64,000 nucleotides of DNA. Source: Thermodesulfovibrionales bacterium. GTDB lineage: Bacteria; Nitrospirota; Thermodesulfovibrionia; Thermodesulfovibrionales; SM23-35. Positions 1-64,000 of this stretch are shown here, one piece after another. The notes beneath the pieces are model-generated. The model had not been told where the DNA came from. It ran no database searches and was given only the letters and a program-made list of their open reading frames with translations. Every line of letters starts with the position of its first letter. Position 1 is the stretch's first letter. The stretch spans positions 128,001 to 192,000 of the forward strand of contig CAVQRT010000007.1 in assembly GCA_963715195.1 (NCBI GenBank), given 5' to 3'. Position numbers and translations under genes: made by a program.

Positions 1-1
1 C

Positions 2-1072
2 TTCGATACACCGGACAATATCAAGGAAGCGGCAGTGCGGGCTATGCTGGAAGGGTTTACAAAATATACGCCTGTTGGGGGTATCGAACCCCTGAAGGAT
101 GCAATTATCGATAAGTTAAGGAATGACAACAACCTACGCTACTCACGGGACGAAATTATTGTATCCTGTGGAGCAAAACACAGTCTGTATAATATAGCGC
201 AGGCACTCTTCGATGCCGGTGATGAGATACTGATCCCGGCGCCTTACTGGGTTTCATATCCTGACCAGGTTCTCTTAAACGATGCTGCGCCGGTATTCGT
301 GAAGACGTATGAAGATGACCTTTTCAAAGTGCAACCTGAAGCCATAGAATCTCATATCACAGGGAAGACCAAGGCCCTGATTCTGAATTCACCCTCGAAC
401 CCAACAGGCCTTGCCTATGACAGAAAGAGCCTCGAGAAAATAGCGGAATTAGTCCTGAAATATGACATGTACGTCATATCCGATGAAATCTACGAAAAAC
501 TGATGTACGATGGATTCGAACATATTAGCCTTGCTTCGGTAGATCCTTCTTTGAAGGATAAAACTTTAGTCGTCAACGGTTTATCTAAGTCTTATGCAAT
601 GACCGGATGGAGAATCGGATATGCAGCAGGTCCGAAACAGATCATACAGGCCATGACGAATATTCAAAGTCAGTCTACCTCAAACCCGAATTCCATAGCC
701 CAGAGGGCAGCGGTGGAAGCGCTGACCGGTCCTCAGGATTTCATACAGACCATGCTTCATGAATTTGACCGCAGAAGATTGTTTCTTGTCAATGCACTGA
801 ATACGATTCCCGGCATACGCTGTCTGATGCCCGCCGGGGCTTTCTATGCTTTTCCCAATACGCAGGGATGCTACGGAAAGTCTGCAAATAACACTCTGAT
901 ATCCTCGTCGTCCGACTTTGCGTTCTATCTCCTCGAAGAGGCGAGGGTGGCACTTGTCCACGGGGGGGCATTCGGCAATGACAATCATATCAGGCTCTCC
1001 TACGCCACCTCCATAGACGAGATAAAAAAGGGGGTAGAGCGGATACGGTCCGCTGTCAACAGGCTTTCTTGA
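2..1072 (+). CDS. PLP-dependent class I/II aminotransferase (aspartate aminotransferase-like), 5' end outside window
   Basis: Motifs NSPSNPTG, SDEIY and SKSYAMTGWRIG; frame stays open to the window edge (FDTPDNIKEAA). Confidence 0.92.
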   Translation, partial: FDTPDNIKEAAVRAMLEGFTKYTPVGGIEPLKDAIIDKLRNDNNLRYSRDEIIVSCGAKHSLYNIAQALFDAGDEILIPAPYWVSYPDQVLLNDAAPVFVKTYEDDLFKVQPEAIESHITGKTKALILNSPSNPTGLAYDRKSLEKIAELVLKYDMYVISDEIYEKLMYDGFEHISLASVDPSLKDKTLVVNGLSKSYAMTGWRIGYAAGPKQIIQAMTNIQSQSTSNPNSIAQRAAVEALTGPQDFIQTMLHEFDRRRLFLVNALNTIPGIRCLMPAGAFYAFPNTQGCYGKSANNTLISSSSDFAFYLLEEARVALVHGGAFGNDNHIRLSYATSIDEIKKGVERIRSAVNRLS

Positions 1073-1965
1073 AAACCGAAGAAGATTTCCGCTCCGGCTA
1101 TGTATCAATCATTGGTCAGCCAAATGTCGGCAAGTCAACCCTCCTGAATGCAATTCTCGGTGAGAAAGTAGCAATCGTTACACCCAGGCCGCAGACCACC
1201 AGGAACCGGATTATCGGAATAAAAAATCTTCCGGATGCACAGATTATTTTTATTGATACTCCGGGAATTCACCAGCCAAAACATAAACTCGGGGAGGCCA
1301 TGGTGAAAACTGCGCTTGGGTCTTTACGGGAAGTTGATGTTGTTCTCCTCATGGTTGAGCCGCATAAACCCGGCAAAGATGACCGAAACATTATTTCTCT
1401 GTTGAAGACCGTAAAATCTCCTGTTATTCTCCTCATCAACAAGATAGACACGATCAAGAAGCAGAGACTCCTTCCGGTTATCGATCGCTTCGTCGAATTG
1501 TTTCCCTTTCGTGAGATTTTTCCAGTCTCTGCCATGAAATTGGACGGAATCGACATGCTGGTGCAAACGATATGCGATAAACTTCCCCGCGGACCGAAGT
1601 ATTTCCCTGACGATCTTTTTACGGACCAGGCAGAGCGGTTTATGGTATCCGAGATCATCCGTGAGAGGATCATGGAAATGACAGAGGAAGAACTGCCGCA
1701 TGCCGTGGCTGTTGAAGTTCACAAATGGACGGAGAGAGAAGACGGCCTTATATCAATCAGCTGTAATATTTATGTTGAAAGAGAAGGGCAAAAAGCTATT
1801 ATAATAGGAAGGCGCGGTTCGATGCTGAAGGCTGTCGGAAGTGCCGCACGGATAGAGATCGAAAAGCTCCTCAATGCAAAGGTATTTCTTGCATTATGGG
1901 TCAAGGTCAGGAAAAAGTGGAGAGACGACAATCAGTTGCTGAAGGAACTCGGATACCGGGTGTAG
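1069..1965 (+). CDS. era: GTPase Era
   Basis: GQPNVGKST, PQTTR, DTPG, NKID and C-terminal KH domain (IIIGRRG). Confidence 0.97.
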   Translation: MKTEEDFRSGYVSIIGQPNVGKSTLLNAILGEKVAIVTPRPQTTRNRIIGIKNLPDAQIIFIDTPGIHQPKHKLGEAMVKTALGSLREVDVVLLMVEPHKPGKDDRNIISLLKTVKSPVILLINKIDTIKKQRLLPVIDRFVELFPFREIFPVSAMKLDGIDMLVQTICDKLPRGPKYFPDDLFTDQAERFMVSEIIRERIMEMTEEELPHAVAVEVHKWTEREDGLISISCNIYVEREGQKAIIIGRRGSMLKAVGSAARIEIEKLLNAKVFLALWVKVRKKWRDDNQLLKELGYRV

Positions 1966-1969
1966 ATGG

Positions 1970-2422
1970 ATGCTGATTCAGATGAAAGTCGAGGGAATGC
2001 TGTTCGATCCCCGCAGCAATATGTATATTCTTCTCCTGAAAGAAATCGACGGCAACGGTACACTTCCAATCTGGATCGGGAAACCCGAAGCTGATTCAAT
2101 TGCACTTGCATTGGGAAAAGTCGAAACGCCGAGGCCTTTGACCCACGATCTCATCAAAAACATCGCCGACAGTCTGAAAGTGAAAATAACGAAGATTATT
2201 GTTACCGAAATTCTGGACAATACCTATTATGCACTCGTCTGCATGAACGACGGAAGAAAAGAGACCATGGTGGATTCCAGACCAAGTGACGCTGTTGCTG
2301 TTGCGCTGAGAGTGAATGCGCCCATTTTTGTCGAAGAAACCATCATGGAGCAGAAAAGTGCAGACGAGCTCGAAGAATGGCTGAAAAACCTGAAACCTGA
2401 GGATTTCGGAAATATCATGTGA
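1970..2422 (+). CDS. Bifunctional nuclease family protein (DUF151)
   Basis: LPIWIG..EA, RPLTHDL and DSRPSDA motifs. Confidence 0.92.
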   Translation: MLIQMKVEGMLFDPRSNMYILLLKEIDGNGTLPIWIGKPEADSIALALGKVETPRPLTHDLIKNIADSLKVKITKIIVTEILDNTYYALVCMNDGRKETMVDSRPSDAVAVALRVNAPIFVEETIMEQKSADELEEWLKNLKPEDFGNIM

Positions 2423-3246
2423 TGCTCAGACGAACAGAGGGTATTGTATTACGCACCGTTCCTTTTGGAGAAGCCGACCTTATTGCAACCTTCCTGACTC
2501 CTGATTACGGATCGATGAAAGTGTTCGCAAAGAGTCCCCGCAAAATCAGAAGCAGATTCGGAAGCAGCCTGGAACCCCTTACCTGTTCAGTGATATCCTT
2601 CTGGGGCAAAGAGGATGCTGCGCTCCCGAGACTTACCCAGTCCGATATCCTTCACTCTTTTCAGACGATCAGGAATAACCTCCATGTCTTTGTGAAGGTA
2701 TCGGAAATCATTGAACTCACCATGGTCCTTATGCCGGAGAAGGACGTAAATAAAAAAACGTATCAGCTTCTCTCCCATACCTTGCAGGCCATTGAGCAAG
2801 GGCTGACGGGTGACTGCGGACACCAGCCGACCGAGAGGGGATCGGGAAGCAGTTTGCAAGGCGAAAAAAGCGTTCTTCGCGACACAGAATTTCTGATTAG
2901 TCATTATAAGGTTAAATTTCTTAAATATGCGGGTTTTGCACCCAAACTCGATGCCTGCGGGAGATGCGGTGAGAAAGGATTCTGTTTTTATGTCTCCCAG
3001 GGAGCAATTCTCTGTGAGTCATGTGCAAAGGGTACAGACACTCCGATAGAAATCTCAGCCGCAATGAGGAAATTATACGAAGACCTTTTGCTGTGGGATA
3101 CGGCAAAGGTGCAGCGGATTAAACCCTCTCAGGTGCTCCTTGCAGACCTTTCAGAGGTCATGAGAATGCACATACGGTACATTCTCTCAAAGTCGCTGAA
3201 TACCGAGGCATTTGTTTCTGCAACCGGTAAGGAATTGTATCAATAA
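2419..3246 (+). CDS. recO: DNA repair protein RecO
   Basis: GIVLR...GEAD OB-fold start, CxxC...CxxC Zn finger, position next to era. Confidence 0.9.
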
Positions 3247-3265
3247 AACAGAAGGAAGGGTTTTC

Positions 3266-4150
3266 ATGGAAAACGTGGTATTAAAAACTGATTTTCGCGA
3301 TGTGAAATTCCTGAAGCGGGGAAAAGTGAGAGACATCTATGATCTCGGCGAACATTTACTCCTTATAGCGACTGACAGGATTTCTGCGTTTGATGTGGTT
3401 CTGCCAAATGGAATACCGGGAAAGGGCAGGGTGCTCACTCAGATATCGATATACTGGTTCAGACAGATGGAAAACATTGTCCTTAACCATATCGAAGCTG
3501 CCAATGTAAAGGATTTTCCTCAAATGCTCCATAAATACTCCGATATTCTCGAGGGAAGGAGCCTGCTCGTCAAAAAGACGAACCCCGTGCCGGTTGAATG
3601 CGTTGTACGGGGTTATCTTTCAGGCAGCGGCTGGAAGGAATATCAGAACAATTCGTCTGTCTGCGGAATACCGTTGCCCCCCCGACTGGTTGAATCTGCC
3701 CGGTTAGAGGCGCCTATATTTACACCAAGCACAAAAGAAGATGAAGGGCATGATATGAATATCACGTATGATGACGTCGTGAACATCGTCGGGACCGACC
3801 TCGCGGAGAAACTGAGAGATACCAGCATCTCCCTTTATTCACGGGCAAACAATATTGCAAAAGCGAAGGGTATCATCATTGCTGATACAAAATTCGAATT
3901 CGGCTTGTCAGGCGGAAATTTTATGGTTATCGACGAAATGCTGACACCCGATTCATCACGTTTCTGGTCGGCAGACACTTATCTGCCCGGAAGAAACCAG
4001 GACAGTTACGACAAGCAGATTGTCAGGGACTATCTCCTGACACTCGACTGGGACAAAACACATCCCGGTCCTGTCTTGCCGCAAGAAATAATCGAAAAGA
4101 CAGCTGTACGATATCGGGAAATCCTCAAGATTCTCACCGGGCAGGAATAA
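3266..4150 (+). CDS. purC: SAICAR synthetase
   Basis: [15 protein letters not shown] and DTKFEFG; ATG 3266 follows GAAGGAAGG. Confidence 0.96.
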
Positions 4151-4195
4151 AACTCAACTTTATTCGTTTCTATTAAGGTTTGTTGAGAAAGCTTC

Positions 4196-6772
4196 CTACA
4201 GACTTAAACGTTTCTTCAACTCGATAAGTTTACTGAGGGCTTCATGTGGAGTCATTGTATCTGCATCGAGGTTCCTGATTTCTGTTACAACAGAATCGGT
4301 GAGTGACGAAAAAAGGTCAAGCTGTGCACTTCCCTTCTTTGTCTTCCTGTCCGCAAACCTCGGTTTGCCGGCTTCGTTCAGTTCTTCCTTTTCGAGATTC
4401 GCGAGCACCTCTTTGGCCCTTCCAATAATGCTGTCCGGAAGGCCTGCAAGCCTCGCAACCTGGATGCCGTAACTCTTGTCCGCAGGCCCCTTTTCAATCT
4501 TCCTCAGGAAGATGATTTCGTCTCCCCACTCTTTTACAGCAATATTGTAATTTCTAACGCCATCGTGAGTAAGGGCGAGCTCGGTAAGCTCATGATAGTG
4601 TGTTGCAAAAAGCGTTCTGGCGTGAAGGGCGTTCAGAATGTGTTCGGCAACCGCCCATGCGATGCTGATCCCGTCGAAAGTGCTCGTCCCCCTTCCCACT
4701 TCATCGAGAAGGATAAGACTTTTTGATGTCGCATTGTGTGTGATATTCGAGACTTCGATCATCTCGACCATGAATGTGCTTTGACCCATCGTGAGGAAAT
4801 CGGATGCCCCAATCCTGGTAAATATTCTGTCTGCAATGCCGATATGCGCTTCAGACGCAGGAATAAAACTTCCTATTTGGGTCATGATCATCATGAGGGC
4901 AACCTGCCGCATGTAGGTTGACTTTCCTGCCATGTTTGGACCCGTAATGATGAGAAGACGGTCGGCGTTGTTATCCATATAAACACTGTTCGGAATAAAC
5001 CGGCCGGCTGACTGGATCCTTTCGAGTACCGGGTGGCGTCCGTCGCTTATATCGATGACGCTGGTGTGGTCGACAGACGGTTTTACATAGTTGTACCTCT
5101 TTGACACGACGGCAAGGGAACAAAGAAAATCCGTAATCGCAAGAGCCGATGCAGTCTCGAAAAGTCGTGATGATTCGCGGTGCACTTCACCAAGGATTTC
5201 CTGAAATATCTCATATTCAAGGCCTTTCAGTCTCTCCTCTGAGCCAAGAACCCTGGATTCATATTCTTTCAGTTCGGGTGTTATGAACCGCTCTCCGCCG
5301 ACAAGGGTCTGCTTCCTGATGTAATCATCAGGAACCATGTGGAGGTTCGACTTTGTGACTTCAATGTAATACCCGTAGACTCTGTTATAGCTGATCTTGA
5401 GGGAAGAGATGCCTGTCCGCTTTTTTTCTCTCGACTCCAGTTCCGCAATGAAATATTTTCCTTTTTTCGAAAGATTTCTCAGTTCATCGATCTCGGGAGA
5501 GTATCCGTCCTTGATGATTCCTCCTTCCTTAATATTGACCGGCGGGGAGTCGATGATGCTCTTTTCGATTAGTTCCTTCAGGGCGTGGAATTCAGATATA
5601 GCTTCCGCAATAGTCCGGAGAAAGGCATTTTTTGAAGCGTTCAGGGATTTTTTTATACTCGGCACATTGACTACTGAAATTTTAATTGCTACGGTATCCC
5701 GGGCATTGGCGGTTTTGGCATGTATCTTCGTCGTGAGCCGTTCGATATCCTGTATTCTTCTGAGAGCAGTCCTGAGCTGCTCGAGGAGTTCAAAATCATC
5801 AATGAGATATTCAATCGCGTCTCTTCTCTGTTTAATCTCGTTCAGATCCGTAAGGGGCTTCATGATGGAAGAGCGAAGAAGCCTTCCGCCCATGGGGGTC
5901 AGGGTCTCATCGAGCACCCACAGCAGGGTCCCCTCGGAAGAACCGTCTTTCACATTGTGTGTCAGTTCAAGGTTTCTCTGTGTCGTTGCATCGAGAAACA
6001 TGCACGTGTCCTGTCTGAGACGGGAAATTTTTTTCAGACAGAATGTATCTCTCTGGGTCTCCACAAGATAATTGATGAGCGCACCGGCAGCAGAGATTGC
6101 GGCAGTCATGCCCTCACAACCGAAACCTTCAAGGGATGATACCTTGAGATGCTGCAGTAGTGTTTTATAGGCATCTGCATAATCATAGAACCAGTCTTCG
6201 TAAACGGACACAAAGAATTGCTGAAAGGCCTCCTGATAGTGGATATCGCTCTGAATACTTCTGGGAATAAGGATTTCTCTCGGTTCAAAACGGAAGACCT
6301 CGTCCTGAATATCATCAAATGTCTCGTACATAATGAACTCCCCGGTCGAGATATCAGTCAGTGCGATGCCGTGCTGATTGCCGGAGGGAAAGATGCTAAT
6401 GATATAGACATTTTCCTTCGGATTTTCAGGGGTGTATGTCCCGGGAGTGATGACCCTTACGACATCCCTGTCGACAATCCCCTTTGCCTCCCTGGGGTCT
6501 TCCATCTGTTCACATATGGCAACCTTAAGACCGGATTTGATCAACTTCAGGATATATGAATCCGCCGCAAAATAGGGTACACCGCACATGGGCATAGGGT
6601 CTTCTTTCGATTTGTCTCTCGTTGTAAGTGCTATCTGAAGAATCCTTGAAGCCTTTTCAGCATCTTCTCCAAACATTTCGTAGAAATCTCCAAGCCTGAA
6701 AAGAACAATCGCATCCCGGTACTTTTCCTTTACACTCAAATATTGTTTCATTAACGGAGTCGGTTCAGTCAT
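4196..6772 (-). CDS. mutS: DNA mismatch repair protein MutS
   Basis: FRLGDFYEMF, TGPNMAGKST, LDEVGRGTST and C-terminal clamp-binding QLDLF. Confidence 0.98.
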   Translation of the reverse strand: MTEPTPLMKQYLSVKEKYRDAIVLFRLGDFYEMFGEDAEKASRILQIALTTRDKSKEDPMPMCGVPYFAADSYILKLIKSGLKVAICEQMEDPREAKGIVDRDVVRVITPGTYTPENPKENVYIISIFPSGNQHGIALTDISTGEFIMYETFDDIQDEVFRFEPREILIPRSIQSDIHYQEAFQQFFVSVYEDWFYDYADAYKTLLQHLKVSSLEGFGCEGMTAAISAAGALINYLVETQRDTFCLKKISRLRQDTCMFLDATTQRNLELTHNVKDGSSEGTLLWVLDETLTPMGGRLLRSSIMKPLTDLNEIKQRRDAIEYLIDDFELLEQLRTALRRIQDIERLTTKIHAKTANARDTVAIKISVVNVPSIKKSLNASKNAFLRTIAEAISEFHALKELIEKSIIDSPPVNIKEGGIIKDGYSPEIDELRNLSKKGKYFIAELESREKKRTGISSLKISYNRVYGYYIEVTKSNLHMVPDDYIRKQTLVGGERFITPELKEYESRVLGSEERLKGLEYEIFQEILGEVHRESSRLFETASALAITDFLCSLAVVSKRYNYVKPSVDHTSVIDISDGRHPVLERIQSAGRFIPNSVYMDNNADRLLIITGPNMAGKSTYMRQVALMMIMTQIGSFIPASEAHIGIADRIFTRIGASDFLTMGQSTFMVEMIEVSNITHNATSKSLILLDEVGRGTSTFDGISIAWAVAEHILNALHARTLFATHYHELTELALTHDGVRNYNIAVKEWGDEIIFLRKIEKGPADKSYGIQVARLAGLPDSIIGRAKEVLANLEKEELNEAGKPRFADRKTKKGSAQLDLFSSLTDSVVTEIRNLDADTMTPHEALSKLIELKKRLSL

Positions 6773-6970
6773 AACGGATATTTAATACCATCGGTACATG
6801 AAAGTGCAATACGGCAGGCAGAGCGCCGCAGATCGAAAATACCTTGACGCTTTTATTTCTTCAGGAACGTTCTGTTGCCGGTTGCAAGCCCTCAGGAATG
6901 AACAATGAATAATGAGTTCCTTTGATCAAAGAATTCATCGATGCTCTGCATCGGGGTCAATATTTCCGCT

Positions 6971-7007
6971 ATTCAGAGATTCCCGCCTGGCAGGAATCGT
7001 TCTGAAT
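6971..7007. repeat. Intergenic imperfect palindrome with ATTCCC...GGAAT core
   Basis: ATTCAGA-GATTCC-CGCCTGGCA-GGAATC-GT-TCTGAAT. Confidence 0.45.
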
Positions 7008-7132
7008 TATGAGAAATTGCGGTATATCAACGTCAGATTTTGGTCAAGCCGGAATGTCATTTTATGATACCTCTCGATCGTTGATGAGGAGGGAAATACA
7101 GCGGTGAAGACCGGATTCCAGTGATAGAGGCC

Positions 7133-7171
7133 AAAAAAAATGGCAGGGAATGTATAACATCCCTGCCATTT
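7133..7171 (-). terminator. Intrinsic terminator of the small Sec-peptide gene
   Basis: Stem AAATGGCAGGGA/TCCCTGCCATTT ending in a T8 run on the minus strand, 8 nt after the TAA. Confidence 0.85.
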
Positions 7172-7179
7172 CGAATCGC

Positions 7180-7326
7180 TTATTCGTTGCTTGACCAGCA
7201 ACGTCAGCTTTTTCAGCTCTTTCACTTATGGCATGACTTCCCGGGAATTTCCTTCATGGCCGTCTTGATCCCTTCCCAGAAAGCAGTTTCTCTCGCGAGC
7301 ATTTTTTTGCTCAGCGGTTTTTTCAT
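7180..7326 (-). CDS. Putative multi-selenocysteine small peptide MKKPLSKKMLARETAFWEGIKTAMKEIPGKSCHKUKSUKSURCWSSNE (48 aa if all three UGA are recoded)
   Basis: AGGAGGTG RBS 6 nt before ATG; in-frame TGA at codons 35, 38 and 41 in register with Cys32; SECIS-like hairpin; own promoter and terminator; selD nearby. Confidence 0.7.
7185..7203 (-). other. Candidate bacterial SECIS element of the small peptide
   Basis: Perfect 7-bp stem CGTTGCT/AGCAACG with GGTCA loop; loop is 25 and 16 nt after the first and second TGA. Confidence 0.6.
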
Positions 7327-7392
7327 GGTAATCACCTCCTTTTCTCACATTGATAAATATTATGGGTAAAGGTTTGCTTATAGCTTTACTCA

Positions 7393-7420
7393 ATATTAGC
7401 AGATAAAAATTGTTTGTCAA
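7393..7420 (-). promoter_or_regulatory. Sigma70-type promoter of the small peptide gene
   Basis: TTGACA-16 nt-TAATAT with TG extended -10. Confidence 0.65.
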
Positions 7421-7454
7421 GAATTTTTTTGGGTGCTCTGCGCAGCCTGTCCAA

Positions 7455-7483
7455 TTGACTTACATGCTGATATATGTCATTCT
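7455..7483 (+). promoter_or_regulatory. Candidate promoter of the cold-shock gene
   Basis: TTGACT-17 nt-CATTCT with TG extended -10. Confidence 0.45.
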
Positions 7484-7514
7484 ATAGGTGAAGTCCAGAA
7501 GTTTTTGTATTACG

Positions 7515-7551
7515 AAGGCCACAAAGACTTTTAGCTTTGTGGCCTTTTTTT
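7515..7551 (+). terminator. Terminator-like hairpin in the csp leader (possible attenuator)
   Basis: 12-bp stem AAGGCCACAAAG/CTTTGTGGCCTT running into T7, about 40 nt before the csp ATG. Confidence 0.6.
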
Positions 7552-7593
7552 GATCGTTCTGAGATTTCAATTTACACGTAAGGAGGGAAAATA

Positions 7594-7794
7594 ATGGCTC
7601 AGGGAAAAGTAAAGTGGTTCAACGACTCTAAAGGGTTTGGCTTTATCACCAGAGATGATGGTACGGATATTTTTGTCCATCATTCTTCCATCCAGGGTAA
7701 CGGATTCAAGTCCCTTTCCGAAGGCGATTCAGTCAGCTTTGACAGTGAGAGCGGCCCAAAAGGGCTGAAGGCAATTAACGTAGTGAAACACTAA
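7594..7794 (+). CDS. Cold-shock protein (CspA family)
   Basis: [12 protein letters not shown] (RNP1) and DIFVHHS (RNP2); AAGGAGG RBS. Confidence 0.97.
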
Positions 7795-7799
7795 GATGC

Positions 7800-7840
7800 G
7801 AAGAAGTCCCCTGCAAACGAGCGGGGGACTTCTTCATTTT
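7800..7840 (+). terminator. Hairpin/terminator after csp
   Basis: GAAGAAGTCCCC...GGGGACTTCTTC followed by ATTTT. Confidence 0.6.
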
Positions 7841-7849
7841 GAGGATTCA

Positions 7850-8230
7850 TTGGCCCACAAACAAAATTATCTTGAAAGAGTCGAAAAGAATAAACAGCTA
7901 AAACTGAAAGCTGGTTTAATTTCTGACCGTTTCCCTGAAGTTTCAGACATCATCGTTCATATGACCTACTATCAGAAAGCGGTCAATCCGGTTCTGATGT
8001 CAAGAACGATTAATTTCTGGCCCTCTCACTACGCCTACTTCAATATGGAATGCATGAAAAAAGACTGCATTGACGGTGGATTTGATCTCACCTCGGTGAT
8101 TGTCAAGATGATTAAACATCATAAGAAATCAGCCAAAGGAAAAATGTGCTGTAATGGTCATATCATCCCTCCCGCCGCTGAGCATGCAAGCATTACTTAC
8201 GAAATTTCGATTAAGTATAATAAAAAATAA
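7850..8230 (+). CDS. Hypothetical Cys-motif protein (possible metal binding)
   Basis: Open frame with probable TTG start after GAGGA; ECMKKDCIDGGFDL...CC motif. Confidence 0.65.
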   Translation: MAHKQNYLERVEKNKQLKLKAGLISDRFPEVSDIIVHMTYYQKAVNPVLMSRTINFWPSHYAYFNMECMKKDCIDGGFDLTSVIVKMIKHHKKSAKGKMCCNGHIIPPAAEHASITYEISIKYNKK

Positions 8231-8466
8231 GTAGAAATCATACAGATATTACGAATACCTCTGCCGGACTTTAAATTCTCCATCACGAAGTTCGCAAACA
8301 TGATCATAAGAAGCATAAATATCCCTTTAAATATGGTAACGATCCGGCTTATTTCATCACGCATATTTGCATCAGGCCGATTTTCGCTTTGCCAGATACA
8401 ACTATCGCTTCATGGTTAGACAGCCCTTTTGTTAAAAAAGAAATCAATGAATATCTTTACGACTTT

Positions 8467-9516
8467 TTACAATACCTTAATGCAAGGAATTGAACTTGGT
8501 AATACGGTTCCAATGATTGCAGCAGTTTCAACACCTGCAGTTCTCAAGCTGTGAATTAACTGTTCCGCCTGAGATTCAGGAACAGCCAGAAGAAGACCGC
8601 CTGATGTTTGTGGATCAAAGAGCAATTCTTCCTCCTCCCTTGATAATTTTGCGACTATTTCAAGATGTCCTTCTGAAAGTTTTCTGTTTGCTTTATTGCT
8701 TCCAGTTGTTTCACCTTTACGGTACATCTCAAGAGCATGAGGATAAAACGGCAATTTATTATAGAAAAGGTTTATTTGAACTCCACTTCCTGATGACATT
8801 TCCCATGAATGTCCGACAATACCGAACCCTGTTATATCTGTACATGCATGGATATCGAAATTTACTGCCATATCAAGAGCCTTTTTATTAAGAGCGGCCA
8901 CCTGAGGTAAGATGCCTTCCAGTTCCTTGAAGGAGAGTTTTCCTGATCTGCAGGCATTAAACAAAACACCGGTGCCTAATGGTTTTGTGAGAATGAGGGA
9001 ATCACCCTCCTGAACCTTGCAGTTTGTTAATATTCTATCCGGATGAACGATTCCTGTTACGGCCAGACCATACTTGGGCTCATTGTCATCCACAGAATGT
9101 CCACCAGCCATAGAAGCACCAGCTTCAACAACTTTGTCATTGCCGCCACGAAGTATTTCCTTTAAGACACTCTTGTCAAGTTTCTTGGGAGGAAACATGA
9201 CAAGATTCAATGCAGTAAGAGGTTTACCCCCCATAGCATAGACGTCTGAGAGAGAATTCGCTGCAGCAATTTGTCCAAACCAATACGGATCATCTACCGG
9301 CGGAGTAATGAAATCAACGGTACTGATAAAGGCTATCTCATCTGACATGCGGTAAACTGCTGCATCGTCACACGTATTGAACCCGACAAGCAGGTTGGGA
9401 TCATGAGAAGAACTGAGCGCTTTGAGTGCTTCCGCCAGATCTGACGGACCTATTTTCGCTGCTCAGCCGCACGTGCGGGATAGTCCTGTAAGGGTTTTTT
9501 TCTTGAAGAGATTCAT
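8467..9516 (-). CDS. selD: Selenide, water dikinase SelD (selenoprotein, Sec18)
   Basis: The tracked ORF extends upstream through TGA 9463-9465 as LSRTCGUAAKIGP, the canonical active-site position. Also DDAAVY, ANSLSDVYAMGG, TDITGFG and DPQTSGGLL; AAGGA RBS. Confidence 0.96.
9431..9448 (-). other. SECIS element of selD
   Basis: TCCGTCA-GATC-TGGCGGA stem-loop; G-first loop 21 nt downstream of the UGA. Confidence 0.7.
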
Positions 9517-9557
9517 TTTCCTTATTTTTACTTTCGTCTTTAATGTACTTTCATGTC

Positions 9558-9576
9558 CAATAGTTCTTTTCTATTG
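9558..9576. promoter_or_regulatory. Palindromic LysR-type box upstream of selD
   Basis: CAATAG-N7-CTATTG perfect inverted repeat containing T-N11-A. Confidence 0.5.
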
Positions 9577-9633
9577 CTTTCTCAAGATGTATAGAAAATG
9601 TCTATTTATAGCATCGCATTTTTAGTGAATCCC

Positions 9634-10908
9634 CTATGGTTTTCCTGTGGAATGAATTATAAAAATTGCAGCTATTATGAAAAAGAGTATAAGGAATTGT
9701 TGGAGGAGGCTACCCTTTTTGCTTTCTTCTCCAACAGTGAAAGCCCTTTCGCGTGTTATTGTTCCTCGGAGTGTCTTTTTAAAATGCTTCTTCAGTCTAA
9801 TACGGTTCAGGTATGTAAAAGGTGATTTCGAAACTTTTGCCTTGCCTGTCATCGCATTTTCAGGCTCGAAAAGCAGATCAAGAATATGAGTTGTGGGCAT
9901 AGAAGATCCCAAAGAATTAACACACCCTGCACAATAGGTGAGGACTCTATTGTTGCCGTCTGCTTCACTCCTTCTTAAGTGACTCCAGTTCTTGGCGAGT
10001 TCAGGGTTAAGATATCCAACGGAGCCACCCTCACCACAGCAAAGCGTTTTCATTCGACTGTGAGGCATTTCTTTTAAGGTTAGGCCTTTCGCACCCACTA
10101 AATCCCGTATTGCATCATGTACAGGTTTTTCGAACCGTGATGCGCAGGAATCGTGAATAGTTACAGTACCCTCCAGCCTGCCAGTTTCGGGCAAGGCAGT
10201 CTCAATTATCATTTCATATACTGTTTTCACTGTCAGTTCATTACCATAACGCTTGAACACTTTAAAGCAACTCGGACAGGCAACAATAATCTGACGAATC
10301 CCGTTGCTTAAAAGAAATGCCTTCATCTCATCAAACATTCGTTGAAAGTAACCTGCTCTGCCCAGATCATGAGATGGTAGTGTGCAACAGTCGAGGACAA
10401 TTCCCAGCTTTGGAATATTGCTGCTCAAATGCTCGTAAACTTCGATAACTTTTTGAGGATGTGTTCCCGAAAGAGCACACCCGGGGAAAAAAATTGTATC
10501 GCATCCGTGAGGTAGAGAATAAAAAGTGTATTTTTTTGAAATACCGCGCTTTTCGTACCGCAAAATAGTAGCATGCTCCGGATAATAACCGATCCCCCTT
10601 CTCACCGTTTCCCGTCGCATATCCAAAAACATCTCTGTAGGATTGATCTTTACGGGACATACTGCAGCGCACAGCTGGCAGAGGCTGCATTCGAATGGCA
10701 TACCCTGATACAGCTTATCATTCGGATCATATAAATCTGCTATATCTTTTGGTTTCCCGTATTTCCTGAGGAATGCACACTCCTTCTGGCAGAGCTTGCA
10801 TTTTATACATTTCTCGGACATGATCAGAATCTGCTCTCTGAGATTCTCTTCCACATCGAGAGTCGATACATCCCTTACCTGAATTTCACGTTTATCCATC
10901 ACTTCCAT
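9634..10908 (-). CDS. Fe-S binding oxidoreductase, HdrD/GlpC-like (2x[4Fe-4S] plus two CCG domains)
   Basis: CxxCxxCxxxC twice, FFPGC, ACPSC, HDSC, CCGEGG and YCAGC; one C-terminal hydrophobic helix. Confidence 0.88.
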   Translation of the reverse strand: MEVMDKREIQVRDVSTLDVEENLREQILIMSEKCIKCKLCQKECAFLRKYGKPKDIADLYDPNDKLYQGMPFECSLCQLCAAVCPVKINPTEMFLDMRRETVRRGIGYYPEHATILRYEKRGISKKYTFYSLPHGCDTIFFPGCALSGTHPQKVIEVYEHLSSNIPKLGIVLDCCTLPSHDLGRAGYFQRMFDEMKAFLLSNGIRQIIVACPSCFKVFKRYGNELTVKTVYEMIIETALPETGRLEGTVTIHDSCASRFEKPVHDAIRDLVGAKGLTLKEMPHSRMKTLCCGEGGSVGYLNPELAKNWSHLRRSEADGNNRVLTYCAGCVNSLGSSMPTTHILDLLFEPENAMTGKAKVSKSPFTYLNRIRLKKHFKKTLRGTITRERAFTVGEESKKGSLLQQFLILFFIIAAIFIIHSTGKP

Positions 10909-11065
10909 TTAAACGCATCTGCTCCAGGATATCCAATTCATATTTGTTATACCAGCAGAGGAATCAATAGACATTATCAATGCTGAAAAACGAAGATGAT
11001 CGAGTGAAATATCAATTCGTAGCTGAGGACAATTACATAGAAGATCAAAAATAAGGTAACATTGC

Positions 11066-11101
11066 TGTCATTCCCGCAAGCGAAGAACGTCCGGAATGAC
11101 A
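11066..11101. repeat. REP-like palindromic element
   Basis: TGTCATTCC...GGAATGACA 9-bp terminal inverted repeat in intergenic DNA. Confidence 0.5.
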
Positions 11102-11139
11102 AAGGTTTTCATACATATGAACCTGTAAGCAACTTATTA

Positions 11140-12411
11140 TTATTCGGAGGAAAGGACTTCTTGGTAGACCGTTCGTATTTTACTGTAAATGCCCTGCCAG
11201 TTCATAGACTCTATGCAAGGGATAACTTCATTTTCCCAGTTGGGTTCCTGAGCAGTGCAACGGTAAAGCTGCCTGTTAATGGCAGTCACGAGGTTATGCA
11301 CAAACGGCGGAAGGGATGATGGATCAGGTACATCAGGGCCCATCAACTGCGGCATCGGAACCAATTCCACGATCCCCTCATTGGTGAGCCTTTCCGGCAG
11401 CCAATGATTTATTCCGGGAAGATTTGTCACGACAACCCTGCAACCGCAGGCGATTGCCTCAAGAACAACAAGGGGAAGGCCCTCATATAATGATGGAAGC
11501 ACAAAGACATCGGCATCCTGAAAGATGGAAGCGAGATCTTCCTGCGGTTTCTGACCGAGAAATTCCACAATATCCCGAAATCTGAAAGCTTTTTCACGAA
11601 TTAATTCAGCTTCATCCCCTGCTCCGGAGCCGACAATACGGAGACGAATATGTTTCCCCGAAGGATGCTCCAAATGTTCTGCTGATTCAATAAGCCATGG
11701 TAATCCTTTTGCAAAACTCAGCTTCCCGGCATATACAATCGTAAGCGTATCTTTTTGGCTACGGCTGCAAGTCATGGATAGAGGAGGACAGAAAATATCA
11801 TTTCGGAAACCTGCACCGATGAGTTTTATGCAAGAAAGGTCAATCCCGTAAAGTTCGTGTATCCTTACCATATGATTCTCGTGGAGAGCCATAACCCTAT
11901 CGACATATGAACACGCAGGAATGACAAATTCTCTGAATACAGGTGCCAAATCCAGTTGTCTTATCTCAGTCCCGTGGCAGGTTGTCACCAGGGGGATATC
12001 TGTGAAGAGCAATCTTGTTAAGGCAGTTGCCAGCCAGAGGTGATGCGTGTGGATTACATGGGGACGAAAATCCCTTACGTTTTTCTTTAGAATGGATGCA
12101 AAGGCATAAAGATATGCGTCAAGCATTTCAGGGGTAAAGTCCGAAAATTTCGTACTCTGATACGGCATGACATCACTCATGCCAGCCACAGGGTAGGGGA
12201 GGTCAGGATCACAGAATCTGACGCATGTTATGCAGGATGTGTCGAGAGATGTCATTTCGGGTTTTGCAGAATCTGACGGGATACCGACAATTATTTTTTG
12301 CTGAAGACCGTCTCTCGCGCCCTGCTGAACTAATGCCTGCAGATAGACACCGCTCCCTGTTTTGCCAGGTTGCTGGGAGAGGAGATGGAGAATCCGCATC
12401 GGGCCATTCAT
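11140..12411 (-). CDS. Glycosyltransferase family 4 (GT-B)
   Basis: HTHHLW, YAGKLSFAKG and PSLYEGLPLVVLEA (E-x7-E); start placed after AAGGAG. Confidence 0.88.
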   Translation of the reverse strand: MNGPMRILHLLSQQPGKTGSGVYLQALVQQGARDGLQQKIIVGIPSDSAKPEMTSLDTSCITCVRFCDPDLPYPVAGMSDVMPYQSTKFSDFTPEMLDAYLYAFASILKKNVRDFRPHVIHTHHLWLATALTRLLFTDIPLVTTCHGTEIRQLDLAPVFREFVIPACSYVDRVMALHENHMVRIHELYGIDLSCIKLIGAGFRNDIFCPPLSMTCSRSQKDTLTIVYAGKLSFAKGLPWLIESAEHLEHPSGKHIRLRIVGSGAGDEAELIREKAFRFRDIVEFLGQKPQEDLASIFQDADVFVLPSLYEGLPLVVLEAIACGCRVVVTNLPGINHWLPERLTNEGIVELVPMPQLMGPDVPDPSSLPPFVHNLVTAINRQLYRCTAQEPNWENEVIPCIESMNWQGIYSKIRTVYQEVLSSE

Positions 12412-12628
12412 TTTCACGTGTCTCCTTAATCTGACCGGTTGATGATATTTCAGCAGTTGCCAGGAAAGAGATCCATTAACCGGCCATTCAGGAGTTATGC
12501 GCAGGTGTGGTTCCATAGGATTTAAAATGTAAGCATACCATACTACATAATACAAATATGATTTTTCATATTTCACATCGACTTCTCTTTGCATGGATTC
12601 AGATAAACATTACTGTTACAATAAGGAC

Positions 12629-13099
12629 ATGTTTCATCTCGATATCCCAGGATATGGTCATTTGGACCTTGAATATTTTGTCACTGATTATTCCGGTACG
12701 CTTTCTGAGGATGGTTCTCTTCTCGCTGGGATAAAAGAAAAGCTGAATGACCTTTCTGAAAAATTGCACATCCATGTATTAACCTCCGACACATTCGGAA
12801 AGGCTAAAGATGAGCTAATAGGAATTCAATGCACGCTTCATGTTCTCGGGGGGAATGATCATACAAAGCAGAAGGAAAAATATGTCGTAGAGCTTGGAGC
12901 AGATAAAGTAGTTGCTTTCGGCAACGGCAATAATGATGTGGGAATGCTGAAAGCGGCAAGAGTCGGGATAGCTGTATGTCTCAAAGAAGGATGTTCTTCA
13001 GAATCCATCAAGGCATCTGAAATTCTCGTCAGATCTCCCATTGATGCAATTGATCTCTTTCTCTTCCCGAAGAGACTTATTGCTACCCTGAGAAGATAG
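12629..13099 (+). CDS. HAD-superfamily hydrolase (soluble P-type ATPase-like)
   Basis: DYSGTL motif I, LTSDTFG and GNGNND motif IV. Confidence 0.85.
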   Translation: MFHLDIPGYGHLDLEYFVTDYSGTLSEDGSLLAGIKEKLNDLSEKLHIHVLTSDTFGKAKDELIGIQCTLHVLGGNDHTKQKEKYVVELGADKVVAFGNGNNDVGMLKAARVGIAVCLKEGCSSESIKASEILVRSPIDAIDLFLFPKRLIATLRR

Positions 13100-13120
13100 T
13101 CAGAAGATCATTCCCCCGGA

Positions 13121-14041
13121 TCATTTTCGTTGCAGAACCAAGGCAGCTTGCCAAAAATGATTAGGATCATCGATATAGGTATGAATCGTAAAAAAAGGAG
13201 ACCATTCACGTTCGATAAAGGAAAGCGGAACAATAGCATCTCCGTAGGTTCGGCCAATATGTTCACCACAGGTTGGCAGAAAAGCAATCTCGCCTGCATC
13301 GTATTTCTGGTATAACGCCTCAGATTGTTCAGAATATTGAGAGAGTAACCTGTACCATTCGGACTTTGTATCAGGTGGAATGGTGGTAATGAAATCAATG
13401 AACCGTCTCGGCTCAAGCGTGAGGCAGAATACACTTCCAGGCTTTGAAACTCGTGCAAGTTCGTGCATCCAGTGGAGATTCACACTTTCCGGAAGATGTG
13501 TGAAGACAGAATAGGCTATGATGAAGTCAAAATACGCATCCCGATAGGGAAGTCTTTCTTCGGGAGCTATGAGAGAGAGATTCCCCGGAACGTTTGTTTT
13601 TCGACAGACATCAAGGATTATTGAATTTACATCACAGCCAAACAGTCTATTCACGTTGACATCCTTCCAGAAAAACCGTAAAAACCGACCCCAACCACAT
13701 CCGAAGTCAAGTACCCGACTCTTTCGTTGAAGGGGCATATTCAATAACGCCGCCTGTTGCTTCATAAATGAATAAAAAACGAATGCCTCCTTTAGTGCAT
13801 GCTCATAGTCCGACCCGACAAATCTCACCTGGAGTTCAGGCGGTGGGAATCCCGGGAACTCGATGGTATCGATATTTTTTAAAGATATGCTTCTTATCAG
13901 CAGATCAAGCCAGTCCTCGTCGCAGAGGTTTCTGATATGTTCCGGAAGACGCCTTTTCCTCACCTCTAAAACCTTCTTCGTTTCACGAAAAAGGTTCTTC
14001 ACGTGGTTAAGCATGCATATATAGTAATCGATTGGCGACAA
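13121..14041 (-). CDS. Class I SAM-dependent methyltransferase (start uncertain)
   Basis: VLDFGCGWGR, FDFIIAYSVFTHL and RVSKPG. Confidence 0.88.
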   Translation of the reverse strand: MSPIDYYICMLNHVKNLFRETKKVLEVRKRRLPEHIRNLCDEDWLDLLIRSISLKNIDTIEFPGFPPPELQVRFVGSDYEHALKEAFVFYSFMKQQAALLNMPLQRKSRVLDFGCGWGRFLRFFWKDVNVNRLFGCDVNSIILDVCRKTNVPGNLSLIAPEERLPYRDAYFDFIIAYSVFTHLPESVNLHWMHELARVSKPGSVFCLTLEPRRFIDFITTIPPDTKSEWYRLLSQYSEQSEALYQKYDAGEIAFLPTCGEHIGRTYGDAIVPLSFIEREWSPFFTIHTYIDDPNHFWQAALVLQRK

Positions 14042-14152
14042 AAACTGCAGGCGATTGAGGGAAAAATATCTAAGGCATTATGAGTTGAGTTCATGCATCG
14101 GTGAGAGTGTGATTTCGCCCAACACCCTCACCGAAAAAAGGGTAATAATTTT

Positions 14153-14665
14153 CTATTTGACTTTTTCTACGGGATAATCAGCTTCATTCCAGGCTTTGAT
14201 ACCACCTGGATACCGGTATACATTATTGTAACCGAGCTTCACGGCCCACATTGCACCGTTGTGACTCCGTGTGCATTTTACGAAGCCGCAATAAATGACT
14301 ATCGGAATTTCTTTATCGGGACCAAGCAACTTTAAAAAAGCTTCTTTGGTTTTTTCATCGAGGTTTGTCAACTCCGGAATCGGAAACTCGAATTGCACAG
14401 CACCCGGGATATGCTCTTTCTTATAACTGTCTTCGTATGGCATCGTATCAACGATAAGCATGTTCTTCTTCTCGTCAATCCACTTCTTCAGTTCGTCGGT
14501 TGATACAATCTTATAGCCTCCGCGTATGACTTCATTGGCAAATTTGACGGCAGACGCTTCTGTTTCGAGCTCTTTGCTTCCCCATGCTCCAAAACTGTTT
14601 ACAGAAACAGACAAGAGAAACATGCTACAGAAAACCAATGCGGTAAATACCCTTGCTCCCTTCAT
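14153..14665 (-). CDS. Exported rhodanese-like domain protein
   Basis: Signal peptide, HIPGA, YCGFVKCTRS loop and YPGGIKAW. Confidence 0.9.
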   Translation of the reverse strand: MKGARVFTALVFCSMFLLSVSVNSFGAWGSKELETEASAVKFANEVIRGGYKIVSTDELKKWIDEKKNMLIVDTMPYEDSYKKEHIPGAVQFEFPIPELTNLDEKTKEAFLKLLGPDKEIPIVIYCGFVKCTRSHNGAMWAVKLGYNNVYRYPGGIKAWNEADYPVEKVK

Positions 14666-14678
14666 GCTTACTACCTCC

Positions 14679-15158
14679 TTAAAGTAAATTGATAAGCCAC
14701 GAACGCGGGCTCATTGTGCGATCTGATCGGATATATCTGTGCAGATATATGAAAAATACTGCCCCCATCATCAATAAATCGCGGTAGAAGGCTCTCTTGA
14801 GACTGTCGTGGCCTGCGATCTCTTCAGGGGTGAAACAGCCGCAGCCTATACTCAGATCTTTCAGGATGCCATACCAGAGAACAAATACAAACAGAACGAG
14901 CATGCTGAATATTACGGTTAGACTGCCGCGGATGTTGAAAATAAGTCCTAACCCAGCAAGAAGCTCCATCAGGGGTAACCCGACAGCAACAGGCGCCAGG
15001 AAGGCTTCTGGTATAAGGTCATACTGGGAAATCACCTTTGCAAATGATTTAGGATCCATAATTTTCAGGGATCCCGCGTAGACAAATATACCACCAATCA
15101 TTAATCTTAAAAGAAGGTTGAACCAGGGAGAATGAATGATCTGTTTCAATGAACCCAT
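14679..15158 (-). CDS. MauE/DoxX family redox-associated membrane protein
   Basis: LRLxIGGIFVYAGxLK, ELLAG, CGCF and RD motifs; four TM segments. Confidence 0.88.
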   Translation of the reverse strand: MGSLKQIIHSPWFNLLLRLMIGGIFVYAGSLKIMDPKSFAKVISQYDLIPEAFLAPVAVGLPLMELLAGLGLIFNIRGSLTVIFSMLVLFVFVLWYGILKDLSIGCGCFTPEEIAGHDSLKRAFYRDLLMMGAVFFIYLHRYIRSDRTMSPRSWLINLL

Positions 15159-15353
15159 GTTATTCCTTATTGACCTCTGCAGAAAATAAAGTTATTAATC
15201 AATCGATAGTAAATTATTGAACAAAGAAAGGTTCATATTCCAATAGTTAATATTGATAGATCTACGCTCATTCATAGATATTTTGAACTGGTGGAAAATT
15301 GTCCGTAAAAAAGATATAATTAAGTATAAGTTTGATAAACGTGGAGGAATACA

Positions 15354-15647
15354 ATGTGCCTTGGCATCCCATCAAAAATAATCAGTATTGAAGACTCAAG
15401 GGCAAAAATAGATGTATACGGAGCCCAGCGCGATATAAGCCTCATGCTTTTGGAAGACCAGGTAAATGTTGGTGATTATGTAATCGTTCACGCAGGATTT
15501 GCCATCCAGAAACTCCAGGAGGATGTGGCAAAAGAGACCCTCGGATACTTCGATCAATACTTGCAGGCATTGGCAGTGGAAGAGGGGATGATTGAGCAGC
15601 CTGTCAAGAAGACAAAGGCAAAAACAAAAGCAAAAAAGAAACAATAG
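15354..15647 (+). CDS. hypC: Hydrogenase maturation chaperone HypC/HupF family
   Basis: MCLGIP N-terminus and VGDYVIVHAGFAI; GGAGG RBS. Confidence 0.92.
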   Translation: MCLGIPSKIISIEDSRAKIDVYGAQRDISLMLLEDQVNVGDYVIVHAGFAIQKLQEDVAKETLGYFDQYLQALAVEEGMIEQPVKKTKAKTKAKKKQ

Positions 15648-15795
15648 CCTTTATTTCATATCCCAGTAATCCTTTTTCCCATTTTTCATTACCGTTCATG
15701 CTGGTTTGCATCCTGCCTGCTTGTTTCAGCGCAACTCTTTATGGTAATCTCCCTACAGTGCACTGATATCAATCACTCTTAAAAGGACTCATTGC

Positions 15796-16347
15796 ATGGT
15801 AAAAAATGACCGCTGGATAAGATCAATGGCAGGAAAAGGCATGATACAGCCCTTCAACAGGAGGGGAATAAAAAAGGGTGTTATATCCTACGGGATAAGC
15901 TCATATGGCTACGACATGAGAATTGCGGATGAGTTTAAAATATTTATCCCGGTGGGTGAGCCGGTAGTTGATCCAAAGAATTTCGATGCGAAAAGCCTCG
16001 CGGATTTCAAAGGTGACAGATGTATCGTCCCGCCTCATTCTTTTGTCCTCGGCAGGTCTCTCGAATACTTCAGAATACCAAGAGATATCCTTGTCATATG
16101 CCTTGGAAAATCAACTTATGCCCGCTGTGGTATCGTCATTAACGTCACCCCGCTTGAGCCTGAATGGGAGGGACATGTCACCATAGAGATTTCGAATACA
16201 GGACCCCTTCCGGTGCGCCTTTATGCCAATGAGGGAATTGGACAGCTCATTTTTCTCCAGGCATCCGAAACGTGTGAAAGATCGTATGCTGATAAGAAAG
16301 GGAAATATCAGGCTCAGAAGAGTATTACCCTGGCAAAAGTTCAATGA
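15796..16347 (+). CDS. dcd: dCTP deaminase
   Basis: [15 protein letters not shown] and TPLEPEWEG. Confidence 0.95.
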
Positions 16348-17072
16348 GTTCTGTTTCAGCAACCGAACGATTAATACTCGCCCTCGATACCCCGGAACAT
16401 GATTATGCTCTAGAAATAGTAGATAAATACGGTAGTTTTATTAATATATTTAAAGTAGGACATGAACTGTTTACCTCTTGTGGACCAGGGATTGTCGAGG
16501 ATATTCATAAACGCGGCAAGAGGGTGTTCCTCGACCTCAAGTACCATGATATTCCTCACACGGTCACCAATGCAGCTCTCGCTGCAACACGGCTTGGTGT
16601 TTATATGTTCAATCTTCATGCATCAGGTGGCCTTGAGATGATGAAGCAATGCATGGACTCTGTTGTAAAAGTATGCCTGAAAGAAAACAGAGAGCGCCCA
16701 AAAATTCTCGCGGTTACGGTACTCACGAGTCTGTCGCGGGAGATGCTCAGGGATGAAATGGGAATTCAGCATGGCCTCAGGACACACGTCAGACATCTGT
16801 CGGCGCTGGCGATGAAAGCGGGACTGGACGGAGTTATTGCTTCCGCACGGGAAGCTGAGATCATTAGAAATCATTGCGGAAAAGGGTTCCTTATCGTAAC
16901 CCCCGGCATACGGCCGTCGTGGACCCCGCCGGATGATCAGAGCAGAACTATGACCCCAAAGGAGGCCATACGGGGAGGTGCAGATTATCTTGTCATTGGG
17001 CGCGCTGTCCTTCACCAGCCCGATCCATTGAAGGCGCTTGAATTGATTACCCTCGAAATTCTCGCTGCATGA
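16344..17072 (+). CDS. pyrF: Orotidine-5'-phosphate decarboxylase
   Basis: [25 protein letters not shown] and VIGR. Confidence 0.96.
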
Positions 17073-17093
17073 CCCCAGAAATAATGCTCAATC

Positions 17094-18614
17094 ATGGTAA
17101 CTCCCTCAAAGAGAATCTTTTTAGATATTATCCATGCCGGCGGCATACCACCCGTTTACGCTGAGATCCCCTTTCGATCTCCCCACGAAGCCTATCAATC
17201 CATTGCTTCCCGCGACAGCTTTCTCCTTGAGAGTGTAAAGGGTCCTGAAAAAATCGCGCGGTATTCCTTTATCGGGTTCGATCCCTGCCTCATATTCAAA
17301 ATCAAGAACGGTAATGCAGCGGTGGAAGGTTCATACAAGAAAACTATCCTTTCGAGGAAACCACTCTCCATTCTGAAAGCTCTGATGAGCCGGTATACAC
17401 AGGCACCGTATGATTTTCTTCCGCCATTCCAGGGCGGCATTGCCGGTATGATGAGTTATGATTTCGTACACTATTTTGAAAATCTTCCCATCAACACCAT
17501 AGATGATCTGCAGCTTCCCGATGCCCATTTTTTCATGATTGACAGACTCATTGCATTTGATCATGAAGAAAAACGAAGCTGGGTTATCGTTTGTCCAGGA
17601 TTACGGTTCTTGATGTCCCATGAAAACTCACAAGTCGTGCCCGACTGGTCAGTGGTCTATGACGAGGCAGATAATGCAGCAGGGGAGATCATGAAAAGAA
17701 TGATGTGCACGATACTGCAGGCGGGGAATGGTGTTCCCGCAGCGTCACAGTCTGGCATACGTTCAGACAAAAAAATAGAAGTTCACCATGAGATGACGAA
17801 ACAAGATTATACGGATATGGTGAAGAGGGCAAAAGCCTACATAACCGCCGGAGATATTTTTCAGGCAAATCTTTCACAGAGGGTCTCCGCAGGTATCATG
17901 CAGAAGAGTCCATGGAATCTTTACCGGATACTGAGATCCGTCAACCCGTCGCCATTCTCTGCATTCATCGATTTCGGCGATTACCAAATTGTGAGTTCAT
18001 CGCCGGAGAGGCTGTTGCGAATCAGGGGAAGCACTATCGAAACGCGACCTATTGCCGGTACAAGACCACGGGGAAAGAACAGGAAAGAGGACGCACTGAT
18101 GCGGAAAGAACTGCTCCTGAATGAGAAGGAGAGGGCCGAGCACATCATGCTGATAGATCTCGAACGGAATGACCTCGGGAGGGTTTCATCGTATGGAACT
18201 GTAGGGGTCGACGAATTCATGATTACCGAGGAGTATTCGCACGTTATCCATATTGTCTCGAACATAACCGGCAATCTTGCACACGGGAAATACTGTTTCG
18301 ACGCGATACGGGCGACATTCCCCGGGGGGACAATCACCGGCGTTCCGAAAGTGAGATGCATGGAGATTATCGATGAACTCGAACCGCTGAGGCGGGGACC
18401 TTACACAGGATCGATAGGATACCTTGGCTTCTCCGGCGCTCTTGATTTCAACATCATTATCCGCACATTCATCATAAAAAATGATTCTGCATATGTCCAG
18501 GCAGGCGCGGGAATTGTTGCTGATTCAGATCCTGACAGAGAATACGATGAAACGCTGAGAAAGGCGGAGGCGCTTGTGAAGACCCTGGAGCTGGTGCAGA
18601 TTACAGAAATCTGA
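17094..18614 (+). CDS. Chorismate-binding enzyme, PabB/TrpE component I
   Basis: LLESV, GDIFQANLS, SPERL, PIAGTR, EHIMLIDLERNDL and FPGGTITGVPK. Confidence 0.9.
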   Translation: MVTPSKRIFLDIIHAGGIPPVYAEIPFRSPHEAYQSIASRDSFLLESVKGPEKIARYSFIGFDPCLIFKIKNGNAAVEGSYKKTILSRKPLSILKALMSRYTQAPYDFLPPFQGGIAGMMSYDFVHYFENLPINTIDDLQLPDAHFFMIDRLIAFDHEEKRSWVIVCPGLRFLMSHENSQVVPDWSVVYDEADNAAGEIMKRMMCTILQAGNGVPAASQSGIRSDKKIEVHHEMTKQDYTDMVKRAKAYITAGDIFQANLSQRVSAGIMQKSPWNLYRILRSVNPSPFSAFIDFGDYQIVSSSPERLLRIRGSTIETRPIAGTRPRGKNRKEDALMRKELLLNEKERAEHIMLIDLERNDLGRVSSYGTVGVDEFMITEEYSHVIHIVSNITGNLAHGKYCFDAIRATFPGGTITGVPKVRCMEIIDELEPLRRGPYTGSIGYLGFSGALDFNIIIRTFIIKNDSAYVQAGAGIVADSDPDREYDETLRKAEALVKTLELVQITEI

Positions 18615-19641
18615 ACCAGCGCTTTTTCGTTTTTATGTTATTGAGAGAGATCGATACATCTTTGATTCTCGCCTGCATTTCCTTCTGATCCTTTTTGAGG
18701 TCCCTTACTTCAGACTGGACGCTGTGGATCATATTTTTCAGTTCCTTGAATGTCTGGGATAAATCATGGATGCTGCTGATGATCAGTTCGAGCTTCTCTT
18801 TCGGGATGACTTGTACTTCCCGTACATCTCGTGCAGAAACTTCCCGTGTGCGCAGTGATTCTTCGTTGACCGATGTTTGAGGGGCATTGCCAGCGCCCTC
18901 GGTTATACCGTAAGGAGATTTTTGACTGCCCAATGCGGTAGATTCAAAACCCGTTGGCTCAAATCCATGAACAGCTGCAACAGGTTTCGCGGATAAGGGC
19001 TTTTCATCAACAACCGCTTCCACGAGTTCTTCCGGAGGCTGAATGGTTATGTTGTGTTTTTCCGCAATACCTTTCATTACGAGATGGGTTATCCGCTGAA
19101 ATGTTTCTTCCACCCCGGTCCCGTTCACAGCAACTGCTTCCCTGAACTCGTACCGCCCCTGTTCATTCAAATCCCTGTTCAGCTCATCAACCGTGGCGAT
19201 ATTCGGGAGATCACGTTTGTTGAACTGGAGCATAATCGGAATTTCATCAGGGTTGATATTGTTTGCACTGAGGTTCTCACGCATATTCGCAATGCTTTCC
19301 AGATTCTGCTCTTTCATTTCATGCTGAGAATCCGCCACGAAAACCACTCCGTCGGCACCCTTCAGAACCAGTTTTCTTGTGGCATTGTATCTGACCTGCC
19401 CCGGAACGGTATACAACTGAAACCGTATAGAAAAATCATTGATCTTTCCGAATTCAACAGGCAGGAAATCAAAGAAGAGCGTACGGTCGGCTTCTGTTGC
19501 AAGGGAGATGAGTTTTCCACGTTTCGACGGATCAAAAAACGAGTGTAGGTGCTGGAGGTTAGTTGTTTTACCGCTCAATCCGGGCCCGTAATAGACGATC
19601 TTGATCGTAATTTCCTTCGATGCATAATTAAAAAGTGCCAT
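18601..19641 (-). CDS. MglA-like small GTPase with C-terminal extension
   Basis: KIVYYGPGLSGKTTN, DRTLFFD, YTVPGQ and NKRD, plus a ~150-aa tail. Confidence 0.88.
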   Translation of the reverse strand: MALFNYASKEITIKIVYYGPGLSGKTTNLQHLHSFFDPSKRGKLISLATEADRTLFFDFLPVEFGKINDFSIRFQLYTVPGQVRYNATRKLVLKGADGVVFVADSQHEMKEQNLESIANMRENLSANNINPDEIPIMLQFNKRDLPNIATVDELNRDLNEQGRYEFREAVAVNGTGVEETFQRITHLVMKGIAEKHNITIQPPEELVEAVVDEKPLSAKPVAAVHGFEPTGFESTALGSQKSPYGITEGAGNAPQTSVNEESLRTREVSARDVREVQVIPKEKLELIISSIHDLSQTFKELKNMIHSVQSEVRDLKKDQKEMQARIKDVSISLNNIKTKKRWFRFL

Positions 19642-19644
19642 GGG

Positions 19645-21039
19645 TTATACTATAGCATAAACTGCATTTCTTGTCTGATGCTTTACCTTGTACATTGCTT
19701 CATCGGCAATCTTGATCAGCTCCTCTTTTGAACGTGCACTTTCCGGATACGAAGCGACGCCAAAACTTGCAGTCAGTTTGAGGGTATATCCTTCCTTCTT
19801 GAGAAAGGTATTCTGCTCGATAGACTTCCGCATCCTTTCGGCGATAAGTGCAGCGGTATTTGGAGTCGTCTGCGGAAGTACAATTACAAATTCATCTCCA
19901 CCGTACCGTGCAACGATATCGATCGACCTGAGGCTTTTCAGGAGAAGCTGGCCCATCTCAACCAGAACCTTGCTCCCGATCAGATGTCCGTACTGATCGT
20001 TGATGCGTTTGAAATAATCAATATCCATGAATATGAGGGATACCGAGGTCTTGTACCGTGTCGAACGCTGGATCTCAATCTCAATTGTCCTGTTCAGATA
20101 CCTGCTGTTGAAGAGCTTGGTGAGATCGTCTGTAAGAGCAAGTTCCGTCATTTTCTGATAGAGTGCTGTCCTCTCAATGGCAACGGCGATGAGGTCAACG
20201 AGGCGCAGGAGCAGGTCGAGGTCTTCCCTGATGAATGGATCCCCGGTTATCTTATTCACAAACTCAAGCACGCCTATCACTTCGCTCTTTATGATCATCG
20301 GAACACAGATGAGCGATTTTGTTTTAAAAAGGACGGCTTTATCGATCTTTCCCATGAACCGTTCGTCTTTTGATACATCGGGTACTACCACCGGAATACC
20401 TTCACGGGCTACCCATCCGGCAATACCTTCACCCAGTTTGAGCCTGATCTTCTGGATTTCTCGTGATTTCCGTGCATTCGTTTTTTCGAAGACCAGTTCT
20501 CCGGTCTCCTGATCAACGAGGAGCACAGACCAAGCTTCAGCCTGAATCATTGCTTTGACCTTTTCCATGATTCTGCCGAGAATTTCTCGCAGTTCCTGAG
20601 AGGATGCAAGATCACCGCTCACCTCTTTAAAGAAGGAGAGCTCCCGTTGCATTGACGAGACATCCTTCTTTAGTCTGGTGCTTTCGGTGAATAGGTTGTG
20701 CTCTCTCAGTAGCCTTTTTACGAAATAGAGAAGTTCGTTGACGCCCGGACTATAGAGGGGATAAACAAGGGGTTCCTTCAGCCATGGACCGAAACCCCTG
20801 AACGATTTGGAATCTGAGATGACAATTTTGGGGACGGATTTTGATGACTGGAGGAATGTTCTGAATGCCGGTTCACTACTCAGTTTCTTATCGGCAATCA
20901 GCATGTCGGTTTTCCCAATCAGGTTCTGTATGCCCTTGTTGAGGGAATCAACAGTGCTGACCGTATACCCTAATGATGACAGACCATCCTCATAGTCATT
21001 TCTGATCGCGCTTCTTCCTATCAGCAGAACCTTATGCAT
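19645..21039 (-). CDS. Diguanylate cyclase (degenerate REC-like, GAF, GGDEF)
   Basis: [21 protein letters not shown]-site and GGDEF; ATG 21039 overlaps the end of secA. Confidence 0.9.
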
Positions 21040-23701
21040 TTTTTCCACAGCATTTTTTGAATTTCCGCCCGCTCCCGCAGGGGCACAGGTCATTCCTTCC
21101 CACTTTTTTTGCACGCCGGACCGTCTGGGTTGACGAACCCTCACCACGATTGTAGGTGACAGGCCTCTGACGCAACGGCTCATTCCTCACCGATTCTTTC
21201 GCCTGGACCTGCATTTTGAAGAGTCTTGTGATGATCTCCGTTGATATCCGCGATGTCATTTCAGCAAAGACATCAAATGCCTCTTTCTTATACTCGACCA
21301 GCGGGTCTTTTTGTCCATACCCCCTGAGGCCAATCCCTTCTTTGAGATGATCCATGCCGAGCAAATGGTCTTTCCACTGCGAATCGATTACCTGCAGCAT
21401 AATTACTTTTTCAAGATACCGCATGAGATCATGACCGACTTCGGCTTCTTTCTGTTCATATGCATGTCTGACTGCGGAAAGCAAGAACGCCCTCAACGAT
21501 TCACGGGCATCCGGCGCAATATCCGGCGAAACAGCAAATATTCCGAAGACTGCATCCTTTATCCCTTTGATATCCCCCTCTTCAGGATGTTTTTCCTCGG
21601 GGCAATATATCAGGAGCAGTTCATCGATCACATCTTCGATCATGCCGAATAAACGTTCCCGTAGATTTGTTCCCTGAAGAATTTCTTTTCTGAAAGAATA
21701 GACTTCCGAACGCTGCTTATTCATGACATCGTCATATTCGATGAGGTGTTTCCTGATATCAAAATTATGCGCTTCGACGCGCTTCTGCGCATTCTCAATA
21801 GCCTTTGTCACCATTTTATTTTCGATCGGCATGTCTTCTTCCATACCGAATTTTTCCATGAGTCCTGAAATCCTATCTGAACCGAAGATCCGCATGAGAT
21901 CATCCTGGAGGGACAGGTAGAAGCGTGACGATCCGGGGTCACCCTGTCTCCCCGAACGGCCTCTGAGTTGATTATCGATTCGTCGTGCTTCATGTCTCTC
22001 CGTACCGAGTATATGGAACCCGCCGGCTGAGAGAACATTCTCCCGGTCTATTGCACAGATCTCTCCAGCCTTTAAAAGGGCCTGTGCCCAGTCGTCATCG
22101 GTATAGTCTTTTTTGTCACGGAGCAGTTCCCGTGCCAGACCATCAGGATTTCCGCCGAGAATGATATCAGTTCCCCGGCCGGCCATGTTCGTCGCGATGG
22201 TAACAGCTCCCTTCCTTCCTGCCTGTGCAATGATCTCGGCTTCTTTTTCATGATATTTAGCATTCAGAACAGAATGGGGTATCCCTTTTTTCTTCAAAAG
22301 GAGACTGAGCGTTTCTGATTTTTCTATCGAAATGGTTCCGACGAGAACCGGCTGCCCCTTTGCATGAAGTTCTTCGATTTCCTTGAGAACTGCATTGAAC
22401 TTGCCTTTTTCCGTTTTGTAGATCATATCAGGATAATCGCTTCTGATCATTACCTTGTTCGTCGGAACGACAACAACTTCGAGATTGTAAATCTTGGCGA
22501 ATTCCTCGGCCTCTGTATCGGCAGTTCCAGTCATTCCAGCGAGTTTGTCATACATCCTGAAATAATTTTGGAAGGTAATTGTTGCGAGTGTCTGGTTTTC
22601 ACTCTCGATCTTGACGCCTTCCTTCGCCTCGACTGCCTGATGGAGACCGTCCGACCATCGCCTTCCCGGCATAAGCCTCCCGGTAAATTCATCAACGATA
22701 ATGACCTCCCCGTCTTTCACAACATAATCAACATCCCGTTTAAACAGCGCATGGGCTTTCAATGCCTGGAGGACATGATGAACGAGATCGATGTTTGACG
22801 GATCATACAGGTTTCCGGTTCCGAGAAGCCTTTCGACCTTGCTGTTGCCTTCTTCTGTCAGAATCGCAGTTTTCGCCTTCTCGTCGATTGTATAGTCTTC
22901 GTTCAGGGTAAGTTTGGGGATAATCTTGTCTATGCGGTAATACTTATCAGTCGATTCCTCGGACGGCCCTGATATAATGAGCGGTGTTCTTGCTTCATCG
23001 ATCAGGATGCTGTCTACCTCGTCAACGATCGCGTAATGCAGTTCCTTCTGGCTGTAATCAGCGATATCATACTTCATGTTATCCCTGAGATAATCGAATC
23101 CGAACTCGTTATTGGTCCCATAGGTAATATCAGCGGCATAGGCTTCCTGCCTCGAGCAGGGCCTCAGGAAGTCAAGCCGCTTGTCTGTCGAAAAATACGA
23201 TGGATCATAGAGGAATGAAATATCGTGCTGAATAACGCCAACCGATAAACCGAGAAAGTTGTAAACGGGGCCCATCCACTGGGTGTCCCTTTTGGCAAGA
23301 TAATCATTCACCGTGACAACGTGCACCCCTTTTCCTTCGAGCGCATTCAGGAAGACGGGTAGGGTGGCAACAAGGGTCTTTCCTTCACCCGTCTTCATTT
23401 CAGCAATCCTGCCTTCGTGGAGAACAATACCGCCGAGGATCTGAACATCAAAATGCCTCATGTTCAGCTTTCGTTTCGAAACCTCACGCACTATTGCAAA
23501 AGCCTCGGGAAGCAGTTCATCAAGCATCTCACCGGCTTCGAGCCTCTTTTTGAACTCTGATGGTTTTTCTTGTAACTGACTCTCTGAAAGATCCGCCACA
23601 GTAGGTTCAAGTGCATGAACCTTTTCTACCAGAGGCCATAACCGCTTGAGTTCACGTTCATTTTTCGTACCGAACACTTTGCTGAGGATTGTTCCAATCA
23701 T
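21032..23701 (-). CDS. secA: Preprotein translocase ATPase SecA
   Basis: [32 protein letters not shown] and SEC-C motif. Confidence 0.98.
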
Positions 23702-23708
23702 AGGTTAT

Positions 23709-23737
23709 ATAATAGATTACAGGTGCTAATATTGCAA
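23709..23737 (-). promoter_or_regulatory. secA promoter, leaderless geometry
   Basis: TTGCAA-17-TATTAT-7 nt-ATG, no SD. Confidence 0.6.
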
Positions 23738-23804
23738 GAAAGTGACGGGAATCACAGGGGGTCTTCGGCACACGCTTCAACCGCCGTGTGTCTTCCCGGA
23801 ACCC

Positions 23805-23834
23805 TTGTCAGATTCAGCAGATACATGATACATT
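23805..23834 (+). promoter_or_regulatory. miaB promoter, leaderless geometry
   Basis: TTGTCA-18-TACATT (TG-extended)-6 nt-ATG, no SD. Confidence 0.5.
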
Positions 23835-23840
23835 TCTGAT

Positions 23841-25133
23841 ATGTCAAAGACCGTGTATATACGTACTTTCGGATGTCAGATGAACGTTCATGATACCGAG
23901 AAGATGTTCGGGGTTTTGCTTCAGAGCGGGTACCACCGGACTGAAAGCGCGCAAACCGCTGATCTGATAATACTCAATACCTGCAGCATCAGGCAGAAGG
24001 CTGAACAGAAATTCTACAGCGAGCTCGGGAGACTGAAATCGCATAAAGAGAAGAGGGCTGATCTCAAGATCGCGGTTGCGGGCTGTATTGCGCAACAGGA
24101 AGGGGTAACCCTCTTCAAAAAAGCACCCTTTGTAGATTTTGTTTTCGGACCGCAGAATATTCATATGCTGCCGCATATCGCAGAAAAGTCTCCGCCATAC
24201 TCTGCCCTTGAGGAAAACCCATCACTGGAACTATGCGACCTTCCTTCTGCACGAAATGACGAGATACAGGCATGGGTAACCATCATGTATGGCTGCAGCA
24301 ATTTCTGCAGTTACTGCGTTGTTCCCTATGCAAGAGGGCGGGAACGGTCACGGCCGAGCGAAAATATTTATGCTGAAATTTCCGAACTTGCCGACAGAGG
24401 CTGCAAGGAGATAACACTCCTTGGGCAGAACGTTAATTCCTATGCAAGCGACGTTGATTTCCCCGGCCTCCTGAAAAAACTGGATGCAATCAGGGGGATC
24501 AGGAGAATACGATTTGTTACATCCCATCCAAAAGACCTCTCCGATCCACTTATCCGAACGGTTGCCGGCCTTCCCGGTGTCTGCGAGCACATTCATCTGC
24601 CACTGCAGTCAGCCTCCGATTCCGTATTAATGCGTATGAACAGAGGGTATGCATTCAAGGAATACCTGCAGAAGATAGATGCACTGAGAAAGATGATTCC
24701 GGATATTGCAATAACATCAGATATTATCGCGGGGTTTCCGGGAGAATCCGATGATGATCATGTGCAGACAATGCAGGCTCTTGAAGAGATTTCTTTTGAC
24801 GGTATCTTTGCTTTTGCATTTTCGGCAAGGCCGCATACAAGGGCTGCGACGTATGAAGGCCAGATTCCTGAAGACATCAAATTGAGAAGGCTTCAGGAGA
24901 TTCTCCGGCTTCAGGACCGGCTTACGCTCGCAAAGAACAAAGGGCTTGAAGGTACCACACAGGAAATACTCATCGAAGGTTCAAGCGAAACAGACAAGCA
25001 CAAAATGATGGGAAAAACCCGGACAAACAAAATCGTTACGTTGGAAAACAGAGACATACCGAAAGGAAGCTTCATCTGTGCAAAGATCGTAAAAGCCCGT
25101 AAACACTCGCTTGAAGGTGTCCCCGTCATCTGA
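23841..25133 (+). CDS. miaB: tRNA methylthiotransferase MiaB
   Basis: TFGCQMNVHD, NTCSIR, CxxxCxxC, FVTSHP and TRAM domain. Confidence 0.94.
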   Translation: MSKTVYIRTFGCQMNVHDTEKMFGVLLQSGYHRTESAQTADLIILNTCSIRQKAEQKFYSELGRLKSHKEKRADLKIAVAGCIAQQEGVTLFKKAPFVDFVFGPQNIHMLPHIAEKSPPYSALEENPSLELCDLPSARNDEIQAWVTIMYGCSNFCSYCVVPYARGRERSRPSENIYAEISELADRGCKEITLLGQNVNSYASDVDFPGLLKKLDAIRGIRRIRFVTSHPKDLSDPLIRTVAGLPGVCEHIHLPLQSASDSVLMRMNRGYAFKEYLQKIDALRKMIPDIAITSDIIAGFPGESDDDHVQTMQALEEISFDGIFAFAFSARPHTRAATYEGQIPEDIKLRRLQEILRLQDRLTLAKNKGLEGTTQEILIEGSSETDKHKMMGKTRTNKIVTLENRDIPKGSFICAKIVKARKHSLEGVPVI

Positions 25134-26371
25134 TGAAATTTTCTATCCTTACCCTCGGCTGCAGGGTAAATCAGTCCGAAAGCGACGTAATCGAAGGCAA
25201 TCTTGTCGGACGCGGCCATTCCGTCGTGCCCTTGTGCGAGAAGCCGGACTATTGCATTGTGAATACCTGTTCAGTAACGGCAAAAAGTGACCACCAGTCC
25301 AGACAGTTGGCACGAAGAGCCTTACGGCAAAATGCAAGAGTTATTGTCACGGGGTGTTATGCTCAACTGAGACCTGAGGACTTCAAAAGAATAAGCAGCG
25401 ATATGCTTATCGTTACAAATAATAATAAATACAATATTATCAATATATTAGATAACAACATAAAATATATTAGTTTAAGTTATTCGAATAGATCACGACC
25501 ATCTATCAAGGTTCAAGATGGGTGCAATCATACATGCTCCTTCTGCATAGTTCCTTATGCAAGAGGAAAGTCCCGAAGCGTCGAAAGTCACACAATCGTT
25601 GATCAGATTATTAGCCTCGAATCAAAAGGATTTAACGAAATTGTCCTTACAGGTATCCATCTCGGCTCATACGGTAACGATTTAAAACCTCAATTAAAAC
25701 TTTCAGATATCATTGAAATCATAATAAATAAAACACAAATTAAACGAATTAGATTAAGTTCACTCGGAATGAATGCAATTGATAGCTCCCTGATAGACCT
25801 GCTGCAAGAAAACCGGGTATGCAAACACCTCCACATTCCTCTTCAGAGTGGCGATGATTCAGTGCTGAGACGTATGAGAAGGCCTTACGATTCTGCATCT
25901 TATTTTCAAATAATATCCCGTATAATTGCGAAAATCCCTAATATCTCAATAGGTACTGATGTCATAGTTGGTTTCCCGGGAGAAACCGATTCGGCCTTCA
26001 TGAATACAAAGAATTTCATAGAGGACGTTCCTTTTGCGTATCTCCACATCTTTCCCTATTCAGTACGATCCGGTACTGCTGCTTCAAAGATGGCCGGTCA
26101 GATTGAGTTTTCTATAAAAAAGAGGCGGTACGAAATTCTGAGACAATTAAACAGTAGAAAGAAAGAATTATATATCTCATCACAAATCAACAAAATCCTC
26201 GACATCGTCATTGAAGACGAGGATTCTGATCAGGGTATGGTCGGAACATCCAGTAATTATCTGAAAATACGAGTATGTTCAAAAAGATATCCGAAGAAAT
26301 CCCTCATCGCTGTAAGGGTTGCTGAGAGGACAGGGGATACCCTGAGAGGAGTACCCGTAGAAAAGCTTTAA
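25133..26371 (+). CDS. mtaB: tRNA methylthiotransferase MtaB
   Basis: TLGCRVNQ, NTCSVT, KVQDGCNHTCSFC, LTGIHLG and HIFPYS. Confidence 0.9.
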   Translation: MKFSILTLGCRVNQSESDVIEGNLVGRGHSVVPLCEKPDYCIVNTCSVTAKSDHQSRQLARRALRQNARVIVTGCYAQLRPEDFKRISSDMLIVTNNNKYNIINILDNNIKYISLSYSNRSRPSIKVQDGCNHTCSFCIVPYARGKSRSVESHTIVDQIISLESKGFNEIVLTGIHLGSYGNDLKPQLKLSDIIEIIINKTQIKRIRLSSLGMNAIDSSLIDLLQENRVCKHLHIPLQSGDDSVLRRMRRPYDSASYFQIISRIIAKIPNISIGTDVIVGFPGETDSAFMNTKNFIEDVPFAYLHIFPYSVRSGTAASKMAGQIEFSIKKRRYEILRQLNSRKKELYISSQINKILDIVIEDEDSDQGMVGTSSNYLKIRVCSKRYPKKSLIAVRVAERTGDTLRGVPVEKL

Positions 26372-26381
26372 CTCATTGATA
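26369..26381 (-). promoter_or_regulatory. IHF consensus match
   Basis: TATCAATGAGTTA matches WATCAANNNNTTR. Confidence 0.35.
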
Positions 26382-26503
26382 TTCAATATTTATTATACTG
26401 CATAAATCCTAATCAAACTGGCTTGAATCCCGCGCTGAAAAGGGGCAATAAGATTTCTCTGTCGATTTAATAACAGGTTGCTAACATATCGTGTAGATAT
26501 ATT

Positions 26504-26531
26504 GCGTCCGATAAGATATATTATGTAAAAT
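26504..26531 (+). other. dif: dif chromosome dimer resolution site (XerC/XerD)
   Basis: GCGTCCGATAA-GATATA-TTATGTAAAAT, an 11-6-11 layout. Right arm is one mismatch from the E. coli XerD arm TTATGTTAAAT. Intergenic between convergent genes in an AT-rich trough. Confidence 0.85.
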
Positions 26532-26544
26532 TCCATGTTTAATT

Positions 26545-27751
26545 TTAATATCCCACTTGCTTTATAAACGACACTGCTTCTTTTCTTGATCTCAGTATTC
26601 CTTCGAATTTTGCCTTTTTAAGAGATACAAGTATTTTGCCCAGTTCGGCTCCCGGACTCACCCCTGCAATATTCATAACCTCTTCTGCAGACAACAAACC
26701 ATTCCTCCATATTTTCTGGAATCTCCTGAATTCTTTCAGTAGCGGTAATCTGTTCGTCACGATGAGGATATCAATTGATGCTTCGCCCGAGTTTTTGAAT
26801 ATCCGGAATATCTTGTCATAATTGAATTTTTTCATCCTTTTCAACTCTTTAATGCCCTTATTGACAACTTCTAACCGATTCAGGATCTTTCTGCTTATGG
26901 TTACATTGTACAGGCTATTTCCTTCGAAACAATCACCGAGCAAAATGTGAAGGCACAGCAAGCCCTTATAGGATAGATTTTGAGCAAATGTCTCATAAAG
27001 TAGCACTTTAATATGCGAAGGAAGAAGGTGAAGTATCGTCTTTTCAAATGTAACTAATGCTTTAAGACTATATGATAACTGATTAAATTTAAATGGTAAT
27101 ATAGTATTCAACAACTGGTCTGCAAGTGCCATTTTTAGGTGCGTTGAAGACTGCTTTGCGTTTAACAAATTGAACATTTCTAAAGTAATTCTTTCATCTG
27201 ATGAAAAGTGAATCATCATGTGATTTTGTTTAATAATCCGACGTGTTGCTGGGTCTATTGTACCGTCAATCTCAGCAGAAAACCGGTAGGCGCGCAACAT
27301 GCGTAGTGGATCATCGATGAGGTTCTTTTCCGAGATGGAACGAACAACTCTCCTGTGTATGTCGTTAATGCCATTATACAAATCAATGACACCCTTTCCC
27401 GGTGACCATGCAAGCGCATTCATTGTGAAATCTCTTTGCGAAAGGTTTTCCTCGAGTGTTCCTTCTAAATGACTGAAATCTAAGGTATGCCCTGTTTTCA
27501 ATGCAAGTCTTACGGTATCTTTGAATTTGAATTCGATAATCGTTCCACCGGTTTCTTTTCCGAATAGTTTTGACAAAAGACAGTACGTTTCCGCGCACGA
27601 TATAATCTCTGTCATGTGAATCAATTCCTCTGATAAGATCCCTGAGATATCCGCCAACGAGGTATACCTCTCTTCTTCGTCCCCTATCGAAGATGAACGA
27701 GTCATATTTATCCTTATGTATTTTTTTCTCGAACAAACGATTGTGTCTCAT
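26545..27751 (-). pseudogene. tRNA nucleotidyltransferase (CCA/poly(A) polymerase family), frameshifted
   Basis: YLVGGYLRD...DRD in one frame; RDFTMNA and DDPLRMLRAYRF in another; frames join at an A4 run (27556-27559). Confidence 0.75.
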
Positions 27752-28078
27752 GACGAATTAATAATAGCAATGTTGGATGGTGTTATTTAAGATATCTGGA
27801 TTGTCCGGTTCTGATGTAGTGTTTCCCCTTCCCTTTCCGATTTGATAACTTCATTGACGTTTTTTTCACGGAATCTGCTTTACCATATAGGACAAATTAT
27901 TTCCTGGTAGACTGGCAAATCTTCGAAAGTCAGGAGGTTTTTACTGTCAGATTAAAAGTTTCAATGAAGGGTCAAATGTCTGATTCTTTTAATGTGCTCC
28001 TTACAACCATCATAGAGGATCTTGTTAATTATAGCGTGTGAAAGGGAAATGCTGCTTCATAAGGTGACTTTACTCTTT

Positions 28079-29941
28079 TTATAATGGATCCGACTGAAGA
28101 AAACTTTCACCTGCGGTTACAAAGGTATGATTTCCAAAAACGATATCCCAAAACCAAGTAGAGGTTTCTGAATTTCTCAATGTCCATGATTTCCCGTTAG
28201 TTGACGATAAGATAGTGCCGTTATTCCCAACCGCGACAAAATTACCCTCTGCAAACGTTATACCGGAGAGATACTCACTGGTTTTTGAATTTCTCTTGGT
28301 CCAATGCAACCCGTCAGCAGACGTTAAAATTGCACCATGTGCACCAACAATAGCAAAAAGGCCATTTCCATAACTACATGCTTCAAGATAATCTGAACTC
28401 TCCGCATTTCCTTTCTTCCAGTCTATACCGTCTTTGGATAAAAGCACTTCTCCTACAGCACTTACTACAATAAATATTGCGTTCCCATAGGTCACACTCT
28501 GGAGAAAAGAAGTGGTATTCGAATTTCTCTCTACCCAGGAGATTCGATCAACAGAGGTAAGAATAGTGCCATTTTCACCAATAGCAACATAGATTCCATT
28601 ACCAACAGTTATTCCTGTAAGCCAATTTGAAGTTCCTGTATTTGTTATACTCCACGAGATTCCATCAGCAGATGAGAAAATAGAACTTCCGCTGACACCG
28701 ATAAAGTTCCCGTCGGCATAAATTACCCGATTTGGGCCATTACTATTGTCTTGACCTACAATGGTCCATGTGACGCCATCAGGAGAGGTAACGACTCCGT
28801 TACCAACCCCAACAAAATGCCCATTACCATAACTCAAATGCTGTATTTGACCACGGGGATAAGAAAAAAATTTAGAAGTCCAGTTTTTCCCATCAGTAGA
28901 TGTTGACATATAGGTAGCATAGTTCCCATAGGGGTCCTCCTTGCCCGCTCCGTAAGCCAAGAATATGCCATTGCCATAGGCTAAAAGAGGCGACCCGAAT
29001 GGCTCGGGAATGACTGAAAACGTCCAGTTTATCCCATCTTTAGAAGTACCACTAATACGGGGAAGAACAGGAGGAGGAATCAACTGGGTATGAACTGTCA
29101 TATCAGTCTCAATTACGCCCATGATCAAGAAAGTATCGTTTCCATATATTACTTTAGAAAAACTATACTGCACATCTGCATTTCCACTTGACCAATTAAT
29201 CCCATCGGCTGAAGTCATAATGGTACCGCCAAGCCCACCTATGACAAATATACCGTCGCCGTAAGTTATATCCATTAAATAGTTTGTCCATACAACTGTA
29301 TGTGACCACGTGATACCATCAGGAGAGACATGAATGGCTTGAACTGTTCCAGTCTCCTTAGTATGTAATGAGCCAATGGCGACAAAAATGCCATTCCCAA
29401 ATATTATTTTAGACAGATTATAAGATGCAGTTTTCGTACTATTCTCTGTCCAAGAGATTCCATCATGTGAGGTTAAAATGGTCTGATTAGAGCCGACCGC
29501 GACAAATATGCCGTTACCATAAGTTACATCGTTTAAAATCTCAGACGTCCCAGCAGACCTTTTTGTCCAGGTACTTCCATCAGGAGAGCTGAGAATGGAA
29601 CCATTTTGTCCAACAGCAACAAAGATACCATTTCCATATGTTATCCCACTGAGATAATCTGACGTCACAAAAGTTGTCAACGTCCAAAAGATACCATCAG
29701 GAGAGGTCAAAGAGGTGTTTCTACTGATTGCAACAAAGATACCGTTACCATAGGTAATGTCATAAAGATTATCCGGTGTGTTTGGTGCTCTTACGTGCCA
29801 GGTATCAAGTGGGTTCGGTGTTGGCGGTGTCTTAGTACCTCCATTGCCTCCACCCCCACAACTTACAAGAAAAAATAATGTTCCTAAAAGAAAGGAAAAT
29901 ATTATTCTTATGCAGTATCTTGTCTGCATTTTGTTCTCCAT
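28079..29941 (-). CDS. Lipoprotein with BNR/YVTN-like beta-propeller repeats
   Basis: Lipobox-like FLVSC, Gly/Pro linker, many YGNG.FVAVG..G.ILTS.DG..W repeats. Confidence 0.88.
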   Translation of the reverse strand: MENKMQTRYCIRIIFSFLLGTLFFLVSCGGGGNGGTKTPPTPNPLDTWHVRAPNTPDNLYDITYGNGIFVAISRNTSLTSPDGIFWTLTTFVTSDYLSGITYGNGIFVAVGQNGSILSSPDGSTWTKRSAGTSEILNDVTYGNGIFVAVGSNQTILTSHDGISWTENSTKTASYNLSKIIFGNGIFVAIGSLHTKETGTVQAIHVSPDGITWSHTVVWTNYLMDITYGDGIFVIGGLGGTIMTSADGINWSSGNADVQYSFSKVIYGNDTFLIMGVIETDMTVHTQLIPPPVLPRISGTSKDGINWTFSVIPEPFGSPLLAYGNGIFLAYGAGKEDPYGNYATYMSTSTDGKNWTSKFFSYPRGQIQHLSYGNGHFVGVGNGVVTSPDGVTWTIVGQDNSNGPNRVIYADGNFIGVSGSSIFSSADGISWSITNTGTSNWLTGITVGNGIYVAIGENGTILTSVDRISWVERNSNTTSFLQSVTYGNAIFIVVSAVGEVLLSKDGIDWKKGNAESSDYLEACSYGNGLFAIVGAHGAILTSADGLHWTKRNSKTSEYLSGITFAEGNFVAVGNNGTILSSTNGKSWTLRNSETSTWFWDIVFGNHTFVTAGESFLQSDPL

Positions 29942-29962
29942 ATCTAATCTGCCAAGGTTGAT

Positions 29963-30130
29963 CTACGATTTCTTGCTCGTTTTTGTGGTAAATTCTGAAA
30001 TTTTCTTCTGTACGTTGTCACTTTGACAATGAGGACATTTTATTTTCGGGTTGGATTCAAAATCTTTTATCGAGAGGAAGACAATAAACTCGTGGTTGCA
30101 GTCCTTACAAACATATTCATAAGCAGGCAT
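29963..30130 (-). CDS. FmdB-family zinc ribbon protein (55 aa, not in ORF track)
   Basis: MPAYEYVCKDC...CPHCQS; AAGGAGG RBS. Confidence 0.88.
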   Translation of the reverse strand: MPAYEYVCKDCNHEFIVFLSIKDFESNPKIKCPHCQSDNVQKKISEFTTKTSKKS

Positions 30131-30340
30131 GGCGACCTCCTTATTATTGAGGAATTGCGGCTGTACTATATACCATTATATCAATTCTGATTACCGTTTA
30201 GGATGGAATTCTGATATGCAGCAAAGAATATCAATATAATACTGATAGCAAATAGTACATTTGCAAATAATAAATGAATTAGTAGAATTGAAGTAATGGT
30301 CACTTTAAAAATACTTTGCTGAATTTACTAGAGGTGCATT

Positions 30341-31081
30341 TTGCTGATAGCATGGATAATAATTTGCAGCCTCCTTGGGAGTATCATTTCAGTTTGTGGA
30401 GCAGCTCTCCTTTTATATTTCTATGATGGTGTGAGAAAGACACTCGTTCCTTGTCTGATAAGTTATGCTACAGGGACATTACTTGGTGCAGCTTTTCTTG
30501 GGATGTTACCAAGAGCTCTTGAACATAGTGAACCAAATCAAATCCTGGTAGTACTTCTCTTTGGCATAATTCTTTTCTTTACGCTCGAAAAGTTTGTTCT
30601 CTGGCGACACTGTCACGACCACAAGTGCGAAATACATAGTACAGCCGGACATCTCATTCTTATAGGAGATGCTTTTCATAATTTTATTGACGGAGTAGTT
30701 ATAACTGCAACATTTCTTGTATCAATTCCTTTGGGCATTGCAGCAGCACTTGCAGTCATTGCACATGAAGTCCCTCAGGAAATAGGAGATTTTGCCATCC
30801 TGCTTGAAAGTGGTTTTTCAAAAAAGAAAGCCTTTATTTATAATCTCTTATCATCAATTACCACTCTGCCGGGTGCCATTATTGCATATATCTATCTCAA
30901 AGAAATGCTTACAGCAATACCTTATATTCTTGCACTATCAGCTTCAAGTTTTATCTATATTGCTACAGCAGACCTTATTCCAATGCTTCATAAAAAAATT
31001 GGGATGAAAGAGAACTTATTACAATTAGTTTTGCTCTTAGCGGGCATAGGGACTATTTTCTTGTTTAAGCTATCTCAATAA
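30341..31081 (+). CDS. ZIP family metal transporter
   Basis: His-rich loop, GDAFHNFIDG and HEVPQEIGD. Confidence 0.92.
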   Translation: MLIAWIIICSLLGSIISVCGAALLLYFYDGVRKTLVPCLISYATGTLLGAAFLGMLPRALEHSEPNQILVVLLFGIILFFTLEKFVLWRHCHDHKCEIHSTAGHLILIGDAFHNFIDGVVITATFLVSIPLGIAAALAVIAHEVPQEIGDFAILLESGFSKKKAFIYNLLSSITTLPGAIIAYIYLKEMLTAIPYILALSASSFIYIATADLIPMLHKKIGMKENLLQLVLLLAGIGTIFLFKLSQ

Positions 31082-31094
31082 AAAGCAGGCAGCG

Positions 31095-32135
31095 TTAGGT
31101 TTTCGGTAATGAAAAACTGAACGTGTTGCCTTTTGCGGCACTACTTTCAACCCATATTTTCCCTCCGTGCGCTTCTATGATTGTTTTTGAAATGGCAAGT
31201 CCAAGCCCTGAACCTTTCTGCTTTCCTGCGCCACGATAAAAGGGTTCAAACAGATATGGAATTTGGTCTTTAGGGATGGCGAGGCCAGTATCTTGTATTT
31301 CAAAGAGGATGTCCTTGTCCCTACCAAACAGTCTAATACTTATTTTTCCTCCTATATCTGTGAATTTGATAGCGTTATCTAAAAGATTTGTAATAACTCT
31401 TTCAATCATCACTCTATCAGCATTCACATTAGTTACCGTGTCCGATGGAAATTCGGTGACAATATTGATATTCTTGTCATCTGCTAATATCTTTTCTGTT
31501 TCAATCTGTTTGTTAATAACCTCAACGATATCGAATGGAGCTGGTTGAGGTTGATATTCCTTACGCTCAAGCCGCACAAAATCAAGGTAATGCCTTATGA
31601 ATCCCTCGACTGTCTTCAGTTCGTCTCTTATTAATTCAAGATAGCTATACTGTTGTTGTTTTTCGACTTTGCCTCTAAGAAGTCTTGATAAAAACCCCAA
31701 TGATGCAACAAGAGGATTTTTCATATCATGAACAAGCATAGAGAGTATGTTTTTTTGTTCTCTTTCCAACTTCTTTTCAATTGTTATATCTCGAAAAAGC
31801 TCAACTCCTCCAATAAAACTTCCTTCTTGATTGAAGATAGGAGCTGCTGTTATCTGCAGAGTCATAGGATTGCCATCTCTATTTATTATGTTGCTCTCGA
31901 TTGTCTCTATAGGTTCTTGTAATTTGATTGAATGTTTAAGCAGAGGACACGCATTTTTATCAGATGTACCATGAAATATTTCCAGGTGAGATTTCCCTAT
32001 AATTTCTTCTTTGACATATCCAGTGATTTTTTCAGCAGCTTCATTAAAATCAACGACCTTTCCCCCTTCATCTACAATCGTAAATCCAATGGGAAGATTC
32101 TCTATGATTGTTTCATAAATCTGCTGTTTTTCCAT
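31095..32135 (-). CDS. Cytoplasmic PAS-domain histidine kinase
   Basis: PAS, HDMKNPL H-box, NLLDNAIKF and GSGLGL. Confidence 0.92.
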   Translation of the reverse strand: MEKQQIYETIIENLPIGFTIVDEGGKVVDFNEAAEKITGYVKEEIIGKSHLEIFHGTSDKNACPLLKHSIKLQEPIETIESNIINRDGNPMTLQITAAPIFNQEGSFIGGVELFRDITIEKKLEREQKNILSMLVHDMKNPLVASLGFLSRLLRGKVEKQQQYSYLELIRDELKTVEGFIRHYLDFVRLERKEYQPQPAPFDIVEVINKQIETEKILADDKNINIVTEFPSDTVTNVNADRVMIERVITNLLDNAIKFTDIGGKISIRLFGRDKDILFEIQDTGLAIPKDQIPYLFEPFYRGAGKQKGSGLGLAISKTIIEAHGGKIWVESSAAKGNTFSFSLPKT

Positions 32136-32329
32136 AATCCTAGTTATAACCTACATCATTTTTATATTTTTTAAAAACTGACAACCGGAGGCACTAAACA
32201 TTAAACAAAAAAAACTTTTTGCAGTGCGCATTTCAATATGGAATGCATATGTCAGGAATTACTCAATAATGTTCGTTCTTCAGAAAGGAAGCTATGAACA
32301 ATACAAACTCTATATTGATAAAAAATTAC

Positions 32330-32560
32330 TTACTCTCTGTCTAAGTCTAAGAAATCTAAAATTATCTGGATTCTGGTTTTCGGAAGACCGCTAAAAGCTT
32401 TCTTCAAGTCGTCAACTGTATAATTTTTTCTGAGAAAAGTCATAACGTCTGTTCTCTCTTTCCAGCAATCGATAATTCTTTTGCAAGGTAATCCATCGTT
32501 CATTAAAGAACAATAATCGAATTTTATTAACATACCTAATTGAGTGCAGTATATTTCCAT
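32330..32560 (-). CDS. Small Cys-containing hypothetical protein
   Basis: 76-aa ORF (YCTQLG...YC...LPC...CW), GAAGGT upstream, co-oriented behind a USP gene. Confidence 0.6.
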   Translation of the reverse strand: MEIYCTQLGMLIKFDYCSLMNDGLPCKRIIDCWKERTDVMTFLRKNYTVDDLKKAFSGLPKTRIQIILDFLDLDRE

Positions 32561-32614
32561 AGATCTACCTTCATTGATTGCACCACTCCTAAAGTCAGAT
32601 TTTTTTACAATCCA

Positions 32615-33529
32615 TTATTTCTTCATCTTTGGAAATAATTCAGGATGAGTAACAACAACCACAGGGCATAGACACTGTGCAGTTAACTCTTCTACAGTAC
32701 TACCTACATACCATCTTCTCTCTTCCTCTGTTGTATGAGACCCCATCACTATTAAATCTATATCCTTTTCGCTCGAGTATTTCTGAATTTCTACACATGG
32801 TTGTGATCCTTTCCAAATCCTATATTCATTCCTTATCTTTTCTGGGATTTTGCAAAAATCCCTAAGCTTTTTATTCAAAGAAGCGATATCGACATCCGAT
32901 TCCTTCTTGCCCGACTGGGAAATATTTAACACATGAAAAAGCAGAAGATTTGAATCATATTTCGTGGCCAATTTTATTGCAAACTCGACAGCATATTTAC
33001 AGGATTTAGAAAAATCAATACAAACCATTATATTTTTGAAATTAAGCCTTTCTTTTGGAGTGAGACGATTGACTATCATCGTAGGATGAGTGGAATGCAT
33101 AATCACATCTTCCACGGTATTTCCTATGGGAAGTCCGATCAATTCTTCCTCTTCTTCGATTTTCCCCGCATGGGGCCCAAGCACAATTAAATCTGCCCCC
33201 ATCTTCCTCGCCCTTCTCCTTATTTCTATGCTAGGCTTCCCATAAGCTATATCAATCTGGTAGTTGCCGTAAGGTTTCAGAGCCCCTCCACATTTGTTAT
33301 CAAGTTCCTGTTTCACTCTCTCTCTGTACTCTTGACTTGTAGCAGTGTCCTCACCTGTTTTGAAGTCTTTGACTGACTCCAATGGCCCGCACTCATGAAA
33401 ATAAGATGGTTCAAGAACATGCAAAACAAAGAGCCTCCCCTGATCTTTTTTTGCAATTTCCAAAGCGGTAACCACAGCTGCATCGCAGGCCTCTAACATA
33501 TCAGTTGCCGTTAACACTCTTTCAAACAT
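32615..33529 (-). CDS. Tandem-domain universal stress protein
   Basis: Two Usp domains (ADLIVLG, IDLIVMGSH...GSTV...CPVVVV); AAGGAGG RBS. Confidence 0.9.
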   Translation of the reverse strand: MFERVLTATDMLEACDAAVVTALEIAKKDQGRLFVLHVLEPSYFHECGPLESVKDFKTGEDTATSQEYRERVKQELDNKCGGALKPYGNYQIDIAYGKPSIEIRRRARKMGADLIVLGPHAGKIEEEEELIGLPIGNTVEDVIMHSTHPTMIVNRLTPKERLNFKNIMVCIDFSKSCKYAVEFAIKLATKYDSNLLLFHVLNISQSGKKESDVDIASLNKKLRDFCKIPEKIRNEYRIWKGSQPCVEIQKYSSEKDIDLIVMGSHTTEEERRWYVGSTVEELTAQCLCPVVVVTHPELFPKMKK

Positions 33530-33871
33530 TTTAACCTCCTTTTATTTAGTGAATTGTTTCTAATAACAGGAAATCGACAATTATCCGAATAATGATTAAT
33601 TCATAACCCCCATCCTTTTTTAAGGTTCAATAAATGAAGCGTCTTTCGATGAGTGAGATATCCTCCCTATCAGACGTTTGTTCACACATATAACATCAGT
33701 CGAAAACTTACAAACAACGCTTAAGTCGTGTATTATTAGCAACGTTGTTAAATTAGATTTTTCTAATGCTCGCATGTTTTTATAACGCTGTATCTAATGG
33801 AAGGCTACACATTAACGATTACTGATTTGTGATGTTGATTGTGTAACCATTCAAAATAGAATTGCAATATT

Positions 33872-34342
33872 TCAGCCCTCCTGTAAAGTACAGATATAAG
33901 GAATTCTTACCGTAAGCACTGGACAGGGTGCATATCTTATAACTTGTGACGCTGTACTTCCCAATAGAACTCTATTCAGCCCTTTTCTTCCATGTGATCC
34001 CATAATGATTACATCGATGTTGTTCTTTTTAGCGAAATTTATTATTTCTTCATATGGGACGCCTATGATTACATGGCGTTCTTTAACCTTAATGGCACTG
34101 AGTTCCTCTACCGCAAATTTATCAATCTCTTTTTTTGCATCTTCTTCGAACTTCTTGTACATCTCCTCCATTGCTGGATATGGAACATACCAACCTCCTC
34201 CTTTTACCACATCATAAATAACGTGAAGGAGATAAAGTTTTGCTCCATAACGCTTTGTCAGATCTACAGCATACGGCAGTGCTTGAGATGATCCCTCAGA
34301 AAAGTCTGTTGGGAAAAGAATGTTTTTAATTTCCATGTCCAA
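33872..34342 (-). CDS. Universal stress protein
   Basis: ILFPTDFS, MGSHGRKG...GSTA and CPVLTV. Confidence 0.94.
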   Translation of the reverse strand: MDMEIKNILFPTDFSEGSSQALPYAVDLTKRYGAKLYLLHVIYDVVKGGGWYVPYPAMEEMYKKFEEDAKKEIDKFAVEELSAIKVKERHVIIGVPYEEIINFAKKNNIDVIIMGSHGRKGLNRVLLGSTASQVIRYAPCPVLTVRIPYICTLQEG

Positions 34343-34565
34343 TTCCTATTCCTTTTCTTAAGGACATATCAACAACCTCCTTCATTTTCGTATCTCTCTT
34401 ATCATCAGTTTTTGAAATAGAACTCGGACTTTTTTCCACATTCAACTTTTCTTTTTTATATGCTCCAATAGCATCTTTTACAGTACCCTCAGCACCTGTA
34501 ATTACCTTATTTCCTGCAGCCTGCAAGGTCTGTAAGGCATTCGGTCCGACTTTTCCTGTTAGAAT
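34326..34565 (-). pseudogene. C-terminal remnant of a NifB/NifX-family cofactor-binding protein
   Basis: ILTGKVGPNALQTLQAAGNKVITGAEGTVKDAI preceded directly by an in-frame TAA; N-terminal half absent. Confidence 0.65.
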
Positions 34566-35203
34566 TTATTCCTTCGAGAGGAAAACCTCCCTTTTCGAGC
34601 CTGCTTTTTTCCATATATCTGCCTTTCCCTTGATTCCTACTTATTTTATTCTCTGTAAAGAATGACAGGCACCCTTTGGTAGGGAGAAACAGTTGGTGTA
34701 ATACTGGATCTTGTATGTAGGAAGATAGTGTTACTTGATTTATACTACTATAATTTTCTTGAGGTTGTCTCTTTCATCAAGAGAGAATTCAAACACCTCC
34801 CTAAGGCGTCTTTGAATAAAATCTATCAAAATATACTTAGCTTGTCAACTTAGTGTATAAATTGCATCTGTTTAATATCCATCCCGATGACTAAAGCATC
34901 GGGGTATGAAATATATATGGTAATTAACAGGAGTCAGAAATGTTCGAAATGCGTCTTCTATGTGCATCATGTAAAAGAGAACTGTTTCTAAGAGGGTGAA
35001 CTCTATCATCTTTCGTTGAGGCACATGATATGAGAACATAAAGACCATCAGAGGTATGCCCAACCGCACATCAACAGGGTAAGGCAATCGTTAAAAGGTA
35101 AAGACAACTTTTTGCAAATAAGAGGAAAAATAGGGTGTAAAATTGGGAACATTATTACGATTTCATGACACTACATGTTATAATTCCCGTAAGTTATTGA
35201 TTT

Positions 35204-35278
35204 GCGGGCGTAACTCAGCGGTAGAGTGTCAGCTTCCCAAGCTGAAGGTCGCGGGTTCGAATCCCGTCGCCCGCTCCA
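35204..35278 (+). tRNA. tRNA-Gly (anticodon CCC)
   Basis: Full cloverleaf: GCGGGCG/CGCCCGC acceptor, TCAGC-TTCCCAA-GCTGA, GGTTCGAATCC, encoded CCA; TGtTATAAT upstream. Confidence 0.97.
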
Positions 35279-35376
35279 AACCAGTCTTTTCGTTTCAAAA
35301 ACTATCCGCAGCTTATCCTTTTTGTTTTCACTGAAACCGCTGAATTGTGTTCCTGCAGATGATCGCAATACATGAT

Positions 35377-36675
35377 CTATTTGACCTTGAAAGCCTCTGT
35401 CCCGATGAGGATGACAACAATTGCAGAAAGCACCGCTTTGAAGGTGGCAGCGATAACACCGATTATGAACGCCTTGCCTCCGGCCTTTTTGAGGTCGTCA
35501 AACGCAATGTTGAGACCGACACCTGCAAATCCCACCGCAAAGAAAATTTTCAGGAATTGCTTGCCAAAAATTGTCCTGTGCTCTTCTGTGAAAACACCGA
35601 ACTCATTTAGGGTAACCATTGCAAAAAACCCAAGTATGAATAAGGGGAACTTCTCCTTTATCACCTGCCATGTATGTATCTTTTCATGTCTGCCTGCAGC
35701 GGTTGCCTGTCTGATTACATAAAACCAGATACAATAAATGACGACAAGCGGAATAAACCCTACCCTGACTATGTTAATAATATTTGCAGTGAGGAGTGAA
35801 TCGTGACCGTACCAAGTTGCCGCAGCAACGAGTTGGGCCGTATTCAGAATTGCGGTTCCAACCCATGCCCCAAAAACTGGTTCAGACATTCCCAATGCCT
35901 TGCCAATATAAGGGAAAGTGAAAAGTGCAACTGTTCCGAAAAGAAGGATCGTTCCAACCGCATAAAAGAAGTCCCTCGGTTTGGCATTGACAACCGGGGC
36001 AACAGCAACCGCAGCGGAGACTCCGCAAATCCCTGTTCCAGCAGCCATAACCCCCATAAGGCCATCGTCTTGTTTCAGTCGTCTGCCGAGAATTGATACG
36101 AGCACGGTCGTGCCGAATATAAAAATAAACACCAGTATGAGAGCAAAAATGCCAACCTTGAGAAGATTGGACCATAAATAATATCCGCCGAGCAGGATAA
36201 TGCCTGGTTTAATAATGGGTCTTGCCAAGACTGCACCTGTCTGAAAGATTTTTGGAAGTCCGATAGTGTTTCGTATGATCATACCTCCCAATAACAGAAC
36301 GGCAACGTAGGTGAGCTGGAACTGAATCATTTTTTCTCCGAACCTGAATTTGAATGGTATTTCCTTCGCAATTACAAGAGTCGTGTAATCTTTCTCTTTC
36401 AGGAGGTAAGGCTTCTTGGGCTTTTCCTTTATTTCTCCAAGCTCGAAGGCTGCAAGCTTTTCCTGATACTTTGTCTCCCTTTCTGCTTTGTATTCAGCAA
36501 AAGACAAAAAACCCCCGCCTTCTCTTTGAGAAGCCTTCAGAATCTTTTCGCTCTCCTCGGAGTCCTTCTGCCATCTATGTATGGATTGATCCCATTGAAG
36601 AGCCAACCATCCGAGTATCATGCAAAGCATGAGCCCCGGAATATATTTCACAATACCATCATTTGTACCAGTCAT
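35377..36675 (-). CDS. Putative sulfate exporter family (YeiH/UPF0324) membrane protein
   Basis: GIILLG, AGTGICGVSAAVA, GAWVGTA and FILGF; many TM segments. Confidence 0.87.
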   Translation of the reverse strand: MTGTNDGIVKYIPGLMLCMILGWLALQWDQSIHRWQKDSEESEKILKASQREGGGFLSFAEYKAERETKYQEKLAAFELGEIKEKPKKPYLLKEKDYTTLVIAKEIPFKFRFGEKMIQFQLTYVAVLLLGGMIIRNTIGLPKIFQTGAVLARPIIKPGIILLGGYYLWSNLLKVGIFALILVFIFIFGTTVLVSILGRRLKQDDGLMGVMAAGTGICGVSAAVAVAPVVNAKPRDFFYAVGTILLFGTVALFTFPYIGKALGMSEPVFGAWVGTAILNTAQLVAAATWYGHDSLLTANIINIVRVGFIPLVVIYCIWFYVIRQATAAGRHEKIHTWQVIKEKFPLFILGFFAMVTLNEFGVFTEEHRTIFGKQFLKIFFAVGFAGVGLNIAFDDLKKAGGKAFIIGVIAATFKAVLSAIVVILIGTEAFKVK

Positions 36676-36688
36676 ATTTCTCCCCCTA

Positions 36689-36844
36689 TTAAAAAAACAA
36701 TGATGGAAAGGTTTTCTGTGTAATTACTCCTGTCAGGCCGAGTACTACCGTGATTGCTGCCAATATCAGTACCCAGATATCTTCCTTTCTCTCAGCAGAA
36801 AAGACCTTTTTCGCTTTGTCCTCAAATTCCCTCGTGTCTGCCAT
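36689..36844 (-). CDS. Small single-TM protein (51 aa, not in ORF track)
   Basis: AAAGGAGG RBS; MADTREF...EDIWVLILAAITVVLGLTGVI...FF; ends 13 nt before the exporter start. Confidence 0.7.
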   Translation of the reverse strand: MADTREFEDKAKKVFSAERKEDIWVLILAAITVVLGLTGVITQKTFPSLFF

Positions 36845-36896
36845 TTCATCCCTCCTTTGACGGTTATTATGTCAATCAAACATCGATAATTGAATC

Positions 36897-37316
36897 TTAC
36901 TTCATCACAAGAACCGGCACAGGCGAACGCTCAATCAGTCTTGCAGTAGTGCTTCCAAAAGCAAATTTCCTTGCACCATGCTTTCCATGGGATGCAGCTA
37001 TGATCATGTCTGCGCCTTCTCTTTTGGCTGCCTCAACAATCATTTCAGCCGGGCTGCCTGTTTCAGTGAGAACCCTTGCAGAAACCCCTGCCTTCTTGAA
37101 TGCCTCCATGGCATATGCAGTGATAACCTTAGATTCCTTTGTCTGGAGTTCCCGGACAACGGTGCAGTCCATCTCTGTCAGCCCTATCGGACAGAAATCT
37201 TCGATGACATGAACGCAGATAATCTCTGTATCCTCTTTTTGTGCAAGTTCCACGGCCTTGTCGATTGCTTTTTGTGCAAAAGCGGATCCATCATACGCGA
37301 CAATTATCTTTTGCAT
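36897..37316 (-). CDS. Universal stress protein
   Basis: IIVAYDGS, ADMII.ASHG...GSTT and PVLV. Confidence 0.92.
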   Translation of the reverse strand: MQKIIVAYDGSAFAQKAIDKAVELAQKEDTEIICVHVIEDFCPIGLTEMDCTVVRELQTKESKVITAYAMEAFKKAGVSARVLTETGSPAEMIVEAAKREGADMIIAASHGKHGARKFAFGSTTARLIERSPVPVLVMK

Positions 37317-37418
37317 CTTGCACCCTCCTTTCTCTATATTTTTTCAAGAAACTGTCCGCCTGTCAGACCGTCTCTATGGAAATCATCAAGCCGTTGTATG
37401 TGAGAGATGTCCCAATCG

Positions 37419-37937
37419 TTATGGGTTTAAAAATTTCAGCGCGATTACAACTCCTATCAATGCAAGAAGCCCAATCCCCTCAGCGAGGACGATTATTATC
37501 GTGATCCTTCTTTGAGACGGCGTCATCCTGAGCCAGAATCTGTCGAGGATCCACTTGATAATCCTGCTTTGTTTTTTCTCAAGGTATATATAATTCTTTA
37601 ACCCTTTCAACCAGTAAGGGAGATCTTCGTTCCTGAAAAAATCACCGGTTAAGGACAGACGAATTATTTCAGGTTTCATTTCATCAAGGGAAAACTCTAT
37701 TATATTTGAATCCATTATATAACAGATTCCTTTTTCCCGCATTTCAACCTGCAAACTCAATTGCGTGGTCTCATCAGCTCTGTCATCATATAGTACGAGG
37801 GAATATAGACCTTTTTCCTTGTCAGCAGCCTTGATCTCCTTGATATGCCATGATGGATTCAGCCTGAGAACGACGTCCGGTCTCAGGAAAAATTCTCTTA
37901 CCCTTTCGAACGGGGCGTTAATAGTAACAGGAGTCAT
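37419..37937 (-). CDS. Hypothetical protein with C-terminal TM helix
   Basis: 172-aa ORF overlapping the upstream USP stop by 4 nt. Confidence 0.7.
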   Translation of the reverse strand: MTPVTINAPFERVREFFLRPDVVLRLNPSWHIKEIKAADKEKGLYSLVLYDDRADETTQLSLQVEMREKGICYIMDSNIIEFSLDEMKPEIIRLSLTGDFFRNEDLPYWLKGLKNYIYLEKKQSRIIKWILDRFWLRMTPSQRRITIIIVLAEGIGLLALIGVVIALKFLNP

Positions 37938-38377
37938 CGTACAAAAATGGCCGGAATCCGTATTCTTTTGAAGATCTTCATCGGCAGGTTACAGGACCTT
38001 ACCCTTTCTGTGAAAGCTGTGAGAGGCCTGGCACCGAGTATCAGCAGGTCATATGAATGTTCGAATGTTTCCTTTATGATCTCTTCTTCGGGTGAACCGC
38101 ATCGTACGATAACATCGTATAATACCCCTCTTGAATCGGCTCTTGATTTGAATCCGGCTATTATATCGTCCGATTCCTTCCCGAGCTCTCTTTCGATATG
38201 ATTTCTGTATTCATTTCTCCCAACGGCATATATCTCATCCGCGAATTTCATCAGGTAAGGATTTATAACATGAAGGGCGGTAATATTTCCCTGGAATGCT
38301 TCGGCTATGTCGATGGCATAGTTGATTGCTTTTTCAGTCCACTGCTCTCCGTCAATGCAGAGAAGAATATTTTTCAT
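37934..38377 (-). CDS. Universal stress protein
   Basis: MKNILLCIDG, GSPEEEII and YDLLILG; start coupled to the upstream stop. Confidence 0.85.
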   Translation of the reverse strand: MKNILLCIDGEQWTEKAINYAIDIAEAFQGNITALHVINPYLMKFADEIYAVGRNEYRNHIERELGKESDDIIAGFKSRADSRGVLYDVIVRCGSPEEEIIKETFEHSYDLLILGARPLTAFTERVRSCNLPMKIFKRIRIPAIFVR

Positions 38378-38946
38378 CACCGATCGTGTAATTTTTTCCG
38401 AACATGATAGAACCTCTGGAAAACCGTGATATGTGTCAGAACGAGCATTATCCAGAGAATCGGTACAATCCATCCCGTGAGCGTTGCAAAAATGAGAAGG
38501 ATTATTCTCTCGGGCCTTTCCATGATTCCCGTGTGGCATGATACTCCGAGGCCTTCTGCCCTCGCCCGTGCATAACTGATAAGGAATGCTCCGATTAATG
38601 TTCCGATGCTGAGGAAGGCACCGGTATGATCATGATTTGCAGCGAGATACCAGGCGATTGCAAGGAAAAGAAAAGCATCGGAGTATCTGTCGAGGAGAGA
38701 GTCGAGAAAAGCACCGAATTGTGTGACCCTTCCGGTTGTTCTTGCGACAATACCGTCGAGCATATCGAAGATGCCGCCGAACAGGATAAGAATTCCACCC
38801 AGTGTGGTGCTGTGGGGAATCGTGATGGCTGCACTGAGAGTTATGAGAAAGCCTGTTACGGTGAGGAAATTCGGACTTACCGGGATTCGTTTTGCAATCG
38901 ATCCGAGAGGAGCATCGAGAAAATGACCGAGCTTTGCACTCAGCAT
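38377..38946 (-). CDS. CDP-alcohol phosphatidyltransferase (PIP synthase-like)
   Basis: SPNFLT, DMLDGIVAR...GAFLDSLLDR, SYARARAE and ERPER. Confidence 0.9.
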   Translation of the reverse strand: MLSAKLGHFLDAPLGSIAKRIPVSPNFLTVTGFLITLSAAITIPHSTTLGGILILFGGIFDMLDGIVARTTGRVTQFGAFLDSLLDRYSDAFLFLAIAWYLAANHDHTGAFLSIGTLIGAFLISYARARAEGLGVSCHTGIMERPERIILLIFATLTGWIVPILWIMLVLTHITVFQRFYHVRKKLHDR

Positions 38947-40050
38947 TTACCTTTCAAGGGTCCCTTTTATGAAAGCCTCCACCATTGCCCGCGCCTTTTC
39001 ATCAGGAAACTGGATCATCGGATGCTTCATGAAATATGCTGAAGGTGAGATGAGCACGCCCCCTACTCCTCTGTCCCTTGCGATTTTACAGCACCGTAGT
39101 GCATCGATCACCACGCCTGCACTATTCGGAGAGTCCTCAACGGAGAGTCTCAGTTCCAGGTTAAGCGGGACACTTCCAAACCCTCTCCCCTCCATTCTGA
39201 GAAAACAAATTTTATTATCATGCAGCCACGGCACATAATCGGAAGGACCGATATGGATATGTTCATCACCGAGGGGTTCATTCATTTGCGATTGCACTGC
39301 CTCTGTCTTCGATATCTTTTTGAACCTGACCCTGCTTCTGTTCAGCATGTTCAGGAAGTCGGTATTTCCGCCAACATTCAGCTGGTAAGTGTTATCGATC
39401 CGGACTCCCCTGTCCTCAAAAAGTCTGGTTAGCGCCCTGTGAATGATCGTCGCACCGATCTGGCTCTTGATGTCATCCCCGATTACCGGTATCTTTCTCT
39501 GCTCAAATTTCCGTGCCCATGCTTTATCGGATGCGATAAAGACGGGGACACAATTGATGAGGCTCACGCCCGATTTCAGGCATGCTTCGGCATAGTAAGC
39601 CGTTGCTTTTTCGGAACCTACGGGGAGATAACTGATCAACATGTCGGCTCCGGTCTTCTTCAGGACCTGCACGATATTGGATGGTTTCTTTCTTGCAACC
39701 ACAAATCTCCTCTGCTCCGGATAGAGCTTCATCTGTGTTGACACCCCATCGAGGACATTTCCCATGAAAACCGGAGCCTCTAAATCGTCAAGATTCTCAG
39801 TGATCCTCTTTGTGCAATTGGGGGGAGCAAAGACAGCGTCTCTTAATGATTTGCCGACTTTCCTCTGATCTATGTCAAAGGCAGCAACGAAAGTGATATC
39901 ATCAGGCCTGTAACCGCCGAGTGAATAGTGCATGAGGCCGAGCGTCTTGTCGGGATGATTTTTTGCGAGCGAACGATAATATGCAACACCCTGAATCAAT
40001 GAACTCGCACAGTTACCGATACCCGCAACAGCAACTCTTATCTTTCCCAT
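38947..40050 (-). CDS. ino1: myo-Inositol-1-phosphate synthase
   Basis: GIGNCASS, YLPVGS, GDDIKSQ, GGNTDF and DSPNSAG. Confidence 0.94.
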   Translation of the reverse strand: MGKIRVAVAGIGNCASSLIQGVAYYRSLAKNHPDKTLGLMHYSLGGYRPDDITFVAAFDIDQRKVGKSLRDAVFAPPNCTKRITENLDDLEAPVFMGNVLDGVSTQMKLYPEQRRFVVARKKPSNIVQVLKKTGADMLISYLPVGSEKATAYYAEACLKSGVSLINCVPVFIASDKAWARKFEQRKIPVIGDDIKSQIGATIIHRALTRLFEDRGVRIDNTYQLNVGGNTDFLNMLNRSRVRFKKISKTEAVQSQMNEPLGDEHIHIGPSDYVPWLHDNKICFLRMEGRGFGSVPLNLELRLSVEDSPNSAGVVIDALRCCKIARDRGVGGVLISPSAYFMKHPMIQFPDEKARAMVEAFIKGTLER

Positions 40051-40057
40051 ACTGTAT

Positions 40058-40468
40058 TCACCGTTTCTGAATGCGCTTGTATAACAACATGATAAGATCC
40101 TCAAGCTTTAGATTGAAGTCTTTCAGGAGGCTGTCCATCGATTCTTCGCAGTATTCAAGAAACCGTTTCCAGATTCTCTGCACCGTGTCCTTGTCGAGGT
40201 CCGATGCGTATGCTGTCTCCCGGAAACTCATCCCGTTTAGAAGATAACGGATGACCTCGCGTATTTTTGATTCCTTTGTGTGGAGACCGAAAAAGACTGT
40301 GTTTCTTCTCTCTGAAAATCTGAAATTGCAGGTTTTGCATTTGAGGAGTCTCCTGCGGTCTTTCCCATATCGATCGATAATGAATATATTGCCGAGGCCC
40401 TTTATTTTATGATCACTGCAGGTTTTATTCGGACAGAAAAAGTTGTCCATATCGAGAGAAATATTCAT
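40058..40468 (-). CDS. IS1 InsA-like Zn-ribbon/HTH protein without catalytic domain
   Basis: FCPNKTC...KCKTC...FSERRNT plus HTH GMSFRETA...DKDTVQR; no DDE ORF follows. Confidence 0.75.
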   Translation of the reverse strand: MNISLDMDNFFCPNKTCSDHKIKGLGNIFIIDRYGKDRRRLLKCKTCNFRFSERRNTVFFGLHTKESKIREVIRYLLNGMSFRETAYASDLDKDTVQRIWKRFLEYCEESMDSLLKDFNLKLEDLIMLLYKRIQKR

Positions 40469-40474
40469 GTCAAG

Positions 40475-40503
40475 GTTATACCAGACGTCTCAGAGAAAGT
40501 CAA
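40475..40503 (-). promoter_or_regulatory. Promoter of the InsA-like/ino1 unit, leaderless geometry
   Basis: TTGACT-17-TATAAC (TG-extended)-6 nt-ATG. Confidence 0.65.
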
Positions 40504-40540
40504 GCTCATTATCAATGATATGGGGACAAGAAGGAACCGT

Positions 40541-41623
40541 TCATGCTATGCGATTGATACCCACTTTTCGATACAACAGGGGAAAGTTCACATGCTCTGT
40601 GACGATATGCATACCGCGTTCCACTTTTTCCCTGTCACGCAACCTGAGCCTGATGGACAGTTTTTCCAATTTTTTTGCAACGCTGTAAGTGTCCTCCCGT
40701 ACCACGATCATCGGAATGTTCTTCTGCTCCGCTATCGAAAGGATGATCTCACTGGGATACAGGTCGCCGGTTAGGATCAGACAGACGGAACCTGATTCTA
40801 TGGCTGAAAGTTGAATATCAGACCGGTCGCCACCGACAATGACCGCATTATTGCGCATTTTTTTGAAATACTCGATAGCCTTGTCTACCTGCATTGCTCC
40901 GATCAGGAAATGTTCAACAAGGTTCGTGAGTTTATCGTGACAGCATAACACTTTCCCCCCGAGCATATCATTCAGTTCTTCTACGGTGACCGATCCGACT
41001 ATCGCATCATGAGGGATTACCCCGAGGATGTCTATCTTCTTGCGCTGAAGAAAAGGGAGGGTGTATTCATATGCACTTTGCTTCAGGTCCGCGGAGACTT
41101 TATTCAGAATAACGCCGAGAAACCGCTCTTTTAGGTCCTTTTTTGCCTGAAGCACATAATCGGCAATGTACTCGCCCTCGTATTTTACCACGAGAACAAC
41201 CTTCGCGTTGAGACGCTTGATGACCTCAAGTCCCTGAAGGCCAAGGTAACTTCCGGTATAGATGCTTCCATACCCGCCGATAATGACAATATCCTTGTTT
41301 CTGGATACTACTTCATGTGACTTCACAACCTTTGGCATGAGCCCTTTCATTTCTTTCCGATAACTTTTCACTTCAAGCTCCTGGGTGAGAACGACTGGGC
41401 ATAGTGCATGTAGGGGATCTTTCAGGTCAAGTGCCCGGTAAATGCGCCATGCATCATTGTCTGTAAGAATGTCGTTCACCTTTACCGGCAAGATGCCGAC
41501 CGGTTTTATATACCCTATGTTCAGTCCGTCCCTGATAAATTTGTAACCAAGCCCCATGGTTACGAGGGTCTTTCCGGTATAGCCTGAAGTTGATCCAATA
41601 TACAGAGAAACCATTTCAGTCAC
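40541..41623 (-). CDS. Phosphotransacetylase N-terminal-like protein (BioD-like P-loop plus DRTGG)
   Basis: YTGKT, GYIKPVG, IGAM and GGDRSDIQ. Confidence 0.87.
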   Translation of the reverse strand: MTEMVSLYIGSTSGYTGKTLVTMGLGYKFIRDGLNIGYIKPVGILPVKVNDILTDNDAWRIYRALDLKDPLHALCPVVLTQELEVKSYRKEMKGLMPKVVKSHEVVSRNKDIVIIGGYGSIYTGSYLGLQGLEVIKRLNAKVVLVVKYEGEYIADYVLQAKKDLKERFLGVILNKVSADLKQSAYEYTLPFLQRKKIDILGVIPHDAIVGSVTVEELNDMLGGKVLCCHDKLTNLVEHFLIGAMQVDKAIEYFKKMRNNAVIVGGDRSDIQLSAIESGSVCLILTGDLYPSEIILSIAEQKNIPMIVVREDTYSVAKKLEKLSIRLRLRDREKVERGMHIVTEHVNFPLLYRKVGINRIA

Positions 41624-43712
41624 CTCCTATGGTAAAACGTGCATCGATTGCTACGAGGCCTTCTCCCCGGTCTTTTACCAGGAGGGGATTGATATCCGCC
41701 TCAACAATACGGGGGAAATCCGAAGCCATTTGTGACAAAACCAAAAGGGCATGTTCAATGGCTTCGATATCGACTTCGGCTTCTCCCCTGACTCCCCGCA
41801 GGAGGGGAAAAGACTTTGTCTCCCTGATCATTTCGTGAGCATCTTCTCTGCTCAATGGAGCGATCCGGAAAGCGACGTCCTTGAGGACTTCCACATAAAT
41901 GCCGCCCATGCCGAACATGATCAGATGACCGAACTGCGGGTCGCTGGTAATTCCCATGATGACCTCTTTTCCTTTCGGAACCATTTCCTGGATCAAAACG
42001 CCCTCAATATGTGCAGAAGGAAGAATATTCCTGACACGGGTCGTTATGTCGAAGAATGCATTTTTCACATCTCTCTTGGTGTTCAGATTAATTTTGACAC
42101 CGCCGATATCACTCTTATGGGAAATCTGCGGTGAGACGATTTTCATCACCACAGGGAAGCCTATTTCCCCGGCAGCGAAAATGGCTTCTCCCGGAGTGCG
42201 TGCAAACAGGCTTTTTGGCTGGGGGAACCCGTATGCATGCAGCACGTCGTGGACTTCCAGTTCATACAACCGGTCACGATTCTCTTCCTGTGCTTTTTTA
42301 AAAATATGAGCTGCTTTTTCCCGGTATTCTCCCGTTGCTGTAAAATGCCTCTCAGGTTTTTGAAGCCACAGGTGATACCGGTACATGGCATTCAGGGAAG
42401 TCACCATTTCTTCGGGATAACTGTAGTTTGGGATACCGTTTTTCAGGAGCAGTCTGGCACTCGCCTCAACGCGCATTTTCCCCATAAAGGATGTCAGTAT
42501 CGGTCTGTCAATCATTCGTGCAACATTGATCACGGCCTGTGCGGTTGCCTCAACGTCAATAACCGCAGTAGGAGTCAGCAGGACCATGACACTGTTTATT
42601 CTCTCATCCTTCAGGACTGTGATGAGTGTTTTTTCATACCGGTCTGCACCAGAATCTCCGAGGATATCGATTGGATTATAAAAGGAGGCAACAGCAGGCA
42701 GAAATGTCCTGAGCTCATCCACGTATTCCTTGTGGAGAGGAATAAGCTGAAGATTCGATTTGTCGCAGGCATCGGCGGTGAGGATGCCCGGCCCGCCAGA
42801 ATTGGTTATGATTGCCACGTTCGGACCCCGTGGAACAGGCTGATGAGCAAATGCAATGGCAAAATTGAACAGTTCGTTGAGCGTGTGTGCTCTGATGACG
42901 CCGCTCTGCTTAAATGCCGCGTCAAAAGCTGCTTCACGGCCCGCGAGTGCTCCGGTATGAGAGGAAGCAGCCTTTGCCCCTGAGGTGGTTATTCCGGATT
43001 TCAGAATAATGACCGGCTTTTTTCGCGATACCATGCGGGCAACCTCCATGAATTTTCTTCCGTCGCTCAGCCCTTCAATGTATCCTAAAATGACTTTTGT
43101 ATGATCATCTTCAGACAGGGCAAGCATGATATCCGTGTCCGTTATATCTGCCTTATTCCCCATACTGATAAATTTCGAAAATCCGATTCCGTCAGGGAGT
43201 GCACGATCGAGCACCGCGAGGCAGAGAGCGCCTGACTGAGAAAAGAAGCCGATGCTTCCCTGTGCAGGCATGCCGGCAGCAAATGATGCATTGATTTTCG
43301 AGTAGGTATCGATGATGCCCAGGCAATTCGGCCCGATAAACCTAACACCTGCCTGTTTTGCCTTGATGATCAGTTCATGTTCCAGCTTCAATCCGTCGGT
43401 GCCGCTCTCCCGAAACCCCGCCGAAATGATAATTGCAGAATCAATGTTTCTCGCTCCGCACTGGCCGATGATTTCGAGAACATTCATTGGCGGGACAACG
43501 ATGACTGCAAGGTCTATTTCTCCAGGCACATCGATGAGGGATGGATATGCCTTTTTTCCGAAAATCTCGGACGCTGCCGGATTAATCGGGTAAACCGTCC
43601 CGTCATAGCCATACTGAACGATATTCCTAAGAAGATCGTATCCTATCTTTCCGGGACTGCGGGATGCACCGACAACAGCAATGGATTGAGCGCGAAAAAA
43701 ATTACCGAGCAC
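41616..43712 (-). CDS. Acetate/acyl-CoA ligase (ADP-forming), fused alpha-beta
   Basis: IAVVGAS, GPNCLG, SQSGAL, SHTG and ATP-grasp (HKSDIGGV, DINPL). Confidence 0.92.
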   Translation of the reverse strand: MLGNFFRAQSIAVVGASRSPGKIGYDLLRNIVQYGYDGTVYPINPAASEIFGKKAYPSLIDVPGEIDLAVIVVPPMNVLEIIGQCGARNIDSAIIISAGFRESGTDGLKLEHELIIKAKQAGVRFIGPNCLGIIDTYSKINASFAAGMPAQGSIGFFSQSGALCLAVLDRALPDGIGFSKFISMGNKADITDTDIMLALSEDDHTKVILGYIEGLSDGRKFMEVARMVSRKKPVIILKSGITTSGAKAASSHTGALAGREAAFDAAFKQSGVIRAHTLNELFNFAIAFAHQPVPRGPNVAIITNSGGPGILTADACDKSNLQLIPLHKEYVDELRTFLPAVASFYNPIDILGDSGADRYEKTLITVLKDERINSVMVLLTPTAVIDVEATAQAVINVARMIDRPILTSFMGKMRVEASARLLLKNGIPNYSYPEEMVTSLNAMYRYHLWLQKPERHFTATGEYREKAAHIFKKAQEENRDRLYELEVHDVLHAYGFPQPKSLFARTPGEAIFAAGEIGFPVVMKIVSPQISHKSDIGGVKINLNTKRDVKNAFFDITTRVRNILPSAHIEGVLIQEMVPKGKEVIMGITSDPQFGHLIMFGMGGIYVEVLKDVAFRIAPLSREDAHEMIRETKSFPLLRGVRGEAEVDIEAIEHALLVLSQMASDFPRIVEADINPLLVKDRGEGLVAIDARFTIGGD

Positions 43713-43767
43713 CTACCCTACCTTTGTGATAGATTTGACCAACTGATGACAACTGTGAAAAATAGTA

Positions 43768-43935
43768 TCAGGATTTCCTGCTGGTTTTGGAAAAAAACGG
43801 TGTCAGTTTCTTCGCTACGTTATCACTCCTGCAGTGCTCACAGGTTATTTTCGGTTTTTTCTCATATTCTCTAATGGACAAAAATACAACAAAATCTTTT
43901 TCACAGGCATTGCAATGGTATTCATACGCTGGCAT
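43768..43935 (-). CDS. FmdB-family zinc ribbon protein, second copy (55 aa, not in ORF track)
   Basis: MPAYEYHCNAC...CEHCRS; GGAGG RBS. Confidence 0.88.
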   Translation of the reverse strand: MPAYEYHCNACEKDFVVFLSIREYEKKPKITCEHCRSDNVAKKLTPFFSKTSRKS

Positions 43936-43991
43936 ACATACCTCCTCGCAAAGGAAATCATGAAGGTTATATCATAAAAGAGGAAGCAAAC

Positions 43992-45251
43992 TCAAGGGGC
44001 TTGCCCATCCAGGATGCCCCTGAGGCTCTCTTCCTGAACAGGACCGTAAACAGCAAGCGCAAGCATGTCCTTCCGTATAACAGACAGAGCAAGTTCTCTG
44101 ATTTGCTGCAATGTAATAGAATCGATCTCATCCATGATCTCTTTTGGTGAAAAATACTTCCCATGGTATATCTCCTGCCGTGCAATATTGTTCATCCGGC
44201 TGCTCGTTGATTCGAGTCCGAGAATAATATTTCCTTTCAGATGGTTTTTAGCCCGCTGCAGTTCCACGTCTGTAATGGTATCTTTCAGATGATGCATCTC
44301 CCCAAGGATGAGGTCTATGACTTCCCGGACTTTTTTCCTGCTCACGCCGGCATAGATGCCCCACAAGCCGGTATCGGAATACGAGGCGATAAAGGAATAG
44401 ATGGCATATGCCAATCCTCTTTTTTCCCGTATTTCCTGAAAAAGACGCGAGCTTACGCCGGCCCCCAGAATGGTATTTAAAGTAAACAGACAGTAGCGGT
44501 CCTTGCTTGCCTGATGGATGCCTTTGAACCCGAGACAGAGATGTGCTTCAGAGAGATCTTTGCCGAACATTCGCACCTTACTGTGAAAGCCCGGCGGTGC
44601 CCCCCTTTCAGGCTCAGAACCCCTTCTGAGCTTCCCGAGATTTTTATTCAGCATCGCAATGAGGTGTTCATGGTCGAAATTTCCGGCGCATGATATCACG
44701 ATATCCTTCGTTCCGTAATACTTTCTGATGTGTGCCATAAGGTTGTCCCGTGTGAACGTCCTGATCGTCTCTCTCCTGCCGAGCACAGGCTGTCCAATGC
44801 CTGAAAGCCCCCAGATGGTCTGGTTGAAGAGATCATGGATATAATCATCGGGTGTGTCCTCAACCATCTTTATCTCTTCCTTGATGATTTTTTTCTCTTT
44901 CTCGATATCCTCAGCAGGAAATACTGAATTCAGAAACATGTCTGTCAGCAGATCAAGTCCTTTTTCAAGGAACTCATCGAGCACCTTTACATAAAACGTC
45001 GTCGTTTCGCGCGAGGTAAAGGCGTTCAGTTCACCGCCCAGAGAGTCAGTTTCGATAGCGATATCTTTTGCGGTTCGTCTTTTTGTTCCTTTGAAAAACA
45101 TATGTTCGAGAAAGTGGGATATCCCGTTCTGTTCGGGTTTCTCATTTCTAGACCCGACTTTTACCCATATCCCGATAACGACAGACCGTACCCCCTTCAA
45201 TGACTCCATAACAACCGGCACGCCGTTTATGAGATATTCTTTCCTAAACAT
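43992..45251 (-). CDS. M16 family zinc peptidase
   Basis: HFLEHMFFKGT (HxxEH), LNAFT and SSRLFQEIRE; follows pnp. Confidence 0.94.
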   Translation of the reverse strand: MFRKEYLINGVPVVMESLKGVRSVVIGIWVKVGSRNEKPEQNGISHFLEHMFFKGTKRRTAKDIAIETDSLGGELNAFTSRETTTFYVKVLDEFLEKGLDLLTDMFLNSVFPAEDIEKEKKIIKEEIKMVEDTPDDYIHDLFNQTIWGLSGIGQPVLGRRETIRTFTRDNLMAHIRKYYGTKDIVISCAGNFDHEHLIAMLNKNLGKLRRGSEPERGAPPGFHSKVRMFGKDLSEAHLCLGFKGIHQASKDRYCLFTLNTILGAGVSSRLFQEIREKRGLAYAIYSFIASYSDTGLWGIYAGVSRKKVREVIDLILGEMHHLKDTITDVELQRAKNHLKGNIILGLESTSSRMNNIARQEIYHGKYFSPKEIMDEIDSITLQQIRELALSVIRKDMLALAVYGPVQEESLRGILDGQAP

Positions 45252-45294
45252 GCTCTCCTCAAACAGTCAAGACGCTTTCTCTGTTGCTGAAATG

Positions 45295-45326
45295 AAAAAA
45301 GGGGATAGAGCAACCTAATCCCCCTT
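45295..45326 (-). terminator. Intrinsic terminator after pnp
   Basis: GGGGATTAG...CTATCCCC followed by T6 on the minus strand. Confidence 0.7.
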
Positions 45327-45347
45327 CCCGTTTTATGTCCATGGATC

Positions 45348-47444
45348 TTACTGCTCTTTTGAAATTCCCTTTTCCCGCAACGCCTCTTTCCTGGACAAAC
45401 GTACTCTGCCCATCTTATCGATCTCGATTACCTTCACCAGGATTTCGTCTCCCTCGCGTACCTCGTCTGTGACTTTTGCAATTCGCTTATCGGATATTTG
45501 GGATATGTGAAGCAGGCCTTCGGTTCCGGGAAGAATTTCGATAAATGCACCAAAATCGACGATTCGCTTTACCTTGCCGAGGTAGAGTTTTCCCATCTCA
45601 GCTTCTGCAGTAATACTGTTAATGATATCGATGGCCTTTTGGGCAGACTCGCCGTCAGGTGAAGCTATGTTGATGAGGCCACTGTCCTCTATGTCTATTT
45701 TCACCCCTGTTTGTTCGACGATTCCCCGGATCACCTTTCCCCCGGTTCCGATCACGTCACGAATCTTCTCCTGCTTGATCTGCAGGGTGTAGATCCTCGG
45801 AGCATACGGAGCAAGATTTTCCCGTGGTGCATGAATGCAGTCATTCATTTTTTCGAGAATATGCAATCTCCCCTGCCGTGCCTGTTCGATCGCGGTTTCC
45901 ATGATGCCGCGAGAAATACCGCCTATCTTCGTATCAAGCTGGAATGCGGTTATGCCCTTTGCTGTTCCGGTAACCTTGAAATCCATATCGCCGAGATGAT
46001 CTTCGAGTCCGAGAATATCGGTAAGGATCACAACCGTATCCTGTTCCTTGATCAGTCCCATCGCAATGCCTGCAACGTGCGATCTGATCGGGACTCCGGC
46101 ATCCATAAGAGCAAGGGAACCTCCGCAAACCGTTGCCATGGAGGAGGAACCATTTGACTCCAGGATATCCGAGACGATCCGAATCGTATACGGGAAATCC
46201 AATTTGGGAGGGATCAGGGATTTCAGAGCCCTCTCCGCAAGTATTCCGTGTCCTATTTCACGCCTTCCCGGAGACCGTAAGGGCTTTACCTCACCCACGC
46301 TGAAGGGCGGAAAATTATAATGCAACATGAAGGTCTTGTATGATTCACCTTCCAGCGAATCGATCTTCTGCTCATCATCAGAAGTTCCGAGGGTTACAAC
46401 CGTGAGGCACTGGGTTTCACCCCTGATAAAGAGGGCTGACCCGTGCGTTCTCGGAAGAATTCCAATCTCTGCACTGATATCTCTGATGTCTTGTGGTGTT
46501 CTTCCGTCAGCCCGTCTATTTTCGTTGATGATCATGCCACGGACGAGATTTTTTTCCGTCTCGTGGAACTCGTGCATAATATCCCTTGATATATCGTTAT
46601 CGGGTTGATTGAGCTGCTCAACCAGCTCCTTGAGTATCTCGTCAAGCGCTTTCTGCCTCCGCAACTTATCAGGAATTGATATCGCCGTTTTCATCTTCTC
46701 AAGGGACAATTCCCTGATGCGCTTTCTGAGTTCTTCATGAACAACCGGCACGGCAACGGCCCTTTTTTCTCTTCCGGCAATCGACCGAAGCTCTTTCTGT
46801 ACGATGCAGAGGCGCTGTATCTCGCGGTGGGCAACGTCCAAAGCCTCAAGGAGATCGGGTTCCGAAATCTCCTGCGCCTCACCTTCCACCATAACCACCG
46901 CATCCTCCGTACCAGCAACAACGAGATTGAGATCGCATTCCTCGGTCTCCCTGATGTCAGGATTGATTACGAAGGAACCTGCAATCCGTCCGATCCTGAC
47001 AGCAGCCACCGGGAATTTGAAGGGGATATCTGAAATGTTGAGGGATGCAGATATGCTGATAATACCCAGGATATCCGCAATATTTTCATCCCCGTATGAG
47101 AGGACATTGACAATACACTGCGTTTCACAGTAAAACCCTTCCTCGAAGAGAGGCCTGATAGGCCTGTCAATAAGCCGGGATGTCAGAATCTCCTTCTCTG
47201 AGGGTCTCCCTTCCCTCTTGAAAAAACCGCCGGGAATTTTCCCAGCCGAATAAGCCTTTTCCTGATAGTCTACGGTGAGAGGGAAAAAATCAAGACCTTC
47301 CTTCGGATTTTTATCTGCTACTGCCGTCGCCAGCACAACCGTATCTCCGTACTGGGCGACCACTGCTCCGTCAGCCTGTTTGGCAAATTTTCCTGTAGCA
47401 AGCGTAAGCTTTTTCCCGCGAACCTCAATTTCGACCGTGTGCAT
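45348..47444 (-). CDS. pnp: Polyribonucleotide nucleotidyltransferase
   Basis: GGFFKREG, RREIGHG, ESNGSSSMA, GDMDFKV, KH and S1 domains. Confidence 0.98.
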   Translation of the reverse strand: MHTVEIEVRGKKLTLATGKFAKQADGAVVAQYGDTVVLATAVADKNPKEGLDFFPLTVDYQEKAYSAGKIPGGFFKREGRPSEKEILTSRLIDRPIRPLFEEGFYCETQCIVNVLSYGDENIADILGIISISASLNISDIPFKFPVAAVRIGRIAGSFVINPDIRETEECDLNLVVAGTEDAVVMVEGEAQEISEPDLLEALDVAHREIQRLCIVQKELRSIAGREKRAVAVPVVHEELRKRIRELSLEKMKTAISIPDKLRRQKALDEILKELVEQLNQPDNDISRDIMHEFHETEKNLVRGMIINENRRADGRTPQDIRDISAEIGILPRTHGSALFIRGETQCLTVVTLGTSDDEQKIDSLEGESYKTFMLHYNFPPFSVGEVKPLRSPGRREIGHGILAERALKSLIPPKLDFPYTIRIVSDILESNGSSSMATVCGGSLALMDAGVPIRSHVAGIAMGLIKEQDTVVILTDILGLEDHLGDMDFKVTGTAKGITAFQLDTKIGGISRGIMETAIEQARQGRLHILEKMNDCIHAPRENLAPYAPRIYTLQIKQEKIRDVIGTGGKVIRGIVEQTGVKIDIEDSGLINIASPDGESAQKAIDIINSITAEAEMGKLYLGKVKRIVDFGAFIEILPGTEGLLHISQISDKRIAKVTDEVREGDEILVKVIEIDKMGRVRLSRKEALREKGISKEQ

Positions 47445-47713
47445 TACTTTCGTATTTCCAATCGCTCAATGACGGTCTTGTAGCGATCTTTATCCGATTT
47501 CTTGAGGTAGTCAAGTAATTTCCTTCTCTGGCTGACGAGTTTAAGAAGGCCTCTCCTTGAGTGGTGATCTTTCTTGTGGGTCTTGAAATGCTCTGTCAGG
47601 TAATTTATGCGCGTGCTGAGCAGGGCTATCTGGACTTCAGGGGAACCGGTGTCTGAATCGTGAATCCGGTAATCGCTGATGATGTTCAGTTTTGCTGTCT
47701 TGTCAATCGACAT
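47444..47713 (-). CDS. rpsO: 30S ribosomal protein S15
   Basis: [12 protein letters not shown] and [12 protein letters not shown]. Confidence 0.98.
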
Positions 47714-47842
47714 CTATTCACCGCCTTTCGAATGTTTTGTGCAATAGTTACGTTACCATAGAATTCAGGTATCTGTAAAGAAACAGACGATTTTGCAACA
47801 AGCTGTGTAATTTGCCGGATTGTGTCTATAAGGGGTCATAAC

Positions 47843-47874
47843 AAAAAATAGCCGGGCTCATCCTCGGCTATTTT
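47843..47874 (-). terminator. Intrinsic terminator after ppdK
   Basis: AAAATAGCCG...CGGCTATTTTTT. Confidence 0.8.
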
Positions 47875-47896
47875 CAATGAAGACAATGAACTGTTT

Positions 47897-50566
47897 TTAT
47901 ACCGTAGATTTCGTCAGATCCTTCTTCATTTTCTCCTTAAGGGTAGCATGCGCTGCAGCGAGTCTGGCAATGGGTACACGGTACGGGGAACAGCTCACAT
48001 AATCAAGCCCTATCTTGTGGCAGAATTCGACGGATTTGGGATCCCCCCCGTGTTCACCGCATATCCCCATTTTCAAGTTCTTCTTTGTCTTTCTTCCCTT
48101 TGCAACAGCGATCTGCATAAGAAGTCCTATCCCCTGCTGGTCGAGAGAGATGAATGGATCGTTTTCGAGAATACCCTTTTCAACATAATAGGGAAGAAAC
48201 CGTCCTGCGTCGTCCCGCGAGAGTCCAAATGCCGTCTGTGTGAGGTCATTCGTCCCGAAAGAATAAAAATCAGCCTGTGTGGCGATCTCGTCCGCTGTAA
48301 TTGCCGCCCGTGGCAGCTCTATCATGGTCCCTACCGTGTAGATAATTTTTGTTTTATATTCCTTCTGAACTTCATCAGCGGTTCTAACCGTCAGTTCCCT
48401 CATCATTTTCAGCTCGTTCACGTGTCCGACCAGCGGAATCATGATCTCCGGTATTACTTTCACCCGTTGCTTCGAAAGCTCACATACAGCCTCGATGATT
48501 GCCCTTACCTGCATTTCATAAATCTCCGGATAGGTAATACCAAGCCTGCACCCCCGGTGACCAAGCATTGGATTGAACTCCTCCAACGACCTGTTTCGTG
48601 CCTTCAGTTTCTCAACGGGCGCCTCCATGGAGGTGGCAAGGGACCGGATCTCTTCTTCGGTATGGGGCAGAAATTCATGGAGCGGAGGGTCGAGGAGACG
48701 GATGGTAACGGGTAATCCCTTCATTACCTTGAAGATTTCCATAAAGTCGCTCTTTTGCATCGGGAGGAGTTTGACGAGAGCCTTTTTTCTTCCTTCAGTA
48801 TCATCAGAAAGAATCATTTCTCGAACGGCACTGATCCTCTCGGGCGCAAAAAACATATGCTCTGTCCTGCAAAGACCAATCCCTACAGCACCAAATTTCC
48901 GTGCAACCTCTGAATCATGAGCGGTATCGGCATTGGTTCTTACGCCGAGTTTCTGGTATTCATTAACCCATTTCATAAAGGTTCCGAAGTCACCGGTCAA
49001 TTCAGGCGTGACAAGCGGAACCTGCCCGAGCATAACCTCGCCAGTCGTTCCGTTCAGGGTTATGTAATCCCATTCCTTTACGGTGAGGTCATTGACCGTG
49101 AAATACCTCTGTACCTCGTTGATATTGATGGCACCGCAACCTGCAATACAGCACTTTCCCATACCCCGCGCAACAACAGCGGCATGTGACGTCATGCCGC
49201 CCCGCGCCGTGAGAATTCCCTGCGCTGCGTTCATTCCCCCGATATCTTCAGGGGATGTTTCTGCCCTCACGAGAATAACGTGTTCTCCTCTTTCCGCAGC
49301 CTTTTCAGCATCTTCCGCTGTAAAAACAACTTTCCCGACTGCTGCACCTGGTGAGGCGGGAAGGCCCTTCGCAACAACTGTTGCACTAGCTTTCGGATCA
49401 ATCATCGGGTGGAGGAGCTGGTCAAGCTGCTGGGGGTCGATCCTCAATATTGCCGTCTTTTTGTCAATGACCTTCTCTTTGACCAGATCTATGGCGATCC
49501 TGAGTGCGGCGGCAGCAGTTCTCTTTCCGACCCTTGTTTGGAGCATATAGAGTTTCCCTTCCTGCACGGTGAACTCTATGTCAAGCATGTCCTTATAGTG
49601 TCGTTCAAGTTTTTTATAAATGGTGTCGAGTTCCCGGTATGCCTTGGGGAGGCGTTTCCTAAGTTCTTCAATTCTCAGCGGAGTTCTGATTCCCGCGACG
49701 ACATCTTCACCCTGCGCATTGATGAGGCATTCGGCAAAAAATCTTTTCTCCCCGGTGGAGGGATCCCGTGTGAAACCGACTCCGGTTCCTGAATTCTCTC
49801 CGAGGTTTCCAAATACCATGGACTGAATATTGCAAGCGGTGCCGAGATTATCAGGGATTTCATTTAATTTTCTGTATTTGACGGCCCTGTCACCAAACCA
49901 TGAGCCGAAAACAGCATTGATAGCCTTACTGAGCTGTTCCAGAGGTTCCGAAGGAAAATCCTCTCCGGTATTTTTCCTGTATATCCTCTTGAATTCCTGA
50001 ACAAGGGTTTTCAGATCATCAGCCGTAAGCTCGGTGTCCAGGCGGACCCCTCTCTCCTCCTTCATATCTTCAAGCGATTTTTCGAACCTCTGCCTGTCAA
50101 CACCCATAACAATATTGCCAAACATAGTAATCAGCCTTCTGTAAGCATCATACACAAAACGTTCATTGTTCGTCTTTTTAATCAATGCATTGATCGTTGC
50201 ATCATTCAGCCCAAGATTCAGCACGGTATCCATCATGCCCGGCATTGAAAATTTAGCCCCTGAACGGACCGAGACAAGGAGGGGATTGTCAGGGTTACCG
50301 AATTTCATTCCCATCGCCCTTTCAACCTTCCTGAGATTTTCAAGAACCTGCTGCCACATTCCGGGAGGATATTTCTTGCCTGCTTTGAAATATTCGTTGC
50401 ATGCCTCTGTGCTAATGGTAAATCCCGCGGGTACCGGTATCTTCAGATTTGTCATTTCTGCAAGCCCTGCACCTTTGCCGCCGAGGAGGTCTTTCAAAGT
50501 TCCTTTTCCATCAGCCTTGCCGTTTCCGAAAAAGAAAACATATTTCTTGAGAGCTTTTTTAGCCAT
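47897..50566 (-). CDS. ppdK: Pyruvate, phosphate dikinase
   Basis: LGGKGAGL, SMPGMMDT, GGMTSHAAVVARG and GTNDL; start after GGAGGG. Confidence 0.97.
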   Translation of the reverse strand: MAKKALKKYVFFFGNGKADGKGTLKDLLGGKGAGLAEMTNLKIPVPAGFTISTEACNEYFKAGKKYPPGMWQQVLENLRKVERAMGMKFGNPDNPLLVSVRSGAKFSMPGMMDTVLNLGLNDATINALIKKTNNERFVYDAYRRLITMFGNIVMGVDRQRFEKSLEDMKEERGVRLDTELTADDLKTLVQEFKRIYRKNTGEDFPSEPLEQLSKAINAVFGSWFGDRAVKYRKLNEIPDNLGTACNIQSMVFGNLGENSGTGVGFTRDPSTGEKRFFAECLINAQGEDVVAGIRTPLRIEELRKRLPKAYRELDTIYKKLERHYKDMLDIEFTVQEGKLYMLQTRVGKRTAAAALRIAIDLVKEKVIDKKTAILRIDPQQLDQLLHPMIDPKASATVVAKGLPASPGAAVGKVVFTAEDAEKAAERGEHVILVRAETSPEDIGGMNAAQGILTARGGMTSHAAVVARGMGKCCIAGCGAININEVQRYFTVNDLTVKEWDYITLNGTTGEVMLGQVPLVTPELTGDFGTFMKWVNEYQKLGVRTNADTAHDSEVARKFGAVGIGLCRTEHMFFAPERISAVREMILSDDTEGRKKALVKLLPMQKSDFMEIFKVMKGLPVTIRLLDPPLHEFLPHTEEEIRSLATSMEAPVEKLKARNRSLEEFNPMLGHRGCRLGITYPEIYEMQVRAIIEAVCELSKQRVKVIPEIMIPLVGHVNELKMMRELTVRTADEVQKEYKTKIIYTVGTMIELPRAAITADEIATQADFYSFGTNDLTQTAFGLSRDDAGRFLPYYVEKGILENDPFISLDQQGIGLLMQIAVAKGRKTKKNLKMGICGEHGGDPKSVEFCHKIGLDYVSCSPYRVPIARLAAAHATLKEKMKKDLTKSTV

Positions 50567-50758
50567 TCCGACACCCTCCCAATGTTTTTTGGATATTAGC
50601 ATACCTCACAACCCCGATAAATTCAATCCTCGCGGATGACATGAAACGTGTTCCCGATAAACCCAGGAGGCTTCCTGCAAGGAAGATTAATTTTCTTGAC
50701 TTAAATGTGCCGGTGCTTAAAAATACAGATGCAAAAGAGGAAGAGAAAGGAGCGAGAG

Positions 50759-51334
50759 ATGCAAAGATTAAGTATTTTTTTTATGACAGTTTTCGCGTTC
50801 ACTATTCTTAACGTCGCGTTTATTCATGCGGCGGACACGACTCCCGAAAAAGGAGAGGCTTTTCCTGAAATTACGATGCCCATACCAGAAAAAGATGCTG
50901 ATAAGGCATATCTCGGATTATCCGGAAAAGTAGAATTCAAGCTATCAGAGATAAAAGCCGATGTGCTCATTATCGAAATCTTCAGCATGTATTGTCCTTA
51001 CTGTCAGAAGGAAGCCCCGCTCGTGAATGATCTCTACCAGGCAATCGACAAGGACCCCGGCTTGAAGGAAAAGATCAAGATGATCGGTATTGGCGCAGGC
51101 AACACCCCTTTTGAGGTTGACATCTTCAGAAACCAATTCAAGATTCCATTCCCGCTTTTTGCCGATGACTCGTTCACTGTTCATAAGCGGGTTGGCGAAG
51201 TGAGAACACCGTACTTTTTTGTCCTGAAAGTGAACGCTGATAGATCGAATACACTCATCTATTCAAAAGTCGGAACCATACGGGACCCGGCTCAGTTCCT
51301 TAAACTCATTCTGAACGAAGCAGACTTAAAATAA
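50759..51334 (+). CDS. Exported TlpA/redoxin-family protein
   Basis: Signal peptide, SMYCPYCQ and TPYFF; AAGGAG RBS. Confidence 0.85.
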   Translation: MQRLSIFFMTVFAFTILNVAFIHAADTTPEKGEAFPEITMPIPEKDADKAYLGLSGKVEFKLSEIKADVLIIEIFSMYCPYCQKEAPLVNDLYQAIDKDPGLKEKIKMIGIGAGNTPFEVDIFRNQFKIPFPLFADDSFTVHKRVGEVRTPYFFVLKVNADRSNTLIYSKVGTIRDPAQFLKLILNEADLK

Positions 51335-51347
51335 GGGAGGTATCGTG

Positions 51348-51944
51348 ATGGCAATCAATAGAAAAATTGCACCTTTCTTCGCGATTTGTCTATTCTTCCT
51401 TGCTCCGCAGGTCTTCGGTGCTTCAGAGCAGTTCAAAGGGATGGTATATGACACGGGAACTCTTACACCAGTTGACAGCATAGCAATCCTCAAAACCGGC
51501 ATGAAAGCTCCCGACTTCACGCTTCCATCCATATCAGGAGAGAAGGTTACCCTGAGCCGGTATCAGGGGAAAAAGAATGTCGTAATCTCTTTTGTCCCCG
51601 CAGCATGGACGCCTGTCTGTTCAGACCAGTGGCCTGGATACAATATAACGAAAAGTTTTTTTGATAAATATCATGCCGTTCTTCTCGGCATTACCGTTGA
51701 CAATATACCGACGCTGTTTGCATGGACACAGGAAATGGGAGGCGTCTGGTTCCCGGTGCTGTCGGACTTTTATCCGCACGGTGCCGTATCCCAGAAATAC
51801 GGAGTTCTTCGTTCAAGCGGAGTCTCCGAAAGAGCCCTGTTTGTCATCGACAAACAGGGACTTATCCGCTATATCGATGTTCATGATATTAACAGGAGAC
51901 CTCCCTTTGAAGCGTTAGTGAAGGAACTTGAGAAGCTTGAATAA
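51348..51944 (+). CDS. Exported peroxiredoxin-like (AhpC/TSA) protein
   Basis: APDFTL, PAAWTPVC (PxxxTxxC) and ERALFVIDKQG. Confidence 0.88.
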   Translation: MAINRKIAPFFAICLFFLAPQVFGASEQFKGMVYDTGTLTPVDSIAILKTGMKAPDFTLPSISGEKVTLSRYQGKKNVVISFVPAAWTPVCSDQWPGYNITKSFFDKYHAVLLGITVDNIPTLFAWTQEMGGVWFPVLSDFYPHGAVSQKYGVLRSSGVSERALFVIDKQGLIRYIDVHDINRRPPFEALVKELEKLE

Positions 51945-52503
51945 GAGACGTCTTACAATCCTTCTTGTATTTCTCTTTGCGTCTGCTTTTTCTCTGAGTC
52001 AGATATACGCGAATGGAATGTCGCTGCCGAAAGCTGGATATCTTCCGAAAATATTCTTTAAAGATTCTGCGTCAATCGAGGCGATGAAATACCTCGGGCT
52101 ATCCCGAAAGAAGAATTTCTCACTGGACGATATGCACGGATCACTTTTTGTCATTGAGGTATTCAACACTTACTGTACTACGTGTCCAAGAAATGTGCCG
52201 GTCCTGAACGATGTTTATGCTGCTGTCGAAAAGAATGCTGAGGAAAAGAGAACAATAAAAGTCTTCGGTATTGCTATCGGGAATACCGAAAAAGAGGCCG
52301 GGGATTATAAAACACGCCACAACGTCCTTTTCCCGGTATTGACTGATTACGATTTTTCAATCCATAGCACTTTGGGCAATCCAAGGGTTCCCTATACGCT
52401 CTATCTCAAAAAGACTGCAAAGGGATATCTTGTTGTCGACACTCATCAGGGTGTCCTCGATTCAGCAGTGGCCTTTCTGGAAAAAGTGCGCATGCTGAAT
52501 TGA
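51928..52503 (+). CDS. Second TlpA/redoxin-family protein (start uncertain)
   Basis: Signal peptide, NTYCTTC and RVPY; resembles the 50759 gene. Confidence 0.8.
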   Translation: MRSLNKRRLTILLVFLFASAFSLSQIYANGMSLPKAGYLPKIFFKDSASIEAMKYLGLSRKKNFSLDDMHGSLFVIEVFNTYCTTCPRNVPVLNDVYAAVEKNAEEKRTIKVFGIAIGNTEKEAGDYKTRHNVLFPVLTDYDFSIHSTLGNPRVPYTLYLKKTAKGYLVVDTHQGVLDSAVAFLEKVRMLN

Positions 52504-52543
52504 CATGCTGTATTTTTTACAGCGCTGCCGGAGGAGGGAACAA

Positions 52544-53110
52544 ATGAAACGCTTTATCCTGATCGTATGCATGATCTTGTCTGCAGGGTGTGCCTCGTTC
52601 ACCGTCAATTACGATTTCGATCCTGAATCAGATTTTACCCGTTTTAAGACCTATGCCTGGTCACCACCCTCGGAAAAATCAACAATAAGCGAACTGTCAG
52701 CGAAACGCATTAAGATCGCTGTGGACAAGCAATTGGCAGCCAAGGGACTCACATCAGTGTCAGAGAATCCTGATATGTTTGTTGTCATGTTTGCAGGGAG
52801 GGAAAAAAGAGTCGATGTTCAGGAATGGGGTTATGGGTACGATGACCGGGATTACCGCGATAATATCTGGCATCCGGGAAGACCCCCTGTTTTGCCTGAG
52901 AGACGCGATTTTTTTGAATACCGGCGAGGGGTTGATTCCTATGAATACGAGGTCGGTTCGCTCGTGATTGATTTCGTCGATGCACACAAGAAGGAACTCG
53001 TATGGAGGGGAACCGCATCCGGCATCATTGATCCGAGCAAAACCGCAGAACAGATCCATAACGTAATCGCCAAAATGCTTGGGAATTTCCCGCCGCCAAA
53101 GGGACAATGA
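52544..53110 (+). CDS. DUF4136-like lipoprotein
   Basis: Lipobox LSAGC, DF..FKTYAW and GSLVIDFVDA...LVWRG; AGGAGG RBS. Confidence 0.85.
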   Translation: MKRFILIVCMILSAGCASFTVNYDFDPESDFTRFKTYAWSPPSEKSTISELSAKRIKIAVDKQLAAKGLTSVSENPDMFVVMFAGREKRVDVQEWGYGYDDRDYRDNIWHPGRPPVLPERRDFFEYRRGVDSYEYEVGSLVIDFVDAHKKELVWRGTASGIIDPSKTAEQIHNVIAKMLGNFPPPKGQ

Positions 53111-53134
53111 ACAAACCTGGTCTGTTCAATACCT

Positions 53135-53497
53135 TCAATACTTCATTGCCTTGTTCGTACCGAAGAGGCTGCTGATCTGCAGGTGAACCTTCATGTTCAT
53201 CTGCGATGCTTTACAGTGGCTGCAAATGTAATTGAGGAAGTAATCATCTGACTTTCCGATGTTGACAGCGAGCTTTAATCCATTGTACGTAAAACTCTTT
53301 TCCCCGCTGCATGCCTGATGTCCGCAATAAAACCGGATGTCCGGTGTTGCGATGTTGAAAAAGGGCCCATCAATCTCTATTACGTCTTTGACGGAGCACA
53401 CTTTCCCGGGGGGACTTTTTTCGAGGAATGAAATCCACGAAACAGGACCTGCCTCAGAGGGGCGGTCTATTTGATGTAATAGCCGGATACCCGCCAT
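53135..53497 (-). CDS. Hypothetical protein with Cys pairs
   Basis: ATG 53497 after AAGGA; CGHQAC and CSHC; overlaps upstream gene by 31 nt. Confidence 0.45.
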   Translation of the reverse strand: MAGIRLLHQIDRPSEAGPVSWISFLEKSPPGKVCSVKDVIEIDGPFFNIATPDIRFYCGHQACSGEKSFTYNGLKLAVNIGKSDDYFLNYICSHCKASQMNMKVHLQISSLFGTNKAMKY

Positions 53498-53895
53498 TTG
53501 CCGTCCTTGTCCAGCATGGGGGTAATGGTCTCGATTGAGGATTTTTTGTTGGCAAAATATGTTTCGTATTGTATGACGACGTATTCGCCGTCCGGCGCTC
53601 CCGGCAAGCTTGTTGCATACTGCTTTGATTTTACCGTCCTTTTGACAACTTTGCCGAGAGGTTTTCGGACCGCGCTCAGGGATTGATGCCACAGCTCCTT
53701 GCTGAGAGCATCCCTGAAATAGTGAGCAGCTTCTTCCCAGCTCTCTGCGTACTTTCCATTATCGACCAATGTCAGCCATGCCCGGGATGCCTCAAGTGCC
53801 TTCTGCACAGCGTTCTCATGCGCAAGTGCCGGTATGCCTGAAACGAAAACAACCAGTACCGATAGTATGGCGAAAAAACTTTTTTTTCGGTTCAT
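53467..53895 (-). CDS. DUF4019 family exported protein
   Basis: WLTLVD.GKY..SW, LPGAPDGEY and WRVSGYYIK. Confidence 0.88.
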   Translation of the reverse strand: MNRKKSFFAILSVLVVFVSGIPALAHENAVQKALEASRAWLTLVDNGKYAESWEEAAHYFRDALSKELWHQSLSAVRKPLGKVVKRTVKSKQYATSLPGAPDGEYVVIQYETYFANKKSSIETITPMLDKDGKWRVSGYYIK

Positions 53896-53924
53896 TGCAT
53901 GATCTTTGCCATAAAGCGTTTCTA

Positions 53925-54101
53925 TTACTGACTGGTTTCAGTATGTTCCGGAATTAATGCTTCAGATTCCACAGGCTCAGATTCCACAGGCGTTGTGTCA
54001 CCTTTGCTTAACCGCTTCTGACGCTTTACTTCCTGCTTCTTCTGTCTCTTCAATTCTTTTTTTCTTTTGTCGCTTTTATACATACCTGAACGCTTTGCCA
54101 A
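53925..54101 (-). CDS. Small Lys/Arg-rich protein (58 aa, not in ORF track)
   Basis: TTG start after AGGGGG; MAKRSGMYKSDKRKKELKRQKKQEVKRQKR with acidic tail. Confidence 0.65.
   Translation of the reverse strand: MAKRSGMYKSDKRKKELKRQKKQEVKRQKRLSKGDTTPVESEPVESEALIPEHTETSQ
53962..53991. repeat. 15-bp tandem duplication
   Basis: TCAGATTCCACAGGC x2, in frame as PVESE x2. Confidence 0.85.
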
Positions 54102-54132
54102 AATGTCCCCCTAATTAATGAATAAACAGTCT

Positions 54133-54336
54133 TCAGTCTTTTTTGACCTGTCTTTTCAACCGTACCCCCTTCATTTTATTCTTCTGTGCCTGCCGCTGTT
54201 TTGTTTTCATTTTGACCGATGGCTTTTCATAGAAGACTTTTTTCTTCAGATCTGCCATGAGGCCTTCTTTCTGAAGTTTTCTCTTGAGAACTTTTAAGGC
54301 TTTTTCGAGGTCTTTGCCATCTACCTTTATCTCCAA
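54133..54336 (-). CDS. rpsU: 30S ribosomal protein bS21
   Basis: LEKALKVLKRKLQKEG...FYEKPS. Confidence 0.85.
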   Translation of the reverse strand: MEIKVDGKDLEKALKVLKRKLQKEGLMADLKKKVFYEKPSVKMKTKQRQAQKNKMKGVRLKRQVKKD

Positions 54337-54650
54337 CCGCCTGATCCTCTTCTTCCGGAAGACCTTCCCTGTCCGGACCTTCCGGCATCTCTTCCTCTTG
54401 CGGTCTGCGGCCGTGCTTCGCTTACGTTCAGAGTTCTTTCCATGAATTCACTGCCATTGAGCTCCGCGACAGCCTTATCTGCATCTTCATTCGAGGACAT
54501 CTCGACAAAACCAAACCCTTTCGGGCGTCCCGTCATGTTATCCATGATTATCTTTACAGACTCAATCTCGCCGAATTTCTCGAACAACTGGCGCACGTCA
54601 TCCTCACTGGCTCTATATGAGAGATTGCCTACATAAATCTTCTTTGACAT
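54327..54650 (-). CDS. RRM RNA-binding protein with Gly/Arg tail
   Basis: IYVGNL (RNP2) and KGFGFVEM (RNP1). Confidence 0.94.
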   Translation of the reverse strand: MSKKIYVGNLSYRASEDDVRQLFEKFGEIESVKIIMDNMTGRPKGFGFVEMSSNEDADKAVAELNGSEFMERTLNVSEARPQTARGRDAGRSGQGRSSGRRGSGGWR

Positions 54651-54934
54651 CGGTTCTCCTTCCGGTATCTTTGATATTGATGCTCTTTACCCTTTGCGGC
54701 AAATATCACAGGGATGAAAAAAGGCCTCCTTTCCTGCACACTGTTTTGAAGTTCAAGGAGTACATGTCATAAGAAATTCAGTAATGACTCAAGGACTTGC
54801 GACCTCAACATAACAAAATACTCCGTTCGCTCAGCGCTTAGCATAACACAGGAAAAAACTGGCAGTCAATTGCAGAAGATTTACAGAATATTCTTGTCAT
54901 GATTGTTTCCATTTCTTATACTAAGAATATTTTT

Positions 54935-55528
54935 ATGCAACAGGGAATTATAGAAAATCTTATTGCGCAGCTCACAAAGCTCCCCGGGATAGGAAGAAAA
55001 ACCGCTCAGCGGCTTGCCTTTTTTATTCTGTCGATGCCTGCAGAAGATGCTCGCGGACTCTCACAGGCAATAAACGAGGTAAAGGACCGCGCACGCTTCT
55101 GCAGGGTGTGCTTTAACATCACTGACAGCGATGTATGTTCCATCTGCGATAATCCCTCACGGGACAGGAGCAGGGTATGTGTTGTAGAAGAACCGAGCAA
55201 TATCCTTGTCATTGAGAGGTCGAGAGGGTTTGAAGGACTGTATCACGTTCTGCTTGGCGCCCTTTCACCGATCGATGGGCTGACTCCCGACAGGCTTAAA
55301 ATGAATGAGCTGATTGAACGGGTCAGAAACAACTCGATTCAGGAGATTATCATCGCAACAAACCCGAATACCAAAGGAGAAATGACGGCCCAGTATATTC
55401 GTGAGCTCTTGAAACCGTTTCCGGTTAAAGTGACACGGATTGCCTACGGGCTTCCCATCGGCGGCGATATCGAGTTTGCAGACGAAGTAACCCTCGGCAA
55501 AGCACTCGAAGGCAGAAGAGAAATGTAG
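54935..55528 (+). CDS. recR: Recombination mediator RecR
   Basis: LPGIGRKTAQRL, C4 Zn finger, Toprim domain and TRIAYGLPIG. Confidence 0.96.
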   Translation: MQQGIIENLIAQLTKLPGIGRKTAQRLAFFILSMPAEDARGLSQAINEVKDRARFCRVCFNITDSDVCSICDNPSRDRSRVCVVEEPSNILVIERSRGFEGLYHVLLGALSPIDGLTPDRLKMNELIERVRNNSIQEIIIATNPNTKGEMTAQYIRELLKPFPVKVTRIAYGLPIGGDIEFADEVTLGKALEGRREM

Positions 55529-55577
55529 GGGGAGAGATGCGTCTCACGCAATGTATGCTTCTGGTTGTAAAGGTGTT

Positions 55578-56690
55578 CTATATCGATACAGGATTCCTAT
55601 ACTCCTCCGTTATAAAATGTTCTTCCTGAAAATTATTGTTCAGGAGAACACTTTCAAGAATCTTGTTTCTTTCTTCTCTCTGCTTTTTTTCGGTGCTCGT
55701 CTTAACTGAATTCTTCAGATAGAGGAAGGCTTCGGCGTACGAATCATCGTTTTGGTCTCTGAGGAAGGCATCTAGATCCTTTTCTTTTGAGACGCTTATT
55801 ACTTTCTTCATAAAGTCAGCATATTGAGAAGCCATGGCTGAAGGAGATGTCAAACGATGCTGATTCAGGGCAATAAAAGCCCAGAGACTGTAAATATTGT
55901 TTAATCCCTTTGCATATTTCGAGACTGCGGCATTGTGTGCTTCCATATTCAGAATATACTTTTTTGTGGACTGGAGTCTGTTTGCAAATGCAAGCTCATC
56001 AAAATCTACCACTGTCTCTTCCGGAGAATCATATTCTGCATAGAGATCATCAAGCAAGTCCTGGTCATAACCGAGAATGCGGTTCTTCAGAAGAACAGCG
56101 AGGAGTTCCGATATAAGCTGAACGTCTTTCATCCTCCTCAATCGCGCCTTGGTCGCGATACCAAACCGTTCCCATTCTTCCTGTTCTGCTTCTTTCTCGG
56201 CCACCCTGATAAACCATCCATCGTATCTGGCATGCCGCATTTCTTGACGCTCAAGCTTCCTCGAATTCCTGTTGAGCCGGTCAAACACCTCATTAATGAC
56301 TATGCTGTCTTCGATATCCATGAATTCGACCGGTAAAGCGTAGCGGAGAAACTGCGTATTCAGATCCAGATCATGTTCGATCTGCTTCCACTTTTTTCCG
56401 TTCAGCTTCTCGTTTCCATAATCCTTATCCATTGCGATAGCATTTTCAAAATATTGAATGACTGTTTCGAGGCGCTGTTTTCCGTCCACGACATGGTAGA
56501 TCATTCTTCCCTGTTCCGAATCGATTTCCTTATGGAGAAAGACGGCAGGGCTCGGGTAATTCCGGAAAATCGTATCGAGGAAGAATTTCCTGTCCTTCAA
56601 TGTCCAGACACTCCTCCGTTGATACGGAGGATCAAGATTCAGTTGACCGTTCTGATAGAGGTCGAGAAACCAGGTAATATCTCGTTTCAT
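55578..56690 (-). CDS. DUF262 (GmrS/ParB-like) domain protein
   Basis: PPYQRRSVW, VVDGKQRL and FDRLN. Confidence 0.85.
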   Translation of the reverse strand: MKRDITWFLDLYQNGQLNLDPPYQRRSVWTLKDRKFFLDTIFRNYPSPAVFLHKEIDSEQGRMIYHVVDGKQRLETVIQYFENAIAMDKDYGNEKLNGKKWKQIEHDLDLNTQFLRYALPVEFMDIEDSIVINEVFDRLNRNSRKLERQEMRHARYDGWFIRVAEKEAEQEEWERFGIATKARLRRMKDVQLISELLAVLLKNRILGYDQDLLDDLYAEYDSPEETVVDFDELAFANRLQSTKKYILNMEAHNAAVSKYAKGLNNIYSLWAFIALNQHRLTSPSAMASQYADFMKKVISVSKEKDLDAFLRDQNDDSYAEAFLYLKNSVKTSTEKKQREERNKILESVLLNNNFQEEHFITEEYRNPVSI

Positions 56691-56727
56691 AACATTCTCC
56701 TTTTTTCACTGAAATTTCATGTATGCA

Positions 56728-58044
56728 TTATGCCGGATGTATCTTTTCACGCCATTTCCTGGCTTTACATAAAATCTCCCCCTCATCAGCGGTCAGGAGA
56801 TTTCTGTCGTTGATAACCATCTTCCCGTTCACCATGACAGCCTCTACATCCGAAGCCATGGCACTATACACAATATGAGAATAGATGTTATAAAGAGGCG
56901 TCATATGAGGCTTATTGAGATCCATTACGATAATATCGGCGATTTTCCCCTGCTCAATGCTCCCGATCAGATCACCGAGGCCTAATACCTCGGAACCCCA
57001 TCTGGTTGCCATCAGCAGGGCTGTTTTTGCATCGAGAACCGTCGGATCACTCGAGAGTGCTTTATGAATTTTTGCTGTGGTAGACATTTCACTCAGGATG
57101 TTCAGGTCATTGTTGCTTGCTGCGCCGTCGGTACCGAATGATATCTTCACGCCTGCGGACAGCATGGATACGACAGGTGCGAATCCTGAGGCGAGCTTCA
57201 AGTTGCTTTCCATGCAGTGAGAAACGCCCACCTTATGCTTTGCGAGGAGTTCGATTTCGTGGTCATGCAGCCATATGCAGTGGGCAGCCAGTACTGATTC
57301 ATCCAGAAAGCCGAGTTCTGCGAGATATTCAACCGGTCTCTTATGGTATCTGGCCATAACCTCCCCTACCTCCCACTGCGTTTCGGAGAGATGAATATGC
57401 AGGGGAACATGCAATATTTCTGCGAGGGTTTTAGATTTCTTCAGGGTCTCAGGCCCGCACGTATAGAGTGCATGGGGAGCGATGCAGGGGGTTATGAGTT
57501 CATCATCCTTCCATTTTCGTACGAACTGTTTGGCGTTTTCGAGATATTCATCAGCCGTCTGCGCAGAAACCGAGGGAAAATCGAGGATTCCGCTACCCAG
57601 GACAGCCCTCATGCCGATACGTTTTGATGACTCACCTGCAGCATCTTCAAAAAAGTACATATCATTATAGGTGGTGATACCACCCTTCAGCATCTCCAGA
57701 CATGCCAGCTCAACGGCATCGGAGACAAACGCAGGGCTCAACCAGGAATTCTCTGCGGGCCAGATATGATTATTCAGCCAATCCGTCAGCGGCAGATCGT
57801 CGGCTATCCCTCTGAAATATACCATTGCAGCATGGGTGTGCGTGTTAACGAACCCGGGAAGGACCACCTTTCCGGTTCCATGTAATATTGTTTGAGCAAG
57901 GTACTTGCCGGATATATCCTCGGAATCCCCGACATCAAGGATTTTATTGTCCCGTATCGCAACTGCGCCTTTTTCGATTACGGTAAGGGATTGATCCATG
58001 GTGAGGATATAATCGCCACAGATAATATGATCAGCCGGTATCAT
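56728..58044 (-). CDS. Amidohydrolase, MTA/SAH deaminase-like
   Basis: PGFVNTHTH, HIHLSET, AAHC and GTDGAASNN. Confidence 0.88.
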   Translation of the reverse strand: MIPADHIICGDYILTMDQSLTVIEKGAVAIRDNKILDVGDSEDISGKYLAQTILHGTGKVVLPGFVNTHTHAAMVYFRGIADDLPLTDWLNNHIWPAENSWLSPAFVSDAVELACLEMLKGGITTYNDMYFFEDAAGESSKRIGMRAVLGSGILDFPSVSAQTADEYLENAKQFVRKWKDDELITPCIAPHALYTCGPETLKKSKTLAEILHVPLHIHLSETQWEVGEVMARYHKRPVEYLAELGFLDESVLAAHCIWLHDHEIELLAKHKVGVSHCMESNLKLASGFAPVVSMLSAGVKISFGTDGAASNNDLNILSEMSTTAKIHKALSSDPTVLDAKTALLMATRWGSEVLGLGDLIGSIEQGKIADIIVMDLNKPHMTPLYNIYSHIVYSAMASDVEAVMVNGKMVINDRNLLTADEGEILCKARKWREKIHPA

Positions 58045-58094
58045 TCAGATAAATTCGGGATCCTCGAATCCTTGTCCCCTTGAACCCATATCCT

Positions 58095-59114
58095 TTACGC
58101 CATTTCGATAAGTTTCTCAGCGATCTGGACAGCGTTCAGGGCAGCGCCTTTTCTCAGGTTGTCTGCAACGATCCACAGGTTAATGCCGTTGTCGATCGTT
58201 TCGTCCTCCCGTATCCTGCCGACATATGTTTCATCCGTACCGGCAACATCGATGGGTATGGGATACAGTTTTTTATCCGGTGCATCATATACGACTACAC
58301 CGGGGGCTGAAGACAGAATTGCCCTTGCTTCATCCGGAGACAACTTATTTTCAGTCTCGATATTCAAGCTTTCGGAGTGACAACGGAAAACAGGAACCCG
58401 AACGGTAGTCGCTGTCACCCTGATCGTATCATCTCCCAAGATCTTTTGTGTCTCATTCACCATCTTCATTTCTTCCTTGGTGTAACCGTTTTCAAGAAAT
58501 ACATCGATCTGGGGAAGGACATTAAACGCTATCTGATACGGGTAGACATTACAGGCCACTTCCTTGAAATTGAGGAGGTCCGTTGTCTGCCGCATGAGTT
58601 CGTCTATCGCTTTCTGTCCGGTGCCGGAGACTGACTGAAATGTCGTTACAACCACCCTTTTGATTTTTGCCGCGTCGTGGATCGGTTTCAGCACAACTAC
58701 CATCTGGATGGTGGAGCAGTTCGGATTTGCAATGATTCCCTTGTGCCACCTCAGATCATGCGGGTTCACCTCGGGGACGACGAGGGGTATTTCAGGGTCC
58801 ATTCTCCACTGGCTCGAGTTGTCGACGACAACACATCCTGACCGTGCCGCAACTGGAGCCCATATTCTTGATCTCTCTGCACCTGCCGAAAACAGTGCAA
58901 TGTCAATACCTGCAAACGACCTGTCATTGAGCGTTTCAACTGGTATAGTCGTATCTCCAAATTCTATATGTTTCCCTTCTGACCGTTCTGAGGCAAAGAG
59001 CCTCAGTGTCTCTATAGGGAACGATCTCGCTTCAAGCGTCCTGACCATCTCCGTTCCAACCGCACCGGTTGCTCCAACAACGGCTGTCACATATTTCCCC
59101 TTTTTTTTGAGCAT
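58095..59114 (-). CDS. asd: Aspartate-semialdehyde dehydrogenase
   Basis: VGATGAVG, NPNCSTIQ and DNLRKGAALNAVQIAE. Confidence 0.96.
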   Translation of the reverse strand: MLKKKGKYVTAVVGATGAVGTEMVRTLEARSFPIETLRLFASERSEGKHIEFGDTTIPVETLNDRSFAGIDIALFSAGAERSRIWAPVAARSGCVVVDNSSQWRMDPEIPLVVPEVNPHDLRWHKGIIANPNCSTIQMVVVLKPIHDAAKIKRVVVTTFQSVSGTGQKAIDELMRQTTDLLNFKEVACNVYPYQIAFNVLPQIDVFLENGYTKEEMKMVNETQKILGDDTIRVTATTVRVPVFRCHSESLNIETENKLSPDEARAILSSAPGVVVYDAPDKKLYPIPIDVAGTDETYVGRIREDETIDNGINLWIVADNLRKGAALNAVQIAEKLIEMA

Positions 59115-59261
59115 AGAAGGATATCCTCCGTTCCGGGATGATGTCGTGAATAATGAATGACTTATTATAATCATTGACTCCGAAAAAACAATACCGGATG
59201 CGGATTGCTAATTCCCGTGAAAAGAAATTAAAATGGTCAATTATGTCAGTGAGGAGGGCGA

Positions 59262-60167
59262 ATGGGGTTTTTTGATCGATTGAAAGAGAGCCTGACAAAG
59301 ACTCGAAAAGGCTTTGTTGAGAAAGTTGAGACATTGTTTGCAGGACGGAAAATTGATGAATCAACACTTGAAGAGCTGGAGGAAATTCTGATCATGTCCG
59401 ATGTGGGAGCGACAGCGGCAGCGGATATTGTGACGGTCATTCGTGAGAAGGCAGGAAAAGGAGAGGCAAAGGATGTCGAGAGTGTAAAGGAGTTACTAAA
59501 AAGAGAAATGACAGACATGCTTGGGGATATGCAACCCATAGCAAATTCCGGAAAAAGCCCCTTTGTAATCCTTGCCGTCGGGGTGAACGGCGTAGGCAAG
59601 ACAACTACGATCGGAAAACTTGCCAGCAGATTTCACTCGCAGGGACTTTCCGTGCTCCTCGCTGCAGGAGACACCTTTCGTGCAGCAGGAATAGAACAGC
59701 TCGAGATATGGTCACAAAGAGCGGGCACTCAGATTGTCAAACACCAAAGGGGGTCGGATCCCGCGGCAGTCGCTTTCGATGCAGTTTCTGCAGCGGTGAG
59801 CAGAAACAGCGACATCGTTATCATTGATACTGCCGGAAGACTCCATACCAAGAGCAACCTCATGGAGGAACTGAAAAAGGTCAGACGCTCAATCGACAAG
59901 GCGATGCCCGGTGCCCCCCACGAGACCCTGCTGGTTGTTGATGCAACAACAGGGCAGAATGCACTCAGGCAGGCCGAGATGTTTCACGAGGCGGTCGGGA
60001 TTACCGGAATTGCCCTGACAAAACTTGACGGCACTGCCAAGGGTGGAATCATCTTTGCCATCAGAAAAGGGCTCGGGATTCCGGTGCGTCTTATCGGGAT
60101 AGGTGAAGGGATTGACGACCTCAGGGATTTTGAACCGAAAGAATTTGTAGAGGCACTTTTTTCATAA
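59262..60167 (+). CDS. ftsY: SRP receptor FtsY
   Basis: [21 protein letters not shown] and [10 protein letters not shown]. Confidence 0.97.
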
Positions 60168-60236
60168 ATGTGAACTGATTTTTGTCCGGAAGGCTGAAGG
60201 ATACGGAAAATTCTTCAGATATACTGTGGTCTGCGA

Positions 60237-60410
60237 ATGAAATACCTCATCATCTTTTTTCTTATCATCATTTTGATCGGCATTCTTGCCAACCGTGAAC
60301 TTGCCAGAGACAGAAAGAGAATTAATCAGATGTTGAGGGAATATTCATTTAGAACTTATTCACCTGATGAAGACGAAGAGATTCATCCTGAAAAAAAAGG
60401 GGGAAAGTGA
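60237..60410 (+). CDS. Small single-TM hypothetical protein (57 aa)
   Basis: MKYLIIFFLIIILIGILA plus charged tail; fills the ftsY-aroE gap; no clear SD. Confidence 0.5.
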   Translation: MKYLIIFFLIIILIGILANRELARDRKRINQMLREYSFRTYSPDEDEEIHPEKKGGK

Positions 60411-60415
60411 GCGGT

Positions 60416-61237
60416 TCAATGCTTCAGCAAAGCATTCCGCATGATGTCAACGTCGGGTTTCTGACCGGTCCACAATTCGAATGCCGATACACCCTGCCAG
60501 AGCAGCATGCCGAGGCCGTCAAAGGCGATACATCCTTTTCCTGATGCTACATCAAGAAGCCGTGTTTTTTTGTAGATAAGGTCATAGACAATCTGCCCCG
60601 GCCGCAAAGAGGAAGTATCGAGCGGCAGGGGATCATCATCTTTCAACCCTAATGGGGTCGCATTGATTATCATGTGATACTTTGCAAGAGCTGACAAATC
60701 ATTGCACAGCAGAGCATTATTCTTTATTCTATGTAAATCATCTGCAAGCTTCTGAACCCTGACTTTTGTCCGTCCGAACAGGGAAACGGATTTCACTTGC
60801 TGAACCAGAGCGTATCCCACGGCACGCGCCGCACCGCCTGCTCCGATAATAAGGATGTCCTTGTTTGCCAAATTGATCCTGTTTTCAGAGAGGGACTGCA
60901 TGAACCCTTTTCCGTCTGTGTTGTAGCCAGTGAGACTTCCTTCTGTGTTCACAATAGTGTTCACGGCACCGATGAAAGATGCCCCCGGATCAACCTGATC
61001 GAGGTAGCGAATCACGGTTTCTTTATGTGGTACGGTTACATTGATACCCCGGATATTCAGAGCCCGTATTGCCCTTATCGCATCTTTCAAATCATGAGGG
61101 CTGACGGGAAACGGGACATAACAGTAATCAAGCGAGAGCGCCTCAAAGGCCGCATTATGCATTGCGGGAGACAGCGTATGTTGAACCGGCCACCCGATTA
61201 TGCCGGTTATTGTTGTTTTCCCGTTGACACGCATCAC
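60416..61237 (-). CDS. aroE: Shikimate dehydrogenase
   Basis: SPAMHN, NVTVPHK, AVNT, NTDG and GAGGAA. Confidence 0.95.
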   Translation of the reverse strand: MMRVNGKTTITGIIGWPVQHTLSPAMHNAAFEALSLDYCYVPFPVSPHDLKDAIRAIRALNIRGINVTVPHKETVIRYLDQVDPGASFIGAVNTIVNTEGSLTGYNTDGKGFMQSLSENRINLANKDILIIGAGGAARAVGYALVQQVKSVSLFGRTKVRVQKLADDLHRIKNNALLCNDLSALAKYHMIINATPLGLKDDDPLPLDTSSLRPGQIVYDLIYKKTRLLDVASGKGCIAFDGLGMLLWQGVSAFELWTGQKPDVDIMRNALLKH

Positions 61238-61243
61238 GGCTCC

Positions 61244-61951
61244 TTACAACAACCCGGACAGGGTATTTGTGAAGTATGCGTAATCATCAAAACACCGGTC
61301 CGGTTCAAAACCGTTGTATTCCCGGCATTCCGACCTGAAAAGGATGAACTTCATCCCTACTCTTTTTGCCCCGCTCAGGTCTTTACAGGGATTATCTCCG
61401 ACGTATATGCAATCTCCGGAGGATACCCCGATCTTTTCCATTGCTGCTCTGAACAGTCTTGGATCCGGTTTTTTGAATCCGAAGCGGGATGACAATATCC
61501 TTACCTCAAAAAACTGGTCCAGGCCGAGTTTTGCAATTTCCGGTTCTGCGTAAAGCCACTGGGCATCAGAAATAATCGCTGTTTTATAGCGAGCACTCAG
61601 AGCGAGGAGAACATCATAGATACCTTCATGAACCCTGAACTGTCGCATGGTGAGAGATCTGAAGAGTGTTGCGATATCCATGACATTTGTTTTTGTACTC
61701 CTTTTCTTTCCATATTTATTCATGATATTGAAAAATATTTTGTATACATCGACTTCCGGATGAACCTCCTTGCTCTGGTCAAGGTAATGCTGAATCCCTT
61801 CGAAATACGCCCGTTTCATTTCATCCGGCGCTATGTTGACCGAATGATAGCCAAGATAGCGTGACAGTATCTCATAGACATACGGATCATGCTCATCAGT
61901 CTTGATATCAATCAGTGTGCCGTAGAGATCAAAGAGAATCGCCTTGGTCAT
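61244..61951 (-). CDS. HAD family hydrolase
   Basis: FDLYGTL, KKPDP and YVGDN...D. Confidence 0.9.
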   Translation of the reverse strand: MTKAILFDLYGTLIDIKTDEHDPYVYEILSRYLGYHSVNIAPDEMKRAYFEGIQHYLDQSKEVHPEVDVYKIFFNIMNKYGKKRSTKTNVMDIATLFRSLTMRQFRVHEGIYDVLLALSARYKTAIISDAQWLYAEPEIAKLGLDQFFEVRILSSRFGFKKPDPRLFRAAMEKIGVSSGDCIYVGDNPCKDLSGAKRVGMKFILFRSECREYNGFEPDRCFDDYAYFTNTLSGLL

Positions 61952-61968
61952 ACAATATTATATCCTCA

Positions 61969-62661
61969 TTATATCCTCTCATTGTAGCTGGTGATGAGGA
62001 CCTGGTACCCTTCGTTTGCCAGTGTCTCTGCAAGGGAAACGGCATCTTCTCTCGCAAGAGACCTGCCGATCCTTACCCTGAAGAATGTACTCCCGTTCAG
62101 ATTAACTTCATGAATATAGACATCGCCGTATTTCAGTTCCAGAGCTCTTCTCAGACGCTGTGCATTGAAAAGGTCTCGGAATGATCCAGCCTGTATCGTC
62201 AATGCACCCTCCTGCGAGGCATATGCCACTTTTCGCATAAAAGAGGGATCTCTCCCCACATACTCAATCATTACTTCAGAGATTCCCGGTTCCAGAAGTC
62301 CGATATCCCTCGCAGCAGCGTATGACAGGTCAATATCCCTTCCGTCCACAAAAGGACCACGATCATTGACGAGGCAGCAGACAGACCTCCCGTTCGAGGG
62401 ATGTGTGACCTTAAGCTTTGTTCCAAACGGGTATTCACGATGTGCACATGTATAGGCATACATGTCGAAGGGTTCTCCCGATGAGGTAGGATTCCCGTGA
62501 AATCCGGGACCGTACCAGGACGCAATTCCGTATCCCGGTGCAGAACTGAGATGGTACGAAGCGCATGATGAGAGTGGGAATATGAAGAAGTGAATCAATA
62601 CGATAAATAAAAACCGCCTGAACCCTCGGTTTCTCAAGGATCTTAAAGGCGGATTATTCAT
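61969..62661 (-). CDS. rlpA: Septal ring lytic transglycosylase RlpA family lipoprotein
   Basis: GIASWYG, VNDRGPF, IDLS and C-terminal SPOR domain. Confidence 0.9.
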   Translation of the reverse strand: MNNPPLRSLRNRGFRRFLFIVLIHFFIFPLSSCASYHLSSAPGYGIASWYGPGFHGNPTSSGEPFDMYAYTCAHREYPFGTKLKVTHPSNGRSVCCLVNDRGPFVDGRDIDLSYAAARDIGLLEPGISEVMIEYVGRDPSFMRKVAYASQEGALTIQAGSFRDLFNAQRLRRALELKYGDVYIHEVNLNGSTFFRVRIGRSLAREDAVSLAETLANEGYQVLITSYNERI

Positions 62662-62718
62662 TATATCCGGAATAATGTTCCTTCCTGTCCTGTTGCAGAA
62701 TTGTGAATTACATGTCGC

Positions 62719-64000
62719 TTACAGAATATACCTGCTTAAATCCTCGTCCTTTACAATATCATTCAATTTTTCCCTTACATAGGTTCTGTCGATTCCCAGT
62801 TTTCCGTTCTTCTTTTCAGGGGCTTCAAAGGAAATATCTTCGAGAAGTTTTTCGAGCACGGTATGCAGTCGCCGTGCACCGATGTTTTCGGTTTTTTCAT
62901 TCACGCGGGCTGCGATATCCGCAATTTCTTCAATGGAATCCCCTGTAAATTGTATCGACACATCCTCCGTGAAGAGCAGTGCCGTGTACTGCTTTATGAG
63001 GGCATTGTAAGGTTCAGTCAGTATGCGCACGAATTCTTCCTTCCCGAGTGCATCGAGTTCAACCCTGATCGGAAATCTACCCTGAAGTTCCGGGATTAGA
63101 TCAGACGGCTTTGACATGTGAAATGCCCCTGCAGCAATAAAGAGGATATGTTCAGTCTTTACCGGCCCGTGTTTGGTGGTGACTGTTGTTCCTTCGACGA
63201 TGGGAAGAAGATCCCTCTGGACACCTTCTCGTGAGACGTCAGGTCCATGAGCGTGCCCTCTGCTCGCAATCTTGTCGATCTCATCGATAAAGATAATGCC
63301 GGACTGCTCTACCCGTTCAATCCCCTCACGCGTAACTTTATCGATATCAATGAGCTTGTTTGCTTCTTCCTGCTGAATGATCACCAGAGCTTCAGGAACT
63401 TTAACCTTTTTCCGTTTCGATTTTTCAGGGAGGAAATTTCCGAGCATCTCTTTCAGGTTGATTTCCAGATCCTCGAGTCCCACGTTCGAAACGACCCCGA
63501 AGGGGATAACCTTTTCCCTTACTTCTATATCAACGTACCGGTTATCCAGTTTGCCCTCTTTTAACTGTATTTTGAGCCTTTCGCGCGTTTCCCGCTGTTT
63601 TTCCCGCTCCTCTTCCTCGAGACCGCTCCGTGCAGTTTTCGGAAAGGGCAGCAAAAGGTCAAGCATACGCTCTTCGGCGAGAACCTTCGCCTTTTCCTGC
63701 ACTTTTTCCGTATGCTCCGTCTTGACCATCCCCATCGATATTTCGGTTAGATCGCGGATCATGGATTCAACGTCACGGCCGACATACCCAACCTCGGTAA
63801 ATTTCGAAGCTTCCACCTTTATGAATGGTGCGCGTGCAAGCTTCGACAGCCTTCGTGCGATTTCTGTCTTGCCCACACCTGTCGGGCCGATCATAATGAT
63901 ATTTTTCGGCAGGACCTCGTCGCGTAATTCCGGGGAGAGTCTCTGCCTCCTCCACCGGTTCCTCATGGCGATAGCAACTGCCTTTTTCGCCTTGTGTTGT
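62719..64000 (-). CDS. hslU: ATP-dependent protease ATPase subunit HslU, 5' end outside window
   Basis: [22 protein letters not shown] and GARRL. Confidence 0.97.

Follow-up and report, generated by a model that had tools for sequence, protein, structure and literature searches.

The peptide gene and its surroundings

We have analyzed a window of 64,000 nucleotides from a contig of a Thermodesulfovibrionales bacterium (CAVQRT010000007.1, positions 128,001 to 192,000), and specifically a small gene located on its minus strand. The gene starts with an ATG at 7326 and has in-frame TGA triplets at codons 35, 38 and 41 (7224, 7215 and 7206, called here UGA1, UGA2 and UGA3), followed by a hairpin (Table 1). 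Our analysis indicates that this is likely a selenium peptide gene of 40 codons that has been hidden by annotation, with the first two UGAs read as selenocysteine (Sec) and the third one ending it. Actually, the databases carry the product as a 34-residue hypothetical protein whose last residue is Lys34, the gene being cut at codon 34.

Table 1. Features of the peptide locus, in coordinates of the window
Feature	Position	Strand	Basis or remarks
Sigma-70-type promoter-like site, with TG extension	7392..7420	-	Consensus match only, 10/12
Shine-Dalgarno sequence, start codon 6 nt downstream	7333..7341	-	Similar site upstream of 24/24 family-level homologs
Peptide gene, 40 codons plus stop	7204..7326	-	Helical basic N-terminal part, C-terminal C-x-K-U-K-x-U-K-S
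Cys32 codon, invariant	7231..7233	-	TGC/TGT in 68/68 + 55/55, TGA never
UGA1, putative Sec35	7222..7224	-	25 nt from SECIS loop; TGA in 68/68 + 56/56 scored copies
UGA2, putative Sec38	7213..7215	-	16 nt from SECIS loop; TGA in 68/68 + 55/56 (L221 without)
UGA3, true stop	7204..7206	-	Loop just 7 nt away; TAA 74, TGA 48, TAG 16, sense 4 of 142
SECIS-like hairpin, entirely within the 3' UTR	7185..7203	-	7-bp stem, loop 7196-7192 begins GG
Second hairpin, weak and unconserved, outside the proposed mechanism	7172..7186	-	Fold; 1/119 copies
Terminator-like long stem, then U run	7133..7171	-	z = -5.8 for 7140-7209; consensus scan did not call it

The promoter-like site upstream (the consensus scan found 3 sites against 2.2 expected in shuffles) and the terminator-like stem downstream suggest that the gene, flanked by cspA and mutS, is a unit of its own. 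A long stem 3' of the SECIS-like hairpin was also apparent in most of the homologs displayed. RNA contigs from 4 of the 12 listed runs were identical to the neighbouring cspA and none of them lay over the peptide gene. The cspA gene itself (window 7460-7840, plus strand) scored 59.7 bits with the Rfam model of the cspA thermoregulator, below its cut-off of 78.

The predicted peptide is basic (11 K/R versus 3 D/E), with a helix predicted over residues 7-26 and the residues E13 and W17 invariant, and no hydrophobic signal was found in it. The Pfam and NCBIfam profiles gave no match beyond the chance level to the 24 peptide members compared. When we looked for a paralog within the same genome only a chance hit appeared, and the sole match in viral contigs was, also by chance, to the N-terminus of a terminase.

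The genome has selA, selB, a tRNA-Sec(UCA) and a Sec-type selD, the last one located 1.2 kb away from the peptide gene. This selD (window 8467-9516, minus strand) codes itself for a selenoprotein, with a Cys-Gly-Sec motif whose Sec codon is at 9465-9463 and a hairpin loop 21 nt downstream of the UGA; standard ORF calling begins it too late. Close to selD, the region 9634-15158 of the same strand codes for a dicluster Fe-S protein partly matching NF045663 and a rhodanese partly matching the selenoprotein TsoB, both below the cut-off, and it may be concerned with the handling of selenium or sulfur. Elsewhere in the genome (G000) there are two Sec-type formate dehydrogenase alpha subunits, at C7:304895-306238 and C3:45068-46477, the former with a weak Rfam SECIS_3 match to the FdhA SECIS.

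The UGA codons and the hairpin

In order to follow the three UGAs across homologs we have used several samples. A family-level search of 57 genomes gave 29 hits, 24 of them true homologs (the weak hits L036-L040 were left out), and a phylum sample of 401 genomes gave 76, reduced to 73 genomes with the peptide after dropping the weak G084, G425 and G059. In a second class, centred on a Syntrophorhabdaceae genome, the peptide was found in 48 of 96 genomes. Invariance was scored with a pattern that permitted Cys in 68 genome copies, together with 80 metagenome loci selected by the partner enzyme described below. The sets of 119 and 142 copies that appear in other comparisons had been selected by the presence of both TGAs, and they were excluded as evidence for the invariance of the first two.

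With Cys permitted, positions 35 and 38 were both TGA in all 68 genome copies, and in the metagenome loci picked by the enzyme alone both TGAs were present in 55 of the 56 distinct copies. The behaviour of position 41 was very different. Among 142 copies, 90 had TAA or TAG there and 4 had a sense codon and then a stop, and TGA made up 48 of the 138 stops (35%), which compares with 420 of 1144 (37%) in the long ORFs of the genome. This exchange with TAA and TAG, with TGA at the background rate, indicates that UGA3 is the stop. An earlier, sequence-only reading had left this as one of two options, and its 40-residue product is the one that the homologs favour. Besides, codons 36-40 vary as protein code does: Ser40 is written with both AGY and TCN, Gly37 with all four of its codons and Lys with AAA and AAG. 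The changes at codons 36, 37, 39 and 40 are synonymous or conservative, so that conservation past the UGA is at the protein level. Taken against position 41, the invariance of UGA1 and UGA2 and these coding-like changes argue that both have been selected as UGA and that the frame is translated beyond them.

Homologs with Cys aligned to the UGA are the usual proof of a selenoprotein. None was found at either position among the 68 and 56 copies scored, and this is possibly an obligate-Sec family. A few copies depart from the common pattern. The metagenome locus L221 is a single-UGA copy, 6 bases shorter, and may represent a variant with one Sec or a collapse in the assembly. In one genome (G391; L106, L107, L151:7073-7215) there are three copies of the peptide gene, two of them intact and the other with a frameshift, the two UGAs and the hairpin being retained in it. 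A relic of the tail, the single case of this kind, was found in G028; its UGA2, stop and stem are all changed, and the genome gave no match to the enzyme.

The hairpin lies directly 3' of UGA3, with a 7-bp stem (7203-7185) and a loop, GGUCA, that starts 25, 16 and 7 nt after UGA1, UGA2 and UGA3. These distances, already given in the sequence-only reading, hold on the minus strand. It folds with -9.4 kcal/mol, and for the segment 7180-7227 z was -2.9 (2 of 200 shuffles were equally stable). The genome contains 194 patterns of the type TGA-6nt-TGA-6nt-stop, 8 of them preceded by a Cys codon, and the peptide locus is the only one with a hairpin of at least 6 bp and a GG loop at 15-18 nt. When each copy was folded singly, 106 of 119 family copies passed a test for a hairpin with G in the loop, compared with 76 of 2855 random TGAs. 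Covariation of the stem, which had been proposed as a check, was found as well: in the 24 family copies 98.6% of the cells were paired, a figure that may be inflated by the relatedness of the sequences, with 10 double-sided changes, and none of 500 shuffles and no slid control was as high. A wider alignment of 66 sequences gave a lower value, 72.5%, because loops of 4 and 5 nt are mixed in it with no gaps.

The bacterial SECIS model described in PMC13188914 has a loop of 3-9 nt over an upper stem of 4-16 bp, a G within the first two loop positions (mostly GG or GU), a distance of 16-37 nt from UGA to loop and an energy of -7.5 kcal/mol or lower. In the window the loop has 5 nt, the stem 7 bp and the loop begins with GG. 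Loops of 3-5 nt were found in 116 of the 119 copies, and of these 87 had GG and 22 GT; the energy was within the limit in the window and in 106 of the 116. The distance range included UGA1 in 116 of 116 copies, UGA2 in 114 and position 41 in none. Actually, the distance from UGA2 to the loop is narrow, 16-18 nt in 105 of the 116.

The resemblance to the minihelix of Escherichia coli fdhF that had been pointed out is real. We fetched the fdhF gene, whose own loop is 18 nt after the UGA. Its exact 14-mer is present in 23 of 142 family hairpins, and the hairpin in the window is one base off within the first 10. Unlike the one in fdhF, the window hairpin is without a lower stem and without the bulged U, sits wholly 3' of the stop, and would have to serve two UGAs with a third at 7 nt terminating. 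The E. coli data favour a bulged U and a fixed spacing, with 11 nt between the UGA and the upper stem (PMC8659212); here the distance to the start of the stem is 9-10 nt from UGA2 and 18-19 nt from UGA1. At the gathering threshold the Rfam SECIS models found nothing in the window, and with E relaxed to 10 the hairpin was still unmatched in 4 family loci. A blastn of the fdh genes of the genome against E. coli found nothing.

Two other structures were considered. A short AGCU/AGCU hairpin over UGA2 and UGA3 was discarded as a recoding element, since it is too near UGA1 and is broken by Gly and Ala codons. The second hairpin noted by the sequence-only reading does exist at 7186-7172, and the role once suggested for it in recoding UGA3 is not supported: it folds with just -2.7 kcal/mol (z = -0.8), it overlaps the first hairpin at its 3' arm, and it was present in 1 of 119 copies.

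Judged by its sequence and folding, the hairpin is supported as a conserved candidate SECIS of the fdhF type. Sec insertion at both UGAs is very probably directed by this one hairpin, as had been suggested. It is the simplest reading, because a ribosome arrives at UGA2 only after reading UGA1, and no further conserved structure was seen. A SECIS located past the stop codon is also found in the SaoC, UXX-star and KCU-star families and in an engineered TrxR (10.1101/2022.07.06.499078 and PMC10778597), and the UxxU selenoproteins (NF041115, FmdB family) have two Sec three residues apart, as does the peptide (PMC13188914 Table 1). For none of the C-terminal or UxxU selenoproteins is a tail of the type C-x2-U-x2-U listed, nor a maturase of the radical SAM class. 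SECIS past the stop (SaoC, engineered TrxR, and SbtA in this genome) and UxxU selenoproteins are already known.

The radical SAM/SPASM partner

In 8 of the 24 family loci the next gene codes for a 346-residue radical SAM/SPASM protein. The source genome has its ortholog at C3:30483-31520, upstream of argS and on a different contig from the peptide; it does not figure in the sequence-only reading. Among the 401 genomes, 72 had both peptide and enzyme, one had the peptide only (at a contig end), two the enzyme only (one truncated) and 326 neither. The enzyme was adjacent in 63 of the 72, 27-389 nt downstream of the peptide, and unlinked in the source genome. For the 57 family genomes the numbers were 23 with both, one with the peptide only, two with the enzyme only and 31 with neither. 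The genomes compared throughout are kin, so that the counts are not independent. In the family selA was present in 23 of the 24 peptide carriers (the exception is a 70% complete genome) and also in 25 of the 31 genomes with neither gene, indicating that the pair is not a mere follower of Sec use. Of the 80 metagenome loci selected by the enzyme, 59 had the peptide, 13 with enough flank did not and 8 were too short. In the second class peptide and enzyme were adjacent in 24 of the 26 loci examined.

The separation of the two genes falls mostly in one branch of the enzyme tree (15 rows, 3 changes), a quick tree with long-branch outgroups that was used for this split arrangement only. Both genes are kept there, and their retention after separation points to a functional link in trans. 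Four of the 19 separated peptide loci adjoin selB or selD. In six loci (L122, L123, L109, L246, L249 and L255) the peptide and the start of the enzyme match are 26-42 nt apart and there is no terminator stem between them, so that the SECIS overlaps the region where the enzyme gene begins, and it is possible that in them the two genes are coupled. Near position 3330 of L139 (G187) the 5' end of the enzyme gene is cut and fused to unrelated-looking DNA, possibly by misassembly.

More distant enzymes, at 38-42% identity (six plus two), were dropped as weak hits; no such peptide was found near them in the eight stretches examined. They belong to distant radical SAM/SPASM subfamilies (L068 and L069, from G052 and G036, and L140-L145), and one of them is followed by a PqqD-sized gene. 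A search of genome contigs with one enzyme returned the query and distant relatives only, and the peptide was absent from the genomes of 4 of those relatives.

The enzyme has the domains PF04055 and PF13186, with a CX3CX2C motif, SPASM cysteines and ten Cys that are invariant in 97 sequences. Seven are SPASM cysteines, with spacing 18, 38, 3, 6, 3 and 23. Every NCBIfam cut-off was missed: the bits against the cut-off were 163-183/500 for AhbD, 146-168/400 for ACGX, 116-145/350 for SbtM and 79-83/340 for PapB. An identity as an AhbC, AhbD or NirJ heme enzyme is not supported, as the scores for AhbD/NirJ2, the best ones, are far below the cut-off. The genome has a separate AhbD-like gene, with 448 bits, that adjoins heme genes. 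The heme enzymes have a SPASM cysteine pattern similar to that of CteB. The structure model of the enzyme was weak (pLDDT 61), with SkfB, SuiB and PqqE as top folds.

The enzyme shares the seven-cysteine SPASM pattern of CteB, PapB and Tte1186, in which auxiliary cluster 1 has an open site. According to PMC10177961, the CteB pattern leaves there an open iron to which the substrate Se binds, and the three enzymes accept Sec substrates in vitro. Compared with the maturases of ranthipeptides and sactipeptides, there is no RRE (nor an N-terminal extension of the enzyme for one), the peptide is without a C-x3-D or C-x-T acceptor motif, and two residues follow Sec38. Neither RRE/PqqD nor a peptidase nor an exporter or transporter recurs among the 22 commonest neighbour clusters of the 142 loci (with 2.5 kb downstream in 68 of them). 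The commonest other neighbours were YceI (24/142) and a PEMT-like methyltransferase (13/142), with a flavin disulfide oxidoreductase in 4.

Among the closest known systems is SbtA/SbtM (TIGR04081/TIGR04082, "selenobacteriocin"), likewise a short Sec peptide of anaerobes with a C-terminal Sec, a SECIS past the stop and a radical SAM/SPASM enzyme. However, the peptide has no sequence similarity to SbtA (hhalign probability 0.4%; TIGR04081, with its leader and motif of the G/S-U-G type, matched none of the 24 members), and the enzyme is below the TIGR04082 cut-off and is without the 190-residue N-terminal part of SbtM. The pair is not SbtA/SbtM itself, a true version of which the genome encodes separately (707 and 44.6 bits), at about 49455-51275 of contig C3 (L148:5455-7275, minus strand). 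There the SbtA precursor, of 64 residues, has a single UGA close to its end, its hairpin overlaps the stop at 18 nt, and SbtM follows.

Proposed mechanism, alternatives and significance

Overall we consider it probable that one SECIS, two Sec, a stop at UGA3 and a radical SAM partner that modifies the peptide are the best explanation of the data. SelB bound to the hairpin in the 3' UTR would deliver Sec-tRNA twice, at UGA1 and at UGA2. At UGA3 the hairpin would sit at the ribosome entry and could not serve, so that release would follow, and distance alone would separate Sec from stop. Low selenium would produce truncations of 34 and 37 residues, as in any selenoprotein, and no longer form. The E-x3-W helix would then be bound by the enzyme as a leader and the C/U/U tail modified, a step that we hold to be rather likely. 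About the chemistry we can only be tentative. An oxidation of Sec and Cys like that of SbtM might give seleno- and thio-oxazoles and an intracellular peptide that binds soft metals or acts in redox. The oxazole-forming reaction of SbtM is described in PMC9204691. We favour oxazoles of this type because they need the preceding carbonyl alone, fit a two-residue tail and fit the family scores. The next likeliest products, selenoether cross-links, seem unlikely.

As an alternative, the peptide could be a small partner subunit whose C-x2-U-x2-U tail ligates an iron-sulfur cluster or shuttles electrons or selenium, with the enzyme acting on another substrate and the recoding unchanged. The register C-x2-C-x2-C is a ferredoxin cluster motif, which the tail resembles (Fer4_17 gave weak scores in 2 of the 24 members, best E 0.0055). 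YceI and the flavin disulfide oxidoreductase recur, whereas RRE, peptidase and exporter do not, and the enzyme scores best with heme enzymes that act on small molecules. A short gene with a leader helix and a C-terminal core, a stem-loop and a SPASM enzyme are, however, the usual layout of a precursor and its maturase, and the locus has it, with a leader-like helix, a C-terminal chalcogen core and a strong stem-loop. Together with the peptide maturases that are the top structural matches of the weak model, and with the AhbD-like gene that the genome keeps beside its heme genes, this makes the subunit role improbable. Much further from the data is UGA1 as an ordinary stop, with a product of 34 residues and the downstream codons and hairpin as a conserved RNA element with another job. 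Such a stop would drift to TAA and TAG as position 41 does, and UGA1 never does so in 124 copies with Cys permitted. The synonymous changes downstream with the frame kept, the fdhF 14-mer in a part of the hairpins and the selA of nearly all carriers are also against it, and we regard it as very improbable, even if the length in public databases, the failure to find Cys homologs and the RNA contigs, none of them over the gene in 4 runs, agree with it.

Two further alternatives concern the hairpins. It is scarcely credible that the first one serves UGA2 only, UGA1 being read by near-cognate insertion of Cys or Trp or through an unseen structure. The distance to UGA2 is indeed tightly held and near the 18 nt of fdhF, and 25 nt is past the E. 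coli optimum, but this value falls inside the published range, no second conserved structure was seen, and a leaky UGA has no clear advantage over a Cys codon in every copy. The least credible is a recoding of UGA3 through the second hairpin, with a product length that follows the selenium supply, as the sequence-only reading had envisaged. The source genome does have the second hairpin, and beyond UGA3 the next 7 codons are free of stops. However, a weak structure that overlaps the first and is nearly absent from the copies, and the free exchange of stops at position 41 with TGA at background frequency, speak against such a switch and its three-Sec form. Besides, the extension would be the SECIS read in frame, of varying length among homologs.

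The peptide family was absent from Table 1 of PMC13188914, a 119-family selenoprotein inventory of 2026, and the passages of PMC10945757 consulted had nothing on it or on one SECIS for two UGAs. The curated libraries (Pfam, NCBIfam) did not contain it, and the freely available papers searched described neither this family nor a bacterial case of two UGAs shown to depend on a single SECIS. In the literature searched, SbtA/SbtM is named as the sole Sec-containing RiPP from a radical SAM enzyme. On balance we lean to consider the family as a second class of natural selenium RiPPs, based on an obligate di-Sec peptide without sulfur-only relatives, with one 19-nt SECIS in the 3' UTR, a stop set by distance, an RRE-less enzyme that in the source lineage acts in trans, and a seleno-heterocycle or selenoether as product.

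The arrangement provides a natural minimal test of the distance rule of bacterial SECIS, in which 25, 16 and 7 nt have been treated by evolution as Sec, Sec and stop. This has a bearing on the function of SelB and on the production in bacteria of proteins with two selenocysteines. The pair of selenopeptide and enzyme would be widespread across many anaerobic bacteria, in which annotation has shortened it.
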